Of a stretch of 64,000 nucleotides of DNA, positions 1-64,000 are shown piece by piece (within the stretch, counting starts at the first letter, position 1; every line of letters starts with the position of its first letter). A program made the position numbers and the translations under genes. The stretch is taken from IMG/VR virus record IMGVR_UViG_3300019371_000265, positions 32,001-96,000 of that record. One strand, written 5' to 3'. The stretch is from a virus. Its lineage: Duplodnaviria > Caudoviricetes. Under the pieces are notes generated by a model, which was not told the origin of the DNA, did not search any database, and saw only the letters and a program-made list of their open reading frames with translations.

Positions 1-170
1 AATTCCGAAACTAGATTGTCTTTGTCTAATGCATTCTCGTAATCCATTAATCTATTTGCGAGTCTAGCAACCAGTCCGATCTCATTTTTATAAACACGAT
101 AAATTGAATATCCGTAATCGTCCAAGACATCAATAGATCCATCGTCATTTCGTTCTAATATCTTGTTCAT
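1..170 (-). CDS. Hypothetical protein, truncated by window edge
   Basis: ATG at 170 overlapping upstream stop; open frame to position 1. Confidence 0.55.
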   Translation of the reverse strand, partial: MNKILERNDDGSIDVLDDYGYSIYRVYKNEIGLVARLANRLMDYENALDKDNLVSE

Positions 171-388
171 CACTGTTCTCCTTTATTTTCATTAATTCTC
201 AATATAAGCGAATCCTTTTGCTGGAATACTCTAGTCCAACCACCATGGCAATCAGCAAAGTTTCCCTTGAATGCTTCTACTTTTATAAAATCATTTTTAT
301 ACTTTGATATAATGTCTTCTTCAAATTTCGTCTCAGGAGTTAAAATTAGTTGCATATTACCCTCCTGAGACAACACCGATGTTTTCAT
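170..388 (-). CDS. Hypothetical protein (likely start ATG 355)
   Basis: ORF track; AGGAGG before 355. Confidence 0.6.
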   Translation of the reverse strand: MKTSVLSQEGNMQLILTPETKFEEDIISKYKNDFIKVEAFKGNFADCHGGWTRVFQQKDSLILRINENKGEQ

Positions 389-397
389 ACTTTCACC

Positions 398-958
398 TCA
401 CATTTTACTTGGCTTACACATATCAATTTCTTCGCTCAATATATATTTTTCGTTCTTGTAGTCAATGATGAATTTATATTCTTTCCAAGTATCCTCATTA
501 CTTATTACAACATTAAAATATGCAAGATTATCTTTTACATCAACAGAACAATTATTGTTATCAGTTTCCATTCCAGCAATTTCAGCTAAGTTTATTTTGT
601 ACTCCTCTTTATCAATATAAAGATATAAATCACATAACTTTTCCTCATATCTATAATTAATGTATCGCGACTTAATTCTTTGAACTAAATTAAAAGCAGG
701 TTTGTCATCTCTTAAATATTTAATAATTCTTTCTAATTTTTCGAGTCTTTTAAATTTATTATCAATTTCCTCATAGACATCTTCAAGTCTTCTGTTTAAA
801 TCTAATTCATATAGTTCCTTGTAGCATTTTGTTTTTTCTTCAAAATACGCATTTCCAGTTTTCATTTCTTCACAATAGTTAGCCCACTCTTTACGAAATA
901 AATCATCAATATGATTATCTAGTCTTGTGTTAATTTTATTTTCATTCCAAAATAACAT
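398..958 (-). CDS. Hypothetical protein, paralog of 959-1408
   Basis: Shared MLFWN, KLERIIKY, LYxxKEEYKI, WxxYxFxIDY motifs. Confidence 0.75.
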   Translation of the reverse strand: MLFWNENKINTRLDNHIDDLFRKEWANYCEEMKTGNAYFEEKTKCYKELYELDLNRRLEDVYEEIDNKFKRLEKLERIIKYLRDDKPAFNLVQRIKSRYINYRYEEKLCDLYLYIDKEEYKINLAEIAGMETDNNNCSVDVKDNLAYFNVVISNEDTWKEYKFIIDYKNEKYILSEEIDMCKPSKM

Positions 959-1408
959 TTATTCGTTCTCCTTTTTATCATGTTCTACGTCTACTTTTTT
1001 GATAAGCACATATCTACCATTAAAATAGTCTATAACAAAACTATATTTCCTCCATTTTGATTCAGACTTTGATCCATCATCAATTAAAGCGTCAAAATAT
1101 ACCGCATCATCCATAAACTTCAAAGAACAACCATTCGGGTCTGCATATCGAAAGTCTACACCCGCAACTTCAATCTTATATTCCTCTTTATTCACATATA
1201 GAAATATTACATTTGACCAATGATGCCAATCAATAAGACATCCAAGATGAAATGAAACATCTCCATCTATCGAATATTTGATTATTCTTTCGAGTTTCTT
1301 AATTTTCTTAATTAAATCGGAATTATTACACTCAATGTTCTCTTTAATTTTATCAACATCTGTTTTTAGTTTTTCAAATTCAATGTTTTTCCTATTCCAA
1401 AACAGCAT
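959..1408 (-). CDS. Hypothetical protein, paralog of 398-958
   Basis: Same shared motifs; RBS present. Confidence 0.75.
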   Translation of the reverse strand: MLFWNRKNIEFEKLKTDVDKIKENIECNNSDLIKKIKKLERIIKYSIDGDVSFHLGCLIDWHHWSNVIFLYVNKEEYKIEVAGVDFRYADPNGCSLKFMDDAVYFDALIDDGSKSESKWRKYSFVIDYFNGRYVLIKKVDVEHDKKENE

Positions 1409-1442
1409 TTATCTACCCCTCTTTCTCTATAAAATTCCGATT

Positions 1443-1889
1443 CTATTCTGATATTCTATCGTACAAAAATATTGTGATAGTGTAATTACCTGAGAAAATA
1501 TTAGGGGTTATCATTACACTGTTATTAATATTAAACATACCCATTATAGTATCCTCTATAATTTTAAGTGAACAACTTGTTTTTGGCACAGATAAAGCTA
1601 CGGAATATTTGGGATCACTAACATCAATTTTCAATAAATGTTGCTCACCTTTATAGTATTTGGTGATATAATTTGCAACTTTCTCTCCAATTTGCTTTGT
1701 TATAGGATACAAAATATCCATCCATACTGTGTAATCGCTAAGACTTTCAGAATTTTCTATGTAAAATTTCAATCTATCAATATCGTCATTTTTATTATGA
1801 TGATACACATCATACTTATTTGGAACCTTAAAAACGTTAGTTATTTCATTTGTTACCCTCTGATCATAAACTTTTGATGTATTAAACAT
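1443..1889 (-). CDS. Hypothetical protein
   Basis: ORF with AAGGAG RBS; stop inside repeat site 1429-1446. Confidence 0.7.
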   Translation of the reverse strand: MFNTSKVYDQRVTNEITNVFKVPNKYDVYHHNKNDDIDRLKFYIENSESLSDYTVWMDILYPITKQIGEKVANYITKYYKGEQHLLKIDVSDPKYSVALSVPKTSCSLKIIEDTIMGMFNINNSVMITPNIFSGNYTITIFLYDRISE

Positions 1890-1932
1890 TTTTGCTCCTT
1901 TCTATTAAATATTTCACTGTCAAATATCGGTT

Positions 1933-2259
1933 TTACTCACTACAAATTCCAAATGAAGTAATAGTCATGTTATTAACGATTTTGTCTAAAAGATCAACAC
2001 TTTCACATGTTCCGCCATGCCAAACGTATCCATCAACCCAAACCACGTTTTCGTCTTCTAAAAATTTGATGCTGTCACATGTACCTATTACCGTAGATGC
2101 ACCATCTTTATCTACATACTCAAGTGGTCTACTGGTAAAGTTCTCGCATGCCTTTTTAATCGCATCAATGTTAAACATAATGCCGTTCCCATCTGGTTTA
2201 TCCACTGGGACTGGAATCTTAAATGTTACGCCTATGTATTCACTTCTAATATCTATCAC
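1933..2259 (-). CDS. Hypothetical protein
   Basis: ORF bounded by two repeat sites. Confidence 0.65.
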   Translation of the reverse strand: MIDIRSEYIGVTFKIPVPVDKPDGNGIMFNIDAIKKACENFTSRPLEYVDKDGASTVIGTCDSIKFLEDENVVWVDGYVWHGGTCESVDLLDKIVNNMTITSFGICSE

Positions 2260-2289
2260 CTTCTCTCATTTCTGAGTCAACTCCACATT

Positions 2290-2775
2290 TTACCGTGAAT
2301 TTAATAATTCAATTGCCTTCTTTACGTTCTTTTCTTTTAGCCCATATTTAAACGAAGTCTGTACCAATCTGTCCATATGTGGTTTCATATCATTGTCATC
2401 GTCAATAATTATGAACGACCCAACGTTCTCTCCGTTCCATTTCCTTAACCACGAATCAATTTCTTCTCCTCTGTATCCACCGGATAATATTGGTGTACGA
2501 GACATAAATTTTATTCCAAACTCGTTCATCTTTTCTTCTAATTTTGTGAAATGTTCTGCGTTTAACGACTGGTGATTATAGTCTCTGTCAAACCAACCCA
2601 TTCTCCATGTTGAAGATAAAACGATCTTGGAATCTGTGGCATCTACAATTTCTTTTAATAATTTAATCTTGTTATCGTTTACGAAGTAAATGCTTCCTAT
2701 TTTACTTCTACAACCATTAAAATTTAACACTCCATCTATATCTAAGAATATTACCTTAATGCTTATCCACCTCAC
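2290..2775 (-). CDS. HAD-superfamily domain protein (RNA-repair-associated type)
   Basis: IFLDIDGVLN motif I, IVLSSTWR, IIDD. Confidence 0.8.
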   Translation of the reverse strand: MRWISIKVIFLDIDGVLNFNGCRSKIGSIYFVNDNKIKLLKEIVDATDSKIVLSSTWRMGWFDRDYNHQSLNAEHFTKLEEKMNEFGIKFMSRTPILSGGYRGEEIDSWLRKWNGENVGSFIIIDDDNDMKPHMDRLVQTSFKYGLKEKNVKKAIELLNSR

Positions 2776-2836
2776 TTTTAATCACGGCATAATGCTCTTT
2801 GACATACTATTTTGTTTGGAAATTTTATAAGATTCA

Positions 2837-2862
2837 AAGTCTTGTTTTCCTGCGCCAACAGG
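2837..2862 (-). promoter_or_regulatory. UUGGCG hairpin + AAACAAGACUU motif
   Basis: Minus strand cctg-ttggcg-cagg-a-aaacaagactt. Confidence 0.7.
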
Positions 2863-3168
2863 TTAAATCACTACTGCTTCATCGAAAATATCTGCTACTA
2901 AATCCAACGCATCAAACTGCGCTCTATCGTTCTGGTATATGTATTCAGATCCGCATGTTACCGCCGATTCATGTTTCTTGGCGTACGTTTCGATTAGTTT
3001 AATGACCTTTTCTTTATCAATAACCATATCATGCCTCCAAATTATCGAGTATGTCTTCTTTAAACGCCTTTGCGCTCCCGTACATTTCATCACACTAGGC
3101 ATGACCATGTTCAAAATCTGCATATTCATCTGCACAATCATCTTTAAATTTACAACCATAACAAGCAA
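2863..3168 (-). CDS. Hypothetical protein (true start probably ~3027, MVIDKEK)
   Basis: ORF track; GGAGG upstream of internal ATG. Confidence 0.5.
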   Translation of the reverse strand: MLVMVVNLKMIVQMNMQILNMVMPSVMKCTGAQRRLKKTYSIIWRHDMVIDKEKVIKLIETYAKKHESAVTCGSEYIYQNDRAQFDALDLVADIFDEAVVI

Positions 3169-3213
3169 GTGCCTGAAGTAATTCTACTTCGTTCATATAA
3201 ATATACCTCCATA

Positions 3214-3600
3214 TTAATATCTGTGTTCATCTTCATTTACCTCCAACCGAGCATCACCATTGCACAATGCCCATGTGAGAATACTAATTACCTTTCTGAC
3301 TTCATTTTTAGTAAATACTGCGAATAAAGTATTATCATCAAAATCAACATCACTAGTATCTATTGTAGAAAAATCAGCATGATAGTTTGTAATATTATTT
3401 GGAATATCGTTATATCCACAATCTGTCCCGTATTCAATACATGGACACAAGTACGTTACTCCGTTAAAACCAAACTTACCTTCTCTTTCATAGTATCCGG
3501 TTTTAACCATAATGTTATCATCTAACACATTTGGCTCATATACAGTAAATACCGTACCATCTGGTTCTCTGAGGAACTGTTCTTTATTCATAATTCTCAT
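3214..3600 (-). CDS. Hypothetical phage protein
   Basis: ORF with GAGG RBS. Confidence 0.7.
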   Translation of the reverse strand: MRIMNKEQFLREPDGTVFTVYEPNVLDDNIMVKTGYYEREGKFGFNGVTYLCPCIEYGTDCGYNDIPNNITNYHADFSTIDTSDVDFDDNTLFAVFTKNEVRKVISILTWALCNGDARLEVNEDEHRY

Positions 3601-3647
3601 ATTTAACCTCTAAATTCACTGTAGAATTTCCCTTTTACTGACTCACT

Positions 3648-3887
3648 TTAACAATCCAGTTCATCAATACCCATAAATTCACTTGCAAGGAATCCGTCAA
3701 AAGCATCATATACCTTTTCGACGATCTCTTCACAAATTCCATCTTGTTCCATCTGGTCGGCAAAATCATCATCGCAGTTCTTAGAACCAAAATCTGTTTT
3801 TATATGCTTCTTTGTATACGTACTCCCATCTTCCAAGATTATGGTTTCAATACAACCACCTTTCGCTCTTTCAATCGTATATTTCAT
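3648..3887 (-). CDS. Small acidic hypothetical protein
   Basis: ORF with RBS. Confidence 0.65.
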   Translation of the reverse strand: MKYTIERAKGGCIETIILEDGSTYTKKHIKTDFGSKNCDDDFADQMEQDGICEEIVEKVYDAFDGFLASEFMGIDELDC

Positions 3888-4059
3888 TATCCTATTTTCC
3901 TTTCTTAAAAAATTTGCGAATCTTCATTTTAATTGATCTGAATAAATAGCCTATGCCGTACACTAAGACCACAATCAAGAATAATCCAAGTGCAATTAAT
4001 CCAACAATATCTTCTAATCTAAGAATTAACATTTCAACCTCCTGTTTTTTATTGACTCG

Positions 4060-4839
4060 CTAGTTTGCTACTAAATCTGTCTGATTTGCATTGATTATCA
4101 TTTCGACAACCTTTAACTGCCCTTTGCCTGTTACGAGTGTTTTAGGCTTCACCATGATTTTATCACCTTGCTCAAAGGTAACTTCAATTACTTTAAACCA
4201 ACCTCGTTCTATGTATGTTTGATATGGTGTGTTGTCAGACATAAGAATTTTCTTATCCTTCAACATCTGGAATAGCCTATTTCTACCAATATCAATATTG
4301 TTTTTCTCATGTAACATTTTCGCCATACTACCCATATCAATAGAGTTGTCAGCTTTAGTTACAGTTGTTGCAAAATTTACAAGTGGCTCATTTTCTTCAA
4401 TTACCTTCTTCAATGGCTCCGTAATAACCTCTTCGAATCTTCTAACTGCCACAGCTCTTTCTATATCACCTTCCGCATTTACGATTGCTAAGATGGCAGC
4501 ATCTTTATTCGTCAACGAGTGTCTGATGGTTTCTTCCATTTTGTTAAACGCCTTGATATATTTAAGTTTCCATTCAAGTGCCTTGCTCCCGGTAAATCCC
4601 ATCACCAACAAGGAGAAGCCATCTCTGTTCATCAAGTATTCTGGATATTCACGCCCTCTGTCTGTTTTGTACGTGGACGAAAAGAGCATATTTTTCACGG
4701 CGGAATTTTCCGCTATGAGATTTCTCACCGTTTCAAGCACATCTTTATGCTGTTTTTCGAACCTTTCAGCAACCTCTCTACTACTCACGACGGGTTCCCC
4801 ATTATATAAAACTAAATTAATATCGCTTATTTTAATCAC
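4060..4839 (-). CDS. Rha-domain + ANT/KilAC antirepressor
   Basis: VSSREVAERFEKQHKDVL...YLMNRDGFSLLVMGFTG (Rha); IGRNRLF...PYQxYI...TLVTGKGQ (KilAC). Confidence 0.9.
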   Translation of the reverse strand: MIKISDINLVLYNGEPVVSSREVAERFEKQHKDVLETVRNLIAENSAVKNMLFSSTYKTDRGREYPEYLMNRDGFSLLVMGFTGSKALEWKLKYIKAFNKMEETIRHSLTNKDAAILAIVNAEGDIERAVAVRRFEEVITEPLKKVIEENEPLVNFATTVTKADNSIDMGSMAKMLHEKNNIDIGRNRLFQMLKDKKILMSDNTPYQTYIERGWFKVIEVTFEQGDKIMVKPKTLVTGKGQLKVVEMIINANQTDLVAN

Positions 4840-4896
4840 TCTCCTTTTAATTTTTCTCCGTCAAATCTTGCATTTACTGGTAATTTAAATATAAGC

Positions 4897-5091
4897 CTAA
4901 TTTCCCAATATCCAATCAAGCCACATACAATAGCAATTACTGGCTGATTTCGTTCCTGTGTAGATCTTATCGCAATCCTCTTTTAATCCACATAGTTCAC
5001 AGGTTGCACAATCGCTCACCATATCCGCTATTTCTTCAGGAGATTTAATATTTTTCATACAATTTACCTCACTTAATTTAAATTCCATCAA
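4897..5091 (-). CDS. Small Cys-rich hypothetical protein
   Basis: CxxCxxC cluster; bounded by repeat sites. Confidence 0.55.
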   Translation of the reverse strand: MMEFKLSEVNCMKNIKSPEEIADMVSDCATCELCGLKEDCDKIYTGTKSASNCYCMWLDWILGN

Positions 5092-5205
5092 TCAACAATT
5101 TTACTTATTATTTAATAACAATGTCCTGTGCTCCCACCACCATCACAATGACCTGCCATCTGCCTACTCAGCCTAACTACCATTCTTAAAAAATTAGTAT
5201 ACATT

Positions 5206-6060
5206 TTATACCCATCCTTTCATCAATTCACCATTCTCATAAACTACACCATACTTATTTTTCGGTTTTCTCAGAGCATTACCAATTACTTTAGCCCCAT
5301 CTCCCAAGGAAGCCTGTAATGTTTCCTCACACATAAAGCACGATCTTTTTAATAAAACAGGAGTCTTAAATCCATCTAATATTTCATTCATATTCAGATA
5401 AGTTTGGCAACCACATGAATACGGTGATCCTAACGTTATTCCGAATACCTTTTCAAATGATACAAATACATCTTTTCCATGTTGAATCTCAGATAGCTTA
5501 ATACTATTGAATCCCATTTCATCATAATGTATCAGGCAATTAGAAATGTCGTCTTTTGTATAGAGAAACGGTTTAACAATATTTAAATTTATTCTGATTT
5601 TCTCCTTGTATGGAAGCGATGCGTAAAACTTTTGCCTATCATATTTAGATTTAGTTCTTCTAATTTCATCGGCAACGTCTTCCTGATAGTGCTGCACCGA
5701 CAAATTAATTCCGTCAAGGTGCTCGACCAGCTCCATGAATTTGTCGTATTCGTCGTAGCATATTTTCGGAACCGATGTGGTTACGTAAAGTTTTAGCGAT
5801 GTGTTATCTTTAATTCTCTTAACGCAATCTAATAGTTCATCGAGATATAAACATGGCTCTCCTCCAAGAAACAACACATCATCTAATCCATCTTGATTAT
5901 CAATTATCGTTTGCGCTATTGCATTAACATCTGGCTTCGATATGCTCATTCCTTCATAACATTTATCAATGCAGTGTGCGCAATTATTATCACAGGCACT
6001 TGTAAAATGTACATCAAACGAATTATATATCCCGTCACAGCAATTACATTTAAGTTTCAT
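5206..6060 (-). CDS. Radical SAM protein
   Basis: CDNNCAHC (CxxxCxxC) and GGEP motifs. Confidence 0.9.
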   Translation of the reverse strand: MKLKCNCCDGIYNSFDVHFTSACDNNCAHCIDKCYEGMSISKPDVNAIAQTIIDNQDGLDDVLFLGGEPCLYLDELLDCVKRIKDNTSLKLYVTTSVPKICYDEYDKFMELVEHLDGINLSVQHYQEDVADEIRRTKSKYDRQKFYASLPYKEKIRINLNIVKPFLYTKDDISNCLIHYDEMGFNSIKLSEIQHGKDVFVSFEKVFGITLGSPYSCGCQTYLNMNEILDGFKTPVLLKRSCFMCEETLQASLGDGAKVIGNALRKPKNKYGVVYENGELMKGWV

Positions 6061-6114
6061 TTTCTCTCCTTCTCCATCAAATTTTGGATTGACTTACTTA
6101 TTTGGACTTTTGGT

Positions 6115-6306
6115 TTAAAGTCTAAAGAATTCCCGTTTAAACCCGTTTGGATTTTTTGTTCCAAATACTTTTTCTCCATCAACCAGTACCTCATCTACGG
6201 AATAAAACATATCTCCAAATTCCCTTAATGCAACAAGGATTAAATCTTCTACGTCTCCTTTTGTATCATTTGTAGTAAGTGGTATTTTAATAACCATTTC
6301 TTTCAT
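6115..6306 (-). CDS. Hypothetical protein
   Basis: ORF downstream of operator-flanked promoter. Confidence 0.6.
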   Translation of the reverse strand: MKEMVIKIPLTTNDTKGDVEDLILVALREFGDMFYSVDEVLVDGEKVFGTKNPNGFKREFFRL

Positions 6307-6345
6307 ATTATACCTTCTTTCTCAAAGTAATTTCTAATTTGATAA

Positions 6346-6414
6346 ATTTTATTTCAATCTATATTTATATATTACTCCTCTTAAATAGCAATGTCAAGCA
6401 TTTTATTTCAATCT
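6346..6414 (-). promoter_or_regulatory. SigA promoter flanked by two AGATTGAAATAAAAT boxes
   Basis: TTGACA(6397-6392)-17-TAATAT; boxes 6346-6360 and 6400-6414. Confidence 0.75.
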
Positions 6415-6993
6415 ATTAAGCAACTCATCTAAGCGACTCTGACTGGCGGATATAGATGCATGCAGCGACTCAATCTCTTTCAATCTCTCACGTTCTTCCT
6501 TCTCTTTTAAGAGTTCTTCGTTGACTCTATAGAAGTCATCTTCATAATCCCAGTATGAATGTTCGTCTCCTTGCCACCTATAATCCATCAATAAGCATGT
6601 CTTACTTAGCCTGAGAGCTGGAGCTTGCCAATCGCAATCATGACCACAGCAGTCTTTGTCTTCTCTGTAATCTTCGTCTCCTAGTTTACACCAACAATAG
6701 CCGTCACCAGGTCTTAAATCAATAAAAATTTCAAACTCATATGTACAATTTGATAAACTAACCAAAATTTTTCCAAGTGATAGATAATCTTTTTCGTCAT
6801 TTACAATATACCTAATGTCATAAAATTCAGACCCGCATAAATCGCTTAAGAATTCACTATCTGGATTTTTTTCCAATGATTGTTGTAGTGTTGCCAATAT
6901 AAAAGGAATATCTATTTCATCATCGTGTTTATCGTGTTCATAAGTTAATTCTTTTATAACCTTGTTAATAAAATTGCTTACATTATTTTCCAC
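6403..6993 (-). CDS. Acidic Cys-containing hypothetical protein
   Basis: ORF with GGGGA RBS. Confidence 0.7.
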   Translation of the reverse strand: MENNVSNFINKVIKELTYEHDKHDDEIDIPFILATLQQSLEKNPDSEFLSDLCGSEFYDIRYIVNDEKDYLSLGKILVSLSNCTYEFEIFIDLRPGDGYCWCKLGDEDYREDKDCCGHDCDWQAPALRLSKTCLLMDYRWQGDEHSYWDYEDDFYRVNEELLKEKEERERLKEIESLHASISASQSRLDELLNRLK

Positions 6994-7306
6994 AATTAAT
7001 TCCCCTTCTCAGTCAAATTTTCGATTGACTTACTTATTCAAATTTCAATCTTGTTTATTACATTTAAAATGCTCACTGTCCAAAATAGTATCTAATAATT
7101 CTTCAAAAAAACTCATCTCCATCACCTCGATAATATTCGAAATCACAATTATGATTACTACATTTTAGGCTAGTAGACGTATCAATGACTCCCCAATGTC
7201 TTATTTTAACTTTTTTTGTGGTATTCCAGTTTCTGGGTTTATATACTGTTCTTTGTCAAACCCATGTTCTTGCGTTACCAGTAATTTTTCTTTACATACA
7301 GGACAA

Positions 7307-7504
7307 TTATAATTTCTTTCGCCCATTCTCCACCTCCACTACAGTAAGACCATCTACTGCATAGCCGCCACGATATCCCTCCAGCAGTACGCATTCTGTA
7401 CCACATAAGTTCCATGATTCACTACGGACTTCAAATATTTTCCCTTTATTACTCTCTGCAACCCTGTATTTATCATTCATAACAACTCTATCTCCAATTT
7501 TCAT
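7307..7504 (-). CDS. Small hypothetical protein (KOW/SH3-like N-terminus)
   Basis: MKIGDRV start; RBS. Confidence 0.6.
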   Translation of the reverse strand: MKIGDRVVMNDKYRVAESNKGKIFEVRSESWNLCGTECVLLEGYRGGYAVDGLTVVEVENGRKKL

Positions 7505-7565
7505 AATTCCACCTTTCTCCCGATTCTCCGGGAAATTTTAGTATCAAATATTTGTTTTACGGTAT

Positions 7566-7991
7566 TTATTTTGATTTAACATACATATTGATTATTGGCA
7601 CTGCGTTGCGCGAAGAAATAAAAGAATGATTTCTGTCTCCCTCTGGCAATTCAAAAGAATCTATATATGCTTGCGAAGCTTCTAAATTATCAAAGTCATA
7701 TTCTTCACAGTTAAAACCGAGCCACACTGGAGAACCAAATAGCCACCCATCAGCACCAACATGATATTTTCCACCAATCATCGAGTTATATCTAATACCT
7801 TCCCACGGCTTCTTCTCGCAGACCGAATATTCCCATTTGTCAACCATTTTCTTTGCCATTACAAAATAATTTTTAGTGATAGCAATTACCTTTAATGGTT
7901 TCTTCCAATCATTGATCTTTATCAGATCTCCAACTTTTACAGAGTCCAGAAGTTCTCTAGTGATTTCCGTAAAACATTCATAATCTCCCAT
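7566..7991 (-). CDS. Hypothetical protein
   Basis: ORF with AAGGAG RBS. Confidence 0.7.
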   Translation of the reverse strand: MGDYECFTEITRELLDSVKVGDLIKINDWKKPLKVIAITKNYFVMAKKMVDKWEYSVCEKKPWEGIRYNSMIGGKYHVGADGWLFGSPVWLGFNCEEYDFDNLEASQAYIDSFELPEGDRNHSFISSRNAVPIINMYVKSK

Positions 7992-8433
7992 TTAATCTTT
8001 CTCCTTATAAATTTTCTTAACTTCTACTCGTCAATATTCTTATCATACAAATATTCTAAAATCTGAAATTGGTCTGGAACATTTGTAACGCATAAATTCG
8101 AACATCTTACGAGATCAATATCGTTGTATCGCTTTTTGTATATTTCCCATCTTTCATCATCGCATAAAATTAATTGATCAAGTTCCAATCCTTTTTCGTT
8201 TGAGGAGAATGTATTGGAATCACTTTAGTTCCATCGTTAAATATTGCAAACGGATTCCAACTTCCAAATCTACATTCCACAATTTCTTCTTTGTTGTTAT
8301 TGCAGAACCACTCAAACAAATTATTTGTCAGTTTTGAATTATAACCCATAAATCCAATTACTAAAGATTTTGGCTCCGTTTCACATCCTATAATACACGT
8401 TGAAATACTATCACTACCCTTCTTTTATACTAA

Positions 8434-8721
8434 TTATTTGTCCTTACCTTCACTCCACTCAGCAGCTACATCCGCATGATATTCGTTCATAAACTCCCAA
8501 AATGTATCTTCGCTTAATCCGTCGTCTGTATTATAATAATCGTTTTCAAAGCATTCTGAAACATAATCTCCGCATCTATCACACGAATGCCAACTATATA
8601 TCGTTCCATCAAATTCGTGTTTTGAATAACGATACTTTTCTCCGCTTTCAATTATCTTCCCGCAGTAATCGCAGACATGTCGTTTTTTAGCCTTTACCCT
8701 CTTACTCTCTAAGGTATTCAT
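8434..8721 (-). CDS. Zinc-finger-like hypothetical protein
   Basis: HVCDYCG...CDRC. Confidence 0.7.
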   Translation of the reverse strand: MNTLESKRVKAKKRHVCDYCGKIIESGEKYRYSKHEFDGTIYSWHSCDRCGDYVSECFENDYYNTDDGLSEDTFWEFMNEYHADVAAEWSEGKDK

Positions 8722-8773
8722 TTATTTACCCCCCCACCTCCGTTTCTCCATCAATCTTTGATTCTACTGCGTA

Positions 8774-8983
8774 TTATCTATCTGAAAACATTAAGATCTT
8801 ACATATGTCATAAAAATTCCAACCAGAATAATGAATCAATCCTGTTTTAAACGTCACCTCATAATATTCAATGTCTCCATCTGAATCATATTCAATATCA
8901 CTAATTAAACCAATCTCCAAATAATGATCTTCTTGCTCGTCAATTATTAAAACATAATCATCCTTTCGAATTAATCTATTCAT
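8774..8983 (-). CDS. Hypothetical protein
   Basis: ORF with GGAGG RBS. Confidence 0.6.
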   Translation of the reverse strand: MNRLIRKDDYVLIIDEQEDHYLEIGLISDIEYDSDGDIEYYEVTFKTGLIHYSGWNFYDICKILMFSDR

Positions 8984-9184
8984 TTTCCCTCCACCATCTT
9001 TTCAATCTCGGTTTTAATAAAAACTAATTCTGCAAATCTCCCATCTCCATAGCCTAAATCATAAATTCCTTCTCCATCAAGATCGTCTGGTTCTTCTGAA
9101 TCTACGTTACCCATTTCTTCAATTCTCTTATTTAAAAACTCTAAAATCTTATCCATTTATCCTTCTCCTCATCAAATATAAATT

Positions 9185-9460
9185 CTACTTGGCTATATAT
9201 AGGCTTCCATCAGCATTGTACCTTGGACATATAGAAATACTCCTATGCCCTCCACCTAATTCTGTTCCAACTACAACATAGTTTACACCCGTATCATCAT
9301 CTACAATTTTAAGCGTTTGATAATTTCCATTCTCATTTTCAAACCAAATCTTTAGTGGGTTATCCTGTTTTGCATATGTATTTACCGATGCACAGCCAAT
9401 CAAAATTCCAGATATCATAAATGATACAGCTATTAAAATATTTCTAATTTTTGTTTTCAT
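9185..9460 (-). CDS. Secreted/membrane DUF6440-like protein
   Basis: N-terminal signal/TM; IVDxxTGVNY...PRYNADG. Confidence 0.65.
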   Translation of the reverse strand: MKTKIRNILIAVSFMISGILIGCASVNTYAKQDNPLKIWFENENGNYQTLKIVDDDTGVNYVVVGTELGGGHRSISICPRYNADGSLYIAK

Positions 9461-9470
9461 TATTTCTTCC

Positions 9471-9842
9471 TCAACTTTCGCATTCTTTTACAAATGTTAA
9501 TCCATAATCTTCTTCGTCTTTCTGCATTGCGTCTCCTAGACTTTTTGCTTCTGTAATATCGCAAACACATCTCACGTCTTCAGATCTACGACTTAATTCA
9601 CTAATTAAATTATCTGCACACCATGTTCCATCATTGTAATGAAAATTAACTTGTTCATTATCCCAATGCTCTGGAACCGACAACACAGTTCTAACAGTAA
9701 AATTGACCACTACGGTTTTAGATCTTATTACGCAATCATCTTTATGTTGTTCTCCTAATAATCTACCACAATAAAAACACCTATCCGGTTCACCAGCTGG
9801 TCTCGTGGAAGATTCTGTTACTGTCCAATCATTTCTAATCAT
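9471..9842 (-). CDS. Hypothetical phage protein (Cys/His motif)
   Basis: CFYC...HxxxC. Confidence 0.65.
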   Translation of the reverse strand: MIRNDWTVTESSTRPAGEPDRCFYCGRLLGEQHKDDCVIRSKTVVVNFTVRTVLSVPEHWDNEQVNFHYNDGTWCADNLISELSRRSEDVRCVCDITEAKSLGDAMQKDEEDYGLTFVKECES

Positions 9843-9880
9843 TGCTCATTCTCCTTTCATATCTCCGTCAAATTGGGAAT

Positions 9881-10036
9881 TTATAGCACCACAACTCCAT
9901 TTTCCACTTCTATATCTAATTCGCTTAAATCTCTTGTTCCGTAATAATATCCACCGCCATCGGCATATTGAATTTCACATTCCAGCTTTTCATAATTACG
10001 TTTCTTTGCCCATTCATATAATTCTTCTATTGTCAT
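9881..10036 (-). CDS. 51-aa hypothetical protein (not in ORF track)
   Basis: GGAGG + ATG; MTIEELYEWAKK...; stop inside repeat site 9867-9884. Confidence 0.6.
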   Translation of the reverse strand: MTIEELYEWAKKRNYEKLECEIQYADGGGYYYGTRDLSELDIEVENGVVVL

Positions 10037-10054
10037 CGTTATTACCTCCAATTT

Positions 10055-10282
10055 TTATTCCAATTCACATAAAGCATCAATTGCATCATTCTTTCCTTTA
10101 TTAATCTTTTTGATTGCAGAAAGACTTGCCAGACACTCCTGATTCTCTGAGCATAAAGAGTCATAATCTCCCATCACCGCCGAATGAAGAGTCATATATA
10201 CTTTCTTCTGTAAGTTCTGGCTATATATTTCTTTTAATATTTCTTCAAATGTCATATCGTATACCCCTTTTCTCTCTGTCAA
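10055..10282 (-). CDS. Hypothetical protein
   Basis: ORF track; likely start MTFEE. Confidence 0.6.
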   Translation of the reverse strand: MTERKGVYDMTFEEILKEIYSQNLQKKVYMTLHSAVMGDYDSLCSENQECLASLSAIKKINKGKNDAIDALCELE

Positions 10283-10298
10283 ATAAGAGATTGGCTGA

Positions 10299-11084
10299 CT
10301 ATGCAGCCATGTACTCTTTTCTTAATTTTTCTGTTATCCAAATCTGTCCTTTGCCCGTGACAAGTGTCTTAGTAAATACTTTCGTCCCGTATGCAGTATC
10401 TTTCGTTGTTTCTATAACGTCAAAATAGTTACTTTCTATGTATTTCTGATAAGGAGTGTTATTACTCATCAAAATCTTGTTATTACGCAACCATTCGAAT
10501 AATTTATTTCTCCCTATATTAATGTGTTCATTATGTAATACCTTCGCAAGTTCACCAATGTCAATCGTATCAGACGATTCTGTAACATGTGCCGCAAACT
10601 CAACCAATGGTTTCTGTTCTTCTAGCTGCCGGTTCTGTATAGCTATAATCTCATCTTTTTTCTTTAGCGTTTCTGAAGCAATGATAAACGCTCTTGCTAG
10701 AAACTCTTCATTAGATTCGTTTTCCTTTACGGGAATGTAACCTCCGGTCTTCCTGATCTGTGGAAGCACCTCATCAAAAAGCCATGTTTCAAACTTTTCA
10801 GCTGAAGGCAATTTACTGTGAGTAATCAATCGGTAAACATTTCCTTCATTAATAAATTTAGCATCCTGTTTTCTTCCCACAGAATCTATGACTGGGTAAA
10901 ACGCCCACCCATCTTTTTTACAGTGTGTTTTAATTGCTTTGGGTGAATCGGCATAACCAAGTGCTTTTGCAACATCAGTTCCACAAAATAAAATCTTTCC
11001 ATCGTCTTCAACTGTTCTTACCTTTCCAAATTCCTCATTCTCAAAAATCTTCAAATCCATACTTATAACAATCCTTCCTCTCAC
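10299..11084 (-). CDS. BRO-N + ANT/KilAC antirepressor
   Basis: FENEEFGKVR...DVAKALGY...SKLPSAEKFETWLFDEVLPQIRKTGGY; TLVTGKGQ. Confidence 0.92.
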   Translation of the reverse strand: MRGRIVISMDLKIFENEEFGKVRTVEDDGKILFCGTDVAKALGYADSPKAIKTHCKKDGWAFYPVIDSVGRKQDAKFINEGNVYRLITHSKLPSAEKFETWLFDEVLPQIRKTGGYIPVKENESNEEFLARAFIIASETLKKKDEIIAIQNRQLEEQKPLVEFAAHVTESSDTIDIGELAKVLHNEHINIGRNKLFEWLRNNKILMSNNTPYQKYIESNYFDVIETTKDTAYGTKVFTKTLVTGKGQIWITEKLRKEYMAA

Positions 11085-11137
11085 TTATATGTTTTTATTT
11101 TTAATTCACCGTCAAACCAGACTTCGACAGTGTCATT

Positions 11138-11359
11138 TCAACCAATCTTTTCAACTGTTACTTTGAATTGTTCTCCAAGTTCAACTTTTCTGCCTAAAAT
11201 TTCACATATCATTCCTTCTGCGTAATATGATGATTCTCCATCACTCAAGTAAAATATTTTTTCATAACAATCATAATCATAATCTGAAGATCTTTTCCAA
11301 CATAACTTGCCTTCAACTGTTTTCTTTTCCATTAATTTCACCTCCTGCAAAATCAGCAA
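11138..11359 (-). CDS. Hypothetical protein (likely start MEKK)
   Basis: ORF bounded by repeat sites. Confidence 0.6.
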   Translation of the reverse strand: MLILQEVKLMEKKTVEGKLCWKRSSDYDYDCYEKIFYLSDGESSYYAEGMICEILGRKVELGEQFKVTVEKIG

Positions 11360-11368
11360 TCGACTGTT

Positions 11369-11557
11369 TTATTTTCTGAAATCTTTGTTTTCTTCACAAA
11401 CAAACCTAACTGTTCCGCATATTGGACATATCTTAAATTTCTTGTGCACCGCAGAATTGTACCACTCTTTTTCTTCTCCCATATGTCCACACGCAGCGCA
11501 TTGAATTTTTTGTTTTGGTGGATTAAATACTGATATAATATCGTCGCCCATTTTCAT
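11369..11557 (-). CDS. Zn-ribbon small protein
   Basis: CAACG...CPICG. Confidence 0.65.
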   Translation of the reverse strand: MKMGDDIISVFNPPKQKIQCAACGHMGEEKEWYNSAVHKKFKICPICGTVRFVCEENKDFRK

Positions 11558-11595
11558 TCTCCTTTCACGGTAAAATCCGAGATTGACTTACAAAT

Positions 11596-11943
11596 TTAAC
11601 CCACAACTCTTTCTCCGCACTTGTTTAAACCATAATCCACATATGCCTGTTTTAACTTTGGGATCAGCTCCTTGCTTGATTTTGAAAAATGAGACTCATT
11701 GCACCATCTGATTCCTGAAATCTTATTGTCTTTGACGCTTATGATACAGGAGAAGATTCCAGCTTCGAAATCATCATCACTGAAATAATAAACATCTTTC
11801 GAAATGTTGATCATTGCATTTATCCTGCGTTCAATAATTTCTCGTTTAAACTTCATTCTCTTGCATCTCTTAGATGATTCTCTATATTGTTGCTCTGCTT
11901 CATCTGATAAGGTATAGTATTTCATTACGTTATTCCCCCTCAT
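11596..11943 (-). CDS. Hypothetical protein
   Basis: ORF track. Confidence 0.6.
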   Translation of the reverse strand: MRGNNVMKYYTLSDEAEQQYRESSKRCKRMKFKREIIERRINAMINISKDVYYFSDDDFEAGIFSCIISVKDNKISGIRWCNESHFSKSSKELIPKLKQAYVDYGLNKCGERVVG

Positions 11944-12181
11944 TACAAATTAATTTATTTACCAATGTTAAGACAATACAGAATAAAATAAATAGAGAAA
12001 ATCCCAATAAACTAAAAACTGAAACCCCAAAATTGTCACACACAAGATTAATAAATACGCCAGACAATATACACACCATGTCTCTGCTAAGCTCAATAAG
12101 CTCAATCTTCCTCTTGCGAAAAACTATTTTGTACAATACTGCCGCTGTTAAAAAACAAAATACTGCATTAATTCCATTCAT
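11930..12181 (-). CDS. Small membrane protein
   Basis: 2-3 hydrophobic segments. Confidence 0.55.
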   Translation of the reverse strand: MNGINAVFCFLTAAVLYKIVFRKRKIELIELSRDMVCILSGVFINLVCDNFGVSVFSLLGFSLFILFCIVLTLVNKLICNEGE

Positions 12182-12295
12182 ACCTATTACCTATCCCTTC
12201 TCCATCAAATACGAATTTTACATCATCTGTTAACGTGCTACATCTTTCGCATTATCTCTCCTTTTAGTTTGCAACATTTTATTTCAAATTATCAG

Positions 12296-12367
12296 CAGGG
12301 CTAGTTGGATTTGAACCAACGAATGCAGGAGTCAAAGTCCTGTGCCTTACCGCTTGGCGATAGCCCT
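12296..12367 (-). tRNA. tRNA-Gln (TTG)
   Basis: Cloverleaf: acceptor agggcta/tagccct, anticodon arm cagga-ctTTGac-tcctg, T-arm gttgg-ttcaaat-ccaac. Confidence 0.95.
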
Positions 12368-12400
12368 ATATTTACTTATCTTTTTATTGGGAATTCTACA

Positions 12401-12429
12401 TTGACTAATGCTACGAAATTTGCTATAAT
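12401..12429 (+). promoter_or_regulatory. Strong SigA promoter, antisense to the early operon
   Basis: TTGACT-17-TATAAT with TGn extended -10. Confidence 0.8.
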
Positions 12430-12435
12430 TTAATG

Positions 12436-12575
12436 GCAGTATTCCTTACTGCGGTCTTAAGCATTTCTAAATGCGGAGCCTCCTTTAATGGGTGACACCT
12501 ATGTTTATTCTTTATTGCTTAAGTCTTGTTTAAATCCCCAGGAGTGCGCCAACACGTTTGTACTGGGGATTATTT
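12436..12575 (+). ncRNA. Putative ~135-nt regulatory sRNA
   Basis: Own promoter; stems gcagta/tactgc, cttaagca/tgcttaag, atccccag/ctggggat + T-rich tail; no ORF. Confidence 0.6.
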
Positions 12576-12872
12576 TATAATCTCTAATTCTATGTATTTG
12601 TCTGGATATGTAATTGCATAATGAATAGTATTAATATCTTCTGTAAATAACACCTCCAATATTCCACTTTTAGGTATGTCGTCTAACGTTTCTACATATC
12701 TCCTGATCCTCCTTCCTTGTTTGAACAAACATTTAAATGAAATATCTGTTATAATATAATCTCCAATTTCACGAACCATCTCGTCATAGTTACACTCCCT
12801 CATCGCCGCCTCCGTTTTCGAACGTTTGTTCTTTATTAATCTTATTATAGCGCCATTTTTATCCAGTGTCAA
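12570..12872 (-). CDS. Hypothetical protein
   Basis: ORF track; start uncertain. Confidence 0.5.
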   Translation of the reverse strand: MTLDKNGAIIRLIKNKRSKTEAAMRECNYDEMVREIGDYIITDISFKCLFKQGRRIRRYVETLDDIPKSGILEVLFTEDINTIHYAITYPDKYIELEIIK

Positions 12873-12932
12873 TGTATTTTTTCGAACACTGTAAATTTTA
12901 TTTCAAACTATTAAGATGGCAACAGGAGTTGC

Positions 12933-13979
12933 CTATTTATAATAGATGCTGCTCATGATATATGGTCTATAAATTTTTCTAACATCAGTGCCTTTCAATT
13001 TATCTCCAAATTTTTCAGATATTTCTTGTAAAATCTTACACCATTCATCATTTTTATAATCATCGTATTCTACAAATATTTTGCAGAAATTAGTATCACT
13101 ATAATTGTACAATTGTCTTCGCGCAAAGTTTACGAATCCGGATTTATGAAGTAAATCTATGTTTATGTCATCATATTTAGATCCGTATGTTCCATTAATC
13201 GAAAGTAAATGTGGAATTATATCCCGAACATCTTTTGAAATAATTTTTTGTAGAACCACCTTCTTATCTTCATTGAAAGTTTCTATATACTTTTGTAAGT
13301 CCATAGTTTCATTGATTTTGCTTTTAATTAATAATCCATGAACTGACATTAATCTTAATTGATCCAAGAGAACCTTATCTTTTGATACCCTTACTTTAAT
13401 ATATACATTGTCATTAATATATCCATTTATATATGAAAAAAGTAGTTCAGATCCATGAAAGACCCTATTTTTAAATCGAATTGTATTCTCGTCAAAATTC
13501 ACATCGGTTAATTTTATATTCGCAAATTCTTTTGCGTTCCGTATACCCTCAAAAAATCCATACACCAGCATACCATAATAATTTTTATTGTATTCAATGT
13601 CTTTAATAATGTTACGTATGTCTTCCTTGTACAGTATCTTAATATCCTTCTTCTCAATTAGCGTGTTAATCAACATCTTTTGCGATAAGGCATCAAATTC
13701 AGCGAATGGATTTATAAAAGTGTATCCATTATTCACACACCATTCAAAAAATTGGTTCAGGTAACTGATGTTTTCCATGAGATATTGCATGCTCTTAGTT
13801 TTACCACACATATCTTCGATGATTAAATCAACATATTCTTTCACCTTTAAATTAAACAAATCCTTCTCATAAATATATGGCTTCATTAAAAAGGCCTTCT
13901 GTTTATCAGTATATTTCTTGTAATTACAAAAATCTTCTATCATTTTCTTATAGTCTTCTACCGTATATTTAGTACTCAT
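12933..13979 (-). CDS. MrpR/YopR-like lytic repressor (tyrosine-recombinase fold, catalytic motifs degenerate)
   Basis: FFEGIRxxxEFxNIKLTDVNFDENTI; LHKSG in place of HxxR; own promoter with operator box. Confidence 0.65.
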   Translation of the reverse strand: MSTKYTVEDYKKMIEDFCNYKKYTDKQKAFLMKPYIYEKDLFNLKVKEYVDLIIEDMCGKTKSMQYLMENISYLNQFFEWCVNNGYTFINPFAEFDALSQKMLINTLIEKKDIKILYKEDIRNIIKDIEYNKNYYGMLVYGFFEGIRNAKEFANIKLTDVNFDENTIRFKNRVFHGSELLFSYINGYINDNVYIKVRVSKDKVLLDQLRLMSVHGLLIKSKINETMDLQKYIETFNEDKKVVLQKIISKDVRDIIPHLLSINGTYGSKYDDINIDLLHKSGFVNFARRQLYNYSDTNFCKIFVEYDDYKNDEWCKILQEISEKFGDKLKGTDVRKIYRPYIMSSIYYK

Positions 13980-14008
13980 ATTTAACCTCCTATTGTCTTA
14001 TGTACTAT

Positions 14009-14051
14009 ATCATATCACAATAATAGGAAAAGGTCAATTTTATTTCAATCT
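14009..14051 (-). promoter_or_regulatory. Promoter of MrpR-like gene with operator abutting -35
   Basis: TTGACC-17-TATGAT; box 14037-14051. Confidence 0.7.
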
Positions 14052-14475
14052 ACATTGCATAAGAAAATGCAAATGAAAACTGTAGTTTAATCGCGTCGCA
14101 TATACGATTTATAACATTTCCATCTTTAATTTCTCCAATCTTACGATATAGACATTCCTTGGGTATAGAATCTGGGCTTTCAATGAGTAAAATACTATCG
14201 CTTTTCAATCCATTACAATCATCTGATGGCATATACACATGAACTGGCGACATCTTGTTTATTTTGGATGAAATCGGATAAATATTTACTTGTGAAGAAA
14301 ATTTATTAAACGTATCGTTAGACATTACCAAAACCGGTCTTCTTCCATACTGCTTGCTGCTCTTGATCCTGTCTTCTGTTTTAGGAATATAGGCATCCCA
14401 AATTTCCCCTCCTAATGGAGTAGGTATCCTCCTATAATTGTCGTCAATTCTATTTTCATTGTGCATATTTCTCAC
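14050..14475 (-). CDS. PemK/MazF-family endoribonuclease toxin (no adjacent MazE)
   Basis: GEIW...QYGRRPVLVMSNDTFNK...PISSK...GLKSDS. Confidence 0.85.
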   Translation of the reverse strand: MRNMHNENRIDDNYRRIPTPLGGEIWDAYIPKTEDRIKSSKQYGRRPVLVMSNDTFNKFSSQVNIYPISSKINKMSPVHVYMPSDDCNGLKSDSILLIESPDSIPKECLYRKIGEIKDGNVINRICDAIKLQFSFAFSYAM

Positions 14476-14549
14476 CTTATGACCTACTTATATCGGTCAC
14501 TACTCCTCTCACTATTTTTTGTTAGGGATTGTTGGTATAAATAATATCC

Positions 14550-14575
14550 AAGTCCTGTTTGCTCCGCCAAGAGCA
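14550..14575 (-). promoter_or_regulatory. UUGGCG hairpin + AAACAGGACUU motif in mazF leader
   Basis: tgctc-ttggcg-gagca-aacaggactt. Confidence 0.7.
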
Positions 14576-14598
14576 TTAGTAATTACTAACTTAATGAG

Positions 14599-14644
14599 AG
14601 TATAGCACATAAAAATATTAATGTCAACAATTTTATTTCAATCT
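14599..14644 (-). promoter_or_regulatory. mazF promoter with operator box
   Basis: TTGACA-17-TATACT, extended -10; box 14630-14644. Confidence 0.8.
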
Positions 14645-14645
14645 A

Positions 14646-15581
14646 TTACTTTATTTTTTCTTCGATGGATTTCATGATGTCATTGATAAAATCAATATGG
14701 GATTCTGCATCACAATCGGCGTTTTTAAGTCCAAATTTATATGCGTCTGCGAGTGCATTGCGTAAGTCATTCATGTCAAGTGATACTACATTGCTGTTTG
14801 AACTATTTACGATTTCATTATCTCCCTCTGCATATTCTACGAAGAATTTTCCCATATCTTCCAAGTATTCGTTCACTCTTTCACGAGTAATTCCAACATA
14901 CGCCATTGTTTGTTCGAGAGTACCATGCCCGAACATTGCGCTTACAATCATAAGTGCTCTTGGATCATTTGGGTGTAAATCAATTAAAGTTTTGCCAAGA
15001 AATTTTCGTGTACTATGCGTGTTTACGTTATAGGTTACTCCAACGCTTTTTGCAGCTTTCTTCATGTTCTGTCCACATTGTTTGAGAGTAAATAAGTCAC
15101 CTGGATGAGTATTGCCTCTATTTAGAAAAACATATTGATCATATTCTTCCATTGGCTTGATATCAAACGCCGAGCAATATAACCTTATTGCATTTCTCAC
15201 AGCTTCATTGATGTATGGACTTGCAAATTTATCCGTCTTTTCTTCTTTTATTGTAAGAATTTCCTTTCTAAAGTGACCATTTGGAAGGAAAAATCTTCTC
15301 CAAGTAAAAAGTCTAGTATCTCCGGCTCTTCGTCCCATATTGCAACCAATTACAAACCATAGATAATTTTGCCACATTTTGTGTTCTTTAAAAAATTTAA
15401 GTATATTTCTTGCATCTTCAATAGTAAATGCATAAACTTCAGCTTGTTTGCCTGGCTGCTTATTTAGTACTTTTCCATTTTTAGCATATAACATTTGATT
15501 ATCCACTACAATATAATCATATCCCATTTCTTCATCAAATTTCACATCGTACTCTTTTTTCTTATATGTTATCTTGCTCAT
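14646..15581 (-). CDS. Tyrosine recombinase/integrase (catalytic set intact)
   Basis: GRRAGD (R), KEEKT (K), HSTRK (HxxR), FGH...TMAY (H, Y); start MSKIT after AAGGAG. Confidence 0.88.
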   Translation of the reverse strand: MSKITYKKKEYDVKFDEEMGYDYIVVDNQMLYAKNGKVLNKQPGKQAEVYAFTIEDARNILKFFKEHKMWQNYLWFVIGCNMGRRAGDTRLFTWRRFFLPNGHFRKEILTIKEEKTDKFASPYINEAVRNAIRLYCSAFDIKPMEEYDQYVFLNRGNTHPGDLFTLKQCGQNMKKAAKSVGVTYNVNTHSTRKFLGKTLIDLHPNDPRALMIVSAMFGHGTLEQTMAYVGITRERVNEYLEDMGKFFVEYAEGDNEIVNSSNSNVVSLDMNDLRNALADAYKFGLKNADCDAESHIDFINDIMKSIEEKIK

Positions 15582-15621
15582 GACTGCTCCTTTCTGCGTC
15601 AAATGTCACATTGACTGACTG

Positions 15622-16158
15622 TTAATTATTGTCTAATTCTGATACCATTTTTCTAACTCGTTCTATCTCGCTGCTCGCATGAGGTGTCCCACCTGCATTC
15701 ATATCTATATACCACTGTAGAACTTCTTTTTCGGTTTTAAGATCATTTATGTTTATTTTCATGGTATATCTCAATTTCGGTCTATCTTCAAATTCTGAAA
15801 AATACGTATTAAATATTCGGATTTCATTATTCACAAAACGTTGAAAGGCTGTTATGCGCTGTAGTCCATCAACGCATACATAGTCATTGTATTCATAATT
15901 TTCAACTCTTAAATGCCAATCTGGCTTATTAAAATAGATAATTGTCCCAGATTTACCTCCTTTGAAGAAGTATTCTAAGTATGAGATTTGTTGTTGTTCT
16001 GTCCACACATGCCCTCTCTGGAAATCAGGGTTAAGCTGTAAACCAGATTCCTCTATCTGCTCATTTATCCATTTAACTAAATACTCAATGTCAAAATCGC
16101 ATTGCCAGTTTCCATCTCTGGTGAATTGTGGAATATCTTTAAATCTATTTATTTTCAT
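15622..16158 (-). CDS. DUF262 (ParB-like) domain protein
   Basis: LNPDFQRGHVW...VDGLQR...MNAGG. Confidence 0.85.
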   Translation of the reverse strand: MKINRFKDIPQFTRDGNWQCDFDIEYLVKWINEQIEESGLQLNPDFQRGHVWTEQQQISYLEYFFKGGKSGTIIYFNKPDWHLRVENYEYNDYVCVDGLQRITAFQRFVNNEIRIFNTYFSEFEDRPKLRYTMKININDLKTEKEVLQWYIDMNAGGTPHASSEIERVRKMVSELDNN

Positions 16159-16189
16159 TTAAAACTCCTTTCTCCGTCAAAGTTATCTT

Positions 16190-16432
16190 CTATGCGATTG
16201 CATAACATTCTTTGCATCTTGCTAATATTTCATTATTATCCATGCTTCTATAATCATCGTTAAAAACACAGATATAATATGGGGTTTTACCTATCGCATT
16301 TGCTATATTTAAAAGTCTTTTATAAACCTTTGTATCTTTTAATTCATCGATATCTATGTTGCCATAAACAAGACCACAAAGACAATGTGTAAAGGTGTTA
16401 GTGTCCGGGTAATATAATACTAAACTAATCAC
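16190..16432 (-). CDS. Hypothetical protein
   Basis: GGAGG RBS; stop inside repeat site. Confidence 0.6.
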   Translation of the reverse strand: MISLVLYYPDTNTFTHCLCGLVYGNIDIDELKDTKVYKRLLNIANAIGKTPYYICVFNDDYRSMDNNEILARCKECYAIA

Positions 16433-16453
16433 AAATTCACCTCCTCATCAATC

Positions 16454-16663
16454 TTATATTTTATGTGCTTCAATATAATTCCAATCTACCTGCGTTCTCT
16501 GCGACAAATTCTCAAACGCCACAACATCTCGGAACAAATTTGCCTTCATATAACTGGCTATTTCGATGGCTCGTTGTTTATTTTCCACCACAACAACCTG
16601 CGGACATGTCTTTTTTCTATACACCTTCCCATCTATTGAAAATGCCACTCCATATTTCTCCAT
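16454..16663 (-). CDS. Hypothetical protein
   Basis: AGGAGG RBS. Confidence 0.65.
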   Translation of the reverse strand: MEKYGVAFSIDGKVYRKKTCPQVVVVENKQRAIEIASYMKANLFRDVVAFENLSQRTQVDWNYIEAHKI

Positions 16664-16681
16664 AAATATTCCTCCTATATT

Positions 16682-16939
16682 TTACAGTGTAAATATACAA
16701 TATATCTTGTTCTCTAACCTCAATCCATCTGGAGCCCGTTGTGGTACTACATATAATTCATGGTCATATCCTTGTTTCATAAACTCATAAATAATCTTTA
16801 CTGATTCAGTACAAGTTGTGTCGGTGTACAATACATTCAAGTTATGATTAACCGCATATTCTAAACAATCACCATAAAACGAATGGTCTAGTAATAATGT
16901 ATTATTGTTTCCTTCTTCAAATTTCGGATAATATGTCAT
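16682..16939 (-). CDS. Hypothetical protein
   Basis: AGGAGG RBS. Confidence 0.65.
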   Translation of the reverse strand: MTYYPKFEEGNNNTLLLDHSFYGDCLEYAVNHNLNVLYTDTTCTESVKIIYEFMKQGYDHELYVVPQRAPDGLRLENKIYCIFTL

Positions 16940-16952
16940 ATATCCTCCTCAC

Positions 16953-17141
16953 TTATTCAAATATTTTTCTGCTGTCAAATATTTCAATGGCTTCATTGAT
17001 AATAAATCCACACGGATATAATTCCTTTCCTTCTATAATAAAATTATGTAGTTCTTCTTCTGATTCAAACCATTTATAAGTCTCAATTCTTCCAAACCCA
17101 TTCGGATCTGGAACTGAAAATGTTAGTAGAAAGTTGTTCAA
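16953..17141 (-). CDS. Hypothetical protein
   Basis: AGGAGG RBS. Confidence 0.55.
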   Translation of the reverse strand: MNNFLLTFSVPDPNGFGRIETYKWFESEEELHNFIIEGKELYPCGFIINEAIEIFDSRKIFE

Positions 17142-17169
17142 AATTAATTCCTCCTTATATTCTATGTGC

Positions 17170-17382
17170 CTATATAGGCATTATATCTATCACTTTGTTA
17201 CAATAAATTTTAACAGATTCATCACCACAATCAAGTCTAAAATATTCTCCATCAGGTTCTACACTTGTCAATGTTCCTTGTATTATTTCATCATTTGTTT
17301 TTACTTTCAAACTGTCTCCTTCAGAAAAGCGACATACTGAGCCGCCAAGTTTAAATTTATATTCTTTTATGATTTCCAGCAT
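17170..17382 (-). CDS. Hypothetical protein (possible Sm/SH3-like fold)
   Basis: ORF with RBS. Confidence 0.6.
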   Translation of the reverse strand: MLEIIKEYKFKLGGSVCRFSEGDSLKVKTNDEIIQGTLTSVEPDGEYFRLDCGDESVKIYCNKVIDIMPI

Positions 17383-17403
17383 AATATCTCTCCTATTATT
17401 ATT

Positions 17404-17607
17404 TTATTCCTCTTCCTCTTTATTTAATTGATCTGACCAATTACTGTTTAGGATTCTATTAATTTTTACCCTTTCTGGAGTGAGTATATCAATTAATAAT
17501 TTAACAATGTTGCGCAGTTCATTTCTATTAAGGTTATTAGTGATGTCGTCTATTTCCTGTGGAGTTTGTGCTTTCAATATAGTCTTTTCAATTTCAAATA
17601 TATTCAT
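17404..17607 (-). CDS. Hypothetical protein
   Basis: GGAGG RBS after repeat site. Confidence 0.6.
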   Translation of the reverse strand: MNIFEIEKTILKAQTPQEIDDITNNLNRNELRNIVKLLIDILTPERVKINRILNSNWSDQLNKEEEE

Positions 17608-17840
17608 ATAAACCTCCCTGCCAAATAATCCTTTTACTTACGCCTACATATTTTAATCTGATCTCTGGTGAAAATCGGAATACTATTCGTTCCGTTTGCA
17701 ATAGCAACATAATAATACGTGCCATCAAAATTATTTATTATTCCCCACTCATTATAGTAGATACTGTCTTTATCTTTAATGAAGCATTTTAAACCAATAC
17801 ACTTATTAATTTAGAACACCTCCGTTTCATCATCAAAGAA

Positions 17841-18083
17841 TCATTTTATGCACCTATTTGTGTATTCATTTTCTCCTAATTCTTCATCTTCCAATGTCAT
17901 ATACAATCCCTCAACTATTCTGTCCATTATTGTGGTTAATCTTGTTTCGTCATGAGTACTATATTCGTCCGGGTGATATAAACTATATCCAATTCCAAAT
18001 AAAGGGTTTTCTCCTTTGAATTCTTCGGTTAAACATTTTATAATATTTTTCTTTGCTATTTTAACATCTTGTTTTGTAAGCAT
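17841..18083 (-). CDS. Hypothetical protein
   Basis: GGAGG RBS. Confidence 0.6.
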   Translation of the reverse strand: MLTKQDVKIAKKNIIKCLTEEFKGENPLFGIGYSLYHPDEYSTHDETRLTTIMDRIVEGLYMTLEDEELGENEYTNRCIK

Positions 18084-18117
18084 TTATTAATCCTCCATTT
18101 TTCAACATATATAACTT

Positions 18118-18900
18118 TTATTTTAAATACCTCAAAAACGTTCTGGTTTTCTTTTTAACCAATGCGTCACAAATTTTTTTCACATTTTCATATTGATATT
18201 CATATGGTCTGTCGTCATATACATTTAATACTCTAACTCTCGAATCGTCTGCTTTAAAACATAACTTTAAAGAGTAGAATAAAATTCCATCACAAAGAAT
18301 GCAGAAAATTTTGATAGGTTTTGAATTACTGCCTCCTAAAAGACTGCTAAGCATTTCGACCTCAGCATATTTTATTCCCCTTATCTTTTTGGCTTCAGGC
18401 ATAAGTATCTTTTTTAAATACATATCGTACAGTAAATCAAGATTGTAGTTACTTATTAGATTTTTTATTATTTCTTTCCCATAGAATTTCGTATAGTTAT
18501 TTGCAGCCGAAGTATGATGCCTTTCTGAAAATTTTACACAATTCTTATCTATCAGCCATTTAAAAAATTCTAATGAATAATTAAAGCCATAATCTTTTAA
18601 TTCCTGTATGGATATATTTGATTTTGGTTTCAATCCTCTTTGATGTGCGTCTTTTGCGTTAACACTCATCGATCTCCCAATATATCCTTTACCTTTTTTA
18701 ATTTGAGAACCGTAATTCTTGATATTTTTTACTTCACTTTCTAAAATTTCAATTGCTTCGAGATAAGAAATAATATGTTCTTCTTTGTGAAGCGATAACT
18801 TACACTTGTCGTTGTCCAACCATGTAACCCAAGTTTTCTCTTTTGATTTCCAGTTGTACTCTTTTACTAATTCAAGAATTCTATACTTCATAGTGTACAT
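18118..18900 (-). CDS. Basic hypothetical protein
   Basis: 260-aa ORF; SMSxNA...HHTS motif. Confidence 0.7.
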   Translation of the reverse strand: MYTMKYRILELVKEYNWKSKEKTWVTWLDNDKCKLSLHKEEHIISYLEAIEILESEVKNIKNYGSQIKKGKGYIGRSMSVNAKDAHQRGLKPKSNISIQELKDYGFNYSLEFFKWLIDKNCVKFSERHHTSAANNYTKFYGKEIIKNLISNYNLDLLYDMYLKKILMPEAKKIRGIKYAEVEMLSSLLGGSNSKPIKIFCILCDGILFYSLKLCFKADDSRVRVLNVYDDRPYEYQYENVKKICDALVKKKTRTFLRYLK

Positions 18901-18971
18901 ATTCTAAAACTCCTTAAATACTGTAATATTTTAAACAATCATATCTTCTAGTTCTATATAAAATATAGTTT

Positions 18972-19193
18972 TTATCGTATCAATACTATGTGCCTATTTA
19001 CGTAGTCCCAGGTATAGTTTTCTAATTCGTCCTTAATTTCAAATGGAGTTAACTGTCCGCACCCATCTTTTATTAGAATGTCTAAAACTGCTTTACAATC
19101 ATTCAATGTTTCTCCCGCATCTTCGATATATGGTTCGATATCTGAAAATGTACTTCCATTTTACCCACAATATGCTACTGCGTATTTTGCCAT
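18972..19193 (-). pseudogene. Small gene with internal TAA at codon 11; resembles 16454-16663
   Basis: MAKYAVAYCG*NGSTFSD...WDYVNRHIVLIR; RBS present; final stop inside repeat site 18958-18975. Confidence 0.55.
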
Positions 19194-19445
19194 AGTATTC
19201 CTCTCTTTCTGCCTTACAAGGCTATCAAATCTAACATTTACGGTGTATAACAGTTTAGTTGGTGTTGAGAAAAAATGTTTTTTCGCACTTTTCACACCTC
19301 ATTTTATTACCATATCCAGAATCCTTTTGCTCACAACTACAATAAGGGCATCTGATGTTAGCTTCATAATCTCCGTCAATACTGCATTGTCCTGTTCCTA
19401 GATAAATAGCTTTTTTCAATGTTATCCCCTCCTAAAAATCCTAAT

Positions 19446-19595
19446 TTATTTAATCCACATATCTGGATTGTTCTTGTGCAGCTCATTGTGAAACTTGACG
19501 AAATCACGATTTCTCTTTGATGATTTCCGGTTCCTCTGGTCTTCGTCCCAGATTATATAAATGATAGAACAAATAATTACTAAAAATCCTGGCAT
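19446..19595 (-). CDS. 49-aa protein with hydrophobic N-terminus and charged tail (not in track)
   Basis: MPGFLVIICSIIYIIWDEDQRNRK...; TGnTATAAT at ~19626-19634. Confidence 0.5.
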   Translation of the reverse strand: MPGFLVIICSIIYIIWDEDQRNRKSSKRNRDFVKFHNELHKNNPDMWIK

Positions 19596-19953
19596 GTTGT
19601 GTACCGTCCTTTTCGTTTTCTTCTTATTATATCATGCTGCATTAAAGCTGTGCCACTAATTATTACACTTTTCTCTGATTTACGGTGATACATGCTCCGT
19701 GATCTGTTCTGCAAAATTGATCATGTGTTTTACCTCCTGTCCGTCGAATACAACTTTTACTTACTATCCGCTTCTTCAATCTCTGAATCAACCCTAAAAT
19801 TCATCGTTAATTCCATTTGCTTTTGATTCTCCATTTTTATCAGAGCATATACCTCTGCTACCTCCTGACATGTAGTGCAATCTGCATATGCATCTTGGAT
19901 TTTTACTATTAAATCTTCCACCTGATTATCCTCCTTTTAATTAAATCTCATTT

Positions 19954-20322
19954 TTATTTATTCATATCTTCAATTACTTTCCAGTTGATCTGTTTAAAAA
20001 TTTCATCGGTAAACTCTTCTGCTTCTTCTTTCCAAACACAATAATTTGACTCGCAATGTTCATCAAGGTCATCTCCCCAATCTGAATACCAGTCATTCCA
20101 TTCGCCAGTCTCTTCATCATATTCTTGTAATCCTCCTGCATTAGTATAATCTGGCTTCACTCTGTGTTGCAGTTGAAAGGCATCGTATGCTGCCAATGTG
20201 TCAAGAACTTTCTTTCCTTCTAATACAGAACTAACAGGTACATAAAAAGATTCCATTGGTACCTGTGGAATCCACCATACTCTTAATTTACTCATAATAT
20301 TTATTCTCCTTTTCACTGTCAA
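19954..20322 (-). CDS. Gp17-like superinfection exclusion protein (likely start MSKLR)
   Basis: KLRVWWIPQVPM..F.VPV.S..EG....DTLAAYD.FQ....KPDY.N.GGL. Confidence 0.7.
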   Translation of the reverse strand: MTVKRRINIMSKLRVWWIPQVPMESFYVPVSSVLEGKKVLDTLAAYDAFQLQHRVKPDYTNAGGLQEYDEETGEWNDWYSDWGDDLDEHCESNYCVWKEEAEEFTDEIFKQINWKVIEDMNK

Positions 20323-20507
20323 ATGTGAGTTCTCTTGACTTTACTCAAAGTCTATTACGAAAGTAATTTTCGCGTTCTCTGGGATATGATTAACAATATC
20401 ATCTAACCATGTACCCATTGGATCACCATTTTCATCTTTTTCTGTTTCAATGAATATTAATCGTTCGCCTTTATGTAACCTACCTTCTACAACGTATCTA
20501 CCTTTAC

Positions 20508-20939
20508 TCATATTATACAACCCTCCACTCCCAATACTGCTTTCTCAATCCGTTCCCACTCTTCCGCAGGTATACCACCACAATCATACTTTTCCTGTAA
20601 ATTGTAATAACACTGACGTAAATATCTATCATTATACCAACCCTCGAATAGTTCGTCATGCGGGACTGTTCTGTGATTATCGCATAGCCGATAGACTTTA
20701 TCTAATACGCTTTCAGATGTTCTCATTCCCCTTTTCTTACGTTCTGTATAGATTAACTCTGCGTATGTAGTTAAGTGGTCATATGGGTATAATATGGACT
20801 TATTAACCAGTAAATGATTTGGAGTTCCATTTAATAATATACTTCCTGCAATAGCTGATACTTCGCTCCACTGTCCTTTCAATTGCTGTGTTGGTAACGC
20901 TGGAATTAAATCCTTGTGCCATAATCGCATTGATAACAC
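20508..20939 (-). CDS. Pyrimidine-dimer DNA glycosylase / endonuclease V family
   Basis: MRLWHKDLIPALPxQQLxGQWxE signature. Confidence 0.8.
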   Translation of the reverse strand: MLSMRLWHKDLIPALPTQQLKGQWSEVSAIAGSILLNGTPNHLLVNKSILYPYDHLTTYAELIYTERKKRGMRTSESVLDKVYRLCDNHRTVPHDELFEGWYNDRYLRQCYYNLQEKYDCGGIPAEEWERIEKAVLGVEGCII

Positions 20940-20945
20940 CTCCGT

Positions 20946-21320
20946 TTATTTACTGTTGATAGATTCCAATTTCCTAGTCAATTCTTTTTCGGTATAGTCA
21001 AGAATCGTCCTTGCCTGTCTAATTCTTGATAATTGAAACTCTACGTCTCTTTGTAATTCAATGCCGTAAGTTTTGCTCAAGTCTGACATTAAATTCTGAC
21101 CACATAAATATAATTTGGATTCGTCTGCGTGATAAGATGGTGCTAGTTGAACATTATTTCCTGCATTACCCACATAGTAAGTATAGATTCCGCATCTATC
21201 ACTTGATCCATTATGGCAACCGCACATCGCATCTCTAATTGATTCAACGAATTTTTTCGGATTCTCTTCTATGCCATGAAATCCATCATTCAGTATAGTA
21301 ACTGTTGTCATATATCCCAT
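20946..21320 (-). CDS. Hypothetical phage protein
   Basis: MGYMTTVTILND; RBS. Confidence 0.7.
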   Translation of the reverse strand: MGYMTTVTILNDGFHGIEENPKKFVESIRDAMCGCHNGSSDRCGIYTYYVGNAGNNVQLAPSYHADESKLYLCGQNLMSDLSKTYGIELQRDVEFQLSRIRQARTILDYTEKELTRKLESINSK

Positions 21321-21355
21321 TATTTCACCCCTTCATTCACTGTAAAATATCTCTT

Positions 21356-21574
21356 TTAATCACACATTTCGTCAACTTTAGTTTTTATATCGTTTCTATA
21401 TTTTTCCCAGAAATTAATTTCACAATTAGAGCAATCGTCACAATTGTGTGCTTCTCTTGATTCTCCTTCAATATAAAAATATGCATATGGACAATGCCCT
21501 TGCGGTACTTTTAATTTTGCATTTAATACATGTAAATTCAATATGATTTCTTTTAATTCTTCTCTGGTTTTCAT
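21356..21574 (-). CDS. Small Cys-rich protein
   Basis: Bounded by repeat sites. Confidence 0.65.
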   Translation of the reverse strand: MKTREELKEIILNLHVLNAKLKVPQGHCPYAYFYIEGESREAHNCDDCSNCEINFWEKYRNDIKTKVDEMCD

Positions 21575-21599
21575 TTATCCTCCTTATCAAATCACGCTT

Positions 21600-21788
21600 T
21601 TATGCACAAAAATTCGCCAATTTAATATCTGACATATATCGAGTTTCTCTTGTATTCTCTACGTCATACGTGTATCCCTTTTTAATCATGACTGCCTGTG
21701 CGAGAATGTTTGCTTCCTTTTCGTTGAACGCAACGGTGAATACAGTCAGTTCATTTGTAAATGTAACGATATAATATTTTTTAATCAT
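21600..21788 (-). CDS. Hypothetical protein
   Basis: Bounded by repeat sites. Confidence 0.65.
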   Translation of the reverse strand: MIKKYYIVTFTNELTVFTVAFNEKEANILAQAVMIKKGYTYDVENTRETRYMSDIKLANFCA

Positions 21789-21826
21789 GATGTTTTATCC
21801 ATTCCTTTCCCTGTCAAATCCTACAT

Positions 21827-22060
21827 TTACGCTATTAATTCACACATAAATAAATCGAAATCATCAAACATAATCTGTTCTTCTAATGCGCATTCATAGT
21901 ATAAGTCATATAAAATCCTGTCGCATTCTGCCGTATCGACATCTATATTGCAAACGAAACACAAAGTAGTGAATAAAGCCCTTGTTTGTTCTGGTATTTT
22001 GTAATCCCAACTATTTTCGATTAAGAAATCATGTAAATATATCATAAGTTTTTCTTTCAT
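21827..22060 (-). CDS. Hypothetical protein
   Basis: Bounded by repeat sites. Confidence 0.65.
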   Translation of the reverse strand: MKEKLMIYLHDFLIENSWDYKIPEQTRALFTTLCFVCNIDVDTAECDRILYDLYYECALEEQIMFDDFDLFMCELIA

Positions 22061-22307
22061 TTATTATTTCCTCTCTTCTCTATCCAATTTTGTATTGACA
22101 ATTTTATAATTCATTTAATCCATCTATATATTTTTCACAATCCTCTTTTGAACCTCTGTAATAAACCGCGTCACTATCTGGATTATATTCATCTTTTCTA
22201 ACAGGGAACGCATATATTCCGTCATATCCACATCTTGCAACTACAAGATAAATTTCATGCTCCATATTGTTTTCTCTCCTTCTCTATAAAAGACTTCTTT
22301 GACTGTT

Positions 22308-22523
22308 CTATTGATTATTACACATCTCTATAAACTGTTCTGTACTCATGGAATTTTCCCACCACTCAACCACCGGAGGATAGCTGTTCTTTCTTTTTCG
22401 GCTGTTTAAATATTTTGTTAGCTGCTTATCGAAATCTCGTAGCTGCTCCGATAAAAATGATGCCCGGATTAATTCAAAATCCTTACATTGTTCTAACTCT
22501 GGATACCGATCCATATGACGCAC
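22308..22523 (-). CDS. Hypothetical protein
   Basis: ORF track. Confidence 0.55.
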   Translation of the reverse strand: MRHMDRYPELEQCKDFELIRASFLSEQLRDFDKQLTKYLNSRKRKNSYPPVVEWWENSMSTEQFIEMCNNQ

Positions 22524-22828
22524 CCCCGTGTTAAGCTGTTTTAGCTACCAAGCACTCTCCAAACATTTCCATATACTCTACTTCCGTCATGATGCAAGCT
22601 GCCAATTCTGTTCTATAAATTACGTATCTGATTCCTCTTGAAATAAATGTTTCTGGTTTTGTATTCTTCATGTCTGATCTCTCCCATTCTGATTGTTTAA
22701 ATCTTGTTTTTACTCTGCCATGAGTTTATAAATAGTTTCGTTTAATTCATTAAATCCGCAGAATACCATTTCACCTGTAGTAGTATTAGTAAGACAATAT
22801 CCGTATGTATATGTAGTAATTGAGAATC

Positions 22829-23152
22829 TCATAGAAACAATTTCCTCCATTCTATCTGTTTGAATAGAACCACACTCACAACCCACGTAATAGCCGTTAT
22901 ACCGCCGTTACCGTCCCGATATGATATAAAGTATGGTATAAAAAAAGAAAGCCCAATTAAGGCGCTTCCTACGGTTAAACGGAGTTTGTTAAGTTGCTTT
23001 GTTTTGCCGTTATGTGTTTCTGATCCGTAATTGTACGTATCATCATAAGTCCTTACTACATTAATCATTTTTTTACCTCCCGATTGCACAATAAATTTTA
23101 AAATTGCAGGTACACCAGATAACACAGGCGGTAATATAAATCGTGAATCCAA
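22829..23152 (-). CDS. Small membrane protein (likely start MINVV)
   Basis: Two TM segments; GGAGG before internal ATG. Confidence 0.55.
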   Translation of the reverse strand: MDSRFILPPVLSGVPAILKFIVQSGGKKMINVVRTYDDTYNYGSETHNGKTKQLNKLRLTVGSALIGLSFFIPYFISYRDGNGGITAITWVVSVVLFKQIEWRKLFL

Positions 23153-23297
23153 TTAGTGAAAACAGTCCGCTTAAACATGTACCAATTCCCATCATCAACA
23201 ATATTAAAAGTGCAATAATATTTGTTACTATAAATAATTTTCTCGACATAAGACTTCCTCCTATTCACCGTAAAATGTGCTTTTTATCCGGTTGTAA

Positions 23298-23621
23298 TTA
23301 ACCCAGCATTACCATTGCAACCTCTCCAGTATAAGCTAAATTATTTGGATAAAACACCCTTGCTGTTTTATCGTTCTCCCATATAACTCCAAGATTATTT
23401 TCTTGAATTAATTTTTTGCGTTCCTCTTTTGTTAATTCATAAGAATATGCTTCACAATTTCTTTTTTCAATTAATCCACTTTCAAGTAACTCCGTTATAG
23501 ACTCTTTTAAAAATCCTAATTCTTTTATATATGAATATTCTATACTACCACTATACATATATCCATTATTTATATATTCATTTTTAAATATTTCATACAA
23601 CTTAGTTGCATCAATGCTCAT
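23298..23621 (-). CDS. Hypothetical protein (possible winged helix)
   Basis: Bounded by repeat sites. Confidence 0.65.
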   Translation of the reverse strand: MSIDATKLYEIFKNEYINNGYMYSGSIEYSYIKELGFLKESITELLESGLIEKRNCEAYSYELTKEERKKLIQENNLGVIWENDKTARVFYPNNLAYTGEVAMVMLG

Positions 23622-23672
23622 AAATATCCTCTCTTTCTGCTATACAAAAGCTATAAAATCTATTCTTTATCG

Positions 23673-23879
23673 TCATATTGTTCTATAAAACTGTCTCGCA
23701 TCTCTACTATAACCGAACCTTTTTGATTCCGTCCATGAATTACTATACTTATCAAAATACGAAACATACCAACTAATAGGATTAAAATGCGTTCCAAATC
23801 TATCTGTTACAATCTCGTAAATTTGATACAGTGTTTTGGTTTTACATTGCATTAATGTTTTTGTTCCTAAATTCATCAT
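23673..23879 (-). CDS. Hypothetical protein
   Basis: Bounded by repeat sites. Confidence 0.6.
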   Translation of the reverse strand: MMNLGTKTLMQCKTKTLYQIYEIVTDRFGTHFNPISWYVSYFDKYSNSWTESKRFGYSRDARQFYRTI

Positions 23880-23914
23880 AATAACCTCCTTAATAAGTCT
23901 TTAAAATTACAATT

Positions 23915-24124
23915 TCACAGTGTATCAATATAGTTGTGCATACGTTCCTTCACTTCATCTATTTGATCGCTTAATTCTTTAAGTGGCTGTTGTTTTGCCT
24001 CTTCTGAAATTTCCATTCTTTTAATAATATTGATATCAGTTTTAATAGTGTCATACTCAAACTTTAATGATTCGAATGTATTTCTCTTTTGATTATCGTA
24101 ATTACAAAGGCATTTTGGATTCAT
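23915..24124 (-). CDS. Small coiled-coil protein
   Basis: Bounded by repeat sites. Confidence 0.6.
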   Translation of the reverse strand: MNPKCLCNYDNQKRNTFESLKFEYDTIKTDINIIKRMEISEEAKQQPLKELSDQIDEVKERMHNYIDTL

Positions 24125-24195
24125 ATTATATTCCTCTCTGACTTAAAAGTCCGTAAAACTTACTATTGAGTGTGTTTTATCATTTTTACGGTTCC

Positions 24196-24786
24196 TTAAA
24201 CTAATAGCAATGCTTCTCTTCTGTTTGTGTCTTTGAGATTGTGAAAATTCGGCTTCATATTGCCTATATAAGTTGAACCAATCGGAGCAGTACAATAACC
24301 TAAATTAATCCAGCCTTCTGGCATTTCCGTCATAACTTCGATTTTTCTTTTTTCTGCAAATTCCCTAACTTTTCTAACCTTTTCTTCTGTAGCTGTTTCA
24401 CCTACGGCACTGGAGAATAATCTAAATGTTTCATCAATTAATTTTTCCTTGTTTTCTTCAGTTGCTTCATACATCCAGTCAAAATTTATAACTGCTCTTT
24501 TGCCATCATCGGAACGCTTACTTTGAGGATTGTACATAATCCAACATCTTCCTTCTGTATCTGTTACATAGGTTGAAATACACCAATATGTTTCTAATAC
24601 TTTGTCGGTCATTCCAGATTTATACCATAATACAGGGAGTGCGTGACTTCCTCCACAATTGGTACACAATGATAGTTCAATTGTAAGTGTTTCACCTTTA
24701 GCGTTTGGTTCTGCAAATTTATACCACCATACTTTTTCCGCTGACTGTTCAACCGTGTATTCTTTTCTCATGATAATTACCTCCAT
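24196..24786 (-). CDS. Hypothetical protein
   Basis: ORF; GGAGG RBS before MRKE. Confidence 0.7.
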   Translation of the reverse strand: MEVIIMRKEYTVEQSAEKVWWYKFAEPNAKGETLTIELSLCTNCGGSHALPVLWYKSGMTDKVLETYWCISTYVTDTEGRCWIMYNPQSKRSDDGKRAVINFDWMYEATEENKEKLIDETFRLFSSAVGETATEEKVRKVREFAEKRKIEVMTEMPEGWINLGYCTAPIGSTYIGNMKPNFHNLKDTNRREALLLV

Positions 24787-24882
24787 TTAATTTAATTGGT
24801 TTATTCCCACTATAAAAGCCACTAGAAACTTGTTCTAATGGCTTCAAACTGTTAATCAAAGTACTATTTGACCGTAATTATG

Positions 24883-25158
24883 TTATATTACGCAGACACC
24901 ATATAAACGAAGCTGAATTCCGTTTATTTTGATATCGATGTCTAATAAATCATCTTCTGTTTTAGAAATATAATTTATTAAATATTCAAATTGATTCCTA
25001 TAAATATCTGCTATATCTTCTTGATCCTGAGTAATGTGTTTCCGGTAAGAGTCTCCAACAATTCGGTCAATACAATCTCTCTTTTTAATTGCCAGATTTA
25101 TTTTTCTTGCTAACTTATTGTGCTGTGTAATAAGTGTTCTCAATTCTTTTTCGTTCAT
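24883..25158 (-). CDS. Hypothetical protein
   Basis: AAGGAGG RBS. Confidence 0.65.
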   Translation of the reverse strand: MNEKELRTLITQHNKLARKINLAIKKRDCIDRIVGDSYRKHITQDQEDIADIYRNQFEYLINYISKTEDDLLDIDIKINGIQLRLYGVCVI

Positions 25159-25224
25159 TGCTTAACGCCTCCTTGTTTTTAATATAAAAGGCTCACACCC
25201 TATGAAAAGTATAAGCCCTGTTTA

Positions 25225-26013
25225 TTATTCACTATATGACCATTTCTGGACGTATTTCACCGCACCATCATATGCCGCTGGATTTAAGTCTTGCCAATGA
25301 CTACCACACTCAAAACGTGCTTTTAAGCCGTTCCATAAGTTAATGAAGTACATTCTTGAATTGTCTTTGTATTCCTGTGAATGTGCACCACCCAAAAGGA
25401 ATCCGACTCTATCTTTTGCAAGACGGTGAATTTTGTTCTGCTGAACCGTTGTGAGCGTCATGTTTGACATTACTTTGTCAAGCCGTGTTTTCGTCTGTTC
25501 GAATATTTCAAGCTGTTTTTCAATCATGGATTCCATGTTATTGATTTGAACGCCTTGTACTTTTACAATATCCTGCAATTTTGCAATCTGTCCGGATATT
25601 CCCATTTTGTCATAAAATTCTTGTTTCTTCTCTTCTGTTCCCATGAAATGCTCATGTAGAACCTTTTGTGCTTCCATTTGATAACGAATCAGTTTATTAT
25701 AAGCCTCTGGCTGTTCTTCTTCCATTCTATCTGTTAGCGTGATTTTAGCTAGCCATAAAGTAACAACCTGTTCTTTAATGAAAATCTGATCTCGACTTAC
25801 ATCTCTGTTTCCTTCTTTTTGAACAATCGCCAATGAGCGACAGTTGGATTTCAAAAGTTTTTCCTTTTGAATATTTTCGACCTGCTTTCTTGCCTGACCT
25901 TCAGATAATCCTAAGTCTAAACAAGTTTTCTTTACCGCAAGCCACACCTGACCATCTTCGTCCATCACTCCAAGTAATGTGTCTTCATAAAATTGGATTT
26001 CTTTTACTTCCAT
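25225..26013 (-). CDS. Antirepressor (P22 Ant N-terminal-like + ORF6C C-terminal domain)
   Basis: FYEDTL...WLAVKKTCLDLGL...LWLAKI; LTTVQQ..I...V...LGG...LW..LK.RF. Confidence 0.75.
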   Translation of the reverse strand: MEVKEIQFYEDTLLGVMDEDGQVWLAVKKTCLDLGLSEGQARKQVENIQKEKLLKSNCRSLAIVQKEGNRDVSRDQIFIKEQVVTLWLAKITLTDRMEEEQPEAYNKLIRYQMEAQKVLHEHFMGTEEKKQEFYDKMGISGQIAKLQDIVKVQGVQINNMESMIEKQLEIFEQTKTRLDKVMSNMTLTTVQQNKIHRLAKDRVGFLLGGAHSQEYKDNSRMYFINLWNGLKARFECGSHWQDLNPAAYDGAVKYVQKWSYSE

Positions 26014-26180
26014 TCTTACAATCTCCTTTTAAATTTTATTTGTCAATGGCATTATATATGGGTTTTATCACCATATCTGCACGCATACCATCAAGAGCAT
26101 TTCAGCCCATCACGTCAACCGTTTCGGTGTGTCAACCTTTTATGTGATTTTCAGTGTGCAATTTTGTAAGGGATTTCCGA

Positions 26181-26287
26181 TTGACTTAATTCAGAGAATT
26201 GATATAATAGAAGTAAGTCAACGTGTTAAACGTTTGGCGGCGTGGATAGCGGTTTCTGTTCTTGGTCGGATGGAACCGCTATTTTTA
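26181..26287 (+). ncRNA. Putative short antisense RNA with promoter and terminator upstream of antirepressor
   Basis: TTGACT-16-TATAAT (TGn); hairpin acgt-ttggcg-gcgt; terminator atagcggtttc...gaaccgctat-ttttt. Confidence 0.5.
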
Positions 26288-26470
26288 ATCCTTATCCTGC
26301 TGAGATATTTTGTAAGAAATTTCTTTCTTAATTTGAATGTCTCCACTTGAAAAACCTTCCATCAATGTTTCCAATGCTTCATTGATTTTAAAGCCTTGTT
26401 CCTTACAAGCGGTTTTAAATTCTTCTTGTATTGTTTCTTCAACAGGAGTTGCAAAAGTTTTTCTCGCCAT
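26285..26470 (-). CDS. Ribbon-helix-helix DNA-binding protein
   Basis: MARKTFATPVEETIQEEFKxACKxQGxKINExLE; perfect TTGACA-17-TATAAT promoter at 26523-26495. Confidence 0.7.
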   Translation of the reverse strand: MARKTFATPVEETIQEEFKTACKEQGFKINEALETLMEGFSSGDIQIKKEISYKISQQDKD

Positions 26471-26572
26471 TGCTATATCTCCTTTACATTTACTATTATA
26501 TATCATATATACTAATTTGTCAATTAGCTTTTTGCATTTTTTATAATTATTTTTCTATGTAAAATATTGATT

Positions 26573-26857
26573 TTACTTGCTTAATTCTAATATATTTCTT
26601 TGTTGCAAAAAGTACTGTTTTTCTTCTTCTGATATCTTATAAGATCCACTGTATCCGTCTGTTATTACATCGTAATATTGAATAGGATCAAATAGATTTG
26701 TATTAGTATTCCTACTTTGTTTTTGTTTAATGTAAAAGTCGCTTGTTGCAACAAAATAATCAAGTGCATACTTCACAGTAACACCTTCTATAAACCATTT
26801 TGAGTGTACAAAACGTTTATCTAAAAAACACTTTTTCATTGTCATTTTACCTCCCAT
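26573..26857 (-). CDS. Hypothetical protein
   Basis: Stop inside repeat site. Confidence 0.6.
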   Translation of the reverse strand: MGGKMTMKKCFLDKRFVHSKWFIEGVTVKYALDYFVATSDFYIKQKQSRNTNTNLFDPIQYYDVITDGYSGSYKISEEEKQYFLQQRNILELSK

Positions 26858-27087
26858 TTCTCGAAAACATAACCGTTATCTTCCAAAAATTTTTCTGCAT
26901 CGGATTTTTTATTGAACGATTTGCTAAATGTAAATGGTTTATCAGATGCTAGATAGCCTACGACTTTTTCGTTCTCATTTAAAAAATATACACTATACGA
27001 AACATTGTACAGTGCTTTGTGAGTTATGTTTGATTTACCAGAATATACCTTCCCTTTTCTTGTTGCTATTATCCTTCCAAATATCAC
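26842..27087 (-). CDS. Hypothetical protein
   Basis: GGAGG RBS. Confidence 0.6.
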   Translation of the reverse strand: MIFGRIIATRKGKVYSGKSNITHKALYNVSYSVYFLNENEKVVGYLASDKPFTFSKSFNKKSDAEKFLEDNGYVFEKWEVK

Positions 27088-27177
27088 TTTGAAAACCCTC
27101 CATTAAAAATACGGTGAAATTGATAGATTAATTATATGCTCATAAAATATAACGGTCAAAGAATAGTTCTACTGCCA

Positions 27178-27396
27178 TTATCCAAAAGTGTAATTTTTCT
27201 CAAAATCAATTGTAAAATTTAATGTAATATCATTTCTTTCAATTTGGTGTTCTTTTACTTCACTGATAAAAGTTATTTCCGTTTCAGGATTCATACTGTT
27301 TTTAAAAATCTCCATAGCTTCCTGTTTTGTGATTGCTTTAATATATAGCCAACGGTTTCTATCATTGTATATATAGTAAACCCTATATATATTCAT
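27178..27396 (-). CDS. Hypothetical protein
   Basis: GGAGG RBS. Confidence 0.6.
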   Translation of the reverse strand: MNIYRVYYIYNDRNRWLYIKAITKQEAMEIFKNSMNPETEITFISEVKEHQIERNDITLNFTIDFEKNYTFG

Positions 27397-27398
27397 AT

Positions 27399-27683
27399 TT
27401 AGTCCTCCATAACTTTAATTAATTTATAGGTGCAATTAATAAATGTGAAACCATTATCAAAATATTTTATGCTATTTTCGTTCTGTTCTGATATGTCTAA
27501 GGTTGCCGTTTGTGTTCCGTCAAAGAATACAATATTATGTGTATTTACTTTGTGTAACACTCTTGAAAACGTTCCGTCATTCAGGCTGTTTGTGCGGGTT
27601 AATTCAAATATTGCCTTACCTTGTAACTGTCTTAACTGCTTTTTTAATTCTTTAAAATTAGTTGCATTTATGAATACCTTCAT
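27399..27683 (-). CDS. Hypothetical protein
   Basis: RBS after repeat site. Confidence 0.65.
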   Translation of the reverse strand: MKVFINATNFKELKKQLRQLQGKAIFELTRTNSLNDGTFSRVLHKVNTHNIVFFDGTQTATLDISEQNENSIKYFDNGFTFINCTYKLIKVMED

Positions 27684-27771
27684 TGTTTCTCCCCCTCCGT
27701 CAAATAATCGATTGATAGTGTTCTATAATGCTAAATCAGTCTACAGCCTGTGACAGCCATAGACCGAAAAT

Positions 27772-28431
27772 CTAAGCTACATTCTCACATTGACTTCTTA
27801 TTACTTTTTTCCCATTACCGTTTGACTCCATTCTTACTGGGAGAATGCAACAAATCCCAATTGATGTTTGAATGAAAATAGGACTTGTTTCTTTTCCGGA
27901 GTAATAGATTTCAGCTTCTTCCCCATCATTGATAATACTAAAAGCCTGTTCTAAAATTCCAAACTTAAAATATGCGTTTTCAAAATACCACACATATGAA
28001 AAATCATTTCCAGATCCGACTTCCTTCTTATTGAATTTATAGCCTTGGCTTTTTGCTTCTGCTAAAACTGTATTGAGATTTATCATTTTATTTTTATATC
28101 CAGAATAAGAAAGAAGTTTGTCAACTTTGTAATAGTTGTCATTCGAATTATCATACTCGGCAATTTCCCCGATAGATTCTTTTGTTAAGGCGATAGAATA
28201 TCCATCAATAAATGAGTAATAATCCTCGCCTTGATAATTTATCTTACAAGGTTTCTGTAAAGATTCGTTGGTATTTTCTTGAAACTTGAAATATTTCTTC
28301 ATGGCTGCATAGCGCTTTTTTGCATCAGGAATAGTTTTTATTCCATCTTGAAATATTTCATCCTGAAGCATGGTTTTTAGTTCTTCCGTTTTACCACTGT
28401 TTAGCATTTCTAATATTTTTGTGTTCTGCAT
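27772..28431 (-). CDS. Hypothetical protein, C-terminus reminiscent of a sliding-clamp domain
   Basis: FIDGYSIAL...SPIFI...ILPVR. Confidence 0.55.
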   Translation of the reverse strand: MQNTKILEMLNSGKTEELKTMLQDEIFQDGIKTIPDAKKRYAAMKKYFKFQENTNESLQKPCKINYQGEDYYSFIDGYSIALTKESIGEIAEYDNSNDNYYKVDKLLSYSGYKNKMINLNTVLAEAKSQGYKFNKKEVGSGNDFSYVWYFENAYFKFGILEQAFSIINDGEEAEIYYSGKETSPIFIQTSIGICCILPVRMESNGNGKKVIRSQCENVA

Positions 28432-28513
28432 TTATATATCCTCCATAATTTAATTTGTTTTACTAAAATAGGCTTATATCCTGTGACGGATACAAGCCCG
28501 TAAAATTCGGTTT

Positions 28514-28747
28514 TTATCTGATATTCACCGATACCCATCTTTTTGCAGAAGCTAATGATTTGCAAGTTTTTACAATTATTATTGAACTATCATTTTCTCC
28601 TTTGTCATATTCTATTTCAAATCCATCATTCGATTCTGATATCCAGACGTATTTACCATATCTTTCACTATTAATTTCTTTTACCCAACTAGTAGGTGTT
28701 CCCCATTCAGTATCACAATCGTGAACTATTTCCCATGTTTTTTTCAT
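28514..28747 (-). CDS. Hypothetical phage protein
   Basis: Bounded by repeat sites. Confidence 0.65.
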   Translation of the reverse strand: MKKTWEIVHDCDTEWGTPTSWVKEINSERYGKYVWISESNDGFEIEYDKGENDSSIIIVKTCKSLASAKRWVSVNIR

Positions 28748-28775
28748 TCTGATTCCTCCTCATAAAATGGATATT

Positions 28776-29048
28776 TTAAGCCACGTTTTTTATCATGTTG
28801 GAATATTCCGTATTATCCCATGTAAACGTACAATTTTTATACACGTCTTCCATGTCGATTTTCATTGCATCAAAACTTGTATAGCGTATGCATTTTCTAA
28901 TACCATAAGCAGTTATATAATCCATTGTACCGCCCTGAACGCTGTATAACTCTTTACTATAAATATAACCAAAGCAGTCACGATCCACTTTAAAGCTTGC
29001 GTAATGTGGCTTTCCGTTAACTGTTCCAATTTTTATTAATTTTTCCAT
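28776..29048 (-). CDS. Hypothetical protein
   Basis: AGGAGG RBS; stop inside repeat site. Confidence 0.65.
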   Translation of the reverse strand: MEKLIKIGTVNGKPHYASFKVDRDCFGYIYSKELYSVQGGTMDYITAYGIRKCIRYTSFDAMKIDMEDVYKNCTFTWDNTEYSNMIKNVA

Positions 29049-29062
29049 GTTTTAAATCCTCC

Positions 29063-29245
29063 TTACCTTTCCCAATAATATCCAGATCCGTCCAATAAAG
29101 TAATTTGTACACCCTCTGTGTCTGCCTGAATATCTGCAACCTGATTCATGTCAACCATGTCTCTGTTACCAAATCTACCAAATAAAAAAGCACTTATAAC
29201 AAGTGCGGTTGTAATGATCGCATATTTGATTTTTCTCATTGCCAT
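29063..29245 (-). CDS. Small membrane-anchored protein
   Basis: N-terminal TM segment. Confidence 0.6.
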   Translation of the reverse strand: MAMRKIKYAIITTALVISAFLFGRFGNRDMVDMNQVADIQADTEGVQITLLDGSGYYWER

Positions 29246-29254
29246 ATCCTCCGT

Positions 29255-29521
29255 TTAAAAGTTAAGAATCGTACCGCTTCTGTGTAACTCCTGCAAACCC
29301 GTATAACCCGTTTCTGCGTTCTCAAATACCAATGTTTTAGAACTGATTTTAAAGTTTGGCGATATGCTGTTTAATACTTTACTACAAGTCTTCGCTGACA
29401 ACGTAGGCATGTTGCGGAAGTAGAAACTTGACTCGTATGTATCCCTTGCGTTGTACGTGCCGATTAACTGCTTCTTACCTATTGTGTAGATATTTACCTT
29501 CATAACTGCACCTTCTTTCAT
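29255..29521 (-). CDS. Hypothetical protein
   Basis: ORF track. Confidence 0.6.
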   Translation of the reverse strand: MKEGAVMKVNIYTIGKKQLIGTYNARDTYESSFYFRNMPTLSAKTCSKVLNSISPNFKISSKTLVFENAETGYTGLQELHRSGTILNF

Positions 29522-29536
29522 GGATATTTATACGTT

Positions 29537-29743
29537 TTATTGAATATTTACACTTGTAAGTATGTCATACATCAAATTATAATCTTTCATGCTTATATAT
29601 CCTTTATCTAAAGCCATTTCAATTTCACAGAAAAGAACGTTAAAATCCTCTTTTCTTGCATTGTTTACCGCCTTAACAAGTTCATTTTTGTATCCTGCTA
29701 TCACCATTTCAATTCTTTTTTCTACACATCTTGCCTTTATCAT
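29537..29743 (-). CDS. Hypothetical protein
   Basis: AAGGAGG RBS. Confidence 0.65.
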   Translation of the reverse strand: MIKARCVEKRIEMVIAGYKNELVKAVNNARKEDFNVLFCEIEMALDKGYISMKDYNLMYDILTSVNIQ

Positions 29744-29769
29744 TGTAAAATCCTCCTTGCTTTATTAAG

Positions 29770-30476
29770 TACTCATACGAACAATAAACCAATGATTCCA
29801 AAAATAAGAAATTCACTACATATTAAAGATTGTGTAGCAGAGCCTCTCCTGATGAGTAGTTGCCAAGAGCCTTAATCATTGTTCCTTCCATACGTCTTAG
29901 ATATGTTTGGTCTATATATTTTCTCGCATGATAAATAATAAAATCGTGTTACTGTCTGCCGTTTTATATTGGTTGCCTATGACTCATAGGACTGTTACGG
30001 TTGTTCGTTCTGTTTTGGAATTACCCATAGACTGTATGGGATTTTAGAAGTGTTTCGTTCAGGAATGTGCTAGCACCTTCACTAGAAGTGTTTTATATAT
30101 TTGTATCCCGCTTTGTCGCTACCTCTTCAGTCTGTCAGTCTGAAGCCTTATAGCGGTTTTGACTATGTAAGTATAGTCCGTCTGACATTTTACCCGTCCA
30201 TTTTCCGTTATGAGTAAGGTGTGTCAACCTACAACTTTTTCTGGCAAGTTGCCTGACTCCTATTTTGTTCAACTGCCCCATATGGACACACGTTGAACTT
30301 TAGGAAGTCAACCTTTATGATACACATACTTTTTAGGATTTATTTATCTGACCTCATATCCCTCTGCCCTTGCGTAGCTATTGTTAGGGTAATGGCTGAT
30401 ATTACACCAATAAACCTGTAACATAGGTAACACTACTCCAATTACTCCAGATAATACCGTTATTACATATGTGTAT
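29770..30476 (-). ncRNA. Candidate large structured ncRNA (~700 nt)
   Basis: No ORF >=60 aa; at least 10 nested helices including long-range pairs (see findings); strand tentative. Confidence 0.6.
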
Positions 30477-30640
30477 TGTCATTGTGCTTGTCGTGCCGTT
30501 CAATCAGGGATTACATGTGGGAACAAATGTTTCGGATTGAGTTTCCGGTGAAATGTGATAGAATGATTTTGACGTTATCTATACGCTTCACATTTGTTCT
30601 GGGAGTGGCAGGAAGTTTGAGGCTTCCCGCCGTTTGGTGA

Positions 30641-30742
30641 TTAACTTATGTATTCCAGATACTCGGATTCCGTTGCAAATAGTTGGTAGCTGTTATTGAC
30701 GTAACCCATGTAACCGGAAGCAACATAGTAGCCTTTAGGCAT
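30641..30742 (-). CDS. 33-aa peptide MPKGYYVASGYMGYVNNSYQLFATESEYLEYIS (not in track)
   Basis: GGGAGGTGA RBS, ATG, clean stop. Confidence 0.65.
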   Translation of the reverse strand: MPKGYYVASGYMGYVNNSYQLFATESEYLEYIS

Positions 30743-30890
30743 TCATATCACCTCCCATATGTAATTTTGGTTGAGTCTGACAGTTGGTAGCTGTTGGACT
30801 CTTTTCCGTTCTATGGTGGAAACAAGCGTTTCACTTGTTGATTGGTCTATTTGCTTTGATGCTACAGGCTCGCCCTGATAGACCGTTATT

Positions 30891-31049
30891 TCATTCTTCC
30901 CAAATACCGCTTATACTGTCTATGGTGTAGCCTTTCTTTTTGAAATGAGATTGCACCTTCTTTTGCGTACACTCTTGGCTACAGTAAAACCTATGATACG
31001 TTGGCTCACCTTCTGAAACAGTTGTCACTGTGTAATAATATCTTGTCAT
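30891..31049 (-). CDS. 52-aa hypothetical protein (not in track)
   Basis: AAGGAGG RBS; MTRYYYTV... Confidence 0.55.
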   Translation of the reverse strand: MTRYYYTVTTVSEGEPTYHRFYCSQECTQKKVQSHFKKKGYTIDSISGIWEE

Positions 31050-31132
31050 TTTAAATCCCTCCTTATTTAATTTGTAATAGCCTGTGTGGGAATTGCACCC
31101 ACCCCCATGATGTTCTACGGGTAAGACTTGAG

Positions 31133-31321
31133 TTAAGGCTTAATGTTTAGGTATGGCTTAATGTTGATTGTGTCGGAAATGTCGGACAGTTTGGAACAAA
31201 GAACGTTTTCTATTTCCTCATTGATGTTTACAGGAAATGCGAGTGATTTGAATACCTTCTTGCACTTCTTTACAATCTCGTCTTGGATTGCTTGCGGTAG
31301 CTGACATACGTATACTGCCAT
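31133..31321 (-). CDS. Hypothetical protein
   Basis: AAGGAGG RBS. Confidence 0.65.
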   Translation of the reverse strand: MAVYVCQLPQAIQDEIVKKCKKVFKSLAFPVNINEEIENVLCSKLSDISDTINIKPYLNIKP

Positions 31322-31334
31322 GATGGAAACCTCC

Positions 31335-31628
31335 TTAACATGTTTTTAAAAACACTCTTTCGGAAAATTTGTATTTTCCTGTTTCGTCGTTTAAAGGATA
31401 GTAAAACACTTGACATTCCCCGTCTGTTTCAATTAATCGCTTACGTGCAATTTTCTTAATCTCATTAAGGCTGTCGGCATAACCTAGAGTTTCTTTCCCG
31501 TCATATAAATCTACGACCTTAAATTTCTTATTTTCCATATGCAATCCTCCTTTAATAAGTGATTGTGAAAATAAATAATCAACACCTATGTAGCAATCGC
31601 CACCTTTTAGCCTCAACCTAAATGACAC
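31335..31628 (-). CDS. Hypothetical protein (likely start MENKK)
   Basis: AGGAGG before internal ATG. Confidence 0.6.
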   Translation of the reverse strand: MSFRLRLKGGDCYIGVDYLFSQSLIKGGLHMENKKFKVVDLYDGKETLGYADSLNEIKKIARKRLIETDGECQVFYYPLNDETGKYKFSERVFLKTC

Positions 31629-31789
31629 AATGATTTAGGAATGCAAATTTTAAATACAAGATTTTGTATTTACGTCCTAGCAGTTTATAAGGCTTCACCG
31701 TCCGCAAGTTTCATATTGATTATTTAATTTTGAAATGCCTAGTCAGGACTTGACACCTGACTGAACGTTTGGCGTTTAGGCTTGTAGTT

Positions 31790-32017
31790 CTATTCAACAA
31801 TTTCTGTAAAATAATTTTCCAGTACAACTTTATCGCCTATTTGTAATTGGTCTTTGCTTACTGTTGAAATACCTCTAACAGAATTATCTTTCTTGCTGAA
31901 TGTATTAGATTCCATTTCCATAATTTCATTAATAGTAATTGTCCTCATATGATTACCGCCTTTCGATTGACTTGTTTGTGTGTATTTGTATCTCTTAACT
32001 TGATATAAGTATACCAT
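31790..32017 (-). CDS. First gene of leftward early operon (likely start MRTIT)
   Basis: Downstream of promoter at 32008-32036. Confidence 0.55.
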   Translation of the reverse strand: MVYLYQVKRYKYTQTSQSKGGNHMRTITINEIMEMESNTFSKKDNSVRGISTVSKDQLQIGDKVVLENYFTEIVE

Positions 32018-32036
32018 ATTGCTTTACTTTAGTCAA
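32008..32036 (-). promoter_or_regulatory. Major leftward SigA promoter
   Basis: TTGACT-17-TATACT, extended -10; divergent from XRE gene; repeated TACTTT boxes nearby. Confidence 0.75.
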
Positions 32037-32123
32037 TACTTTTATTGTACTTTATAAAAACAATTTACTTTTGTATTCTGATATGATATACTGAAAGACT
32101 ACCAACGAAAGGAGTAATATACC

Positions 32124-32330
32124 ATGAATGAATTAGCATGTATTGTGAGTGACTATATTGACCGTAAAGGCATTAAGAAGCAACACATAGCGGATAGTAT
32201 TGGATTGACCAAACAAGGCTTATATGGCTTAATGAGGAAGAAACAATTCGGAGTGGCTGAAGCTAATCGGATATTGAATGCTATTGACTGTCAATTGATG
32301 ATTGGCATAGTACCAATGGACAAAGAGTAA
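32124..32330 (+). CDS. XRE-family HTH regulator (Cro/CI-like)
   Basis: KGIKKQHIADSIGLTKQGLY HTH; AAGGAG RBS. Confidence 0.8.
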   Translation: MNELACIVSDYIDRKGIKKQHIADSIGLTKQGLYGLMRKKQFGVAEANRILNAIDCQLMIGIVPMDKE

Positions 32331-32371
32331 TGTTTGACTTATATGGCTGTCATATGGTGCGTCTGACGAAC

Positions 32372-32424
32372 AGAACATTTGTTTGTCTGGGATAATAATA
32401 TCATAGTGGAAATGTGATTGTCAA
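32372..32424 (-). promoter_or_regulatory. LexA(DinR)-like box with leftward promoter
   Basis: AGAACATTTGTTTG 32372-32385; TTGACA-18-TATTAT 32424-32395. Confidence 0.55.
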
Positions 32425-32758
32425 TAGAGGGAAATAAAACGCTTAATATCTATAAATGGATATTATTTATTGATGAATGAAACTATAATATGTGGTTATA
32501 GATTGATGTATCTATATAAGATATGGTTATGAGTTGGGATTGAGCGTGGAATGGTGATGGTGAAATGGATCTGAATGAATATATAAGATGTATTTATGTG
32601 TGACTGGATTATTATAAGTTATGATTATGATTAGATTACGTTGTGATTACAACGGAAATGGTGATTCATAGTGATGTAATATAGATATGACTAGTGGAAT
32701 ATAGTTCACAATTGAACTATTATGGTGCAGATGTGTCATACTATATTACATATAGCAT

Positions 32759-32864
32759 TGTGGATATCTTTGTGGATTATTTGTTGATATGTGGATAAGT
32801 ATGTGGATAAGTATATATTATACAGCGTATAGTATTGTGGATAGCTAGGAATAATTGTGGATAA
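32759..32864. repeat. DnaA-box cluster
   Basis: Perfect TGTGGATAA at 32790, 32802, 32856; near matches at 32759, 32771, 32782, 32836; all co-oriented. Confidence 0.75.
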
Positions 32865-33856
32865 CTTTAATTCAGTTGTACACAACCAAATATATCCGAA
32901 CGATTTTATATGTCTGACAACTCGCTCCATTATCAATCCACCTGACACAATATTTTGACCACTATATCAGGAATTACTACCAATATTATCACCTGATTTA
33001 AGCCATTCACAACGTTCTTTTATGATGGAAAACCACGTTACCATGAAACAATGCCCATAGGTGGGGGATATTTTACATTTGAACCGGACTAATACCAGGT
33101 CAAAAGTCGTCTATCTATTCCACGCACACCTCACCTATAATTTTCCATTATTGTCAGATAACTCACCATCAAATTTACCCAAATACTTCGGATATACCTT
33201 CGAGCAGTACCCATATTTAAGCCAAAAAATGAATTGTGTCTCACCTCACACAATTTAAAATGACCACTCAAACACCCAACAAATCCCATAGATAAGCCAG
33301 ATTCTCGAACCCGACCACTTTTTACATTATCCACCAGATCTGCTAAATAATTAATTCAGAAATATTACTTCTCATACACCCAACAAACGTAACTACAACA
33401 AGCGTTTCTTCCATGTTTTAGATCATAATTTCAACCTCTCTCCCGAACCCTGGCTATTTTAATTTTAATACAACTCACTTCACCAAGTTAAACTAAATTG
33501 TACACAAAATGATACACAATATTACTGAATCATGCCTCCAGCATCAAGCACTTCCTATATATAAGCCAAAAATAAATGTGTTAAAATTTATACATCTACA
33601 GACACCTCTCAGCAGCTATATATATCACCCATATAAATCTAATATCCCATCTAATTACCACTCTCTCATTACCATAATACTCACAAAGCGTTATATGACA
33701 CGTAAATCGTCTTAACCTCTCATTGGCACATTTATCCACTGAATCTATTTTGAACGGAATATGAGTATCATATGACGGTCAAACAACTATATTCTTCTTA
33801 TGTCTATATAACGCCAGTTCAGCAGCAAGAATATAGGTGTAAAAATTAATTTTAAT

Positions 33857-33929
33857 AGTTTGAAATAAAATGTTGACATGGTGATATATGGGTGCTATAC
33901 TATGGATAGGTAATAGATGGAAATAAAAT
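33857..33929 (+). promoter_or_regulatory. Major rightward SigA promoter flanked by two operator boxes
   Basis: AGTTTGAAATAAAAT 33857; TTGACA-17-TATACT 33873-33901; AGATGGAAATAAAAT 33915. Confidence 0.8.
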
Positions 33930-34019
33930 TTAGCAAGGAGGTATGGGTATGATTACATTCATAGATAACAGCATCTACAGACAGGTACTCTACTGAAAAA
34001 TATTCAACTATACATATAA

Positions 34020-34051
34020 GGTATTTGGCGATACCAGTTAAAACAGGACTT
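34020..34051 (+). promoter_or_regulatory. UUGGCG hairpin + AAACAGGACUU motif
   Basis: ggtat-ttggcg-atacc-agtta-aaacaggactt. Confidence 0.7.
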
Positions 34052-34225
34052 GAAGTTTGTATCAGATTAATAATCCAGATAAAATGTAACAGAAAATTAT
34101 GTAAGGAAAATATAGATGATAAAGGTGTTTTTCTGCGAAGATTTAACGTGAGTTAAGTCGAAGCAATAAGTACTCTTTTTATATATATTCTTTCTTTACA
34201 GGGGACTGTAAAAATTAATGGTGAA

Positions 34226-34268
34226 AATGTCACTGTCTAACACCAAAATTACCTCAGACAGTGACATT
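34226..34268. repeat. 13-bp perfect inverted repeat upstream of putative initiator
   Basis: aatgtcactgtct...agacagtgacatt. Confidence 0.7.
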
Positions 34269-34440
34269 AAAACGTACTATGGAAATTTTATAAGGCAAAG
34301 GAGATGGAATTTTTATTGAAGAAAAAAGTAAGGACAAAGGATAATCTAGTTTCAGTCCTAGATATTTGTAGCTATGAGTGGAAGTTTAAATTATTACAAA
34401 AGGAATACACGTCTCCTATTAATGGGAAGGTGAATGAGCC

Positions 34441-35244
34441 TTGCAGTTCGTAAAAGTACCAAGGGAACTAATTTATGCAAGCACAGTTAGTGAGAAGCGA
34501 GCTTCATGTTTCTCCTACCTGATATTTAATTCTACTCTTCAAGACACGGTTGCTTACAGCGCAAAACAAATAATAACGTGGTGTGGATTTAAGCCAAACT
34601 GGAATCGCAGTAAAACCAAAGCAAACATATACGATAAATTCTTAGACTGTATGACCTGGATATACCAAAATGGATACATCTTAAATTTTGAAGATACTGA
34701 ATTTACCGGAAACAACTACTGTTACTCACTTCTCAATACAGATAAAATGTTTCCATCAGATAATTTTGGAATAATTTATGATTTTGAAATTGAGAAAATA
34801 AAGAATTACAAATCAAAATACAGGACTCTCACTCAAAGCACTATATTGCTTATACTCTCATACATAAGAGTTAATCTATGGAAGCGGAGCGCTAATTTAG
34901 AATTTCAGGAAGAAAAGTTAAAAAAAGAAAAGCCTGAAATATGCAATAAACAAATATTGGAAATATCAAATGACATTGGGATTTCAGAAAGATTAATTTC
35001 TCGCTCCATAGATATTTTGGTCGAGTTAGACATTATTGACATGTCACCTATGCCACGATTCCAAGACGAACTGGGGAACTGGCACACTGAAGATAGCATA
35101 TTTGTGAATAAATATAAGTTCATAAGAAACGAACATGGAGTAATTATAAAAGATAACTCCTATGATTATGAAAGTGAATTAAGTAATGGAATCGATTTTA
35201 TTAGAAAACGAAAATATGTTAGTAGAAAATTTTATCAAAAATAA
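34441..35244 (+). CDS. Putative replication initiator / winged-helix DNA-binding protein
   Basis: ISNDIGISERLISRSIDILVELDII wHTH; near DnaA boxes and inverted repeat. Confidence 0.55.
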   Translation: MQFVKVPRELIYASTVSEKRASCFSYLIFNSTLQDTVAYSAKQIITWCGFKPNWNRSKTKANIYDKFLDCMTWIYQNGYILNFEDTEFTGNNYCYSLLNTDKMFPSDNFGIIYDFEIEKIKNYKSKYRTLTQSTILLILSYIRVNLWKRSANLEFQEEKLKKEKPEICNKQILEISNDIGISERLISRSIDILVELDIIDMSPMPRFQDELGNWHTEDSIFVNKYKFIRNEHGVIIKDNSYDYESELSNGIDFIRKRKYVSRKFYQK

Positions 35245-35263
35245 TAAGGAGAAAATACATACA

Positions 35264-35464
35264 ATGACAAAAACTAAGAAGACCACACCAAGCCCAGTTC
35301 CATCAAGAGAGGAATTTCACAGAGAATTTGCAGGATTTGTATCAGAAAGAGACTTTGAATCAGACGAGCGTTATGGATATCGTACATATGGATACTCTTA
35401 TCCAACACTAACAGAGTATAAAAACCGTAAATCACGCAACAAATCACAGGGAGGAAATAAATAA
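35264..35464 (+). CDS. Hypothetical protein
   Basis: AAGGAG RBS before MTKTKK. Confidence 0.55.
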   Translation: MTKTKKTTPSPVPSREEFHREFAGFVSERDFESDERYGYRTYGYSYPTLTEYKNRKSRNKSQGGNK

Positions 35465-35465
35465 T

Positions 35466-35771
35466 ATGACTACTATTGAACACAACCAGGACAACAATAA
35501 TGAAAACTGTATTGAATTTCTTACAAACATGCGTAAAATTTCATTCACATTCACAGCTCGTAAGTGGATCAACAAGGTAAAGAAGTTAAAAGAGGAACAT
35601 CCAGATGACATTGACTATGTGGAGAATCCTGATGGCAGTATCTTCGGTCACGCACCTATAAAATATTTTAAGTTGTCGGCTCCACGAAAAGTTGAATTAT
35701 CTGAAGAACAGAAAATTGAGCGTGCTGCCAGAATGAGAACTATTGCAAAAAATAGAATTGATAACAAATAA
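35466..35771 (+). CDS. Conserved-looking phage hypothetical protein
   Basis: ENCIEF...KWINKVKKL...ENPDGSI..H.P. Confidence 0.7.
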   Translation: MTTIEHNQDNNNENCIEFLTNMRKISFTFTARKWINKVKKLKEEHPDDIDYVENPDGSIFGHAPIKYFKLSAPRKVELSEEQKIERAARMRTIAKNRIDNK

Positions 35772-35915
35772 CATTGGCATGTTGAAAACTACAAGATGAG
35801 TATTCAAATCAAGCATCAATTTCGGCTCAAACATATGAGCATGAACATTTTATCACTAACTACTTAAAACCGTAAATCGGTACAAATTTTATGAGAATAT
35901 AAAGGAGAATATGAA

Positions 35916-36236
35916 ATGCCAAATTATAAGAAATTAACAAGTGTAGAGGTATCTGTAAATGAGAATTATGCAATTATCGCAGAAGTAAATAATGATGAAG
36001 TAGATACAAATAAATTCCACTGTGATTTATGGATTCAGGATACGGAAGCTGGTTTAAGAATCCTGATCAAAGAAAATGTAATCGTAAACTCATCTCCCGC
36101 TTCTATGTGCGACAAGGTTGCAGGATATCTTGAAACTCTGATTAACAATGGATATTTCAGCGATGATGTCAAGACTATGGAAAACTTTATCAGCTACGTC
36201 GAAAAATTAAAAGACACTGTTAATAGTTTGAAATAA
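35916..36236 (+). CDS. Hypothetical protein
   Basis: AAGGAG RBS; stop inside operator-like box 36225-36239. Confidence 0.7.
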   Translation: MPNYKKLTSVEVSVNENYAIIAEVNNDEVDTNKFHCDLWIQDTEAGLRILIKENVIVNSSPASMCDKVAGYLETLINNGYFSDDVKTMENFISYVEKLKDTVNSLK

Positions 36237-36255
36237 AATTGATCGATTACATAAA

Positions 36256-36285
36256 AGGCATTGGCGTGCCTGTAGAACAAGACTT
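36256..36285 (+). promoter_or_regulatory. UUGGCG hairpin + GAACAAGACUU motif upstream of RNAP gene
   Basis: aggca-ttggcg-tgcct-gta-gaacaagactt. Confidence 0.7.
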
Positions 36286-36341
36286 TGATGCAGAAATAAA
36301 ATCCATTATAAAATAAAAATAACTAGATAAGGGAGCATTTA

Positions 36342-39335
36342 ATGAACAATATAAATAGAGATGTTCGTTCAAAATACTCTACATATGGGAACGGGAAATC
36401 CATAATTGAAATTTTGAACATAGGATTTGAGCCACTATTAACAAAAAGGGAATACAGGATATACAAAGAAATCGGTGAGATTAAGTATAGAATCAATCCA
36501 TATAAAAAATCGCTTGCATTTATTGAATCAAAATTAGAAGATCCAAGTAACTCAAGTTATTATAATAAATGGCTTGAAGGATGGATTCCAGCATTAAAAG
36601 GCAAACTTAAAATTCTAAAAGACATTGAAAAGAAAAAAGATGATCAATTCAGAACTTTGCTTGCCAAAAACATTAACAAATGCCGCACATTATATACAAA
36701 GAGAGAATTCAAAAACGAGGATCAATTTCGTAATATCAAGATTTTTGAAAGTGACTTAACACGGTGTTTTGGTTGTAAAGACATAGAGCACAGCGATGAT
36801 ATTATAAGTGTGGTTACATACTATACTGAAATTTTTGATTCAATTATACATAATGGATTTTATTACAAGGGTAAAAAGTTCGTATTCTTCACAGCTGGAG
36901 CAGGACAGACACGTTGTAAAAAAAGCACATTCGTTTCAGAAGACAAACTAAACGAAAACTTTAACCGTCTTTTCTGTGGACTCACCAGAGAAGAAATAAA
37001 CAGACAAGGGGGTATGAATACAAATAAATACTTGGCATACACCAGTCTGTGTCAAACTAATAGTGAGATTTGGTCAGATTTCAATATTGATAGAGCAATT
37101 GTTGTTGATGATATAGAATATCAGGTTCCAGATCAGCAAGTTAGATATATTTATACTGAAAGTCCAGAAGACAAAGAAAAAGTAAGATTGCTACAAGACA
37201 AAATTGACGACATAGACAATAGGCTAAGTCTGATAAGAGAAAATAGAAAATCTCGCCCAAGGGGGTGTAGACGTAAGAAAGACGAGATTTTGTTGGAGAA
37301 ACAAGAGGTATGTCAAAATACAAATCAGAAAGTGTTTTTGATTGGTGAGATAAACAAGATAAAGTCAAAATATCACAAGTCTGAGATTAAAAATATGCCA
37401 ATCACCATTCCATTTACCGATGGATTTGGCATTTCTCTTAAAAAAACGGATTCATCAATGATAAGGTTGCCATTTATCAAAGGATTAATTGCTTACTGTC
37501 CTCGCAGAGTATTTATGAATTGGTGTTCAGAAAATAATATTCCAATACACCAAATTGTAGATATTTATGGTAAAAAGCATTCGATAACTGATGTGGATTA
37601 TATTCTAACTAAATCACAATTTAAGATGTGGAAGTATTATAACAACATAGAAGATGTTGATGGCAATGTGATTCAAACTGGATGGGAGGTTTACAAGGAG
37701 AATTTCAAAAAATATAAATGTGATGCTTGTCGTTGCAACGTAGAAAGACATGTGAAATTAAACGCCAAGACAAATTATCAAACGCTACTTACTCTCACCA
37801 CAGAAATGACTGATGATGATATTCTTGAATTATCAAAATATGATATAACTAACTTAAACAGCATTGGTCGTAATGTGAACTCAATGTTAAATGTACTGGG
37901 AGCCGACGAAAAGAAAAATGACAATCTCACATGGTTGCAGAAATCATTGATTATTTATCCTGAGATGTTAAAGGATTTTTATGTTAGAACTCTATTGAAA
38001 AACACCAAAGATAGTATGATCAAAAAAATGAGAAGCGGAAAATTTAATATAAATGGTGCCTATACATTCGCTATACCAGACACATTAGCATGCTTGCAGT
38101 GGTGGTTTACTGATACGGACAAATCGAATTTAGATAATTTTGGTTTTGTAAAAGAAGGTAACGTTTCTTGTGGATTATTTGATGACGAGGAAGAAGTTGA
38201 CTGTCTCAGATCACCACATCTTGACCACGCCCACTGTATTAGAAAAAATCAAACTGATGAAAATTCTAAAAAGTGGATTAAGTCATCTGGCGTATATATC
38301 GCTATGAAAGATATAATGAGCAAACTTCTTATGTACGATAATGACGGAGACAAATTGCTCTTACATAATAACAAAACTATAATCAATTGTGCTAAATCGT
38401 TCCAAAAAAAATACGGTATGATCCCAAACTATTATGATATGCCAAAGGCCAATCCACAATTATTAACGAATAATTCTTTATTTGAAGGTATTGTTATGGC
38501 TTATCATCATGGCAATATTGGAACCCCCAGTAATGAAATAACAAAAGTTTTTATGACTTTAAATCCTAATAGTACAAGAGATGAAATTATGGAAGCTATC
38601 GATGTTGTTGCGCTGCGGTGCGCGGATGTGAACTATACAATTGACTTCGCAAAGACCTTATACAAACCAACTATTCCAGACGATGTAATTGCAAGATATA
38701 AAAAATATAGTGGCAGGAAAGTACCTCATTTTTTTATTCATGCGAAGAATAAAAAAGCAGATCAAGTTGAAAAAATTGGAGAATGCAATATTGATAGAAT
38801 TTCAAATGTCGTAAAAAGTAATCGGATTGTTTTCAAGGATTTACTAGGATCTTATTCTTATAAAATGCTCACAAGTGATCCAGAAAATGTTGTTGATATT
38901 AACGAAGGTAAAGCGGTTGAAATCTTAAATTTATATAATGAACTAAACGGCGTTAATATTAGGAAATTGTCGCATTTAGATGTGGATTCTATGGAGATTG
39001 ATGAAAAGAAAAAAACTCAGCTTAACTTGGAATATGATTCAAAGAAACAAAGAGATTTATTTTTAGAAATAGTAAACGAGTCGGTAGAATACATAACAGA
39101 TGTGCTTGTCAAAGGGTTACAAAATGATGTAAATAAAGACACGCTGTGGAGATTATTTGGAGACGTTATTTATAGTAATCTGGAAAGGAATTTAAAGGGT
39201 ACAAAAATATGCTGTAAATGCAATAATAGATTTAATTCCAATAATAATAAAATGAAATATTGTATGAACTGTGCATATGAAAATCAATTGAATTTAACAA
39301 AGAAATATAAAGAAAAGATCAAATCTTGCATCTAA
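36342..39335 (+). CDS. yonO: YonO-like single-subunit DNA-dependent RNA polymerase
   Basis: YDNDGD catalytic motif, TAGAGQTR, TDGFG, RLPFIKG, LRSPH; C-terminal CxxC..CxxC. Confidence 0.88.
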   Translation: MNNINRDVRSKYSTYGNGKSIIEILNIGFEPLLTKREYRIYKEIGEIKYRINPYKKSLAFIESKLEDPSNSSYYNKWLEGWIPALKGKLKILKDIEKKKDDQFRTLLAKNINKCRTLYTKREFKNEDQFRNIKIFESDLTRCFGCKDIEHSDDIISVVTYYTEIFDSIIHNGFYYKGKKFVFFTAGAGQTRCKKSTFVSEDKLNENFNRLFCGLTREEINRQGGMNTNKYLAYTSLCQTNSEIWSDFNIDRAIVVDDIEYQVPDQQVRYIYTESPEDKEKVRLLQDKIDDIDNRLSLIRENRKSRPRGCRRKKDEILLEKQEVCQNTNQKVFLIGEINKIKSKYHKSEIKNMPITIPFTDGFGISLKKTDSSMIRLPFIKGLIAYCPRRVFMNWCSENNIPIHQIVDIYGKKHSITDVDYILTKSQFKMWKYYNNIEDVDGNVIQTGWEVYKENFKKYKCDACRCNVERHVKLNAKTNYQTLLTLTTEMTDDDILELSKYDITNLNSIGRNVNSMLNVLGADEKKNDNLTWLQKSLIIYPEMLKDFYVRTLLKNTKDSMIKKMRSGKFNINGAYTFAIPDTLACLQWWFTDTDKSNLDNFGFVKEGNVSCGLFDDEEEVDCLRSPHLDHAHCIRKNQTDENSKKWIKSSGVYIAMKDIMSKLLMYDNDGDKLLLHNNKTIINCAKSFQKKYGMIPNYYDMPKANPQLLTNNSLFEGIVMAYHHGNIGTPSNEITKVFMTLNPNSTRDEIMEAIDVVALRCADVNYTIDFAKTLYKPTIPDDVIARYKKYSGRKVPHFFIHAKNKKADQVEKIGECNIDRISNVVKSNRIVFKDLLGSYSYKMLTSDPENVVDINEGKAVEILNLYNELNGVNIRKLSHLDVDSMEIDEKKKTQLNLEYDSKKQRDLFLEIVNESVEYITDVLVKGLQNDVNKDTLWRLFGDVIYSNLERNLKGTKICCKCNNRFNSNNNKMKYCMNCAYENQLNLTKKYKEKIKSCI

Positions 39336-39660
39336 ATGTTCTATTTATATCCATATTATTTGCAAAATAATAATAAAACCTAGTAAAATCAAGGGTTTAA
39401 GAGGTTTTTTATCATTCTCTTAAAATTGAGATAATTACATAAAGGGGGAGTGTAAAAATGTAATTAAAATGTCAGAACGTGGTTGCATTCCCCTCTCTAC
39501 ACAAAAGATATCTTATACTTCATTCTTCATATGCTCTGCGCTTGGCTTTATATTCTGAGTTGAGCGCAGACGCTCTCCTTAGTCGGCAGAATTGTCGGCT
39601 ATTTTTAATTAAACTACTCTCCCATCGGGAGAAATATAAAATGAAAGCGAGTGAATTCTT

Positions 39661-39837
39661 CTGAAATCAATTTCTAAAACAGACGTAGAAAAACTTATTA
39701 AAAATGGTTATTTGAGAAACACATGTAATGGCTATATGAATCGTAAAGGTGAGCCGGTAGGTGTTTATCGTACTAAATCAAGTGCAAAGCGTAGATATAT
39801 TGAGGATTGGTATGCTGATAAGGCAAAGACCTTGTAA
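39661..39837 (+). CDS. 58-aa hypothetical protein, CTG start (not in track)
   Basis: Open frame (L)KSISKTDVEKL...KAKTL. Confidence 0.45.
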   Translation: MKSISKTDVEKLIKNGYLRNTCNGYMNRKGEPVGVYRTKSSAKRRYIEDWYADKAKTL

Positions 39838-39855
39838 TACTATATTTCAGGAAAG

Positions 39856-41298
39856 GTGGTTTTGACCATCGCAAAGAAAAAAGACAAAATTACGGTATCA
39901 TTTGTTGATGAACCTGCCAGTGAAGACGTAACGGGTAGCTGTGTTTATGTTGAAACTCCAAATCATAAGTTATTGTTGGATTTTGGTTTACATCAGTCAA
40001 ATTGTAAATATGATGATTTCTTAGTAAACAATAGAAAACCTGCGAAATTCAAAGCAAAAGATATTGATTTGGTGTTTATATCACATTTGCACGGCGATCA
40101 CTGTCTCGCGGTTCCAAAGTTATACAGAGATGGATTTAGAGGAGCTACGGTGCTTCCCATGAACTCTAAAAGCGTATTTAAGACTATGGAAAGTGATTCG
40201 GCATATATTGCAGAACGGGATATAGTCGTTATAAACACTCAAAATAATAAAAATTATAGTCCACTTTATGATATATCAGACGTAAATACAATGCTTGAAT
40301 ACACGATTGAACGACCAATTAATAAGAAAATCATGATAGATGACGAATTATCATTCATGTTTGTTCCAAGCGGTCATTTGCTTAATAGCTGCCAGATTGT
40401 TTTATATATTACGGTTGATGGATTAACCAAAACAATCGTATATACGGGTGATATCGGAAATAAAAACATAGATAATTATTTTGTTGGAAAGTTTGAATCA
40501 GTGCCATCATGCGATTTACTAATTGGTGAATCTACATACGGCGATAGACCTGACTTAAAAACTGGCAAAAAAGAACGTGAAAATGATTTAAATAAGTTGA
40601 AGTCAATCATTGATACTCAGATTAAAGAAATGAACGGGCGTGTACTCATTCCTTCATTTGCTCAATCTAGGATTCAACAGTTAGCATTAATGGTATATGA
40701 ACTTTACAAAGATGAGCCATGGCAGCCAAAGGTATACATTGATTCTCCTCTTGCAATTTCAATATTTAAAGATTATGCGGAAATATTGGAAGGTGAGGAC
40801 AAGAAGAAATTCGATGAAATGCTTAAATGGGATAATTTAGTGTTCGTAAAAGAACCAGAATCCAGTAAAGCACTGGTATCTTCCCCTGAACCTTGCTGCA
40901 TCATGAGCACAGCGGGAATGTGCCAGGTTGGAAGGGTACGTCATCATTTAAAGGCTTTAGTTGGAAATCCTAACGCTACTATCCTGTTCGTTGGATTTAG
41001 TACTGAAGGTAGTCTTGCGAGCATGTTAAAGGATAATAAGAGAAAAACAATCACCATCGACACGAAAGAATATAATTGTAGATGCAGTTCTTATAGTTTA
41101 AAAAGCATGTCTGGTCATGCTCCATTTGACCAATTAGTGAATATTTATTCATCTGTGAATTGTAATAAGATTGTGCTGCATCATGGAAGTAAACAAGCAA
41201 AAGAGACGTTGGCTACTGCATTGAAAAAAGAATTAGAAAATAAATGCAAATCTACAAGAGTAGTCGTTGCTAATTCAAGTTTGAAATTCTCATTATAA
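39856..41298 (+). CDS. MBL-fold beta-CASP nuclease
   Basis: TGSC, DFG, SHLHGDH, GH, YTGD, ESTYG, SGHA. Confidence 0.9.
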   Translation: MVLTIAKKKDKITVSFVDEPASEDVTGSCVYVETPNHKLLLDFGLHQSNCKYDDFLVNNRKPAKFKAKDIDLVFISHLHGDHCLAVPKLYRDGFRGATVLPMNSKSVFKTMESDSAYIAERDIVVINTQNNKNYSPLYDISDVNTMLEYTIERPINKKIMIDDELSFMFVPSGHLLNSCQIVLYITVDGLTKTIVYTGDIGNKNIDNYFVGKFESVPSCDLLIGESTYGDRPDLKTGKKERENDLNKLKSIIDTQIKEMNGRVLIPSFAQSRIQQLALMVYELYKDEPWQPKVYIDSPLAISIFKDYAEILEGEDKKKFDEMLKWDNLVFVKEPESSKALVSSPEPCCIMSTAGMCQVGRVRHHLKALVGNPNATILFVGFSTEGSLASMLKDNKRKTITIDTKEYNCRCSSYSLKSMSGHAPFDQLVNIYSSVNCNKIVLHHGSKQAKETLATALKKELENKCKSTRVVVANSSLKFSL

Positions 41299-41325
41299 AA
41301 TAAACTACAGGAAGAAGGTTTTATT

Positions 41326-41940
41326 ATAGACGAATTATTATTAACACTCCCAGCAAACTTAGAAAACATGCAGTTACCATCTCCAGAAATGGTGAATTAT
41401 TGGAGATTAGCTGAAAATCGCACATTTTATATTGATTACGAGATTGATGAAGGTGTATTAGAAGTTCAGAGATCTATTATAAATATCAATCGTGAAGATA
41501 AAGGTAAACCAATTGAAGAAAGAATTCCGATTAAAATTTTTATTCAGTCTCCTGGCGGTTGTTTATATAGCACATATAGCTTAGCTGATACAATGCTTGC
41601 GTCCACTACTCCAATTGTTACCGTAAATATGGGGATTGCGCTTTCCGGTGGATTTCTGTTATTTCTTGCGGGTACTCACAGATATTGCCTCTCTCGTTCT
41701 CAGGCTATGTTACATACCGGGTCTACTGGTGTTCAGGGAACGTTTGAGCAGGTAGAGGAATCACAGAAGACATACCGCAAACAAATTCAACAGATGTGTG
41801 ACTATGTATTATCACGTACAAAAATTGATCAGAAAACTTTCAACAAGAATAAGAGTAAAGATTGGTACTTTGATGCAGATGAGCAGGTTGAATATGGAAT
41901 TGCTCATAGTATTCTCAAAAGTATTGATGAAATCATTTAA
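41326..41940 (+). CDS. clpP: ClpP protease subunit (probable ATA start; first ATG 41368)
   Basis: QSPGG, ALSGG (Ser), MLH (His), DWY (Asp). Confidence 0.88.
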   Translation: MDELLLTLPANLENMQLPSPEMVNYWRLAENRTFYIDYEIDEGVLEVQRSIININREDKGKPIEERIPIKIFIQSPGGCLYSTYSLADTMLASTTPIVTVNMGIALSGGFLLFLAGTHRYCLSRSQAMLHTGSTGVQGTFEQVEESQKTYRKQIQQMCDYVLSRTKIDQKTFNKNKSKDWYFDADEQVEYGIAHSILKSIDEII

Positions 41941-42057
41941 TTTTTTATACCGATTTTTTCGCCTATTCTCACATATATAACACTAACATACATTTTGTAA
42001 ATAGTATATGGTAATGTTTCACAAAAAATACAATGAACAATTGGAGGATTTATATAA

Positions 42058-42219
42058 ATGATTGAGAACCACATTTGTAAAAACTGTAATCATCACTCTG
42101 TCTGTAAGAATAATACGGTACTCGTAAACTTTGATTCAGATTCAAAGAAATTTATCGGAGTAGATATTACTATTAAAAATTGCGATGCCTACTCTCCTAT
42201 TGAAGAAAATGAAGAATAA
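42058..42219 (+). CDS. 53-aa Cys-rich protein (not in track)
   Basis: GGAGG RBS; CxxCxHxxVC. Confidence 0.55.
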   Translation: MIENHICKNCNHHSVCKNNTVLVNFDSDSKKFIGVDITIKNCDAYSPIEENEE

Positions 42220-42232
42220 GGTGGTGTGAACG

Positions 42233-43207
42233 ATAGAGACTATTAGATTAAATAATGAAACAGATTTTGAATATAAGTTGCGATTATGCAAGATGAAATT
42301 AAATAGAGAGATTGATTTGGATTGGCAGGAAATTGTTGATGTTCTGAATTTAGGCGTATCGGCAGATCACCTCAGAAAAACCGCTTATGGACTACTGGAA
42401 TACGATGAATATATTCATGGATTTGAAGGGGTGGCTACTACCATTCTATCAATTTCTGATTTACATGTCCCGTTCCAATTACCAATAACTACATTTTCTG
42501 ATTATGCAGGTAAAGTGGATATATTGCAGATAAACGGAGACGTGGTGGATTGCCAAGCTCTTTCGAAGTTCCCAAAGCAGTATCGTATTTCGCCAAAAGA
42601 AGAAATAATTACGGCAAGACAATATTTAATTGATCTTTTTGAGTATATAAATCCTAAAAAGGTTGTTATAAATTGGGGAAATCATGACAAGAGATTTGCA
42701 AATTATCTTGCCAAGAATTTAGATACAGATATGTTGGAACTTTTACCAGATACATCACTTGATCTCATTATTGATGATGGAATTAGACATTATAATAAGG
42801 TTTCAAAATCAAAAGTTTTTTATGAGCCATTGAAAAATGTATTCAAGGACACTATTGATATTGAATTCGTAGATGATTGGAAGTCTAAAATCGGAAAGAC
42901 GTGGTTTGTGCATCCTCTTGCATATAAGAGTGGAACACTCGCTACAGCTGAACAGGCTAAGAATTATCTACAGGATACATATAAAGAATCTTTCGATACG
43001 GTAGTTATGGCTCATACACACGCAATAGGAGACACGAAGAAAGGCTTTATTAGATTGTTTGAACAAGGTGCATGTTGCGATGTGACAAAACTTAATTACA
43101 TGGACGGACGGCTCTCGAAGCCACAAAAAGAAGGATTCTGTATTATCTGCCAGGATAATGATGGAAATTTAATTGAAGGCAAATCAAAAGTTGTAACGCT
43201 AAATTAA
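42233..43207 (+). CDS. Calcineurin-like metallophosphoesterase (probable ATA start)
   Basis: SDLH, NGDVVD, GNHD, AHTH. Confidence 0.88.
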   Translation: METIRLNNETDFEYKLRLCKMKLNREIDLDWQEIVDVLNLGVSADHLRKTAYGLLEYDEYIHGFEGVATTILSISDLHVPFQLPITTFSDYAGKVDILQINGDVVDCQALSKFPKQYRISPKEEIITARQYLIDLFEYINPKKVVINWGNHDKRFANYLAKNLDTDMLELLPDTSLDLIIDDGIRHYNKVSKSKVFYEPLKNVFKDTIDIEFVDDWKSKIGKTWFVHPLAYKSGTLATAEQAKNYLQDTYKESFDTVVMAHTHAIGDTKKGFIRLFEQGACCDVTKLNYMDGRLSKPQKEGFCIICQDNDGNLIEGKSKVVTLN

Positions 43208-43230
43208 TCACACCAAAGGAGGTATTAAGT

Positions 43231-43455
43231 ATGTACAGGATTTTAGACTTAGCCGACAAACGTGATAACTACGCTAGTCTCTACAAATATATGATAAAGA
43301 CCAATGAAGCGAATCAGGTTTTACCTGTTGAGTTTGCAACCGATACAGAACTTGATACTTTCGTTGATGACTTGTTAAATAATAAGGGTTACGCAAAATC
43401 AGATTTCATGATTATCACAATCAAAGATTACGGAGTGAGTGCTGATATCGTCTAG
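43231..43455 (+). CDS. Hypothetical protein
   Basis: AGGAGG RBS. Confidence 0.7.
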   Translation: MYRILDLADKRDNYASLYKYMIKTNEANQVLPVEFATDTELDTFVDDLLNNKGYAKSDFMIITIKDYGVSADIV

Positions 43456-43518
43456 TATATATCTGACTACTACTCTTCTATTAAAAAAAATAAAAGGATA
43501 AAAGGAGATTTACATAAT

Positions 43519-43800
43519 ATGAACAAACCACAGGTTTTAGAAGAAATTGTATTAAAAACAGGCGAGAGTAAGAAAGCTTCAGATGCAGTTATTTCTGCGC
43601 TTTTCGAAGTAATTTCAGAAACACTCGCAAAAGGTGAAGATGTACAGTTTGTTGGATTTGGCACATTTAAGGCATCAGAAGTGGGCGAAAAGGTTGGAAC
43701 TATTCAGTTTGGCCAAAAAGCCGGACAGTCTTATACTACTCCTGCACATAAAAAAGTTTCATTTAAAGTGGGCAGCAAGTTAAAAGAGGCGGTGAAGTAG
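43519..43800 (+). CDS. hup: HU-family DNA-binding protein
   Basis: MNK...VQFVGFGTF...PAHKKVSFKVGSKLKEAVK. Confidence 0.92.
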   Translation: MNKPQVLEEIVLKTGESKKASDAVISALFEVISETLAKGEDVQFVGFGTFKASEVGEKVGTIQFGQKAGQSYTTPAHKKVSFKVGSKLKEAVK

Positions 43801-44061
43801 CGTGTATGATGAAATTATAAAGTCGGTTGATTTGTCGTCCGATGAGATTGAGTTATTAATTACTCTGCTCGAACCGGAGATTGATAATTGTATTTCGGTT
43901 GGCGCGGAATTAACAGTTAGAGGATTATTAGATAAGTTGATTTAATTTAGAGGAGCAGATGTCACAGTCTGCTCTTTTATTATGCCATTTTGGCGACAGA
44001 GAAAACTGGTAGATGGATGAGAAGATTCTGCTATTGCAATGAACGAAAGGAAGTGATTTAT

Positions 44062-45105
44062 ATGGCTGCAAGAGAAACATATTTTAAGAAAATTACAAGT
44101 CCAGAATTAATAGAAAAAATCAATCCAGTAAACAAGAAGTTTGTTGATAAATATTTACGCAACTTTGCAACTAAGCGTTCTCCTAGAAGCGTAAAGGCAT
44201 ATAAATCAAACTTCAATATATTCTTCTGCTGGAATATTCTTTATAACGATAACGCTGATTTTACTGATGTGAGAAAAATGGAAATGCAGGATTTCTTTGA
44301 TTTTGGACTAACTGAGTTAAAATGGAGTCCAAATAGATATGCACAAGTACATAGTAGTTTGTCTGAGCTTTCGAAATTTATTGAGAAATTCTACGATGAA
44401 CAGTATCCGACATATAGGAACTTGATGATTTATATTGAGAAATTACCAAAGAAGGCTGTACGTAAAAAGTCAGTGTTTAAGAAAGAAGAACTGGATCATT
44501 TGATGGAATGTTTAGAAGGAAGACCTAACGAACAGTGTCTTTTGGCTTTAATTATGAGTTCTGGAACAAGAATTAGTGAACTTGTACGATTTACTACAGA
44601 CTTAATTGACTATGACAATATTGCTTTTGACGGATTGTTCTTGGAAACTACAGAAGAAATCCAAGTTAAAGGTCATGGAGTTGATGGAAATCATATAAAG
44701 AGATATTTGATAAAAGACTTATTTGTTCCGTGGTATGAGCAATATTTGCCAGTTAGAAAAGAAATTATGGATAAAAATGGGGAAGAGCATAACTATATTT
44801 TCGTAAAAAGAGATGGAAAGCCCGCTACGGTTCATACAATAAGCGCATGGATGGAAAAATGGGACAATTATTTATCTCAGCATTGGTATGCTCATGCAGG
44901 AAGACATTTCTGGTGCAGTTACCTTATTGGTATTGGCTTAGAAAAACAGTTGGTGCAAGAACTTCAGTCATGGTCTAGCGATTCTCTCGTAGATCTATAC
45001 AATGACAACACCGCCAAAGATGTAAAATGGAAAGGTCTTGAAAAATTAAAAGTACAATTGGAAAAAGAAAAACAATCTCTGATTGAAGAAACTGACTCCG
45101 ATTAA
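44062..45105 (+). CDS. Tyrosine recombinase (second; catalytic set intact)
   Basis: SSGTRISE, VKG, HAGRH, W...LY; RBS before MAARE. Confidence 0.85.
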   Translation: MAARETYFKKITSPELIEKINPVNKKFVDKYLRNFATKRSPRSVKAYKSNFNIFFCWNILYNDNADFTDVRKMEMQDFFDFGLTELKWSPNRYAQVHSSLSELSKFIEKFYDEQYPTYRNLMIYIEKLPKKAVRKKSVFKKEELDHLMECLEGRPNEQCLLALIMSSGTRISELVRFTTDLIDYDNIAFDGLFLETTEEIQVKGHGVDGNHIKRYLIKDLFVPWYEQYLPVRKEIMDKNGEEHNYIFVKRDGKPATVHTISAWMEKWDNYLSQHWYAHAGRHFWCSYLIGIGLEKQLVQELQSWSSDSLVDLYNDNTAKDVKWKGLEKLKVQLEKEKQSLIEETDSD

Positions 45106-45119
45106 CAAGAAGATTCCTA

Positions 45120-45137
45120 ATCAATCTACTGTTTTAC
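45120..45137. repeat. Isolated copy of the 18-bp cassette-boundary site, inverted relative to left-arm copies
   Basis: atcaa-tctactgt-tttac followed by ag (reverse complement ctgtaaaa...). Confidence 0.55.
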
Positions 45138-45171
45138 AGACAAAATAAAGAGGAGAATATTTCATCTCCTC

Positions 45172-45594
45172 TTACTCTTCCCACTCTACTTTTACATCGA
45201 TCTCAATATTACAAAGTTCTAACATAATAAATATCATTGTTCTAGTAAATAAAACGCTTCCTAAAATAATCCACATTAAATCGCCTGTTAACAGGACAGT
45301 ATGTTTTGGTTCGCTAAGATAAAATCCGAGAAATATAATTCCAATACATATAAGCATCTTGGTAATTCTTGTAGATTGCCTTTTATGATCTTTGGTAAGA
45401 TCTTTATATTTCCCTGTTTTTATGTTTTCGAAAACTATGGTGGATATTATAAGCAAAGTAATAACTATGCATATCACACCGTAGGTTAAATTTGTTTGTG
45501 CTTTATGGCTTAATAATCCAATCGCGATAATGCCTACACTTCTCGGTATATTGGTAATTAATTCCTTTTGCACGAGTGTTAGTTTTTTATTCAA
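45172..45594 (-). CDS. 4-TM membrane protein (moron)
   Basis: Hydrophobic segments; similar to 45905-46327. Confidence 0.7.
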   Translation of the reverse strand: MNKKLTLVQKELITNIPRSVGIIAIGLLSHKAQTNLTYGVICIVITLLIISTIVFENIKTGKYKDLTKDHKRQSTRITKMLICIGIIFLGFYLSEPKHTVLLTGDLMWIILGSVLFTRTMIFIMLELCNIEIDVKVEWEE

Positions 45595-45697
45595 AATACA
45601 TTAACCTCCAATATAAAGTATTCACAATATACAATACAGTATATCCATGTTGTGATCAATATATTCCATAAATTATATGTGGTAATTTAGGATAGCA

Positions 45698-45901
45698 CTA
45701 CTCATCATATCGGAACAATTCTTCCACGGCAACATTAAACACTTTTGCAATATCCATGGCAAGTTTTAATGATGGATTATATTGCCCTTTCTCCAATCTA
45801 ACAATGGTTTCTCTCCTGACATTAACCATATAAGCAAGTTCAGCCTGACTTAAATTTAGCTGTTCTCTCTTGGATTTGATTTGGGTTATTAATTTGGGCA
45901 T
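45698..45901 (-). CDS. XRE HTH regulator (moron)
   Basis: LSQAELA...RETIVRLEKGQYNPSLKLA. Confidence 0.9.
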   Translation of the reverse strand: MPKLITQIKSKREQLNLSQAELAYMVNVRRETIVRLEKGQYNPSLKLAMDIAKVFNVAVEELFRYDE

Positions 45902-45904
45902 AAT

Positions 45905-46327
45905 CTATTCCTCCGTCAGGTTGGAATTTTTGCGCTCAATCCAAACATATGCAAATGTCTGAAACAAACCAATAAAACCAGCAATAATAAGAATGGTGCT
46001 CGATGTAATTGTGATTCCGTTTCTAGTTATACCCAAAATCAAGCCAAGTACCACAATCATAAGATAAATAAGATTCATTGTAATTTTTCTTGCTTCATTA
46101 TAATACTCTTTGGTCATTTCGTCCCACGGTTCAGTTTTAACTTTTCTGAATAAAAAACTTATAGCGGTGATCACAAGTATAATCGTTCCAATTATAACTG
46201 TCCATAATTGTGGTTCCTTAACCGTACATAGTATACCCATTAATATCGTCCCACTATATGCAATGCCATCTGTAATTAATGTTTTTTGAACAATACCGTA
46301 TTTTTTGTCCATTATACCTACCTCCAA
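45905..46327 (-). CDS. 4-TM membrane protein (moron)
   Basis: Hydrophobic segments; own TTGACA-17-TATATT promoter at 46381-46353. Confidence 0.75.
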   Translation of the reverse strand: MEVGIMDKKYGIVQKTLITDGIAYSGTILMGILCTVKEPQLWTVIIGTIILVITAISFLFRKVKTEPWDEMTKEYYNEARKITMNLIYLMIVVLGLILGITRNGITITSSTILIIAGFIGLFQTFAYVWIERKNSNLTEE

Positions 46328-46590
46328 TGTGATGTATTTGTATCATGTGATAAATATATCACTGTGTTGGTAATGTGTCAATAGATAATTTAATAAATTT
46401 TCAAGTTGGAATTCGGAGACTTTAAACCTATGCCATCGGAACAGAAAATTCTAAATCAGTGTGGTACTACTTAGTGTACGATTCAAAATTTGGTGTTTCG
46501 CAGCCATTAAGTGAGAAACGTTAAATCTTTAATTAGTGAATGACTGCTGTGCGGTCAAATTAGGGAGAGTTCGATACTCTCCTATTTTAT

Positions 46591-46664
46591 TGGAATGTAG
46601 TTCAGTTTGGTGGAGCGCCTGATTTGGGATCAGGAGGTCGCAGGTTCGAATCCTGTCATTCCAA
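46591..46664 (+). tRNA. tRNA-Pro (TGG)
   Basis: Acceptor tggaatg/cattcca; cctga-ttTGGga-tcagg; T-arm gcagg-ttcgaat-cctgt. Confidence 0.95.
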
Positions 46665-46844
46665 TTGTCAGACAGTCACTATATGGCTGTCTTTTTTATT
46701 ATGCAAATATGAATAGAATCTTGGACTTCATTAGTCGGTATTTGCTTCGTGGAAGAACATGTGACTTTGCAAATCATATGGGTATGGAACTCCAACATAC
46801 TCTTCCCCTATTACTAATTTGGAGTATTATTTAGGAGGATAATA

Positions 46845-47621
46845 ATGAGGCGAATTGGAAACGCGAAAAAAGATACCGCGGAAGATGTTTTTATGTCAAT
46901 GATGGATAATATTGATGGAATGGTAAAATTTATAATAGAAATCGAAGAATTAGAAAAAAGAGAATTTGAATGTGAAGATGTATATAATTATGTAATGAAA
47001 AATGAGAATGGATTAGTCAAGATTGGTATAAGTAAAGATATAGACACTAGGCAGAATACGTTGGAGCATACTAGCGGATATAAAATTATTGATATATTTT
47101 ATACTAAGCCAAAGAGAAAAGCTTTGATTGTAGAGGCGGAATTACATAGATACTTTTCAAATTACAGAAAACTTGGAGAATGGTTTTATTTGGAGTTCGA
47201 TGACGCAGTTGAAAAGACTAAAGAATTATCAAGCATAGATTGTGAAATCGAAGATGAGAAAAATAAATCATATGAAGATCATATCTTAGATGTACTGATA
47301 CTTATCGGCAAATTGGGTAAAAGTGATGAAGACATATTAGATTATCTTGTTGTATCAAAAACTTTAAAATGTGGAGACATAAATAGAATACAAAAATTAG
47401 CAAAACTTTACGCTGAAAAATATATAGAAACGGGTGAAGAAGTATTTAACTTGTTTACGTTATATTTATTATTAAAGATTAAAACTGATTATAAAATGGA
47501 CGTTGTAAAATTTGAAAATGGTGACGAATTATTCATTTCAGGATATACCGCTTGTTTCTATGAAAAGAAAACTGATTTTTGTGAATGTTTAGATTTCTAT
47601 AGCTCAATATATGGAAAATAG
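46845..47621 (+). CDS. T5orf172/GIY-YIG domain protein
   Basis: YVM...VKIGIS...R...E..LH..F...R..GEWF. Confidence 0.75.
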   Translation: MRRIGNAKKDTAEDVFMSMMDNIDGMVKFIIEIEELEKREFECEDVYNYVMKNENGLVKIGISKDIDTRQNTLEHTSGYKIIDIFYTKPKRKALIVEAELHRYFSNYRKLGEWFYLEFDDAVEKTKELSSIDCEIEDEKNKSYEDHILDVLILIGKLGKSDEDILDYLVVSKTLKCGDINRIQKLAKLYAEKYIETGEEVFNLFTLYLLLKIKTDYKMDVVKFENGDELFISGYTACFYEKKTDFCECLDFYSSIYGK

Positions 47622-47650
47622 CAATGTAAATATTTTATATAAGAAGGTAC

Positions 47651-47679
47651 AGAACGTGGCTTAACCGCCACGTTCTTTT
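47651..47679 (+). terminator. Intrinsic terminator
   Basis: agaacgtggc-ttaacc-gccacgttct-ttt. Confidence 0.65.
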
Positions 47680-47697
47680 GTTCAGGAAGGAGACTCT

Positions 47698-48477
47698 ATG
47701 AGAGATATAACATTGTGTCACCCTAGATTGCAGAAATTAGCATCACAATTAACCTCAGAATGTGGTAAGCAAGGATTAAAAATTGCCATAGGTGAAACTT
47801 TTCGTACTGTGTCAGAGCAGGACGCTCTTTACGCGCAAGGCAGAACTGCTCCAGGCAACAAAGTAACCAATGCTCCAGGTAGTACATATAGTTCCTATCA
47901 TCAATGGGGAACAGCTTTCGATTTTTACCGGAATGATGGACAGGGTGCTTATAACGAAGCTGGGGACTTCTTCGGGAAAGTTGGCGCAATAGGCGTGAGT
48001 ATTGGATTGGAATGGGGAGGAAACTGGAAGTCTCCCGTTGATAAACCGCATTTTCAACTTCCAGACTGGGGAAGTTCAACGAGTGGTATTAAAAAAGTGT
48101 ACGCAAACCCAGATGAGTTTAAGAAGACATGGAGTAAAGAAGTCCCAGAGGAAAAGAAATCTGGTTGGATTCAGACTTCAGATGGTTGGTCATATTACAA
48201 CGGCGACACCGGATTACCTGTATGTAATGATTGGGTTGAGTATAAAGGTAAATGGTATTGGTTCAACGCCGCAGGAATCATGGTTACAAACGTATGGTAT
48301 CAGTATAATAACGCATGGTATTTCCTCGGAGCAGACGGCGCAATGTGTCAGTCACAGTTAGTTGCTGATTCTGGTAAGATTTATGCCGTAGATGCTGACG
48401 GGAAAATGATTACTGGCGAAGTATTGGTTTCAACGTTAAGTGACGGATCATTACAATATGAAGGATTAGCTAATTAA
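47698..48477 (+). CDS. Endolysin: M15 (L-Ala-D-Glu) peptidase + cell-wall-binding repeats
   Basis: FRTVSEQDALYAQGR, SYHQWGTAFD, WGG.W...DKPHFQ; WYWF/WYFL repeats. Confidence 0.9.
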   Translation: MRDITLCHPRLQKLASQLTSECGKQGLKIAIGETFRTVSEQDALYAQGRTAPGNKVTNAPGSTYSSYHQWGTAFDFYRNDGQGAYNEAGDFFGKVGAIGVSIGLEWGGNWKSPVDKPHFQLPDWGSSTSGIKKVYANPDEFKKTWSKEVPEEKKSGWIQTSDGWSYYNGDTGLPVCNDWVEYKGKWYWFNAAGIMVTNVWYQYNNAWYFLGADGAMCQSQLVADSGKIYAVDADGKMITGEVLVSTLSDGSLQYEGLAN

Positions 48478-48548
48478 ATAATTATACATACAAAGACAGT
48501 CGTTAATTCGGCTGTCTTATTTTAATGGAATAAAAGGAAGGTGATTTT

Positions 48549-49568
48549 TTGGCTCAAGGTGGCAGACCAAAGGGAAGTATCAAACCAAAGGAAAGTTTAT
48601 TGGTAATTGCAACAGCAAATAAAGATGCAGTTACTAAACCAACAATAATCTCTCCTAAAAAAACAGAAGTTGAAGAAAGCTTAATTAAAAAACCACACAA
48701 ATGCGTAACATGTGGAACTAGGTATGCGAAACAAGAAGGTAATTTTTCGTTCAGTCAGTCTCCGTTCTTTAAGGGGAATAATTCATATTTGCCGATTTGT
48801 AATGATTGCATTGATTCACTGGTTAAACAATATCAAGAAATACTTGGAGATCAAGATGCAGCAATTAAAAGAGTTTGCCTACACTGGGATATTTATCAGA
48901 ATGATAGTATTTTATCTGCAAGCAAAAAAAGCGGTGCTCAACGTTCACGTATAAAAGAATATGTTCGCCAGTGTAATTTAAATCAGAATTCAGGTAAAAC
49001 ATATGATGATTATTTATATGAACAGAACAATAACCTTATACTGTCAGAATCAGATATTGAGAATATGGAAGAGCCAGACGCTAAAAAATTACAAAAAAAT
49101 ATGAAGAGATGGGGAATCGGTTATTCTGAAGCAGAATATGACATGCTTAATGAGCATTATAAGCTTTATAAAGATAGTATTGATGAGGAAAATGCAACAC
49201 AGGCTACATTGTTAAACGATCTATGTGAACAATATGTGCTTAAAGCAAGAGCCAGGCAAGATAAAGATATGGATAGATACGACAAAGTATCTAAACTATA
49301 CCAACAAACACTTGGAAACGCAAATTTAAAACCAAAAACAAATGGTGATACAGCGATAAACAATCCAGATGAGTGTTGGGGTAATTTCACTAAAATTATA
49401 GAAACTATGTCTCCTGCCGAATATTTTAAGGATAAGTCAATATTCAAAGATTATGATGAACAAGATGAATATTATAGGCGTTTTGTAGAAAGACCAACAA
49501 ACAATTTAATAAATGGTACTTCAGCAATGGATGAAGAATATTCCATCAAGGTAACGGAAGATGAATAA
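48549..49568 (+). CDS. Putative terminase small subunit / packaging protein
   Basis: GGRPK N-terminus, CxxC pairs; directly precedes large terminase. Confidence 0.55.
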   Translation: MAQGGRPKGSIKPKESLLVIATANKDAVTKPTIISPKKTEVEESLIKKPHKCVTCGTRYAKQEGNFSFSQSPFFKGNNSYLPICNDCIDSLVKQYQEILGDQDAAIKRVCLHWDIYQNDSILSASKKSGAQRSRIKEYVRQCNLNQNSGKTYDDYLYEQNNNLILSESDIENMEEPDAKKLQKNMKRWGIGYSEAEYDMLNEHYKLYKDSIDEENATQATLLNDLCEQYVLKARARQDKDMDRYDKVSKLYQQTLGNANLKPKTNGDTAINNPDECWGNFTKIIETMSPAEYFKDKSIFKDYDEQDEYYRRFVERPTNNLINGTSAMDEEYSIKVTEDE

Positions 49569-51363
49569 CGAAAGTTTATTAGATGAACGTCAATTAAATG
49601 CCCATAAGAATGTTACAGAGGGACATTGGTTATCAAACAAAAATAATTTAATGCATTTTTACGAATGGAATACGTTTTTTAAAAGAAATATAAATCGTTA
49701 TGCTGAAATGTATTTTGGTTTTAATTTATATCCATACCAACACTTGGAATTATATGAAATGAACACCAATTCTTCAAATGTAATAGTTGGTTCACGAGCA
49801 GTTGCCAAATCATATGTTGTTGCGATTTTTGGTTGTAGCAAAGCATCTCTGTATCCAAACAGCAAAATTGTAATAGCAAGCGCAACTAAAGGACAATCTA
49901 AACTTATTGTTACTGAAAAAATAAAAAATGAACTTATGAGTCAATCTCCTAATCTCCGGAGGGAAATACTTAGCATTAAAGATAATCAAAACGATACAGT
50001 TGTAAATTTTAGAAATGGAAGCACGATTAAGGTTGTTCCTGCGAATGATAATGCCAGAGGTAACAGAAGTACGTGTATTATATATGAAGAGTTTCGTATG
50101 ATAGATAAGTTTGTTGTAGACTCAGTTCTGTCGCCATTCCAAATTATAAGACCAGTCCCATATTTGAAATTCGACGAGTATTCAGCTCTGGCGGAAGAAC
50201 CAACGGATATTTATATAAGTTCGGCGTGGTACTCATCTCACTGGATGGGGAAACTATTAGAAGATACCATGGTAGAAGTACGTAATGGAAAAGATCAGTG
50301 TGTCCTTGGATTTGATTACAGTTTAACCTTGAAACATAATATAAAAACACGAAATCAGATATATAAGGATATGAAGAAGTTTGACCCCATTACATTTGCT
50401 ATTGAATACAAGAATCAAATGATAAAAGAAAATACTACGGCTTATTTCAAATACAAAATGTTTACTGATAATCAAAGATTAAGAAAACCATTTTATCCAA
50501 GATTAACATTAGATGTTCTGAATAGAAAAAAGAACCCACACGCTATACCAAAACAAGATGGAGAAATAAGAATAATATCTTGTGATATGGCTTTTGTTGA
50601 AAATAAAAATAATGATAATTCAATTTTCAGCTGCATTAGGCTTATTCCAGAAAGTATTACCTATACATCTCAAAGTATAGAGGGATCTGGCAAGGAAATT
50701 AAACAAGGATATCGCAGAATGCTATGTTATCTTGAAGCAATACAAGGCGGAGATACTACAAAGCAAGCCATTCGTATAAAACAGCTTTTTGAGGACTTTG
50801 ATGCGGACTATTGTGTTCTTGATATGCGTAATGGTGGTATAGCTGTTTATGACTTATTGGCAAAAGTAATGTACGACGAAGAGAGAGATAAAGAATATAG
50901 ACCGTGGGTTTGTTTCAATGATGAAAAAATAGCGAATCGTATTAAGAGTGCGGGGGCAACCCCAGTACTCTTTTCTATTGTGGCATCTCAAAAACTCAAC
51001 AGCGATATAGCACAAGAATTTAGGTTAAGTCTGGTTGAGAATAAAATAGATTTTCTTGTTGGATATAATGATGCTGTGGAAAATATTTTACCAAAGATAC
51101 CAGAATATATGGAGAATTTTGATTTAGATAGTCAGTTATTCTATGAAGCTCCATTCCTTGACACTCAAGAATTAATTTCAGAAAGTGTTGAGTTGGTATA
51201 TGAGAAGAAACCACAAACAGATATCGTAGTTATTAGCGAGCAAGGTTCTAACAGAAAGGATAGGTATACATCGGTTTCTTATGGAAATTATTTTGCCAGT
51301 TTACTTGAGCAAGATTTACTGTCTGATTCTTCAGACTATGATTTTCTACCACTATATAATTAA
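49561..51363 (+). CDS. Terminase large subunit
   Basis: SRAVAKS Walker-A variant, ARGNR, IIYEEFR Walker-B, ISSA, nuclease D motifs (SCDMA, KDRY). Confidence 0.88.
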   Translation: MNNESLLDERQLNAHKNVTEGHWLSNKNNLMHFYEWNTFFKRNINRYAEMYFGFNLYPYQHLELYEMNTNSSNVIVGSRAVAKSYVVAIFGCSKASLYPNSKIVIASATKGQSKLIVTEKIKNELMSQSPNLRREILSIKDNQNDTVVNFRNGSTIKVVPANDNARGNRSTCIIYEEFRMIDKFVVDSVLSPFQIIRPVPYLKFDEYSALAEEPTDIYISSAWYSSHWMGKLLEDTMVEVRNGKDQCVLGFDYSLTLKHNIKTRNQIYKDMKKFDPITFAIEYKNQMIKENTTAYFKYKMFTDNQRLRKPFYPRLTLDVLNRKKNPHAIPKQDGEIRIISCDMAFVENKNNDNSIFSCIRLIPESITYTSQSIEGSGKEIKQGYRRMLCYLEAIQGGDTTKQAIRIKQLFEDFDADYCVLDMRNGGIAVYDLLAKVMYDEERDKEYRPWVCFNDEKIANRIKSAGATPVLFSIVASQKLNSDIAQEFRLSLVENKIDFLVGYNDAVENILPKIPEYMENFDLDSQLFYEAPFLDTQELISESVELVYEKKPQTDIVVISEQGSNRKDRYTSVSYGNYFASLLEQDLLSDSSDYDFLPLYN

Positions 51364-51378
51364 GGAGGTGATACTTAA

Positions 51379-53067
51379 ATGCCAGAAACAACAAATGAAC
51401 CCAGGAAAAGAGGTAGACCAAAAGGTTCGAAAAGTAAAAACAGCGTCAATGACATTAATACTACAGCAGAAATTAATCAAGGAAGCATCACATTGGACGA
51501 CAAATTCTCACATGAATTTAACTCGGCAATTCCAGTATCACTCTCCGTTGGCGATACAGTAATAGATTGTCCAGTAGACTTAGATATGATATCGGAGTAT
51601 AAAGCAAATCCAATGATCTATAATCAGCAGTTACGTAGATTATCTTGGTGGGCTTATCGTACAAATGGAACCATCTCTAGCGGTCTTGACTATATGAGGT
51701 CAATGCATACTCTGGATAAAGTTGTTTATACAACGGTTCCTAACACATCTGATTCATTTAAGAAACGCAGAATGTCAAATAAAAAGAAATTCGAATCTGC
51801 TCTCGATGCAATTAAATATAAGAAATTTATTCGTGATGCCTTATTAAAAGATTTTAATGATGGCATTATTTTTTATTATCTTGAAACTACAAAACCAGTA
51901 GCAGAAAATAAGAAATTTCTTTCAGACGAAGAAGTCTTGAATATATTCGAGATTAATGAATTGGGCATAAATGCATCAATTATAGCGTTGCCAGTTGATT
52001 ATTGCAAAATTATAAGTAGGAAGAATGGTTCTCCGCTAGTAGCATTTGATTTAAGGTACTTCTCTCAATATTGTGGAGACAGATTAAAAAGAAAACTTAG
52101 ATCATTCCCAAAAGAAATCAGAGATGGTTGGGTCAAATATGATGCTGGAAAACAGATTCAACCGTGGTTGCTCTTGAATAATGATAATACAATTTGTCAC
52201 AAGATTAAGTCTGCTGATAGTGAACCATGGGGAATACCTATGCCGATTGCTTCTCTTGATGACATTTTATATGCCAATCATTTTATCAATACGAAAAGAA
52301 GTGTCTTAGACGATTTAAATAACCAAATTTTCTATGAGACTTATCCAGAAGGTGAAAGGAAAGGCAGTTCTTCTCTCTCTCAGCCTCAACAGACAGCGCA
52401 GCATAATATGATTAAAGGCGCTTTATTTAACAATAACAATCGTTATGGTAAAGCATTTTTCTCTTTAGCTACTGGTACTAAACTTGACCAAATAAAAGTT
52501 GATACCACTATTTTTGATGAAAAAAATGAGGTAAATGTAAAAAATAATATATCTCAAGACCTCGGTATCGAAGCGGCTATTGTTGGTGGAAAATCAAGTG
52601 CTAACTTTGCTACGGCTACGCTTAATATTGAATGTATCTCCTCTTCTATTTATTCGTACATTACAGAAATTGTAGACGAATTAAATAAGGTGATAAACGC
52701 CAATATCATAAATGATAATTCATGCCCGACCAAGATGTCAATATTACCGACTACTTTTGTAAATAGAGACAAAATGGTTAAGTATATGAGTGATTTATAT
52801 GCAAGGGGTAAAGGTAGTTTACAGGCGTGGATTTCGAGTACAGGAGTTGACCCAGAATGCTATTTAGCTCTCATGGAAGAAGAATTAGAACAGGACGTTG
52901 AGAATCGCTTTCCCGTACATAAAATTAGTTATAATTTGTCTAGCAAAGATTCTGCTCCAAGTGATATTGATAAAAGCGCTGGGAGACCTGAAGATACAAG
53001 TAATTCAAACGAAAATACAATTGTATCAAAATCAAATGACGCTAATGGAATGCCAAAAACAAAATAG
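51379..53067 (+). CDS. Portal protein
   Basis: Position after terminase; size; WGIP motif; C-terminal GRP. Confidence 0.75.
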   Translation: MPETTNEPRKRGRPKGSKSKNSVNDINTTAEINQGSITLDDKFSHEFNSAIPVSLSVGDTVIDCPVDLDMISEYKANPMIYNQQLRRLSWWAYRTNGTISSGLDYMRSMHTLDKVVYTTVPNTSDSFKKRRMSNKKKFESALDAIKYKKFIRDALLKDFNDGIIFYYLETTKPVAENKKFLSDEEVLNIFEINELGINASIIALPVDYCKIISRKNGSPLVAFDLRYFSQYCGDRLKRKLRSFPKEIRDGWVKYDAGKQIQPWLLLNNDNTICHKIKSADSEPWGIPMPIASLDDILYANHFINTKRSVLDDLNNQIFYETYPEGERKGSSSLSQPQQTAQHNMIKGALFNNNNRYGKAFFSLATGTKLDQIKVDTTIFDEKNEVNVKNNISQDLGIEAAIVGGKSSANFATATLNIECISSSIYSYITEIVDELNKVINANIINDNSCPTKMSILPTTFVNRDKMVKYMSDLYARGKGSLQAWISSTGVDPECYLALMEEELEQDVENRFPVHKISYNLSSKDSAPSDIDKSAGRPEDTSNSNENTIVSKSNDANGMPKTK

Positions 53068-53080
53068 GGAGTTGATAAAT

Positions 53081-53239
53081 ATTAAATACAAACTAATTTT
53101 TGAGCCAAGAGTTGCTAGGTATTTATTGAAATGCGGACACGTAATTTACGATATAAAACCAAATAAAAATAATTCCGAAAGGACAATATTTGTATTTAAA
53201 TTAACAGAAAAACTTAAAGATGATTTAGCTAGTGTTTAA
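53081..53239 (+). CDS. Small DUF5659-like protein (probable ATT start)
   Basis: LIF..RVARYLL..G..I.DIKPNK.N..RTIFVF. Confidence 0.55.
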   Translation: MKYKLIFEPRVARYLLKCGHVIYDIKPNKNNSERTIFVFKLTEKLKDDLASV

Positions 53240-53284
53240 AACACTAGCTTTTTTATTTAAAAAAATTCATTAGAAAGGTCAAAA

Positions 53285-54397
53285 ATGAAAAAGACTCATG
53301 AAAAATATGAAAGCGAACTTTCAATTAAAAATCCAAATTTAAAATTACTAAATAAATATTCTGGGGGACACAAAAAAGTTAAATACATATGCTTAAAATG
53401 TGGAAACGAGAACGAAGCAGATGCTTCCGGTTTACTTGCGGGTCATGGCTGCCCTACTTGCGGAATTGAAAAAATGAAATTATCACAAAGACGTACTAAC
53501 TCAGAATTCATAAATGAAATGAAGAAAACTCAACCTACATTAGAAATTTTGAGTGAATATGTGAATTCAAATACAAGGATAAAGGTAAGATGTATTATTT
53601 GTGGGAATGAATATACCACGATTGCATCAAACTTATTAAGCGGTTATTCATGTAGAAGTTGTTATGATAAAAATAGAACGCGTTCTCACGAAGAATACGT
53701 AGATATAATGAAAGATAAAAAACCAAATATATTAGTATTAGGAAAATATGTTACAAATGATACAAGAATTAAAGTAAAGTGCAAAGTTTGTGGACATGTT
53801 TGGAACCCACTTGCTGGTGCAGTATTAAACCAACATGGCTGCCCCATATGTGCTGGAGTAAAAATAATGCCAACTTCCATGTTTAAAAATAAAATGAAAA
53901 ATATAAACAATAATATAGAATTATTTGGTGACTATCTGGGGTGTAAAGAACCTATGTTGTGTAAGTGTAAAAAGTGCGGGAATGAATGGTATGATACTCC
54001 AGATAAAATGTTAAACTTTGCCTTCAAGTGCCCTATATGTGAAAGAATAAAATCTAATATGGAAGCATATATAGAAGACTTTCTAATTTCTAACAATATA
54101 AAATATGAAACACAGAAGAAATACTTAGGATTAATTGGCGTTGGAGGCAGACAACTTTCGTATGATTTTTATTTACCTGATTTCAATATATTGATAGAAG
54201 CGCAAGGGAAGCAACACGAAAAACCAATAAAATTTTTTGGTGGAGTTAAAGGTCATAAAATACAGAAGGAACATGATAAAAGAAAAATGGATTACGCGAG
54301 AAATCATAACATTAGACTTATTGAGATCTGGTATTACGACATTGATGACATAAATAACATTTTAGATAATCTATTGTTATCTCGATTAGTAATTTAA
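53285..54397 (+). CDS. Zn-ribbon-repeat endonuclease (free-standing homing-endonuclease-like)
   Basis: Four CxxC...CxxC repeats; C-terminal YDFYL...IEAQGKQH...D..K..YA...LIEIWY. Confidence 0.8.
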   Translation: MKKTHEKYESELSIKNPNLKLLNKYSGGHKKVKYICLKCGNENEADASGLLAGHGCPTCGIEKMKLSQRRTNSEFINEMKKTQPTLEILSEYVNSNTRIKVRCIICGNEYTTIASNLLSGYSCRSCYDKNRTRSHEEYVDIMKDKKPNILVLGKYVTNDTRIKVKCKVCGHVWNPLAGAVLNQHGCPICAGVKIMPTSMFKNKMKNINNNIELFGDYLGCKEPMLCKCKKCGNEWYDTPDKMLNFAFKCPICERIKSNMEAYIEDFLISNNIKYETQKKYLGLIGVGGRQLSYDFYLPDFNILIEAQGKQHEKPIKFFGGVKGHKIQKEHDKRKMDYARNHNIRLIEIWYYDIDDINNILDNLLLSRLVI

Positions 54398-54421
54398 ATA
54401 AGTTAGAGGAGGTGATTACAT

Positions 54422-55594
54422 TTGGATCTGAATTTAATAGAAATATCTCAACAGGTGTCTCCTGATGGTAGACGTAGAGCAAGGTTTGCATTACACGAAG
54501 TTTACCCAGATGAAACTCAATGTAATTTGAATGGAATTACATATTTAGAAGAACCAACGAGAATAAATGCGAACAGTGTTATTGGTATGCCAATATGCGC
54601 AACGTTTTTGGACGAGAACAAAGATATTCCATATGATCATGGATTAACCGGACAAGAAGAAAATATGCCAGTATTTGAAGATTCTGTGCAAGTTGGAACT
54701 GCTGATGGTTGGAGTATTGAAAACATCACTGTCGATGGAGAAGAAAAACGAGCATTGGTTTGCGACTGCTACATTAATCAGCAAAGATATCCGCTGTTCG
54801 TAGAGTGGTTAGAAGCTTGCAGACAAAACGGAGTAACGGTACATGGAAGTGTTGAGTTCGTAGGAACCAAAGAAAACGGTCGTATCATTTATAAAGATGG
54901 TAAGACGCAAGATGATAAATATCGAGTACCTATAGAATACGTTTATAGTGCATTCTGTGTAATCACTGTAAAGGCGAGTGATTCTACTGCTATTATGGTT
55001 GAATTAAATCAACTTAATAATAAAGAAATAAATCAAAATAACAAGGAGGAAAATTTAATGGATGAGAAACAGATTGAACAGCTCATTTCAAATGTAAAAA
55101 GTGCTGTCGCTGAAACTAATTCTAAGAATTCCGAATATGAAGCAAAAATTGCTGAATTAAATTCTATGCTTGAAACAAAGGACACTGAAATTGCAGAATT
55201 AAATGCAAAAAATGTGTCCCTCGAAGAAGGTGCAAACGAGAAGGATAAGGAAGTCGCAGAATTAAATGCAATGGTTGAAAAGATTACAAAGGAATTAAAT
55301 GCGTGCATGAAAGATAATGCTATCAATGAATTAAATTCCGCACTAAAAGATTTTACTGATGAGGAAAAGAAGGCTGCTGAAGCTGAAATCAACTCTTTCA
55401 ATGAGGATTTCACCAAGGTTCCAGTTGAGAAAATTGTTGACAAGATTAATGCCGCTATTGGCGCAAAAGTAAAAGAGAGACAGATTGCTGAAATTAATTC
55501 TGCAAAAGAAAAGAAAGCTGATGACATCTTTGGATACATGGATGATGCGGATTCTGATGCAAATAATTCAGATCTTGATGAAATTTTTGAATAA
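54422..55594 (+). CDS. Prohead protease/scaffold protein
   Basis: N-terminal globular domain + C-terminal coiled coil with ELN repeats; precedes head genes. Confidence 0.65.
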   Translation: MDLNLIEISQQVSPDGRRRARFALHEVYPDETQCNLNGITYLEEPTRINANSVIGMPICATFLDENKDIPYDHGLTGQEENMPVFEDSVQVGTADGWSIENITVDGEEKRALVCDCYINQQRYPLFVEWLEACRQNGVTVHGSVEFVGTKENGRIIYKDGKTQDDKYRVPIEYVYSAFCVITVKASDSTAIMVELNQLNNKEINQNNKEENLMDEKQIEQLISNVKSAVAETNSKNSEYEAKIAELNSMLETKDTEIAELNAKNVSLEEGANEKDKEVAELNAMVEKITKELNACMKDNAINELNSALKDFTDEEKKAAEAEINSFNEDFTKVPVEKIVDKINAAIGAKVKERQIAEINSAKEKKADDIFGYMDDADSDANNSDLDEIFE

Positions 55595-55612
55595 TAAGGA
55601 GGAAATTAAATT

Positions 55613-56071
55613 ATGTTAAAATTTAGAGAATTAGGAACCTACAAAGTAGCCCAGAATAACGGTTACTGCACTTGCGCTTCTGTTTTAAAGAATGGATATG
55701 GCGTTACTGTAGATGAAGCAACTAAAGTTGCAGCACTTCCAACATCAACTACTACAAAAGGAGATGTCTGGATCGTATTAAACAGAATTGATAAACCGGA
55801 AACTCATGAACCAAACGATTACAAAATTGAGATCGGAGAGTATCCAAGATTGTTTAGAGTAAAATCTTTAGATGGTCGTATTATCGACATGGATATGGAT
55901 GCTGTTACTACTGCATACGCAGATGTTGCAGTAGGTGATAAATTAACTTTTGGAACAGATGGTAAATTAGTCGAAACCGCAGATGTAACCGGATATGATA
56001 CATATTTTGAAGTTACTGAGAAGACGGTTTTTGGTGGGGCAGGTTTAGCGGTAAAGGTTGTAGTAGCTTAA
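55613..56071 (+). CDS. Head decoration/cement protein
   Basis: Position and size before capsid. Confidence 0.6.
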   Translation: MLKFRELGTYKVAQNNGYCTCASVLKNGYGVTVDEATKVAALPTSTTTKGDVWIVLNRIDKPETHEPNDYKIEIGEYPRLFRVKSLDGRIIDMDMDAVTTAYADVAVGDKLTFGTDGKLVETADVTGYDTYFEVTEKTVFGGAGLAVKVVVA

Positions 56072-56147
56072 ATAAAAAATATCAATTAGCATGGAACACC
56101 CCTCATGGGTGTCTTTTTTATGCGCAAAAATAAGGAGGAAATTTTTA

Positions 56148-57242
56148 ATGAATACATCTTTTGAATTAAATAATGCAAGAAAAGACGACATTCAGGTCAA
56201 AGACCAGAAGAAATTAAATAGAGTGGTTGAGATTTGTTCAGCCATTTTTCACGGAGATGATTTAGCAAAATATGGTAAAGAAGTTGATGCCGTAGTAACA
56301 AGACTTAAAGATCTTGGCAACAGAGCAGACAACGGTGATTGGAGAGCTAGAGCTGAAATAAACTCATATGTAAAGTTTATGATTCAGCCAAAATTACTTG
56401 AGTCCATGAAGGTATTTTCCTTCCTTGGTAACTATAAAGAAATTGGATATGATCAGCAAGCAATGGTGAAAACATACAATTACGAAGGACTCGATGCAAA
56501 GATGCAGGCTTCTGGTTCTGACGTAAGTTTTGCAGGAAAGAACTGGATTGAATATCCAATTACCACAAAGACAATCTCTAGTGGTATGGCAATTGATTAT
56601 AGAGAATTGGCAAGTGGAAACTTTGGTGGAACTATCGCCGAAGAAACTGCACAGGTTCAGATCGACATGAACAACAAGGCAGTTGCCTACGTATTAGAAG
56701 TACTTAGCAAGGCTATTAAAGAAAATACAAAATATGTAAAATTCTATTCTGAATATGATACCGTTCCCACTCAGAGTGGCGTAAATGCAATGATCGCAAA
56801 TATGAGAAAAATGGGTAAAGTGGGCATCGCAGGTGATTTCTCTGTTCTTTCTACTATTTGTGATTGGAATGGATATAAGACCGTAGGAGACGCTAGCATA
56901 CCGTTCTACACACCAGAGCAGGTAAATGAAATTGCGAAGGCGGGATTAAATGGTTTCTATAAGGGAGCTTCTCTTGTTGAGCTTGAGAATCCATATAACT
57001 TTACAAAACCGCTGGCTGATAAAACTTCTTTTGAGACGTATTATGATTCTGATAAACTGTATTTCACAGCACAGGGCAATACCTCTCCACTCAACATCTT
57101 TAGACGTGGTGGAATTATGACTATGAGTGGAAATGATGTTGAAACTGGTGTCGTTAAGACACGCTTCGATATTGAGGTTGGAGCAGATGTTGTTAGGGGT
57201 AGAGAATTTGAGATTGGTATGATTGCTAAAAAGGTAGTTTAA
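56148..57242 (+). CDS. Major capsid protein
   Basis: AAGGAGG RBS before MNTSF; ~364 aa; synteny; terminator follows. Confidence 0.75.
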   Translation: MNTSFELNNARKDDIQVKDQKKLNRVVEICSAIFHGDDLAKYGKEVDAVVTRLKDLGNRADNGDWRARAEINSYVKFMIQPKLLESMKVFSFLGNYKEIGYDQQAMVKTYNYEGLDAKMQASGSDVSFAGKNWIEYPITTKTISSGMAIDYRELASGNFGGTIAEETAQVQIDMNNKAVAYVLEVLSKAIKENTKYVKFYSEYDTVPTQSGVNAMIANMRKMGKVGIAGDFSVLSTICDWNGYKTVGDASIPFYTPEQVNEIAKAGLNGFYKGASLVELENPYNFTKPLADKTSFETYYDSDKLYFTAQGNTSPLNIFRRGGIMTMSGNDVETGVVKTRFDIEVGADVVRGREFEIGMIAKKVV

Positions 57243-57254
57243 TTTATTTACCAT

Positions 57255-57280
57255 AGGAGGGGCATTTGCCTCTCCTTTTT
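57255..57280 (+). terminator. Intrinsic terminator after capsid gene
   Basis: aggaggggc-attt-gcctctcct-tttt. Confidence 0.7.
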
Positions 57281-57314
57281 ATAAAAATAATAATCATTTA
57301 AAGGAGAGAGTTAA

Positions 57315-57800
57315 ATGGCTCAAGTTAAATTAACTGATAGAGTTAGTATTGATAATTTAAGGAGTTGGAATCTTGATTTTAGAGCAACTGAATCTAATAG
57401 AGATATTACAATTCCTGCAAATGTGAAAGGCTATAAACAGCTTACTGTAGCTGAGATTGATGGACAAGTAAAAATGGGGAATTTATTCTTTGTTGGTAAA
57501 GATGGTTTTGGAAATAATGCAGATATCAGAATCAATGACAAAGCAGTTGTAGCATTTGTATTTGGAGAAGGTTCAGAGGAAGATGAATCTCCTGCTTCTA
57601 CTTTACTCACAAAGGAAAGCGTATCAGTGCTTTTGAATGCATCTCCAAAAGCTAAATTCCAAGAACAACTTGAAAAGTTAGTGGCTACAGAAGCAGAAAA
57701 GAAAACTATTATTCCAATGGCAAAAGAAGTTGGAATTGATAACGTTGAAGCATATAAAATTGCTGCAATTGAAAAGATTTCAGGATATAAATTCGACTAA
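57315..57800 (+). CDS. Virion morphogenesis protein (unknown)
   Basis: Synteny. Confidence 0.6.
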   Translation: MAQVKLTDRVSIDNLRSWNLDFRATESNRDITIPANVKGYKQLTVAEIDGQVKMGNLFFVGKDGFGNNADIRINDKAVVAFVFGEGSEEDESPASTLLTKESVSVLLNASPKAKFQEQLEKLVATEAEKKTIIPMAKEVGIDNVEAYKIAAIEKISGYKFD

Positions 57801-57811
57801 TACAAGGAGGG

Positions 57812-58207
57812 TTGAGTATGAATACAACCTATCAAGATGTATTGTCTTCGTTTCATTCCAACCCGATGTCAAAATATATTCTTGCTGATGAATTGGTTTA
57901 TCAATGGTTTATAGATGCTCTTGGTGTTTATGAATTAGAAATTGATGCGTTGGAATTTGACGAAGTTGAACAAAAATTTACCACAAGGTTAAAGCAATAC
58001 CAGGTTAAAACTCTTGGATTGATAATGTACACTTTTTACTTAACCAGAGAATTGAGTCGTGTTGAAAAGTTGCAAGGAATTTCAAGCAAAGGCATTAGCA
58101 TTACTGGTAATGATGAATCTAAAAGAATCACTTACAAAGATTTGGAATTAGAATTAAAAAGAGTTGACGAGATGCTACATAAACAAAAAAATAACTGTAA
58201 TTATTAG
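57812..58207 (+). CDS. Head-tail adaptor (putative)
   Basis: Synteny; helical. Confidence 0.55.
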   Translation: MSMNTTYQDVLSSFHSNPMSKYILADELVYQWFIDALGVYELEIDALEFDEVEQKFTTRLKQYQVKTLGLIMYTFYLTRELSRVEKLQGISSKGISITGNDESKRITYKDLELELKRVDEMLHKQKNNCNY

Positions 58208-58217
58208 GTGGTGAATT

Positions 58218-59273
58218 ATGGCTGTAGAATGGTATTTAATGAATAATCCACCTAATAGATATAGTGGATTTGAAAATGATGATTTTGAAAACTTTGCACA
58301 AGAAGGGTTTAATGAACTCTTAGATTCTCCTATTGCAGAAGAAATTGAAATTTTTAATTATGATTTGTCAGTGTCATCAACTATAAAAGCAATTATCCAT
58401 GGCAAAGAAGCCAATACAGATCTGAAGTCTCACGAAAGAGAAGTCTATGTAAACGTCGGCACTCTAAAAGCGGGCATGTATATTAAGTACCGCAATATGT
58501 ACTGGCTCGTAACTGGATTTGTAGACAATGATAAAATGTGCTCTAAGGCGTTGGTTTCATTATGTCAATACTTATTAAAATGGCAAAATGCTAATGGAAC
58601 TATAATCGAAAGATGGGTTCATGCTGCCAGTGCTAGTAAATATGATGTTGGTGAAGATGGCAATAAAACAATTGTTGTGTCTTCAAATACATTTGCTATT
58701 ATGATTCCAAATGATGATGAGTCTATGAATCTTGAAGAAAAAAGAGTGTTTATTGATAAGCGTAAAACTAACCCTACGAAGATATTCAAGATAACCAGGA
58801 ACGATGATGTCTTGAGTGATTATGAACATGGTGATGGTGGAGGCATATTAAATCTCATCGCTGATAAAAATTCATTCAACAAAGATACTGATAATCAGGA
58901 ACTGAGAATCTGTGACTACATCTCTCCCACTACTCCACCCGACCCAGGCGAACCAAGTCAATCGGGCATTTTATGTACAATTACATATAAGGGTGATGCA
59001 AGTATAATCGTTGGTGGAAATGCTAAGACGTTTACTGCTGTCTATAAAGATGCTGATGGAAATGATGTTAGTAGTAATTATGTGACTGTGTGGAGTATTG
59101 TCGGTAATCCGATAAGCGAGTTATCTCTCGCTCCCACTATAAATTCCGTGAAGATAAAATGTGCGGAGAATGATAAATTGATTAACACTACGTTTACATT
59201 AAAAGCAACTGGAAATCACAACGCAGAAACCATTGAAACTATGACAATCATTAAACTTTCAAGTATATATTAG
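58218..59273 (+). CDS. Head closure/neck protein with C-terminal Ig-like domain (putative)
   Basis: Synteny; Pro-rich linker then beta-rich domain. Confidence 0.55.
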   Translation: MAVEWYLMNNPPNRYSGFENDDFENFAQEGFNELLDSPIAEEIEIFNYDLSVSSTIKAIIHGKEANTDLKSHEREVYVNVGTLKAGMYIKYRNMYWLVTGFVDNDKMCSKALVSLCQYLLKWQNANGTIIERWVHAASASKYDVGEDGNKTIVVSSNTFAIMIPNDDESMNLEEKRVFIDKRKTNPTKIFKITRNDDVLSDYEHGDGGGILNLIADKNSFNKDTDNQELRICDYISPTTPPDPGEPSQSGILCTITYKGDASIIVGGNAKTFTAVYKDADGNDVSSNYVTVWSIVGNPISELSLAPTINSVKIKCAENDKLINTTFTLKATGNHNAETIETMTIIKLSSIY

Positions 59274-59285
59274 GGGGGTGCAAAT

Positions 59286-59900
59286 TTGGACATAGATTCG
59301 AGAAACTTAAATTTCGTAGGAACTTACAAAAACAAAATTATTACTCGTCTGACATCAGATGAATTGGTAGTAAAATTGTTGAATCCAGCGGAACACCCTT
59401 ATCTTGAAACATATGATGTTTTACTTGGCGGTAAATTTTATTTTGACGAATATGGACATTCTGTTATCCCAGGGCAAGGTAAAGAACAAATACTACAACC
59501 TTATGTGTTTGACTATATGTTTGTAACAGGCACGACTTCTGATCAAAAAACCTTTATTACAGTAGATGTGGTCGTAGATACAGTAGAATATAACATGTTT
59601 AACAGGTTTAAATTGATATTAAACATATTTGCACACAAAGATTTAGTCTCTTTAAATAAATACAGTGTTCCAACAAAACAGGAAATGGAACAATTGGGGC
59701 ATATGGGAAATCGTATAGACCAATTATGTGGGATAGTTGATATTTCTATAAATGGCGCAGATGTTAAAGCATTGGGGAAAATAAGTCCAAACGAAAGAGG
59801 ATATTACAGTATTTATTGTCCAAATGATAATTACTATGGAAAACAATTAGTATATACGGTGACTGGATATAACGAAAGTGGTGATGATTGTGGAAATTAA
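59286..59900 (+). CDS. Tail completion/terminator protein (putative)
   Basis: Synteny. Confidence 0.5.
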   Translation: MDIDSRNLNFVGTYKNKIITRLTSDELVVKLLNPAEHPYLETYDVLLGGKFYFDEYGHSVIPGQGKEQILQPYVFDYMFVTGTTSDQKTFITVDVVVDTVEYNMFNRFKLILNIFAHKDLVSLNKYSVPTKQEMEQLGHMGNRIDQLCGIVDISINGADVKALGKISPNERGYYSIYCPNDNYYGKQLVYTVTGYNESGDDCGN

Positions 59901-60663
59901 GAAGGAATTGTTATATCCATTTCTTATATTCGATAAACCAATCAGATACAAAGAGAACATCACATTTAATCCAGTAAAGATGAAAAACATTATTGAATTC
60001 CAACAAAGTTCTCTCTCAATCACATTTCCAAAAGATAGTATAGTGACGGAAAAACAACTGATAAAAATGTCATATTTTGATTTCATAAAATATGCTCACG
60101 AAAACAAAGAACTTGCTGAAAAATATGATTCTCCACTTCTTCCATATTATTGGACTTGGGCTTTATCTTTAATTAGATTGACGCTTGATGAAAATATAGA
60201 ATTAAAATACAATCAGCAGAATCTTTCAATATTCATAAATGATGAAGAGATATCATCTGAAATATTTGACGATATAAGAAAGATAATTATTTTACAAAAT
60301 GATATTGATTACGATGTTGATGAATTTATGAACAAAGATACAATTCAAGCTCTTGAAAAAGCAAGAGAATTTGAAATGAAAAAAAGAAAAGAAAAGTCCG
60401 ATATTGAAGACTACATTGACTCTATGGTTGTTGGGCTAAAAGTCACAGAAGAATACATATCTAATTTGAGCATTAGAAAATTTTGGAGATACATAAAAAG
60501 ATTGAATAAGCACGAAGACTATCTGGCATGTAGAAGTGGTGAGATGAGTGGAATGGTTACGTTCAAAGAGCCATATTCGCATTGGATGTCTACAATTAGT
60601 ACTGACGACAAATATGAAAACTTAAAAGCAGATGAAGGTGAATTAAGAGGTAAGGTTGGTTAA
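59878..60663 (+). CDS. Tail assembly protein (putative)
   Basis: Synteny. Confidence 0.5.
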   Translation: MVMIVEIKKELLYPFLIFDKPIRYKENITFNPVKMKNIIEFQQSSLSITFPKDSIVTEKQLIKMSYFDFIKYAHENKELAEKYDSPLLPYYWTWALSLIRLTLDENIELKYNQQNLSIFINDEEISSEIFDDIRKIIILQNDIDYDVDEFMNKDTIQALEKAREFEMKKRKEKSDIEDYIDSMVVGLKVTEEYISNLSIRKFWRYIKRLNKHEDYLACRSGEMSGMVTFKEPYSHWMSTISTDDKYENLKADEGELRGKVG

Positions 60664-60716
60664 CGACTTTACTTCTTTTTATTTTAAATCAAAAATAAGA
60701 AAGTGAGGAAATAAAA

Positions 60717-61697
60717 ATGGCAAAAGATTTTTTAGTGTCAACGGCTGACGTTGCATTTATGCACAACAATATGCTTGCATTTACTGGAACTACCTCTATT
60801 ACTACAAGCCTTTCCGTATCTATGGAAGACCAGGAGGTTACTGGTGGCAAGGGTCAGAAAACTTTATACAAATTTAAGTATGGCAGAAAACTTACCGCAT
60901 CCATTGAAATGGCTGAATGGAACCTGGCTTACATTGCTGCAAATGCTGGATCTACTATTTCAGAAAGCCTTAAAGATGTATATAAGGTAGCAGAATGTGT
61001 CACTCTCACAAATGGTGTGGGCACCCTTGCAAAAACTCCGGTTGGGCATGTATTTGTTGAAAAAGAAGATGGTACTATTTCAGAAGTAACTCCATCTAGT
61101 TCTACCATCACCGTTGGAACAATTAATGGAAAAGTAAAAGTTACATACAAATTTAATACCACAGCAAAGAGAGTTACCATTGATGCAGACTCTACCCCAT
61201 TGGTCGGCAAACTTATTTTAAGTGCAGACAAACACAACAATGGTGTTGGCAAGGTTGCAGAGATTCAGGTGGAAGTTCCTTCATTCCAGTTGAATGGTAC
61301 TTTTGATATTTCAATGGAATCAGGTGGTGTTTCTACAACAAAATTAGATGGAGATGCGCTTGCGGTTGAAGGCGATAGCTGTGTAGATGGTTATGTATAT
61401 GCATACATCACAGAAATTCCATCTGTTGCATCTAGTGTTGCTGTAGCTGATATTGCGGCTACTCCCTCTGTAGTTTCTCTGACAGTAGGCGGAACTCAGG
61501 CAATCACCGTAATTGGACTTAAAGGTGGTATGTATAGTAATGTAAGTGTCGATGTAGCTGATTGTACTATTACTTCTGGTACACCTGCCATTGCTACTGT
61601 TGCAGGTGGCGTGATTACTGGCGTATCCGCGGGTACAGCATTAATTAACATTACTTACAATGGACTCAAAGATGTAATTAGTGTTACCGTAGCGTAA
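60717..61697 (+). CDS. Major tail tube protein with C-terminal Big_2 Ig domain
   Basis: EVTGGKG motif; IATVAGGVITGVSAGTALINITY. Confidence 0.75.
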   Translation: MAKDFLVSTADVAFMHNNMLAFTGTTSITTSLSVSMEDQEVTGGKGQKTLYKFKYGRKLTASIEMAEWNLAYIAANAGSTISESLKDVYKVAECVTLTNGVGTLAKTPVGHVFVEKEDGTISEVTPSSSTITVGTINGKVKVTYKFNTTAKRVTIDADSTPLVGKLILSADKHNNGVGKVAEIQVEVPSFQLNGTFDISMESGGVSTTKLDGDALAVEGDSCVDGYVYAYITEIPSVASSVAVADIAATPSVVSLTVGGTQAITVIGLKGGMYSNVSVDVADCTITSGTPAIATVAGGVITGVSAGTALINITYNGLKDVISVTVA

Positions 61698-61745
61698 GAC
61701 TATGGGTAGAAGGGTTTATCGCTCTTCTACCCTAATCACACTAAA

Positions 61746-62009
61746 ATGGAGGTGGCATTAATGGATAACAGAGAAGAAGTTAAAGCGAAAGAATTACCAA
61801 AAAAACAAAGAGATTTATTTAAAGTAGAAAAATGTAAAGTTTTAAAGTATGACAGCTTAACAAATGCTTTGGATTTTGATTTTTTAGGATATGGTTTGAG
61901 ATTATATGATGTTGAAAATTTCAGTGGAGATACTGTTGATATAAAGTATAAAGGCACAATTGGGAAACCGGATTTCGTGTGTAAATTATGGAATAGCGAC
62001 AATGTGTAA
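61746..62009 (+). CDS. Hypothetical protein
   Basis: ORF with GGAGG. Confidence 0.6.
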   Translation: MEVALMDNREEVKAKELPKKQRDLFKVEKCKVLKYDSLTNALDFDFLGYGLRLYDVENFSGDTVDIKYKGTIGKPDFVCKLWNSDNV

Positions 62010-62193
62010 ATATGCTTATGAGGATTTCTCTGATAGAGCTAAAAAGATAATGATATTCTGTCATCTGAAAGATAATGAAAATTCAGAAATGCTCAAACTA
62101 TGTACATCTCAAAGGTATTGTAATAATGAAGATAAATATATTCCATACAAGCAAAAGGAAAATTGTAAATATTGTGAGCGAAAAATAGATTAG
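62002..62193 (+). CDS. Small Cys-rich protein
   Basis: MCKYAY...C...C..QRYC...C..C. Confidence 0.6.
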   Translation: MCKYAYEDFSDRAKKIMIFCHLKDNENSEMLKLCTSQRYCNNEDKYIPYKQKENCKYCERKID

Positions 62194-62282
62194 TGAATAT
62201 ATAGGCAAGTTATATTCTAATCTATTCACAGATTATTATTGTAACTTGCCTATTTTTTACGATAATGAAAGGGGTTGAGTGA

Positions 62283-62462
62283 TTGAAAATAGACCCGGAG
62301 TATTCTTGCAATTGGGCGGCAGAAATGCAATATCTATTAAACAATGGAATCAGGTATACGTTTGTCAAAACTGAAAATGGCATTACTATTTGGAAGTATA
62401 AAAAGAACATGGAATTATTTAGTAGTTTAAGTGATTTTTACAAAGAGGTATATAGTAAATAA
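62283..62462 (+). CDS. 59-aa hypothetical protein (not in track)
   Basis: TTG start; EM.YL...GIRYTFVK...WKYKK. Confidence 0.55.
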   Translation: MKIDPEYSCNWAAEMQYLLNNGIRYTFVKTENGITIWKYKKNMELFSSLSDFYKEVYSK

Positions 62463-62530
62463 AACTCAAATTTGATAGACAGTCGTAGTCACTACTACGG
62501 CTTATTTTTATGTAAAAGGGGCGATAAATC

Positions 62531-63070
62531 ATAGCACAAAATGTAGGAAAAGTTTTCGAAAATAACTGGAAAAATAGTTGTCCAGACTGGCTACTCGTAC
62601 ACCGTCCACCAGACGCAGCACAATCATTTGATAAGGGAGACGAATCAGCCGAGCCTAAAAAGCACTCACCTCTCCGATTCTCGGCACACAGCCCATGCGA
62701 CTACATAATGTTTAACGGATACTCTTCTACTTTCTATGCAACCGAACTTAAAACGAGTGCAGGAGCATTTTCATTTGAGCGCACCAAAGAAGACAAAGGA
62801 ATGATCCACCTGCACCAGATTGAGAGCTTGAAAAAATTCGCTACATATAAAAATGTAGTAAGCGGATTCATTCTCGACTTTCGCAAATCAAATAATACAT
62901 ATTTCATATATATAGAAGATTTTCTGCGAATGATTGGACACGTCGACAAGAAAAGTTTCAATGAAACAGATTTATTAACCTATGGAAATCCTGTGTTAAT
63001 CAGCAAAACAAAGCTACGAGTAAACTACAGGTATGATGTTGAAAAATTCCTAAATGATGTAAAAGCATAA
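62531..63070 (+). CDS. RecU-like Holliday junction resolvase (probable ATA start)
   Basis: GKVFE...CDY...ELK...HQIESL; frame open 59 codons upstream of track ATG. Confidence 0.75.
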   Translation: MAQNVGKVFENNWKNSCPDWLLVHRPPDAAQSFDKGDESAEPKKHSPLRFSAHSPCDYIMFNGYSSTFYATELKTSAGAFSFERTKEDKGMIHLHQIESLKKFATYKNVVSGFILDFRKSNNTYFIYIEDFLRMIGHVDKKSFNETDLLTYGNPVLISKTKLRVNYRYDVEKFLNDVKA

Positions 63071-63192
63071 AACACTACTGCTCTACCAAGACAATGGTAG
63101 CTAAGTTTATACGCAGTCGTAATTGTGAGCCGAGCGACAGGAAGTAAGGCAATAGACAATCAAGACGGTATAGAAGCAGAATCGAGGTAAAA

Positions 63193-63378
63193 ATGACAGA
63201 TCCAGAAATCGAGCAATATGTAGAAAATCGCAATGGCGAATTGTGTCAGAGTGAAATATTGGAATTATTGGATATATCTAAAAATCCGCAAATTGATCAT
63301 TTTGCGTATGAGAATTTTCGGTACGCCATGTGGAGTAAATACGGAAACTCGTTCACATTTACAAAGAGAAATTGGTAG
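63193..63378 (+). CDS. Hypothetical protein
   Basis: GAGG RBS. Confidence 0.6.
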   Translation: MTDPEIEQYVENRNGELCQSEILELLDISKNPQIDHFAYENFRYAMWSKYGNSFTFTKRNW

Positions 63379-63390
63379 GAGGATAAAATC

Positions 63391-63573
63391 ATGAAAGAAA
63401 AATTAGCAAAATTAATAGATGTTAAGTCGCTTGTAACCTTATTCTTAACGATTGGATTTCTTGCGCTGGCGGGGCTAAACAGAATTACTGGTGAACAATT
63501 TCTTAGCATTTTCACGGTAATTATAGCTTTTTATTTTGGAACGCAGTCACAGAAATCGAATAAACAAGATTAA
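63391..63573 (+). CDS. Holin (2 TM)
   Basis: KLIDVKSLVT...IIAFYFGTQ. Confidence 0.8.
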   Translation: MKEKLAKLIDVKSLVTLFLTIGFLALAGLNRITGEQFLSIFTVIIAFYFGTQSQKSNKQD

Positions 63574-63605
63574 GATAAGATCCTACAGAAACGGGGTATA
63601 AACAT

Positions 63606-63965
63606 GTGAGTATAACAGATAAAGATTTTACAGAGCTATCAGTAAAGGTTGAAAGTATAAATAAACGTTCAGAGTCAAATGGACATAGGATTAATGACCT
63701 AGAGAACGAAGTAAAAGATGTTAAGGACATACAGATAACATTGGTTAAAATGGCAAACGGAATCGAAAACATGGGTAACGAGATAAAAGAAGTAAGGCTT
63801 GGGCAGGAAAAGTTGTCAGAGAAGGTAAATGAAATTGAAAATCGTCCTGCTAATGAAGCCAAGGCGTTTCTCGACACAATTACCGGAAAAATTATTTCAG
63901 TAGTTGCGGGAGGTTTGATATTTTATATTCTTGGGACTATGTTCCCTATGATACCATGGAGGTAA
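63606..63965 (+). CDS. XhlA/hemolysin-like holin accessory protein
   Basis: Coiled coil (RSESNGHRI) + C-terminal TM. Confidence 0.65.
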   Translation: MSITDKDFTELSVKVESINKRSESNGHRINDLENEVKDVKDIQITLVKMANGIENMGNEIKEVRLGQEKLSEKVNEIENRPANEAKAFLDTITGKIISVVAGGLIFYILGTMFPMIPWR

Positions 63966-64000
63966 TGAATGATCAAATATTTTAAATTGAAATTTAGAAA

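Follow-up and report, generated by a model that had tools for sequence, protein, structure and literature searches.

The closest described counterparts of the locus reported here come from phage SPbeta, in which YopP, with an integrase domain, and YopQ, with a ParB domain, are encoded in one operon beside the repressor YopR (PMC8612738). The repressor MrpR keeps three of seven catalytic residues, the other four having been lost, and shows no recombination, and the element termed SPBRE is found at ten SPbeta promoters (PMC10516654). For SroF, a protein of the same kind, the binding site is an asymmetric 26-bp box, which it occupies as a monomer (bioRxiv 10.1101/2025.11.27.690993). YopP, which is also designated SroD, belongs to the yopMNOPQR (or sro) operon, and there, as in the case described below, an integrase-family gene lies near an MrpR/SroF-type repressor in a large temperate phage that encodes YonO. 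To our knowledge, SPbeta-type phages represent the only known case of an integrase fold that has been turned into a master repressor.

The stretch of DNA analysed here (the window, 64,000 nucleotides in length) corresponds to bases 32001-96000 of a 126,319-bp IMG/VR provirus, the parent contig of which is 321 kb long. Because a YonO-type RNA polymerase is encoded within it (Table 1), the phage is regarded as a distant SPbeta-like phage. Genes that lie between position 1 and approximately 64 kb run leftward, and those beyond that point run rightward. On the right, the host boundary lies at approximately position 120984 of the genome, where genes for an acyltransferase, SpoIID and a glycogen phosphorylase are found; on the left, a 445-residue integrase (PF00589 at 88.9 bits, accompanied by a SAM-like domain) is located just outside the end of the record, and is followed by host-type genes. 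The recombinase gene that is the subject of this report, P0001, is approximately 47 kb from the nearest prophage end, and a preliminary description of the same DNA, which had placed it in the middle of an arm with no attachment junction nearby, is borne out by the fact that host genes are met only from that boundary rightward and, leftward, beyond the 445-residue integrase. Since a separate integrase is present at the host junction, P0001 is a second recombinase, and it is not the prophage integrase. Both that integrase (L046:11758-13095) and the left attachment junction fall outside the IMG/VR provirus boundary, the record having been trimmed short of the phage's own integrase.

Table 1. Features of the P0001 locus and its surroundings (positions in the window)
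Feature	Position	Strand	Basis and remarks
P0001, tyrosine recombinase	14646-15581	-	Translation, PF00589, phrog_216, AF2, conserved catalytic residues
Shine-Dalgarno sequence AAAGGAG of P0001	15587-15593	-	Read from sequence; 6 nt upstream of ATG
Junction-motif copy of the P0001 leader, sense GTCAATGTGACATTTGAC-GCAGAA	15592-15615	-	PWM scan, 27.9 bits; includes the 18-mer at 15598-15615
ParB/Srx-type (GmrSD_N) gene, 178 aa	15622-16158	-	PF03235 at 52 bits; directly upstream of P0001
Operator-like element TAGATTGAAATAAAAT	14630-14645	-	Starts one base past the P0001 stop codon
Sigma-A-type promoter TTGACA-17-TATACT	14599-14627	-	Reads into the PemK and MrpR-like genes; same in L006 and L007
MazF/PemK-like toxin gene, 141 aa	14050-14475	-	PF02452 at 58.7 bits; phrog_1936
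P0008, MrpR/SroF-like integrase-fold protein, 348 aa, probable repressor	12933-13979	-	ESM Atlas, PHROG, positional equivalents
YonO-type RNA polymerase gene	36342-39335		37% identity to SPbeta YonO

The minus-strand open reading frame that contains P0001 extends over 14646-15602; translation most likely begins at the ATG at 15581, the same methionine at which close orthologues all open with MSKI or MSKIT, and yields a protein of 311 residues. The match of this protein to the Pfam family Phage_integrase (PF00589) is narrow, at 28.0 bits against a cutoff of 27.1, whereas phrog_216, a family that PHROGs names 'integrase', matches it much better (E 4e-23). An exhaustive HMMER search with a threshold of E<=1e-3 recovered 1061 cluster representatives, of which 309 also passed E<=1e-10; most are approximately 300 residues in length and align to residues 37-308 of P0001. 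No match was obtained in a sequence search of the PDB, nor were the Pfam domains MrpR_N_CB and MrpR_C_cat detected in the protein.

Across an alignment of 54 sequences, which are 25-76% identical to P0001, the residues R85, D88, E113, K115 and Y228 are invariant, and R84, H189, R192 and H219 are at least 90% conserved. The catalytic set of P0001 comprises R85 (within GRRAGD), D88, K115 (within EEKTDK), H189-S-T-R192, H219 and Y228, and the same catalytic residues were present in nine of nine further phage homologues that were checked, including short forms of 191-264 residues; such short family members, which are found in small phages, adjoin a terminase gene rather than a repressor. The complete R-K-HxxR-H-Y set that had been claimed at the outset is therefore correct, and its retention across the 54 relatives and the nine additional homologues indicates that the catalytic set is under purifying selection.

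An AlphaFold2 model of P0001, built on the 54-sequence alignment, reached a pLDDT of 93.2 and consists of five beta strands (residues 3-34), a catalytic domain (approximately residues 46-250) and a C-terminal helical hairpin (residues 270-309); a helical SAM-like core-binding domain was found neither in the model nor in the Pfam scan. When the catalytic domain was compared with those of active recombinases, the highest likeness was to XerA (Z 17.3, with an rmsd of 4.5 over 179 residues), followed by lambda Int (16.4), IntI (structure 2A3V, with an overall likeness of Z 16.3) and Cre (15.8), while scores were lower for phi3T SroF (12.6), SPbeta MrpR (12.3) and poxvirus topoisomerase IB (12.0); Foldseek agrees on the tyrosine-recombinase fold, with a probability of 1.00. 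P0001 thus has in common with XerA/XerH, lambda Int, IntI and Cre both the fold (Z 15-17) and the R-D/E-K-HxxR-H-Y active site, and is unlike all of them in possessing a five-strand beta domain of approximately 35 residues and a C-terminal helical hairpin. On the evidence of the model, P0001 belongs to an uncharacterised subfamily in which a small N-terminal beta domain is predicted to replace the usual helical core-binding domain. With MrpR, YopR and SroF (PDB 8A0A, 9RD5) it has in common the superfold (Z 12.3-12.6) and the same genomic neighbourhood; P0001 is, however, closer to Xer, lambda Int, IntI and Cre than to MrpR and SroF, and the degenerate active site of the MrpR/SroF family is not seen in it, since seven of seven catalytic residues are kept.

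The genes that surround P0001 are those of an immunity region. Directly upstream is a gene for a 178-residue protein that consists of an N-terminal ParB/Srx-like domain alone (GmrSD_N/DUF262, with the sequence DGLQR), without the usual nuclease half; SPbeta and the window both carry a ParB/Srx-type gene nearby, and no counterpart of this particular gene was found in the related loci examined, so that it is unique to the window phage. Downstream of P0001 are a MazF/PemK-like toxin gene, near which no obvious antitoxin reading frame was seen, and the gene for P0008. A promoter precedes the latter two genes (Table 1), and because it separates them from P0001, the recombinase gene lies outside the repressor operon. 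In Bacillus arbitrium phages, the host MazF participates in the lysis-lysogeny decision (PMC10769878), which makes a phage-borne MazF-like copy notable. The trio of recombinase, PemK and a gene of approximately 330 residues recurs in the related loci L003-L008 and L025/L026, and in L024 two genes of that size directly follow the recombinase, with no PemK match. Among these equivalents of P0008, the MrpR_N_CB domain passes the Pfam cutoff in L005 (58.7 bits), L024 (41.5 and 35.4 bits) and L025 (47.5 bits).

The assignment of P0008 itself draws upon several kinds of comparison. A Pfam scan gave no match and a sequence search of the PDB returned nothing, hhalign comparisons with YopR and with P0009 were not significant, and the AlphaFold2 model of the protein is poor (pLDDT 49.6). 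In the ESM Atlas, P0008 obtained a score of 0.98, with MrpR_N_CB/MrpR_C_cat present in 25 of its 30 nearest clusters, 190-197 shared features, and a structural TM to MrpR-type clusters of up to 0.67; in addition, PHROG 1 (phrog_1) matches its core-binding region (E 1e-6).

The element TAGATTGAAATAAAAT, one copy of which follows the P0001 stop codon, occurs 13 times in the genome at two or fewer mismatches, and most of those copies are found at sigma-A-like promoters; several pairs bracket a promoter, with one copy upstream of the -35 hexamer and one just past the -10. Further minus-strand copies in the window are located at 14037-14052, 12895-12910, 12276-12291, 6400-6415 and 6346-6361, and plus-strand copies at 33856-33871, 33914-33929 and 36224-36239. 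In L003/L004, the MrpR-like protein of which is 49% identical to that of the window, the same positions carry TAAC(A/G)(A/T)GAAATAAAAC (six copies), and each version is absent from the other phage group. The promoter-bracketing logic is the same as that of SPBRE, and the element has the look of an SPBRE counterpart that changes in step with its repressor. Given this covariation, P0008 rather than P0001 is the likelier integrase-fold regulator, and TAGATTGAAATAAAAT rather than the junction motif discussed below is the likelier operator. The preliminary description had allowed, as a fallback, that P0001 might be a regulatory integrase-fold protein like those of the SPbeta yop cluster; the neighbourhood was rightly recognised, in that an MrpR/SroF-like neighbour is present, but the degenerate regulator is probably P0008, and the active site of P0001 is full. 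A perfect 14-bp palindrome, TTAGTAATTACTAA, is also found at 14576-14589, just downstream of the -10 element of the promoter of the PemK and MrpR-like genes; L006 and L007 have it too, and a dimeric regulator may use it as an operator.

The succession of recombinase, MazF-like toxin and MrpR-like repressor echoes yopP-yopQ-yopR, although the gene order differs and the MazF-like gene stands in the place of YopQ. By virtue of that arrangement, P0001 would correspond to SPbeta YopP (SroD) in position and in domain, and is a fixed neighbour of MrpR/SroF-type immunity genes. The likeness between the two sequences is slight: BLASTP searches against YopR and YopP gave nothing significant (E 0.04 for YopP), and the hhalign probability of 82.6% covers the catalytic domain only and reflects a generic likeness. 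The two proteins also differ in construction, YopP having a SAM-like helical core-binding domain where P0001 has a beta N-domain, and in their active sites, which is altered in YopP (D->A and RII->K) and complete in P0001. The explanation that we favour, with belief and doubt evenly balanced, is that P0001 is a functional recombinase that goes with the immunity region and is analogous to YopP/SroD. With its fold, active site and synteny as described above, and with a separate integrase encoded by the same prophage, P0001 is most likely active and most likely plays an accessory role in the lysogeny-control region. It would clamp phage DNA between its beta domain and its catalytic domain, would cut and rejoin that DNA via Y228 at a putative phage site, and would act as an accessory factor either of lysogeny control or of phage-genome processing.

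A single phage here contains both states of the fold, namely a catalytic-type and oddly built recombinase and a degenerate MrpR-like protein with putative, co-varying operators, with a MazF-like toxin gene between them. If P0001 contributes to the lysis-lysogeny switch, it may show how recombinases entered regulation, and the YopP/SroD class, of which little is understood, would gain a role open to experiment; if its work is confined to resolving or processing phage DNA, its presence is ordinary.

That last possibility corresponds to the first of the alternatives, which we consider unlikely: that P0001 behaves as a Cre/Xer-like enzyme, using a single dedicated site of the phage either to resolve multimers or to make the genome circular, in the way that Cre uses P1 loxP. 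The intact active site agrees with such a role, as does the identity of the nearest annotated phage relatives, which are 'integrase' or XerC/XerD genes of C. difficile phages such as phiCD38-2, which is kept as a plasmid, and phiSemix9P1, the record of which is circular. The window phage, however, is an integrated prophage with its own integrase, and out to 5 kb from P0001 no candidate core site was seen, nor anything like lox or dif with inverted arms of 11-13 bp; a search near the gene for an invertible switch or for lox-like inverted repeats returned only weak, chance-level pairs, and no conserved non-coding site was found upstream of the recombinase in distant relatives.

Two further alternatives involve a repeated motif, one copy of which is found in the P0001 leader. 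The 'perfect site' that had been reported just before the ribosome binding site is indeed present, as GTCAA-N8-TTGAC at 15598-15615, 16 nt 5' of the P0001 ATG (the plus-strand 18-mer GTCAAATGTCACATTGAC is exact), although the term 'perfect' covers two 5-bp arms only; exact matches to this pattern number two in the window, against 0.06 expected, and three in the 126-kb genome. The sequence forms part of a 24-nt junction motif, for which a position weight matrix (PWM) was built from the motif copies and sites were counted at 18 bits or more. The resulting scan identified 42 minus-strand sites and only 4 on the plus strand, between positions 498 and 60490 of the genome. Judged by information content, the motif is composed of three polar blocks, GTAAAA - N5 - ATTTGAC - RGNGAA, the third of which continues straight into the purine-rich leader and Shine-Dalgarno region of the next gene; the spacer is free and carries no information, the arms are 5-6 bp in length, and the mirrored positions, which are mostly non-complementary (3 and 16 hold A/G in 22 of the 42 sites), show no covariation (Fisher p = 1.0).

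The placement of the motif is similarly regular. A start codon follows 8-35 nt downstream in 33 of 41 copies, with a median distance of 20 nt from TTTGAC to the start codon, and in 15 of 42 copies the TAA stop codon of the upstream gene falls inside the left block; in all, a copy precedes approximately one quarter of the arm genes (33 of 137 crude gene calls). Because the motif is so widespread in the arm, its occurrence in the P0001 leader says nothing about P0001 specifically: it is a generic early-arm junction element, and not a dedicated recombination site. The lack of covariation between the arms further implies that dyad symmetry is not what selection maintains, and that copies of the 'perfect' form are rare. 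A comparable arrangement is that of the PeSLs of T4-type phages, which Arbiol et al. (2010) reportedly described as 'mobile regulatory cassettes', each made up of a promoter and a stem-loop, that are shuffled by homologous recombination. Like the junction motif, PeSLs are short, repeated expression signals that lie 5' of numerous small genes, in an early region that is both hyperplastic and mosaic; unlike them, the junction motif sits between a stop codon and a Shine-Dalgarno sequence. The motif was also considered as a promoter for the YonO-type polymerase, and was rejected in that capacity, SPbeta YonO using a single, late promoter only (PMC5467207).

It appears distinctly improbable that P0001 is purely regulatory, acting without catalysis as an auxiliary repressor that, for example, clamps as a monomer upon the 24-nt junction motif and thereby blocks the early arm. 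The motif is polar and similar in length to the 26-bp box of SroF, and the P0001 gene does lie within the immunity region; SroD, moreover, is said to have been called an auxiliary repressor by Brady et al. in 2023. Such a role would nevertheless have to be reconciled with the presence of seven of seven catalytic residues throughout the family, as against the four lost in MrpR and the D->A and RII->K changes in YopP, and with the existence of family members, 30-41% identical to P0001, that are found without a motif array.

The preliminary description had preferred to view P0001 as the best candidate for a cassette recombinase, that is, an integron-like enzyme for which the repeated motif would be the place where 'site-RBS-ORF' units are excised, inserted or shuffled; we rate this as very unlikely. 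It had suggested that co-occurrence of this recombinase clade with the repeat be checked across phages, and in one respect that relationship holds, in that all of the array-bearing phages (the window, L003/L004, L006 and L007/G006) carry a P0001 orthologue of at least 75% identity. Besides the window, dense arrays were found only in L003/L004, L006 and L007, the recombinases of which are 75-76% identical to P0001, and a weaker, AT-shifted array is present in L005, which has a 51% identical orthologue; within 21 kb around P0006 in this 25%-GC relative, the pattern ATAAAW-N6-WTTTAT occurs at 9 sites against 1.7 expected, with a Shine-Dalgarno sequence and start codon following in 6 of the 9. The array-bearing phages nevertheless form one lineage, and hence represent one event, and the recombinase family extends much more widely than the array. 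No window-type array was found in L008-L028, the recombinases of which are 30-41% identical to P0001, nor in SPbeta, and the recombinase module is present without an array in L008, L024 and L025. The nearest YonO relatives, G001-G004, which as fragment records carry little weight in this comparison, showed no array, and have recombinases that are only 21-29% identical. Scans with the motif pattern yielded 87 single, chance-like matches and no new array-bearing phage among IMG/VR viral contigs, and two distant relatives only among genome contigs. G006 was considered as an independent background and rejected, since its structural genes are 90-99% identical to those of the window's genome and it belongs to the same lineage, with yonO replaced.

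The arm is highly mosaic, with 14.6 of 62 kb aligning to G006 in 21 blocks, and 12 of the 42 block ends have a motif no more than 30 nt away, where chance alone would give 2.0. When breakpoints were counted per junction, however, they were found at 8 of 36 motif-bearing and 16 of 101 motif-less junctions (p = 0.45); mosaicism of the arm follows gene boundaries in general. A local rearrangement is seen at the P0001 leader itself. In L003, L006 and L007, the leader copy of the motif (spacer GTGACA, flank GCAGAAA) precedes an extra 84-residue gene that is located before the recombinase (L003:9731-9985, with equivalents in L006 and L007) and is absent from the window; in L003 the 18-mer and the GCAGAAA that follows it are unchanged, and in L006 and L007 they are nearly so. 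Loss of that gene joined the 3' flank of the motif, GCAGAAA, to the Shine-Dalgarno sequence of the recombinase, and this indel has its junction outside of the spacer, 7 nt past the 3' end of the 18-mer core.

The form of the motif also argues against recombination of cassettes. The overlap regions of tyrosine-recombinase core sites must normally match, and arms of 5-6 bp on either side of an unconstrained spacer are a poor fit to such a site, and are too short for hairpins of the attC type; structured, imperfect inverted repeats with conserved pairing, as in attC sites, are not seen in the motif. To this may be added the uninformative spacer, the mirrored positions that vary independently, the conserved 3' block that merges into the leader of the next gene, and the stop codons that fall within the left arm. 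When distant loci were searched for further junction motifs by Gibbs and k-mer methods, nothing convincing emerged. Between them, the polar motif, its free spacer, the absence of any breakpoint preference and the array-less family members leave the cassette-recombinase designation unsupported, and we accord very little probability to the idea that P0001 acts upon the approximately 42 polar junction motifs so as to make the early arm a phage 'integron', or, in a milder version, that it silences the arm in the lysogen as a monomeric clamp.

Least credible of all is a second integrase with an alternative attachment site, which the tyrosine-recombinase fold, the active-site residues and the PHROGs label 'integrase' might suggest, but which is opposed by the distance of the gene from the nearest prophage end, by the canonical 445-residue integrase at the junction, and by the lack in P0001 of the arm-plus-core-binding architecture of lambda Int.

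Two additional features of the phage may be recorded. It carries tRNA genes for tRNA-Gln(UUG), at 12295-12367 on the minus strand, and for tRNA-Pro(UGG), at 46590-46665 on the plus strand. In the near-identical G006, where the flanking genes are 84-98% identical, the position that corresponds to the YonO gene (G006:48423-49034) shows 28% identity, with a 554-residue frame, and it appears that the phage RNA polymerase gene was exchanged there or has degenerated.

Follow-up and report, generated by a model that had tools for sequence, protein, structure and literature searches.

Does the gene-free stretch that heads a long, leftward, co-directional early array in this phage hold one large structured RNA, or several elements lying side by side? 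The window analysed here is a stretch of 64,000 nucleotides (positions 32,001 to 96,000) of IMG/VR virus record IMGVR_UViG_3300019371_000265, a 126-kb record classed as a provirus; its genes lie on the minus strand across 1-29743 and on the plus strand from about 34.4 kb on. A first-pass annotation, made from the letters alone, had noted many complementary pairs in an ORF-free stretch at 29770-30476 and had proposed an ornate non-coding RNA of about 700 nt, belonging to a class such as ROOL or GOLLD or to a new one, with a processive antiterminator RNA as a further reading. Our comparison with related phages points to a different answer: the stretch holds new, comparatively supported RNA motifs, not the proposed 700-nt ornate RNA.

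The phage and its early operon

The segment 36342-39335 encodes a 997-aa homolog of the SPbeta YonO RNA polymerase (37.7% identity, 80% of length, E 6e-86), a protein that Enterocloster phages also match, and Lacrimispora sp. HJ-01 (NZ_CP173277.1; locus L145) holds a near-syntenic prophage. The YonO homolog and the near-syntenic prophage identify the source as a temperate phage of the SPbeta-like kind, with an RNA polymerase of the YonO type, whose host probably belongs to the Lachnospiraceae. The minus strand has promoter-like sites at 32424 and 32036, so that the gene-free stretch lies about 2-2.6 kb downstream on the same strand, near the head of the operon as had been proposed. A terminator scan of 29000-35000 gave 4 terminator-like sites vs 2.5 expected; one of them is on the sense strand, inside a gene, and none bounds the gene-free stretch. 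The nearest tRNA genes, at 12296 and 46591, are not adjacent to it, and the G+C content reaches 0.405 in the 30001-31000 bin as compared with about 0.28-0.37 across the arm.

The stretch is bordered by a 33-codon gene at 30641-30742 on one side and by the start codon of the next gene, at 29743, on the other. Between 29743 and 30641 no sense-strand ORF exceeds 48 aa, and no ORF on the opposite strand exceeds 54 aa. The small ORFs match no Pfam family, and their single PHROG match (E 0.008), to a 46-aa plus-strand ORF, was treated as chance. This ORF has no tblastn match among cultured phages, and 14 of its 46 residues are different in its counterpart in G001, the closest relative, the substitutions being almost all amino-acid-changing; since so many residues have changed at a DNA change of only about 12%, it seems to be under no coding constraint. 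Coding readings of all the small ORFs were ruled out by the Pfam and PHROG results, and 29700-30950 has no DNA match among cultured phages. The gene-free stretch is genuine non-coding sequence, and the earlier statement that it lacks ORFs stands, with no supported gene across 29744-30640.

The stretch and its surroundings can be divided into the following features.

29744-30640, minus strand: non-coding intercistronic stretch (ORF lists, no Pfam family, raised G+C)
29761-29942, minus strand: B element, a 182-nt extended hairpin (RNAalifold, covariance model, single-sequence folds)
29945-30059, minus strand: linker with two small hairpins, kept only in the closest relative, G001
30104-30160, minus strand: H1 motif, with conserved flanks and a covarying inner stem
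30161-30310, minus strand: cluster of four tight hairpins (30161-78, 30183-226, 30232-51 and 30254-310)
30316-30489, minus strand: module closed by the 9-bp helix 30320-28/30468-76, recurring in one metagenome contig
30510-30640, minus strand: 3' flank of the small gene, conserved and lying just beyond the stretch first noted (alignments)
30641-30742, minus strand: 33-codon gene with a strong ribosome-binding site (tblastn conservation)
30775-30890, minus strand: conserved junction block with three hairpins; the gene upstream of it is a different one in each of three phages

A mosaic of exchangeable modules

A DNA search of 25 terminase relatives recovered the region in the closest one only, G001, whose terminase is identical. 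G001 keeps 30510-30890 at 85% and 29761-30059 at 88% identity, and in place of 30060-30510 it carries an HTH gene of the XRE type, followed by a consensus promoter and an unrelated 470-nt non-coding leader. The same replacement is seen in G026, where only 29761-29993 of the window's stretch is kept and where the 470-nt leader is about 70% identical to that of G001, with near-invariant blocks. The promoter at the start of this leader is of the sigma-A type in both phages (TTGACA, 17 nt, TATAAT or TATACT, with TG). Both leaders (L081 2190-2680 (+); L083 8292-8780 (-)) run into the B element, and neither has an Rfam match; they make a further candidate for a structured leader. A third leader type of about 750 nt is carried by G027, L096-L099, L142, L143 and L145, G027 keeping pieces of the region other than those in G026. 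This leader, conserved in seven or eight phages or prophages, consists of at least 8 serial hairpins; of its 97 consensus pairs, 21 show compensatory changes, and several of its blocks are invariant across seven relatives; its coordinates are, for example, 3443-4207 in L099 and 5372-6135 in L145, and it was also located in L096, L097, L098, L142, L143 and L085. All three leader types precede the same B stalk and share sequence only in H1 and the B stalk, and at this locus every relative has 0.7-1 kb free of genes.

The smaller pieces behave in the same piecemeal manner. The linker 29945-30059 is about 88% identical to that of G001, with hairpin 30024-40 lost there, and is absent from G026 and the other relatives. 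On a 9.6-kb unrelated metagenome contig (run X4), 30325-30489 and 29783-29945 are both present, separated by other DNA, and a 22-mer from 30316-30489 has no exact match in IMG/VR. A metagenome scan with a 62-aa neighbour protein gave two short contigs only; among the sequencing runs, the whole stretch was present only in the probable source sample, and the others held small conserved parts, all as contigs, so that a part left uncovered there carries no weight as evidence. A relative's 201-nt RNA-library contig over 30518-30707 lies outside the stretch and is not proof of transcription.

Since its modules are kept or replaced independently in relatives, the stretch is not one evolutionary unit, and the idea of a single unit of about 700 nt is contradicted by parts that occur independently of each other. 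The stretch is best described as a series of RNA modules, each folding locally and each recombining on its own between related phages, not as one globular RNA.

The B element

One module, B, is present in every relative, directly upstream of the ribosome-binding site of the next gene. Its predicted closing stalk of roughly 27 bp is A/U-rich (29936-42/29761-67, 29924-31/29773-80 and 29907-19/29781-92), the tip of the hairpin lies near 29851, and its 3' end is separated from the start codon by 17 nt that include AAGGAGG. The distance from the end of B to the start codon is always about 17-40 nt across relatives. The downstream gene itself encodes a P22-type antirepressor in L099 (and in L097, by ORF translation), a protein of ~300 aa without a Pfam family in L145, L096 and G026, and a small protein in the remaining phages.

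The alignments available for the locus are small, with 4-7 sequences each. For B, a plain MAFFT alignment of 4 sequences, not fitted to any model and with one sequence only 77% identical, gave an RNAalifold consensus that pairs 95% of cells, with double changes at 8 of its 57 pairs, a count reached by at most 2 of 500 shuffles, with slid controls giving 0-3. The covariance model built from this alignment (R1) finds exactly one copy of B per genome, at the same locus; a second match in G027, at E 0.38, is chance-level. R1 also recovers two more divergent copies that are alike in the stalk only, for a total of 6 records, and the resulting six-sequence alignment has double changes in 14 of 60 pairs, a count that is biased because the alignment was fitted to R1. 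B elements of a second interior type were not recovered by R1 with its filters off and were located by arm motifs and alignment; among these, compensatory double changes are seen in 17 of 69 pairs. Altogether, the arm motifs place B in 11 phage or prophage sequences, including the prophage of Lacrimispora sp. HJ-01 (L145, roughly 5870-6110), and 11/11 homologs, 182-246 nt in length, fold singly into a domain closed by the same arms. Inside this stalk the interior comes in at least three unrelated versions, and the apical loop sequence is highly conserved.

The recurrent G-U pairs of B fit the sense strand only, and the z-score of the fold of 29758-29945 against dinucleotide shuffles, the measure used throughout, is -2.0 on the minus (sense) strand and -0.2 on the plus (antisense) strand, with -3.15 and -2.89 in two relatives. 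The assignment to the sense strand is drawn from these G-U pairs and strand z-scores, and B can be regarded, on its pattern of substitutions, as an RNA structure under selection on that strand. A MITE-like mobile inverted-repeat element was also considered and was ruled out, B being single copy at one locus in every genome searched.

H1 and the remaining modules

In H1 a purine-rich internal loop separates the outer helix (30152-56/30108-12) from an inner stem-loop (30140-45/30125-30) that varies in sequence. H1 was found in eight sequences, namely the window, L096-L099, L142, L143 and L145. The outer helix is invariant among them, and the inner stem occurs in three sequence versions, all of which pair, so that 4 of 12 pairs covary. 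Like B, H1 shows the marks of selection for pairing in the sense-strand RNA, and the two are RNA motifs with comparative support and no Rfam match.

The hairpin cluster 30161-30310 has no BLAST match in any relative compared. Together with H1 it folds well on either strand (30095-30315: z -3.2 minus, -3.4 plus), and the module next to it gives z +0.5 on the minus and -2.3 on the plus strand (30316-30480). Because there is almost no comparative evidence across 30161-30489, that segment could be neutral spacer. It is mainly to this segment that one further reading applies, in which the inverted repeats act at the DNA level, in recombination junctions, protein binding or replication, or in which 30060-30510 is a decaying spacer without function. 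The perfect palindromes of 30095-30315, which fold equally well on both strands, the better antisense fold of 30316-30480 and the lack of a homolog for 30161-30310 are all consistent with it, as are the conserved blocks that sit exactly at the boundaries where the neighbouring genes of these phages differ. However, the compensatory changes of B and H1 and their one-strand G-U pairs point to pairing in RNA, and B, a single copy at a fixed locus, is unlike a mobile inverted-repeat element. We thus consider a DNA-level or neutral explanation to be quite improbable.

Folding statistics, family searches and the case for a single large RNA

The earlier expectation of a fold better than dinucleotide shuffles fails for the two halves of the stretch (29755-30060, z -0.40; 30060-30510, z -0.88) and is borne out at 30095-30315, at z about -3.2. 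The z-scores of 30095-30315 fall in the extreme tail of the background of the same arm, where 148 windows of 200 nt have a mean z of -0.05 and an sd of 1.19, with 2 below -3. The strongest nearby fold is 30500-30895, outside the stretch (z -5.29, 0 of 100 shuffles as good). Elsewhere in the early arm, the 200-nt windows 24801-25000 and 28401-28600 (-) gave z -5.5 and -3.7 in the background scan. Centroid and consensus folds consist of serial local hairpins, without supported multiway junctions or long-range closing helices.

Family searches gave no match in or near the stretch when the whole window was scanned against Rfam at gathering score, nothing in 29000-31500 at E<=10, and nothing in 1-34500 at E<=1, ROOL, GOLLD, OLE, raiA and group I/II introns included; nor did the leaders at four relatives' loci match any Rfam family at E<=1. 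Membership in ROOL, GOLLD, OLE, raiA or an intron family, as had been suggested, is thus without a match even at E<=10.

All 14 complementary pairs that had been listed are present in the letters, 13 of them perfect and 30254-62/30301-10 only with a one-base bulge. Their standing among relatives differs from helix to helix. Helix 30125-30/30140-45, the inner stem of H1, is backed by covariation. Helices 29790-97/29874-81 and 29777-84/30001-08 are broken in relatives and incompatible with the covariation-supported B hairpin, and the possible pseudoknot 29770-76/29852-58 is likewise disrupted in relatives and clashes with the same hairpin. Helix 30024-29/30035-40 is lost in G001, and helix 30117-21/30151-55 is specific to the window, the relatives being able to form only the neighbouring CCGCU/AGCGG helix. 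For 30320-28/30468-76 and 30344-50/30448-54, the bases are unchanged in one metagenome contig (which leaves 30320-30324 uncovered), a result that is uninformative either way. What survives of the ornate structure is the selected sense-strand structure in B and H1, while most of the long-range helices do not; the earlier observation is partly confirmed, and its interpretation partly supported.

It could still be argued that the whole leader of 0.75-1.1 kb, ending in B, is one functional RNA of a new large structured class that would, perhaps like ROOL and GOLLD, act in trans or form an assembly, and that the window holds a divergent variant of it. Such an RNA would account for the 0.7-1 kb that is gene-free at the locus in every relative, for the high conservation of the ~750-nt leader in seven relatives, with its 21 compensatory pairs in 97, for the sigma-A-type promoter right at the start of the 470-nt leader in G001 and G026, and for the raised G+C in an A+T-rich genome. 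It would be difficult to reconcile, however, with three leader types that have no common sequence beyond H1 and the B stalk, with modules that are found independently of one another, and with helices that are almost all local and serial and form no supported multiway junctions; moreover, the whole-stretch fold is no better than shuffles, and there is neither a bounding terminator nor an Rfam match. On balance, we think it unlikely that the leader is a single large RNA.

The small gene and the upstream junction

The 33-codon gene next to the stretch codes for a product whose amino acids are conserved at 20 loci (tblastn), with in-frame indels and often two paralogs per phage, and its DNA differs from that of G001 by five synonymous and four conservative changes. 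The protein belongs to no Pfam or PHROG family, and the Atlas has only unnamed clusters of 33-35 aa. This conservation argues that ORF 30641-30742 is a real gene of a conserved small-protein family. The gene lies within 30500-30895, whose RNA fold is the strongest in the vicinity (z -5.29). In its 3' flank, hairpin 30604-30632 keeps pairing through several changes in G001, and the anti-SD segments that flank this hairpin, after the stop codon, are predicted to pair with the gene's own ribosome-binding site. A type I toxin-antitoxin reading was considered because of the sequestered ribosome-binding site and a nearby plus-strand terminator-like hairpin, and was not adopted because the peptide is polar and aromatic rather than hydrophobic. 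A short way upstream of the gene, the antisense strand has at 30773-30801 (+) a 13-bp hairpin followed by a T-run, as in an intrinsic terminator, and a promoter-like site at 30537-30564 (+) could yield an antisense RNA of ~230 nt over the gene. A 13-nt direct repeat, ACAGCTACCAACT (minus), occurs around 30685-30697 and 30786-30798 and is conserved in relatives; one copy is inside the small gene and the other in the loop region of the hairpin upstream.

Three unrelated small genes end before the junction block 30775-30890, at 30891-31049 in the window, at 1242-1499 in L081 and at 2846-3097 in L085. Since three unrelated genes end just before the same block, the block suggests a boundary for gene exchange.

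Proposed function

What, then, might these modules do? The reading that we favor, and to which we would give an even chance of being correct, is that the stretch acts in cis as a modular, structured, intercistronic RNA of the early operon, in which the B stalk is a processing or stabilising site recognised by a double-strand-specific, RNase III-type activity. The stretch would be transcribed as the sense-strand part of a long early operon transcript, and the B stalk would be the site of RNase III-type processing. Cleavage there would separate the long structured leader from the downstream cistron, leaving the latter with a short leader that carries a strong ribosome-binding site, and the interior of B might be released as a stable RNA of 130-200 nt. 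H1 and the other hairpins could serve as stability, folding or protein-binding elements of the leader. The 8+12 bp plus a 7-bp helix predicted for the stalk supply the about two near-continuous helical turns expected of an RNase III stalk. RNA cutting within this transcript is also plausible because the same operon in relatives carries twister-P5 ribozymes. These matches, above the Rfam gathering score, are at 5078-5145 (+) in L085 and 5986-6054 (+) in L099, in the early operon and on the same strand, just under 1 kb downstream of a small membrane-protein gene ('GYYWER'); in the window's early arm, covariance models of self-cleaving ribozymes had no match. Three points tell against a processing site. 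The apical conservation of B far exceeds what a mere stalk would need; an element found once per genome, always at the same locus, looks more like a specific regulator than a generic site of processing; and the thermodynamic signal of B in the window is modest, at z -2.0.

In another reading, the stretch is a processive antiterminator RNA like put or EAR, in which the nascent RNA would modify the host RNA polymerase in cis and let it pass the terminators of the 30-kb early array. A sense-strand element about 2-2.6 kb past promoter-like sites, at the head of a co-directional array, would be suitably placed for this, it is structured, single copy and strongly conserved in its loop sequence, and EAR likewise sits between cistrons. 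Yet the promoters are separated from the element by several genes, which antitermination would leave uncovered. In addition, no Rfam family is matched, the interior of B is swapped among unrelated versions where the known antiterminator RNAs need a specific fold, and in 29000-35000 there is one sense-strand terminator-like site, which lies within a gene. Antitermination therefore seems to us very doubtful, the least probable of the functions weighed here.

A bolder form of the processing idea can also be envisioned, in which SPbeta-like phages of the Lachnospiraceae share an undescribed modular leader of 0.75-1.1 kb, with at least three interchangeable versions that always end in the B domain, this domain being excised as a stable regulatory or anti-host RNA. 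We put this forward as a speculation with a small but real chance of being right. Both B and H1 are testable in a cultured host, Lacrimispora sp. HJ-01.

Comparison with known systems

ROOL and GOLLD are large ornate RNAs of Firmicute prophages. The stretch resembles them in being large, gene-free, enriched in G+C and rich in hairpins in what would be a Firmicute phage, and differs in having no covariance-model match, helices that are serial and local, parts that are exchanged independently and no adjacent tRNA gene. The ROOL architecture of 16 helices and five multiway junctions (PMC12191101) is not seen in the folds of the stretch. The lesson is a more general one: gene-free DNA that is dense in hairpins can be made up of RNA cassettes exchanged one by one, and caution is warranted before it is read as a single ornate RNA.

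The antiterminator RNAs, put of HK022 and EAR of Bacillus, are about 70-120 nt, and EAR is an intercistronic RNA. They share with our stretch, as modelled here, the character of a cis-acting structured RNA near the head of a long operon, in the case of EAR also between cistrons; they differ in being much smaller, and the stretch has no family match and a variable interior.

The T7 R sites are RNase III processing hairpins of phage early polycistronic mRNA. For the early mRNA of Bacillus phage SP82, such sites are described by Panganiban & Whiteley (1983), as cited in PMC4838370. Like these, B would be an extended irregular hairpin of about 20 bp or more, intercistronic and on the sense strand of an early phage operon, with a ribosome-binding site following closely. 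It is longer (182-246 nt), single copy, with a swappable structured interior and a conserved apex, and the likeness drawn here is one of description. A second parallel is provided by the stalks of stable-RNA precursors (rRNA, scRNA), in which distant 5' and 3' arms pair so that a long stalk closes a structured domain; stalk-type processing by Bs-RNase III is described for the scRNA precursor of B. subtilis in PMC1935012. B has this design but sits in an mRNA context, not in a stable-RNA gene. Should the enclosed B domain prove to be stable as an RNA, phages would gain a new non-coding RNA, and if the B stalk is a processing site, the picture of early mRNA processing drawn from T7 and SP82 would extend to many phages of the gut and of digesters.
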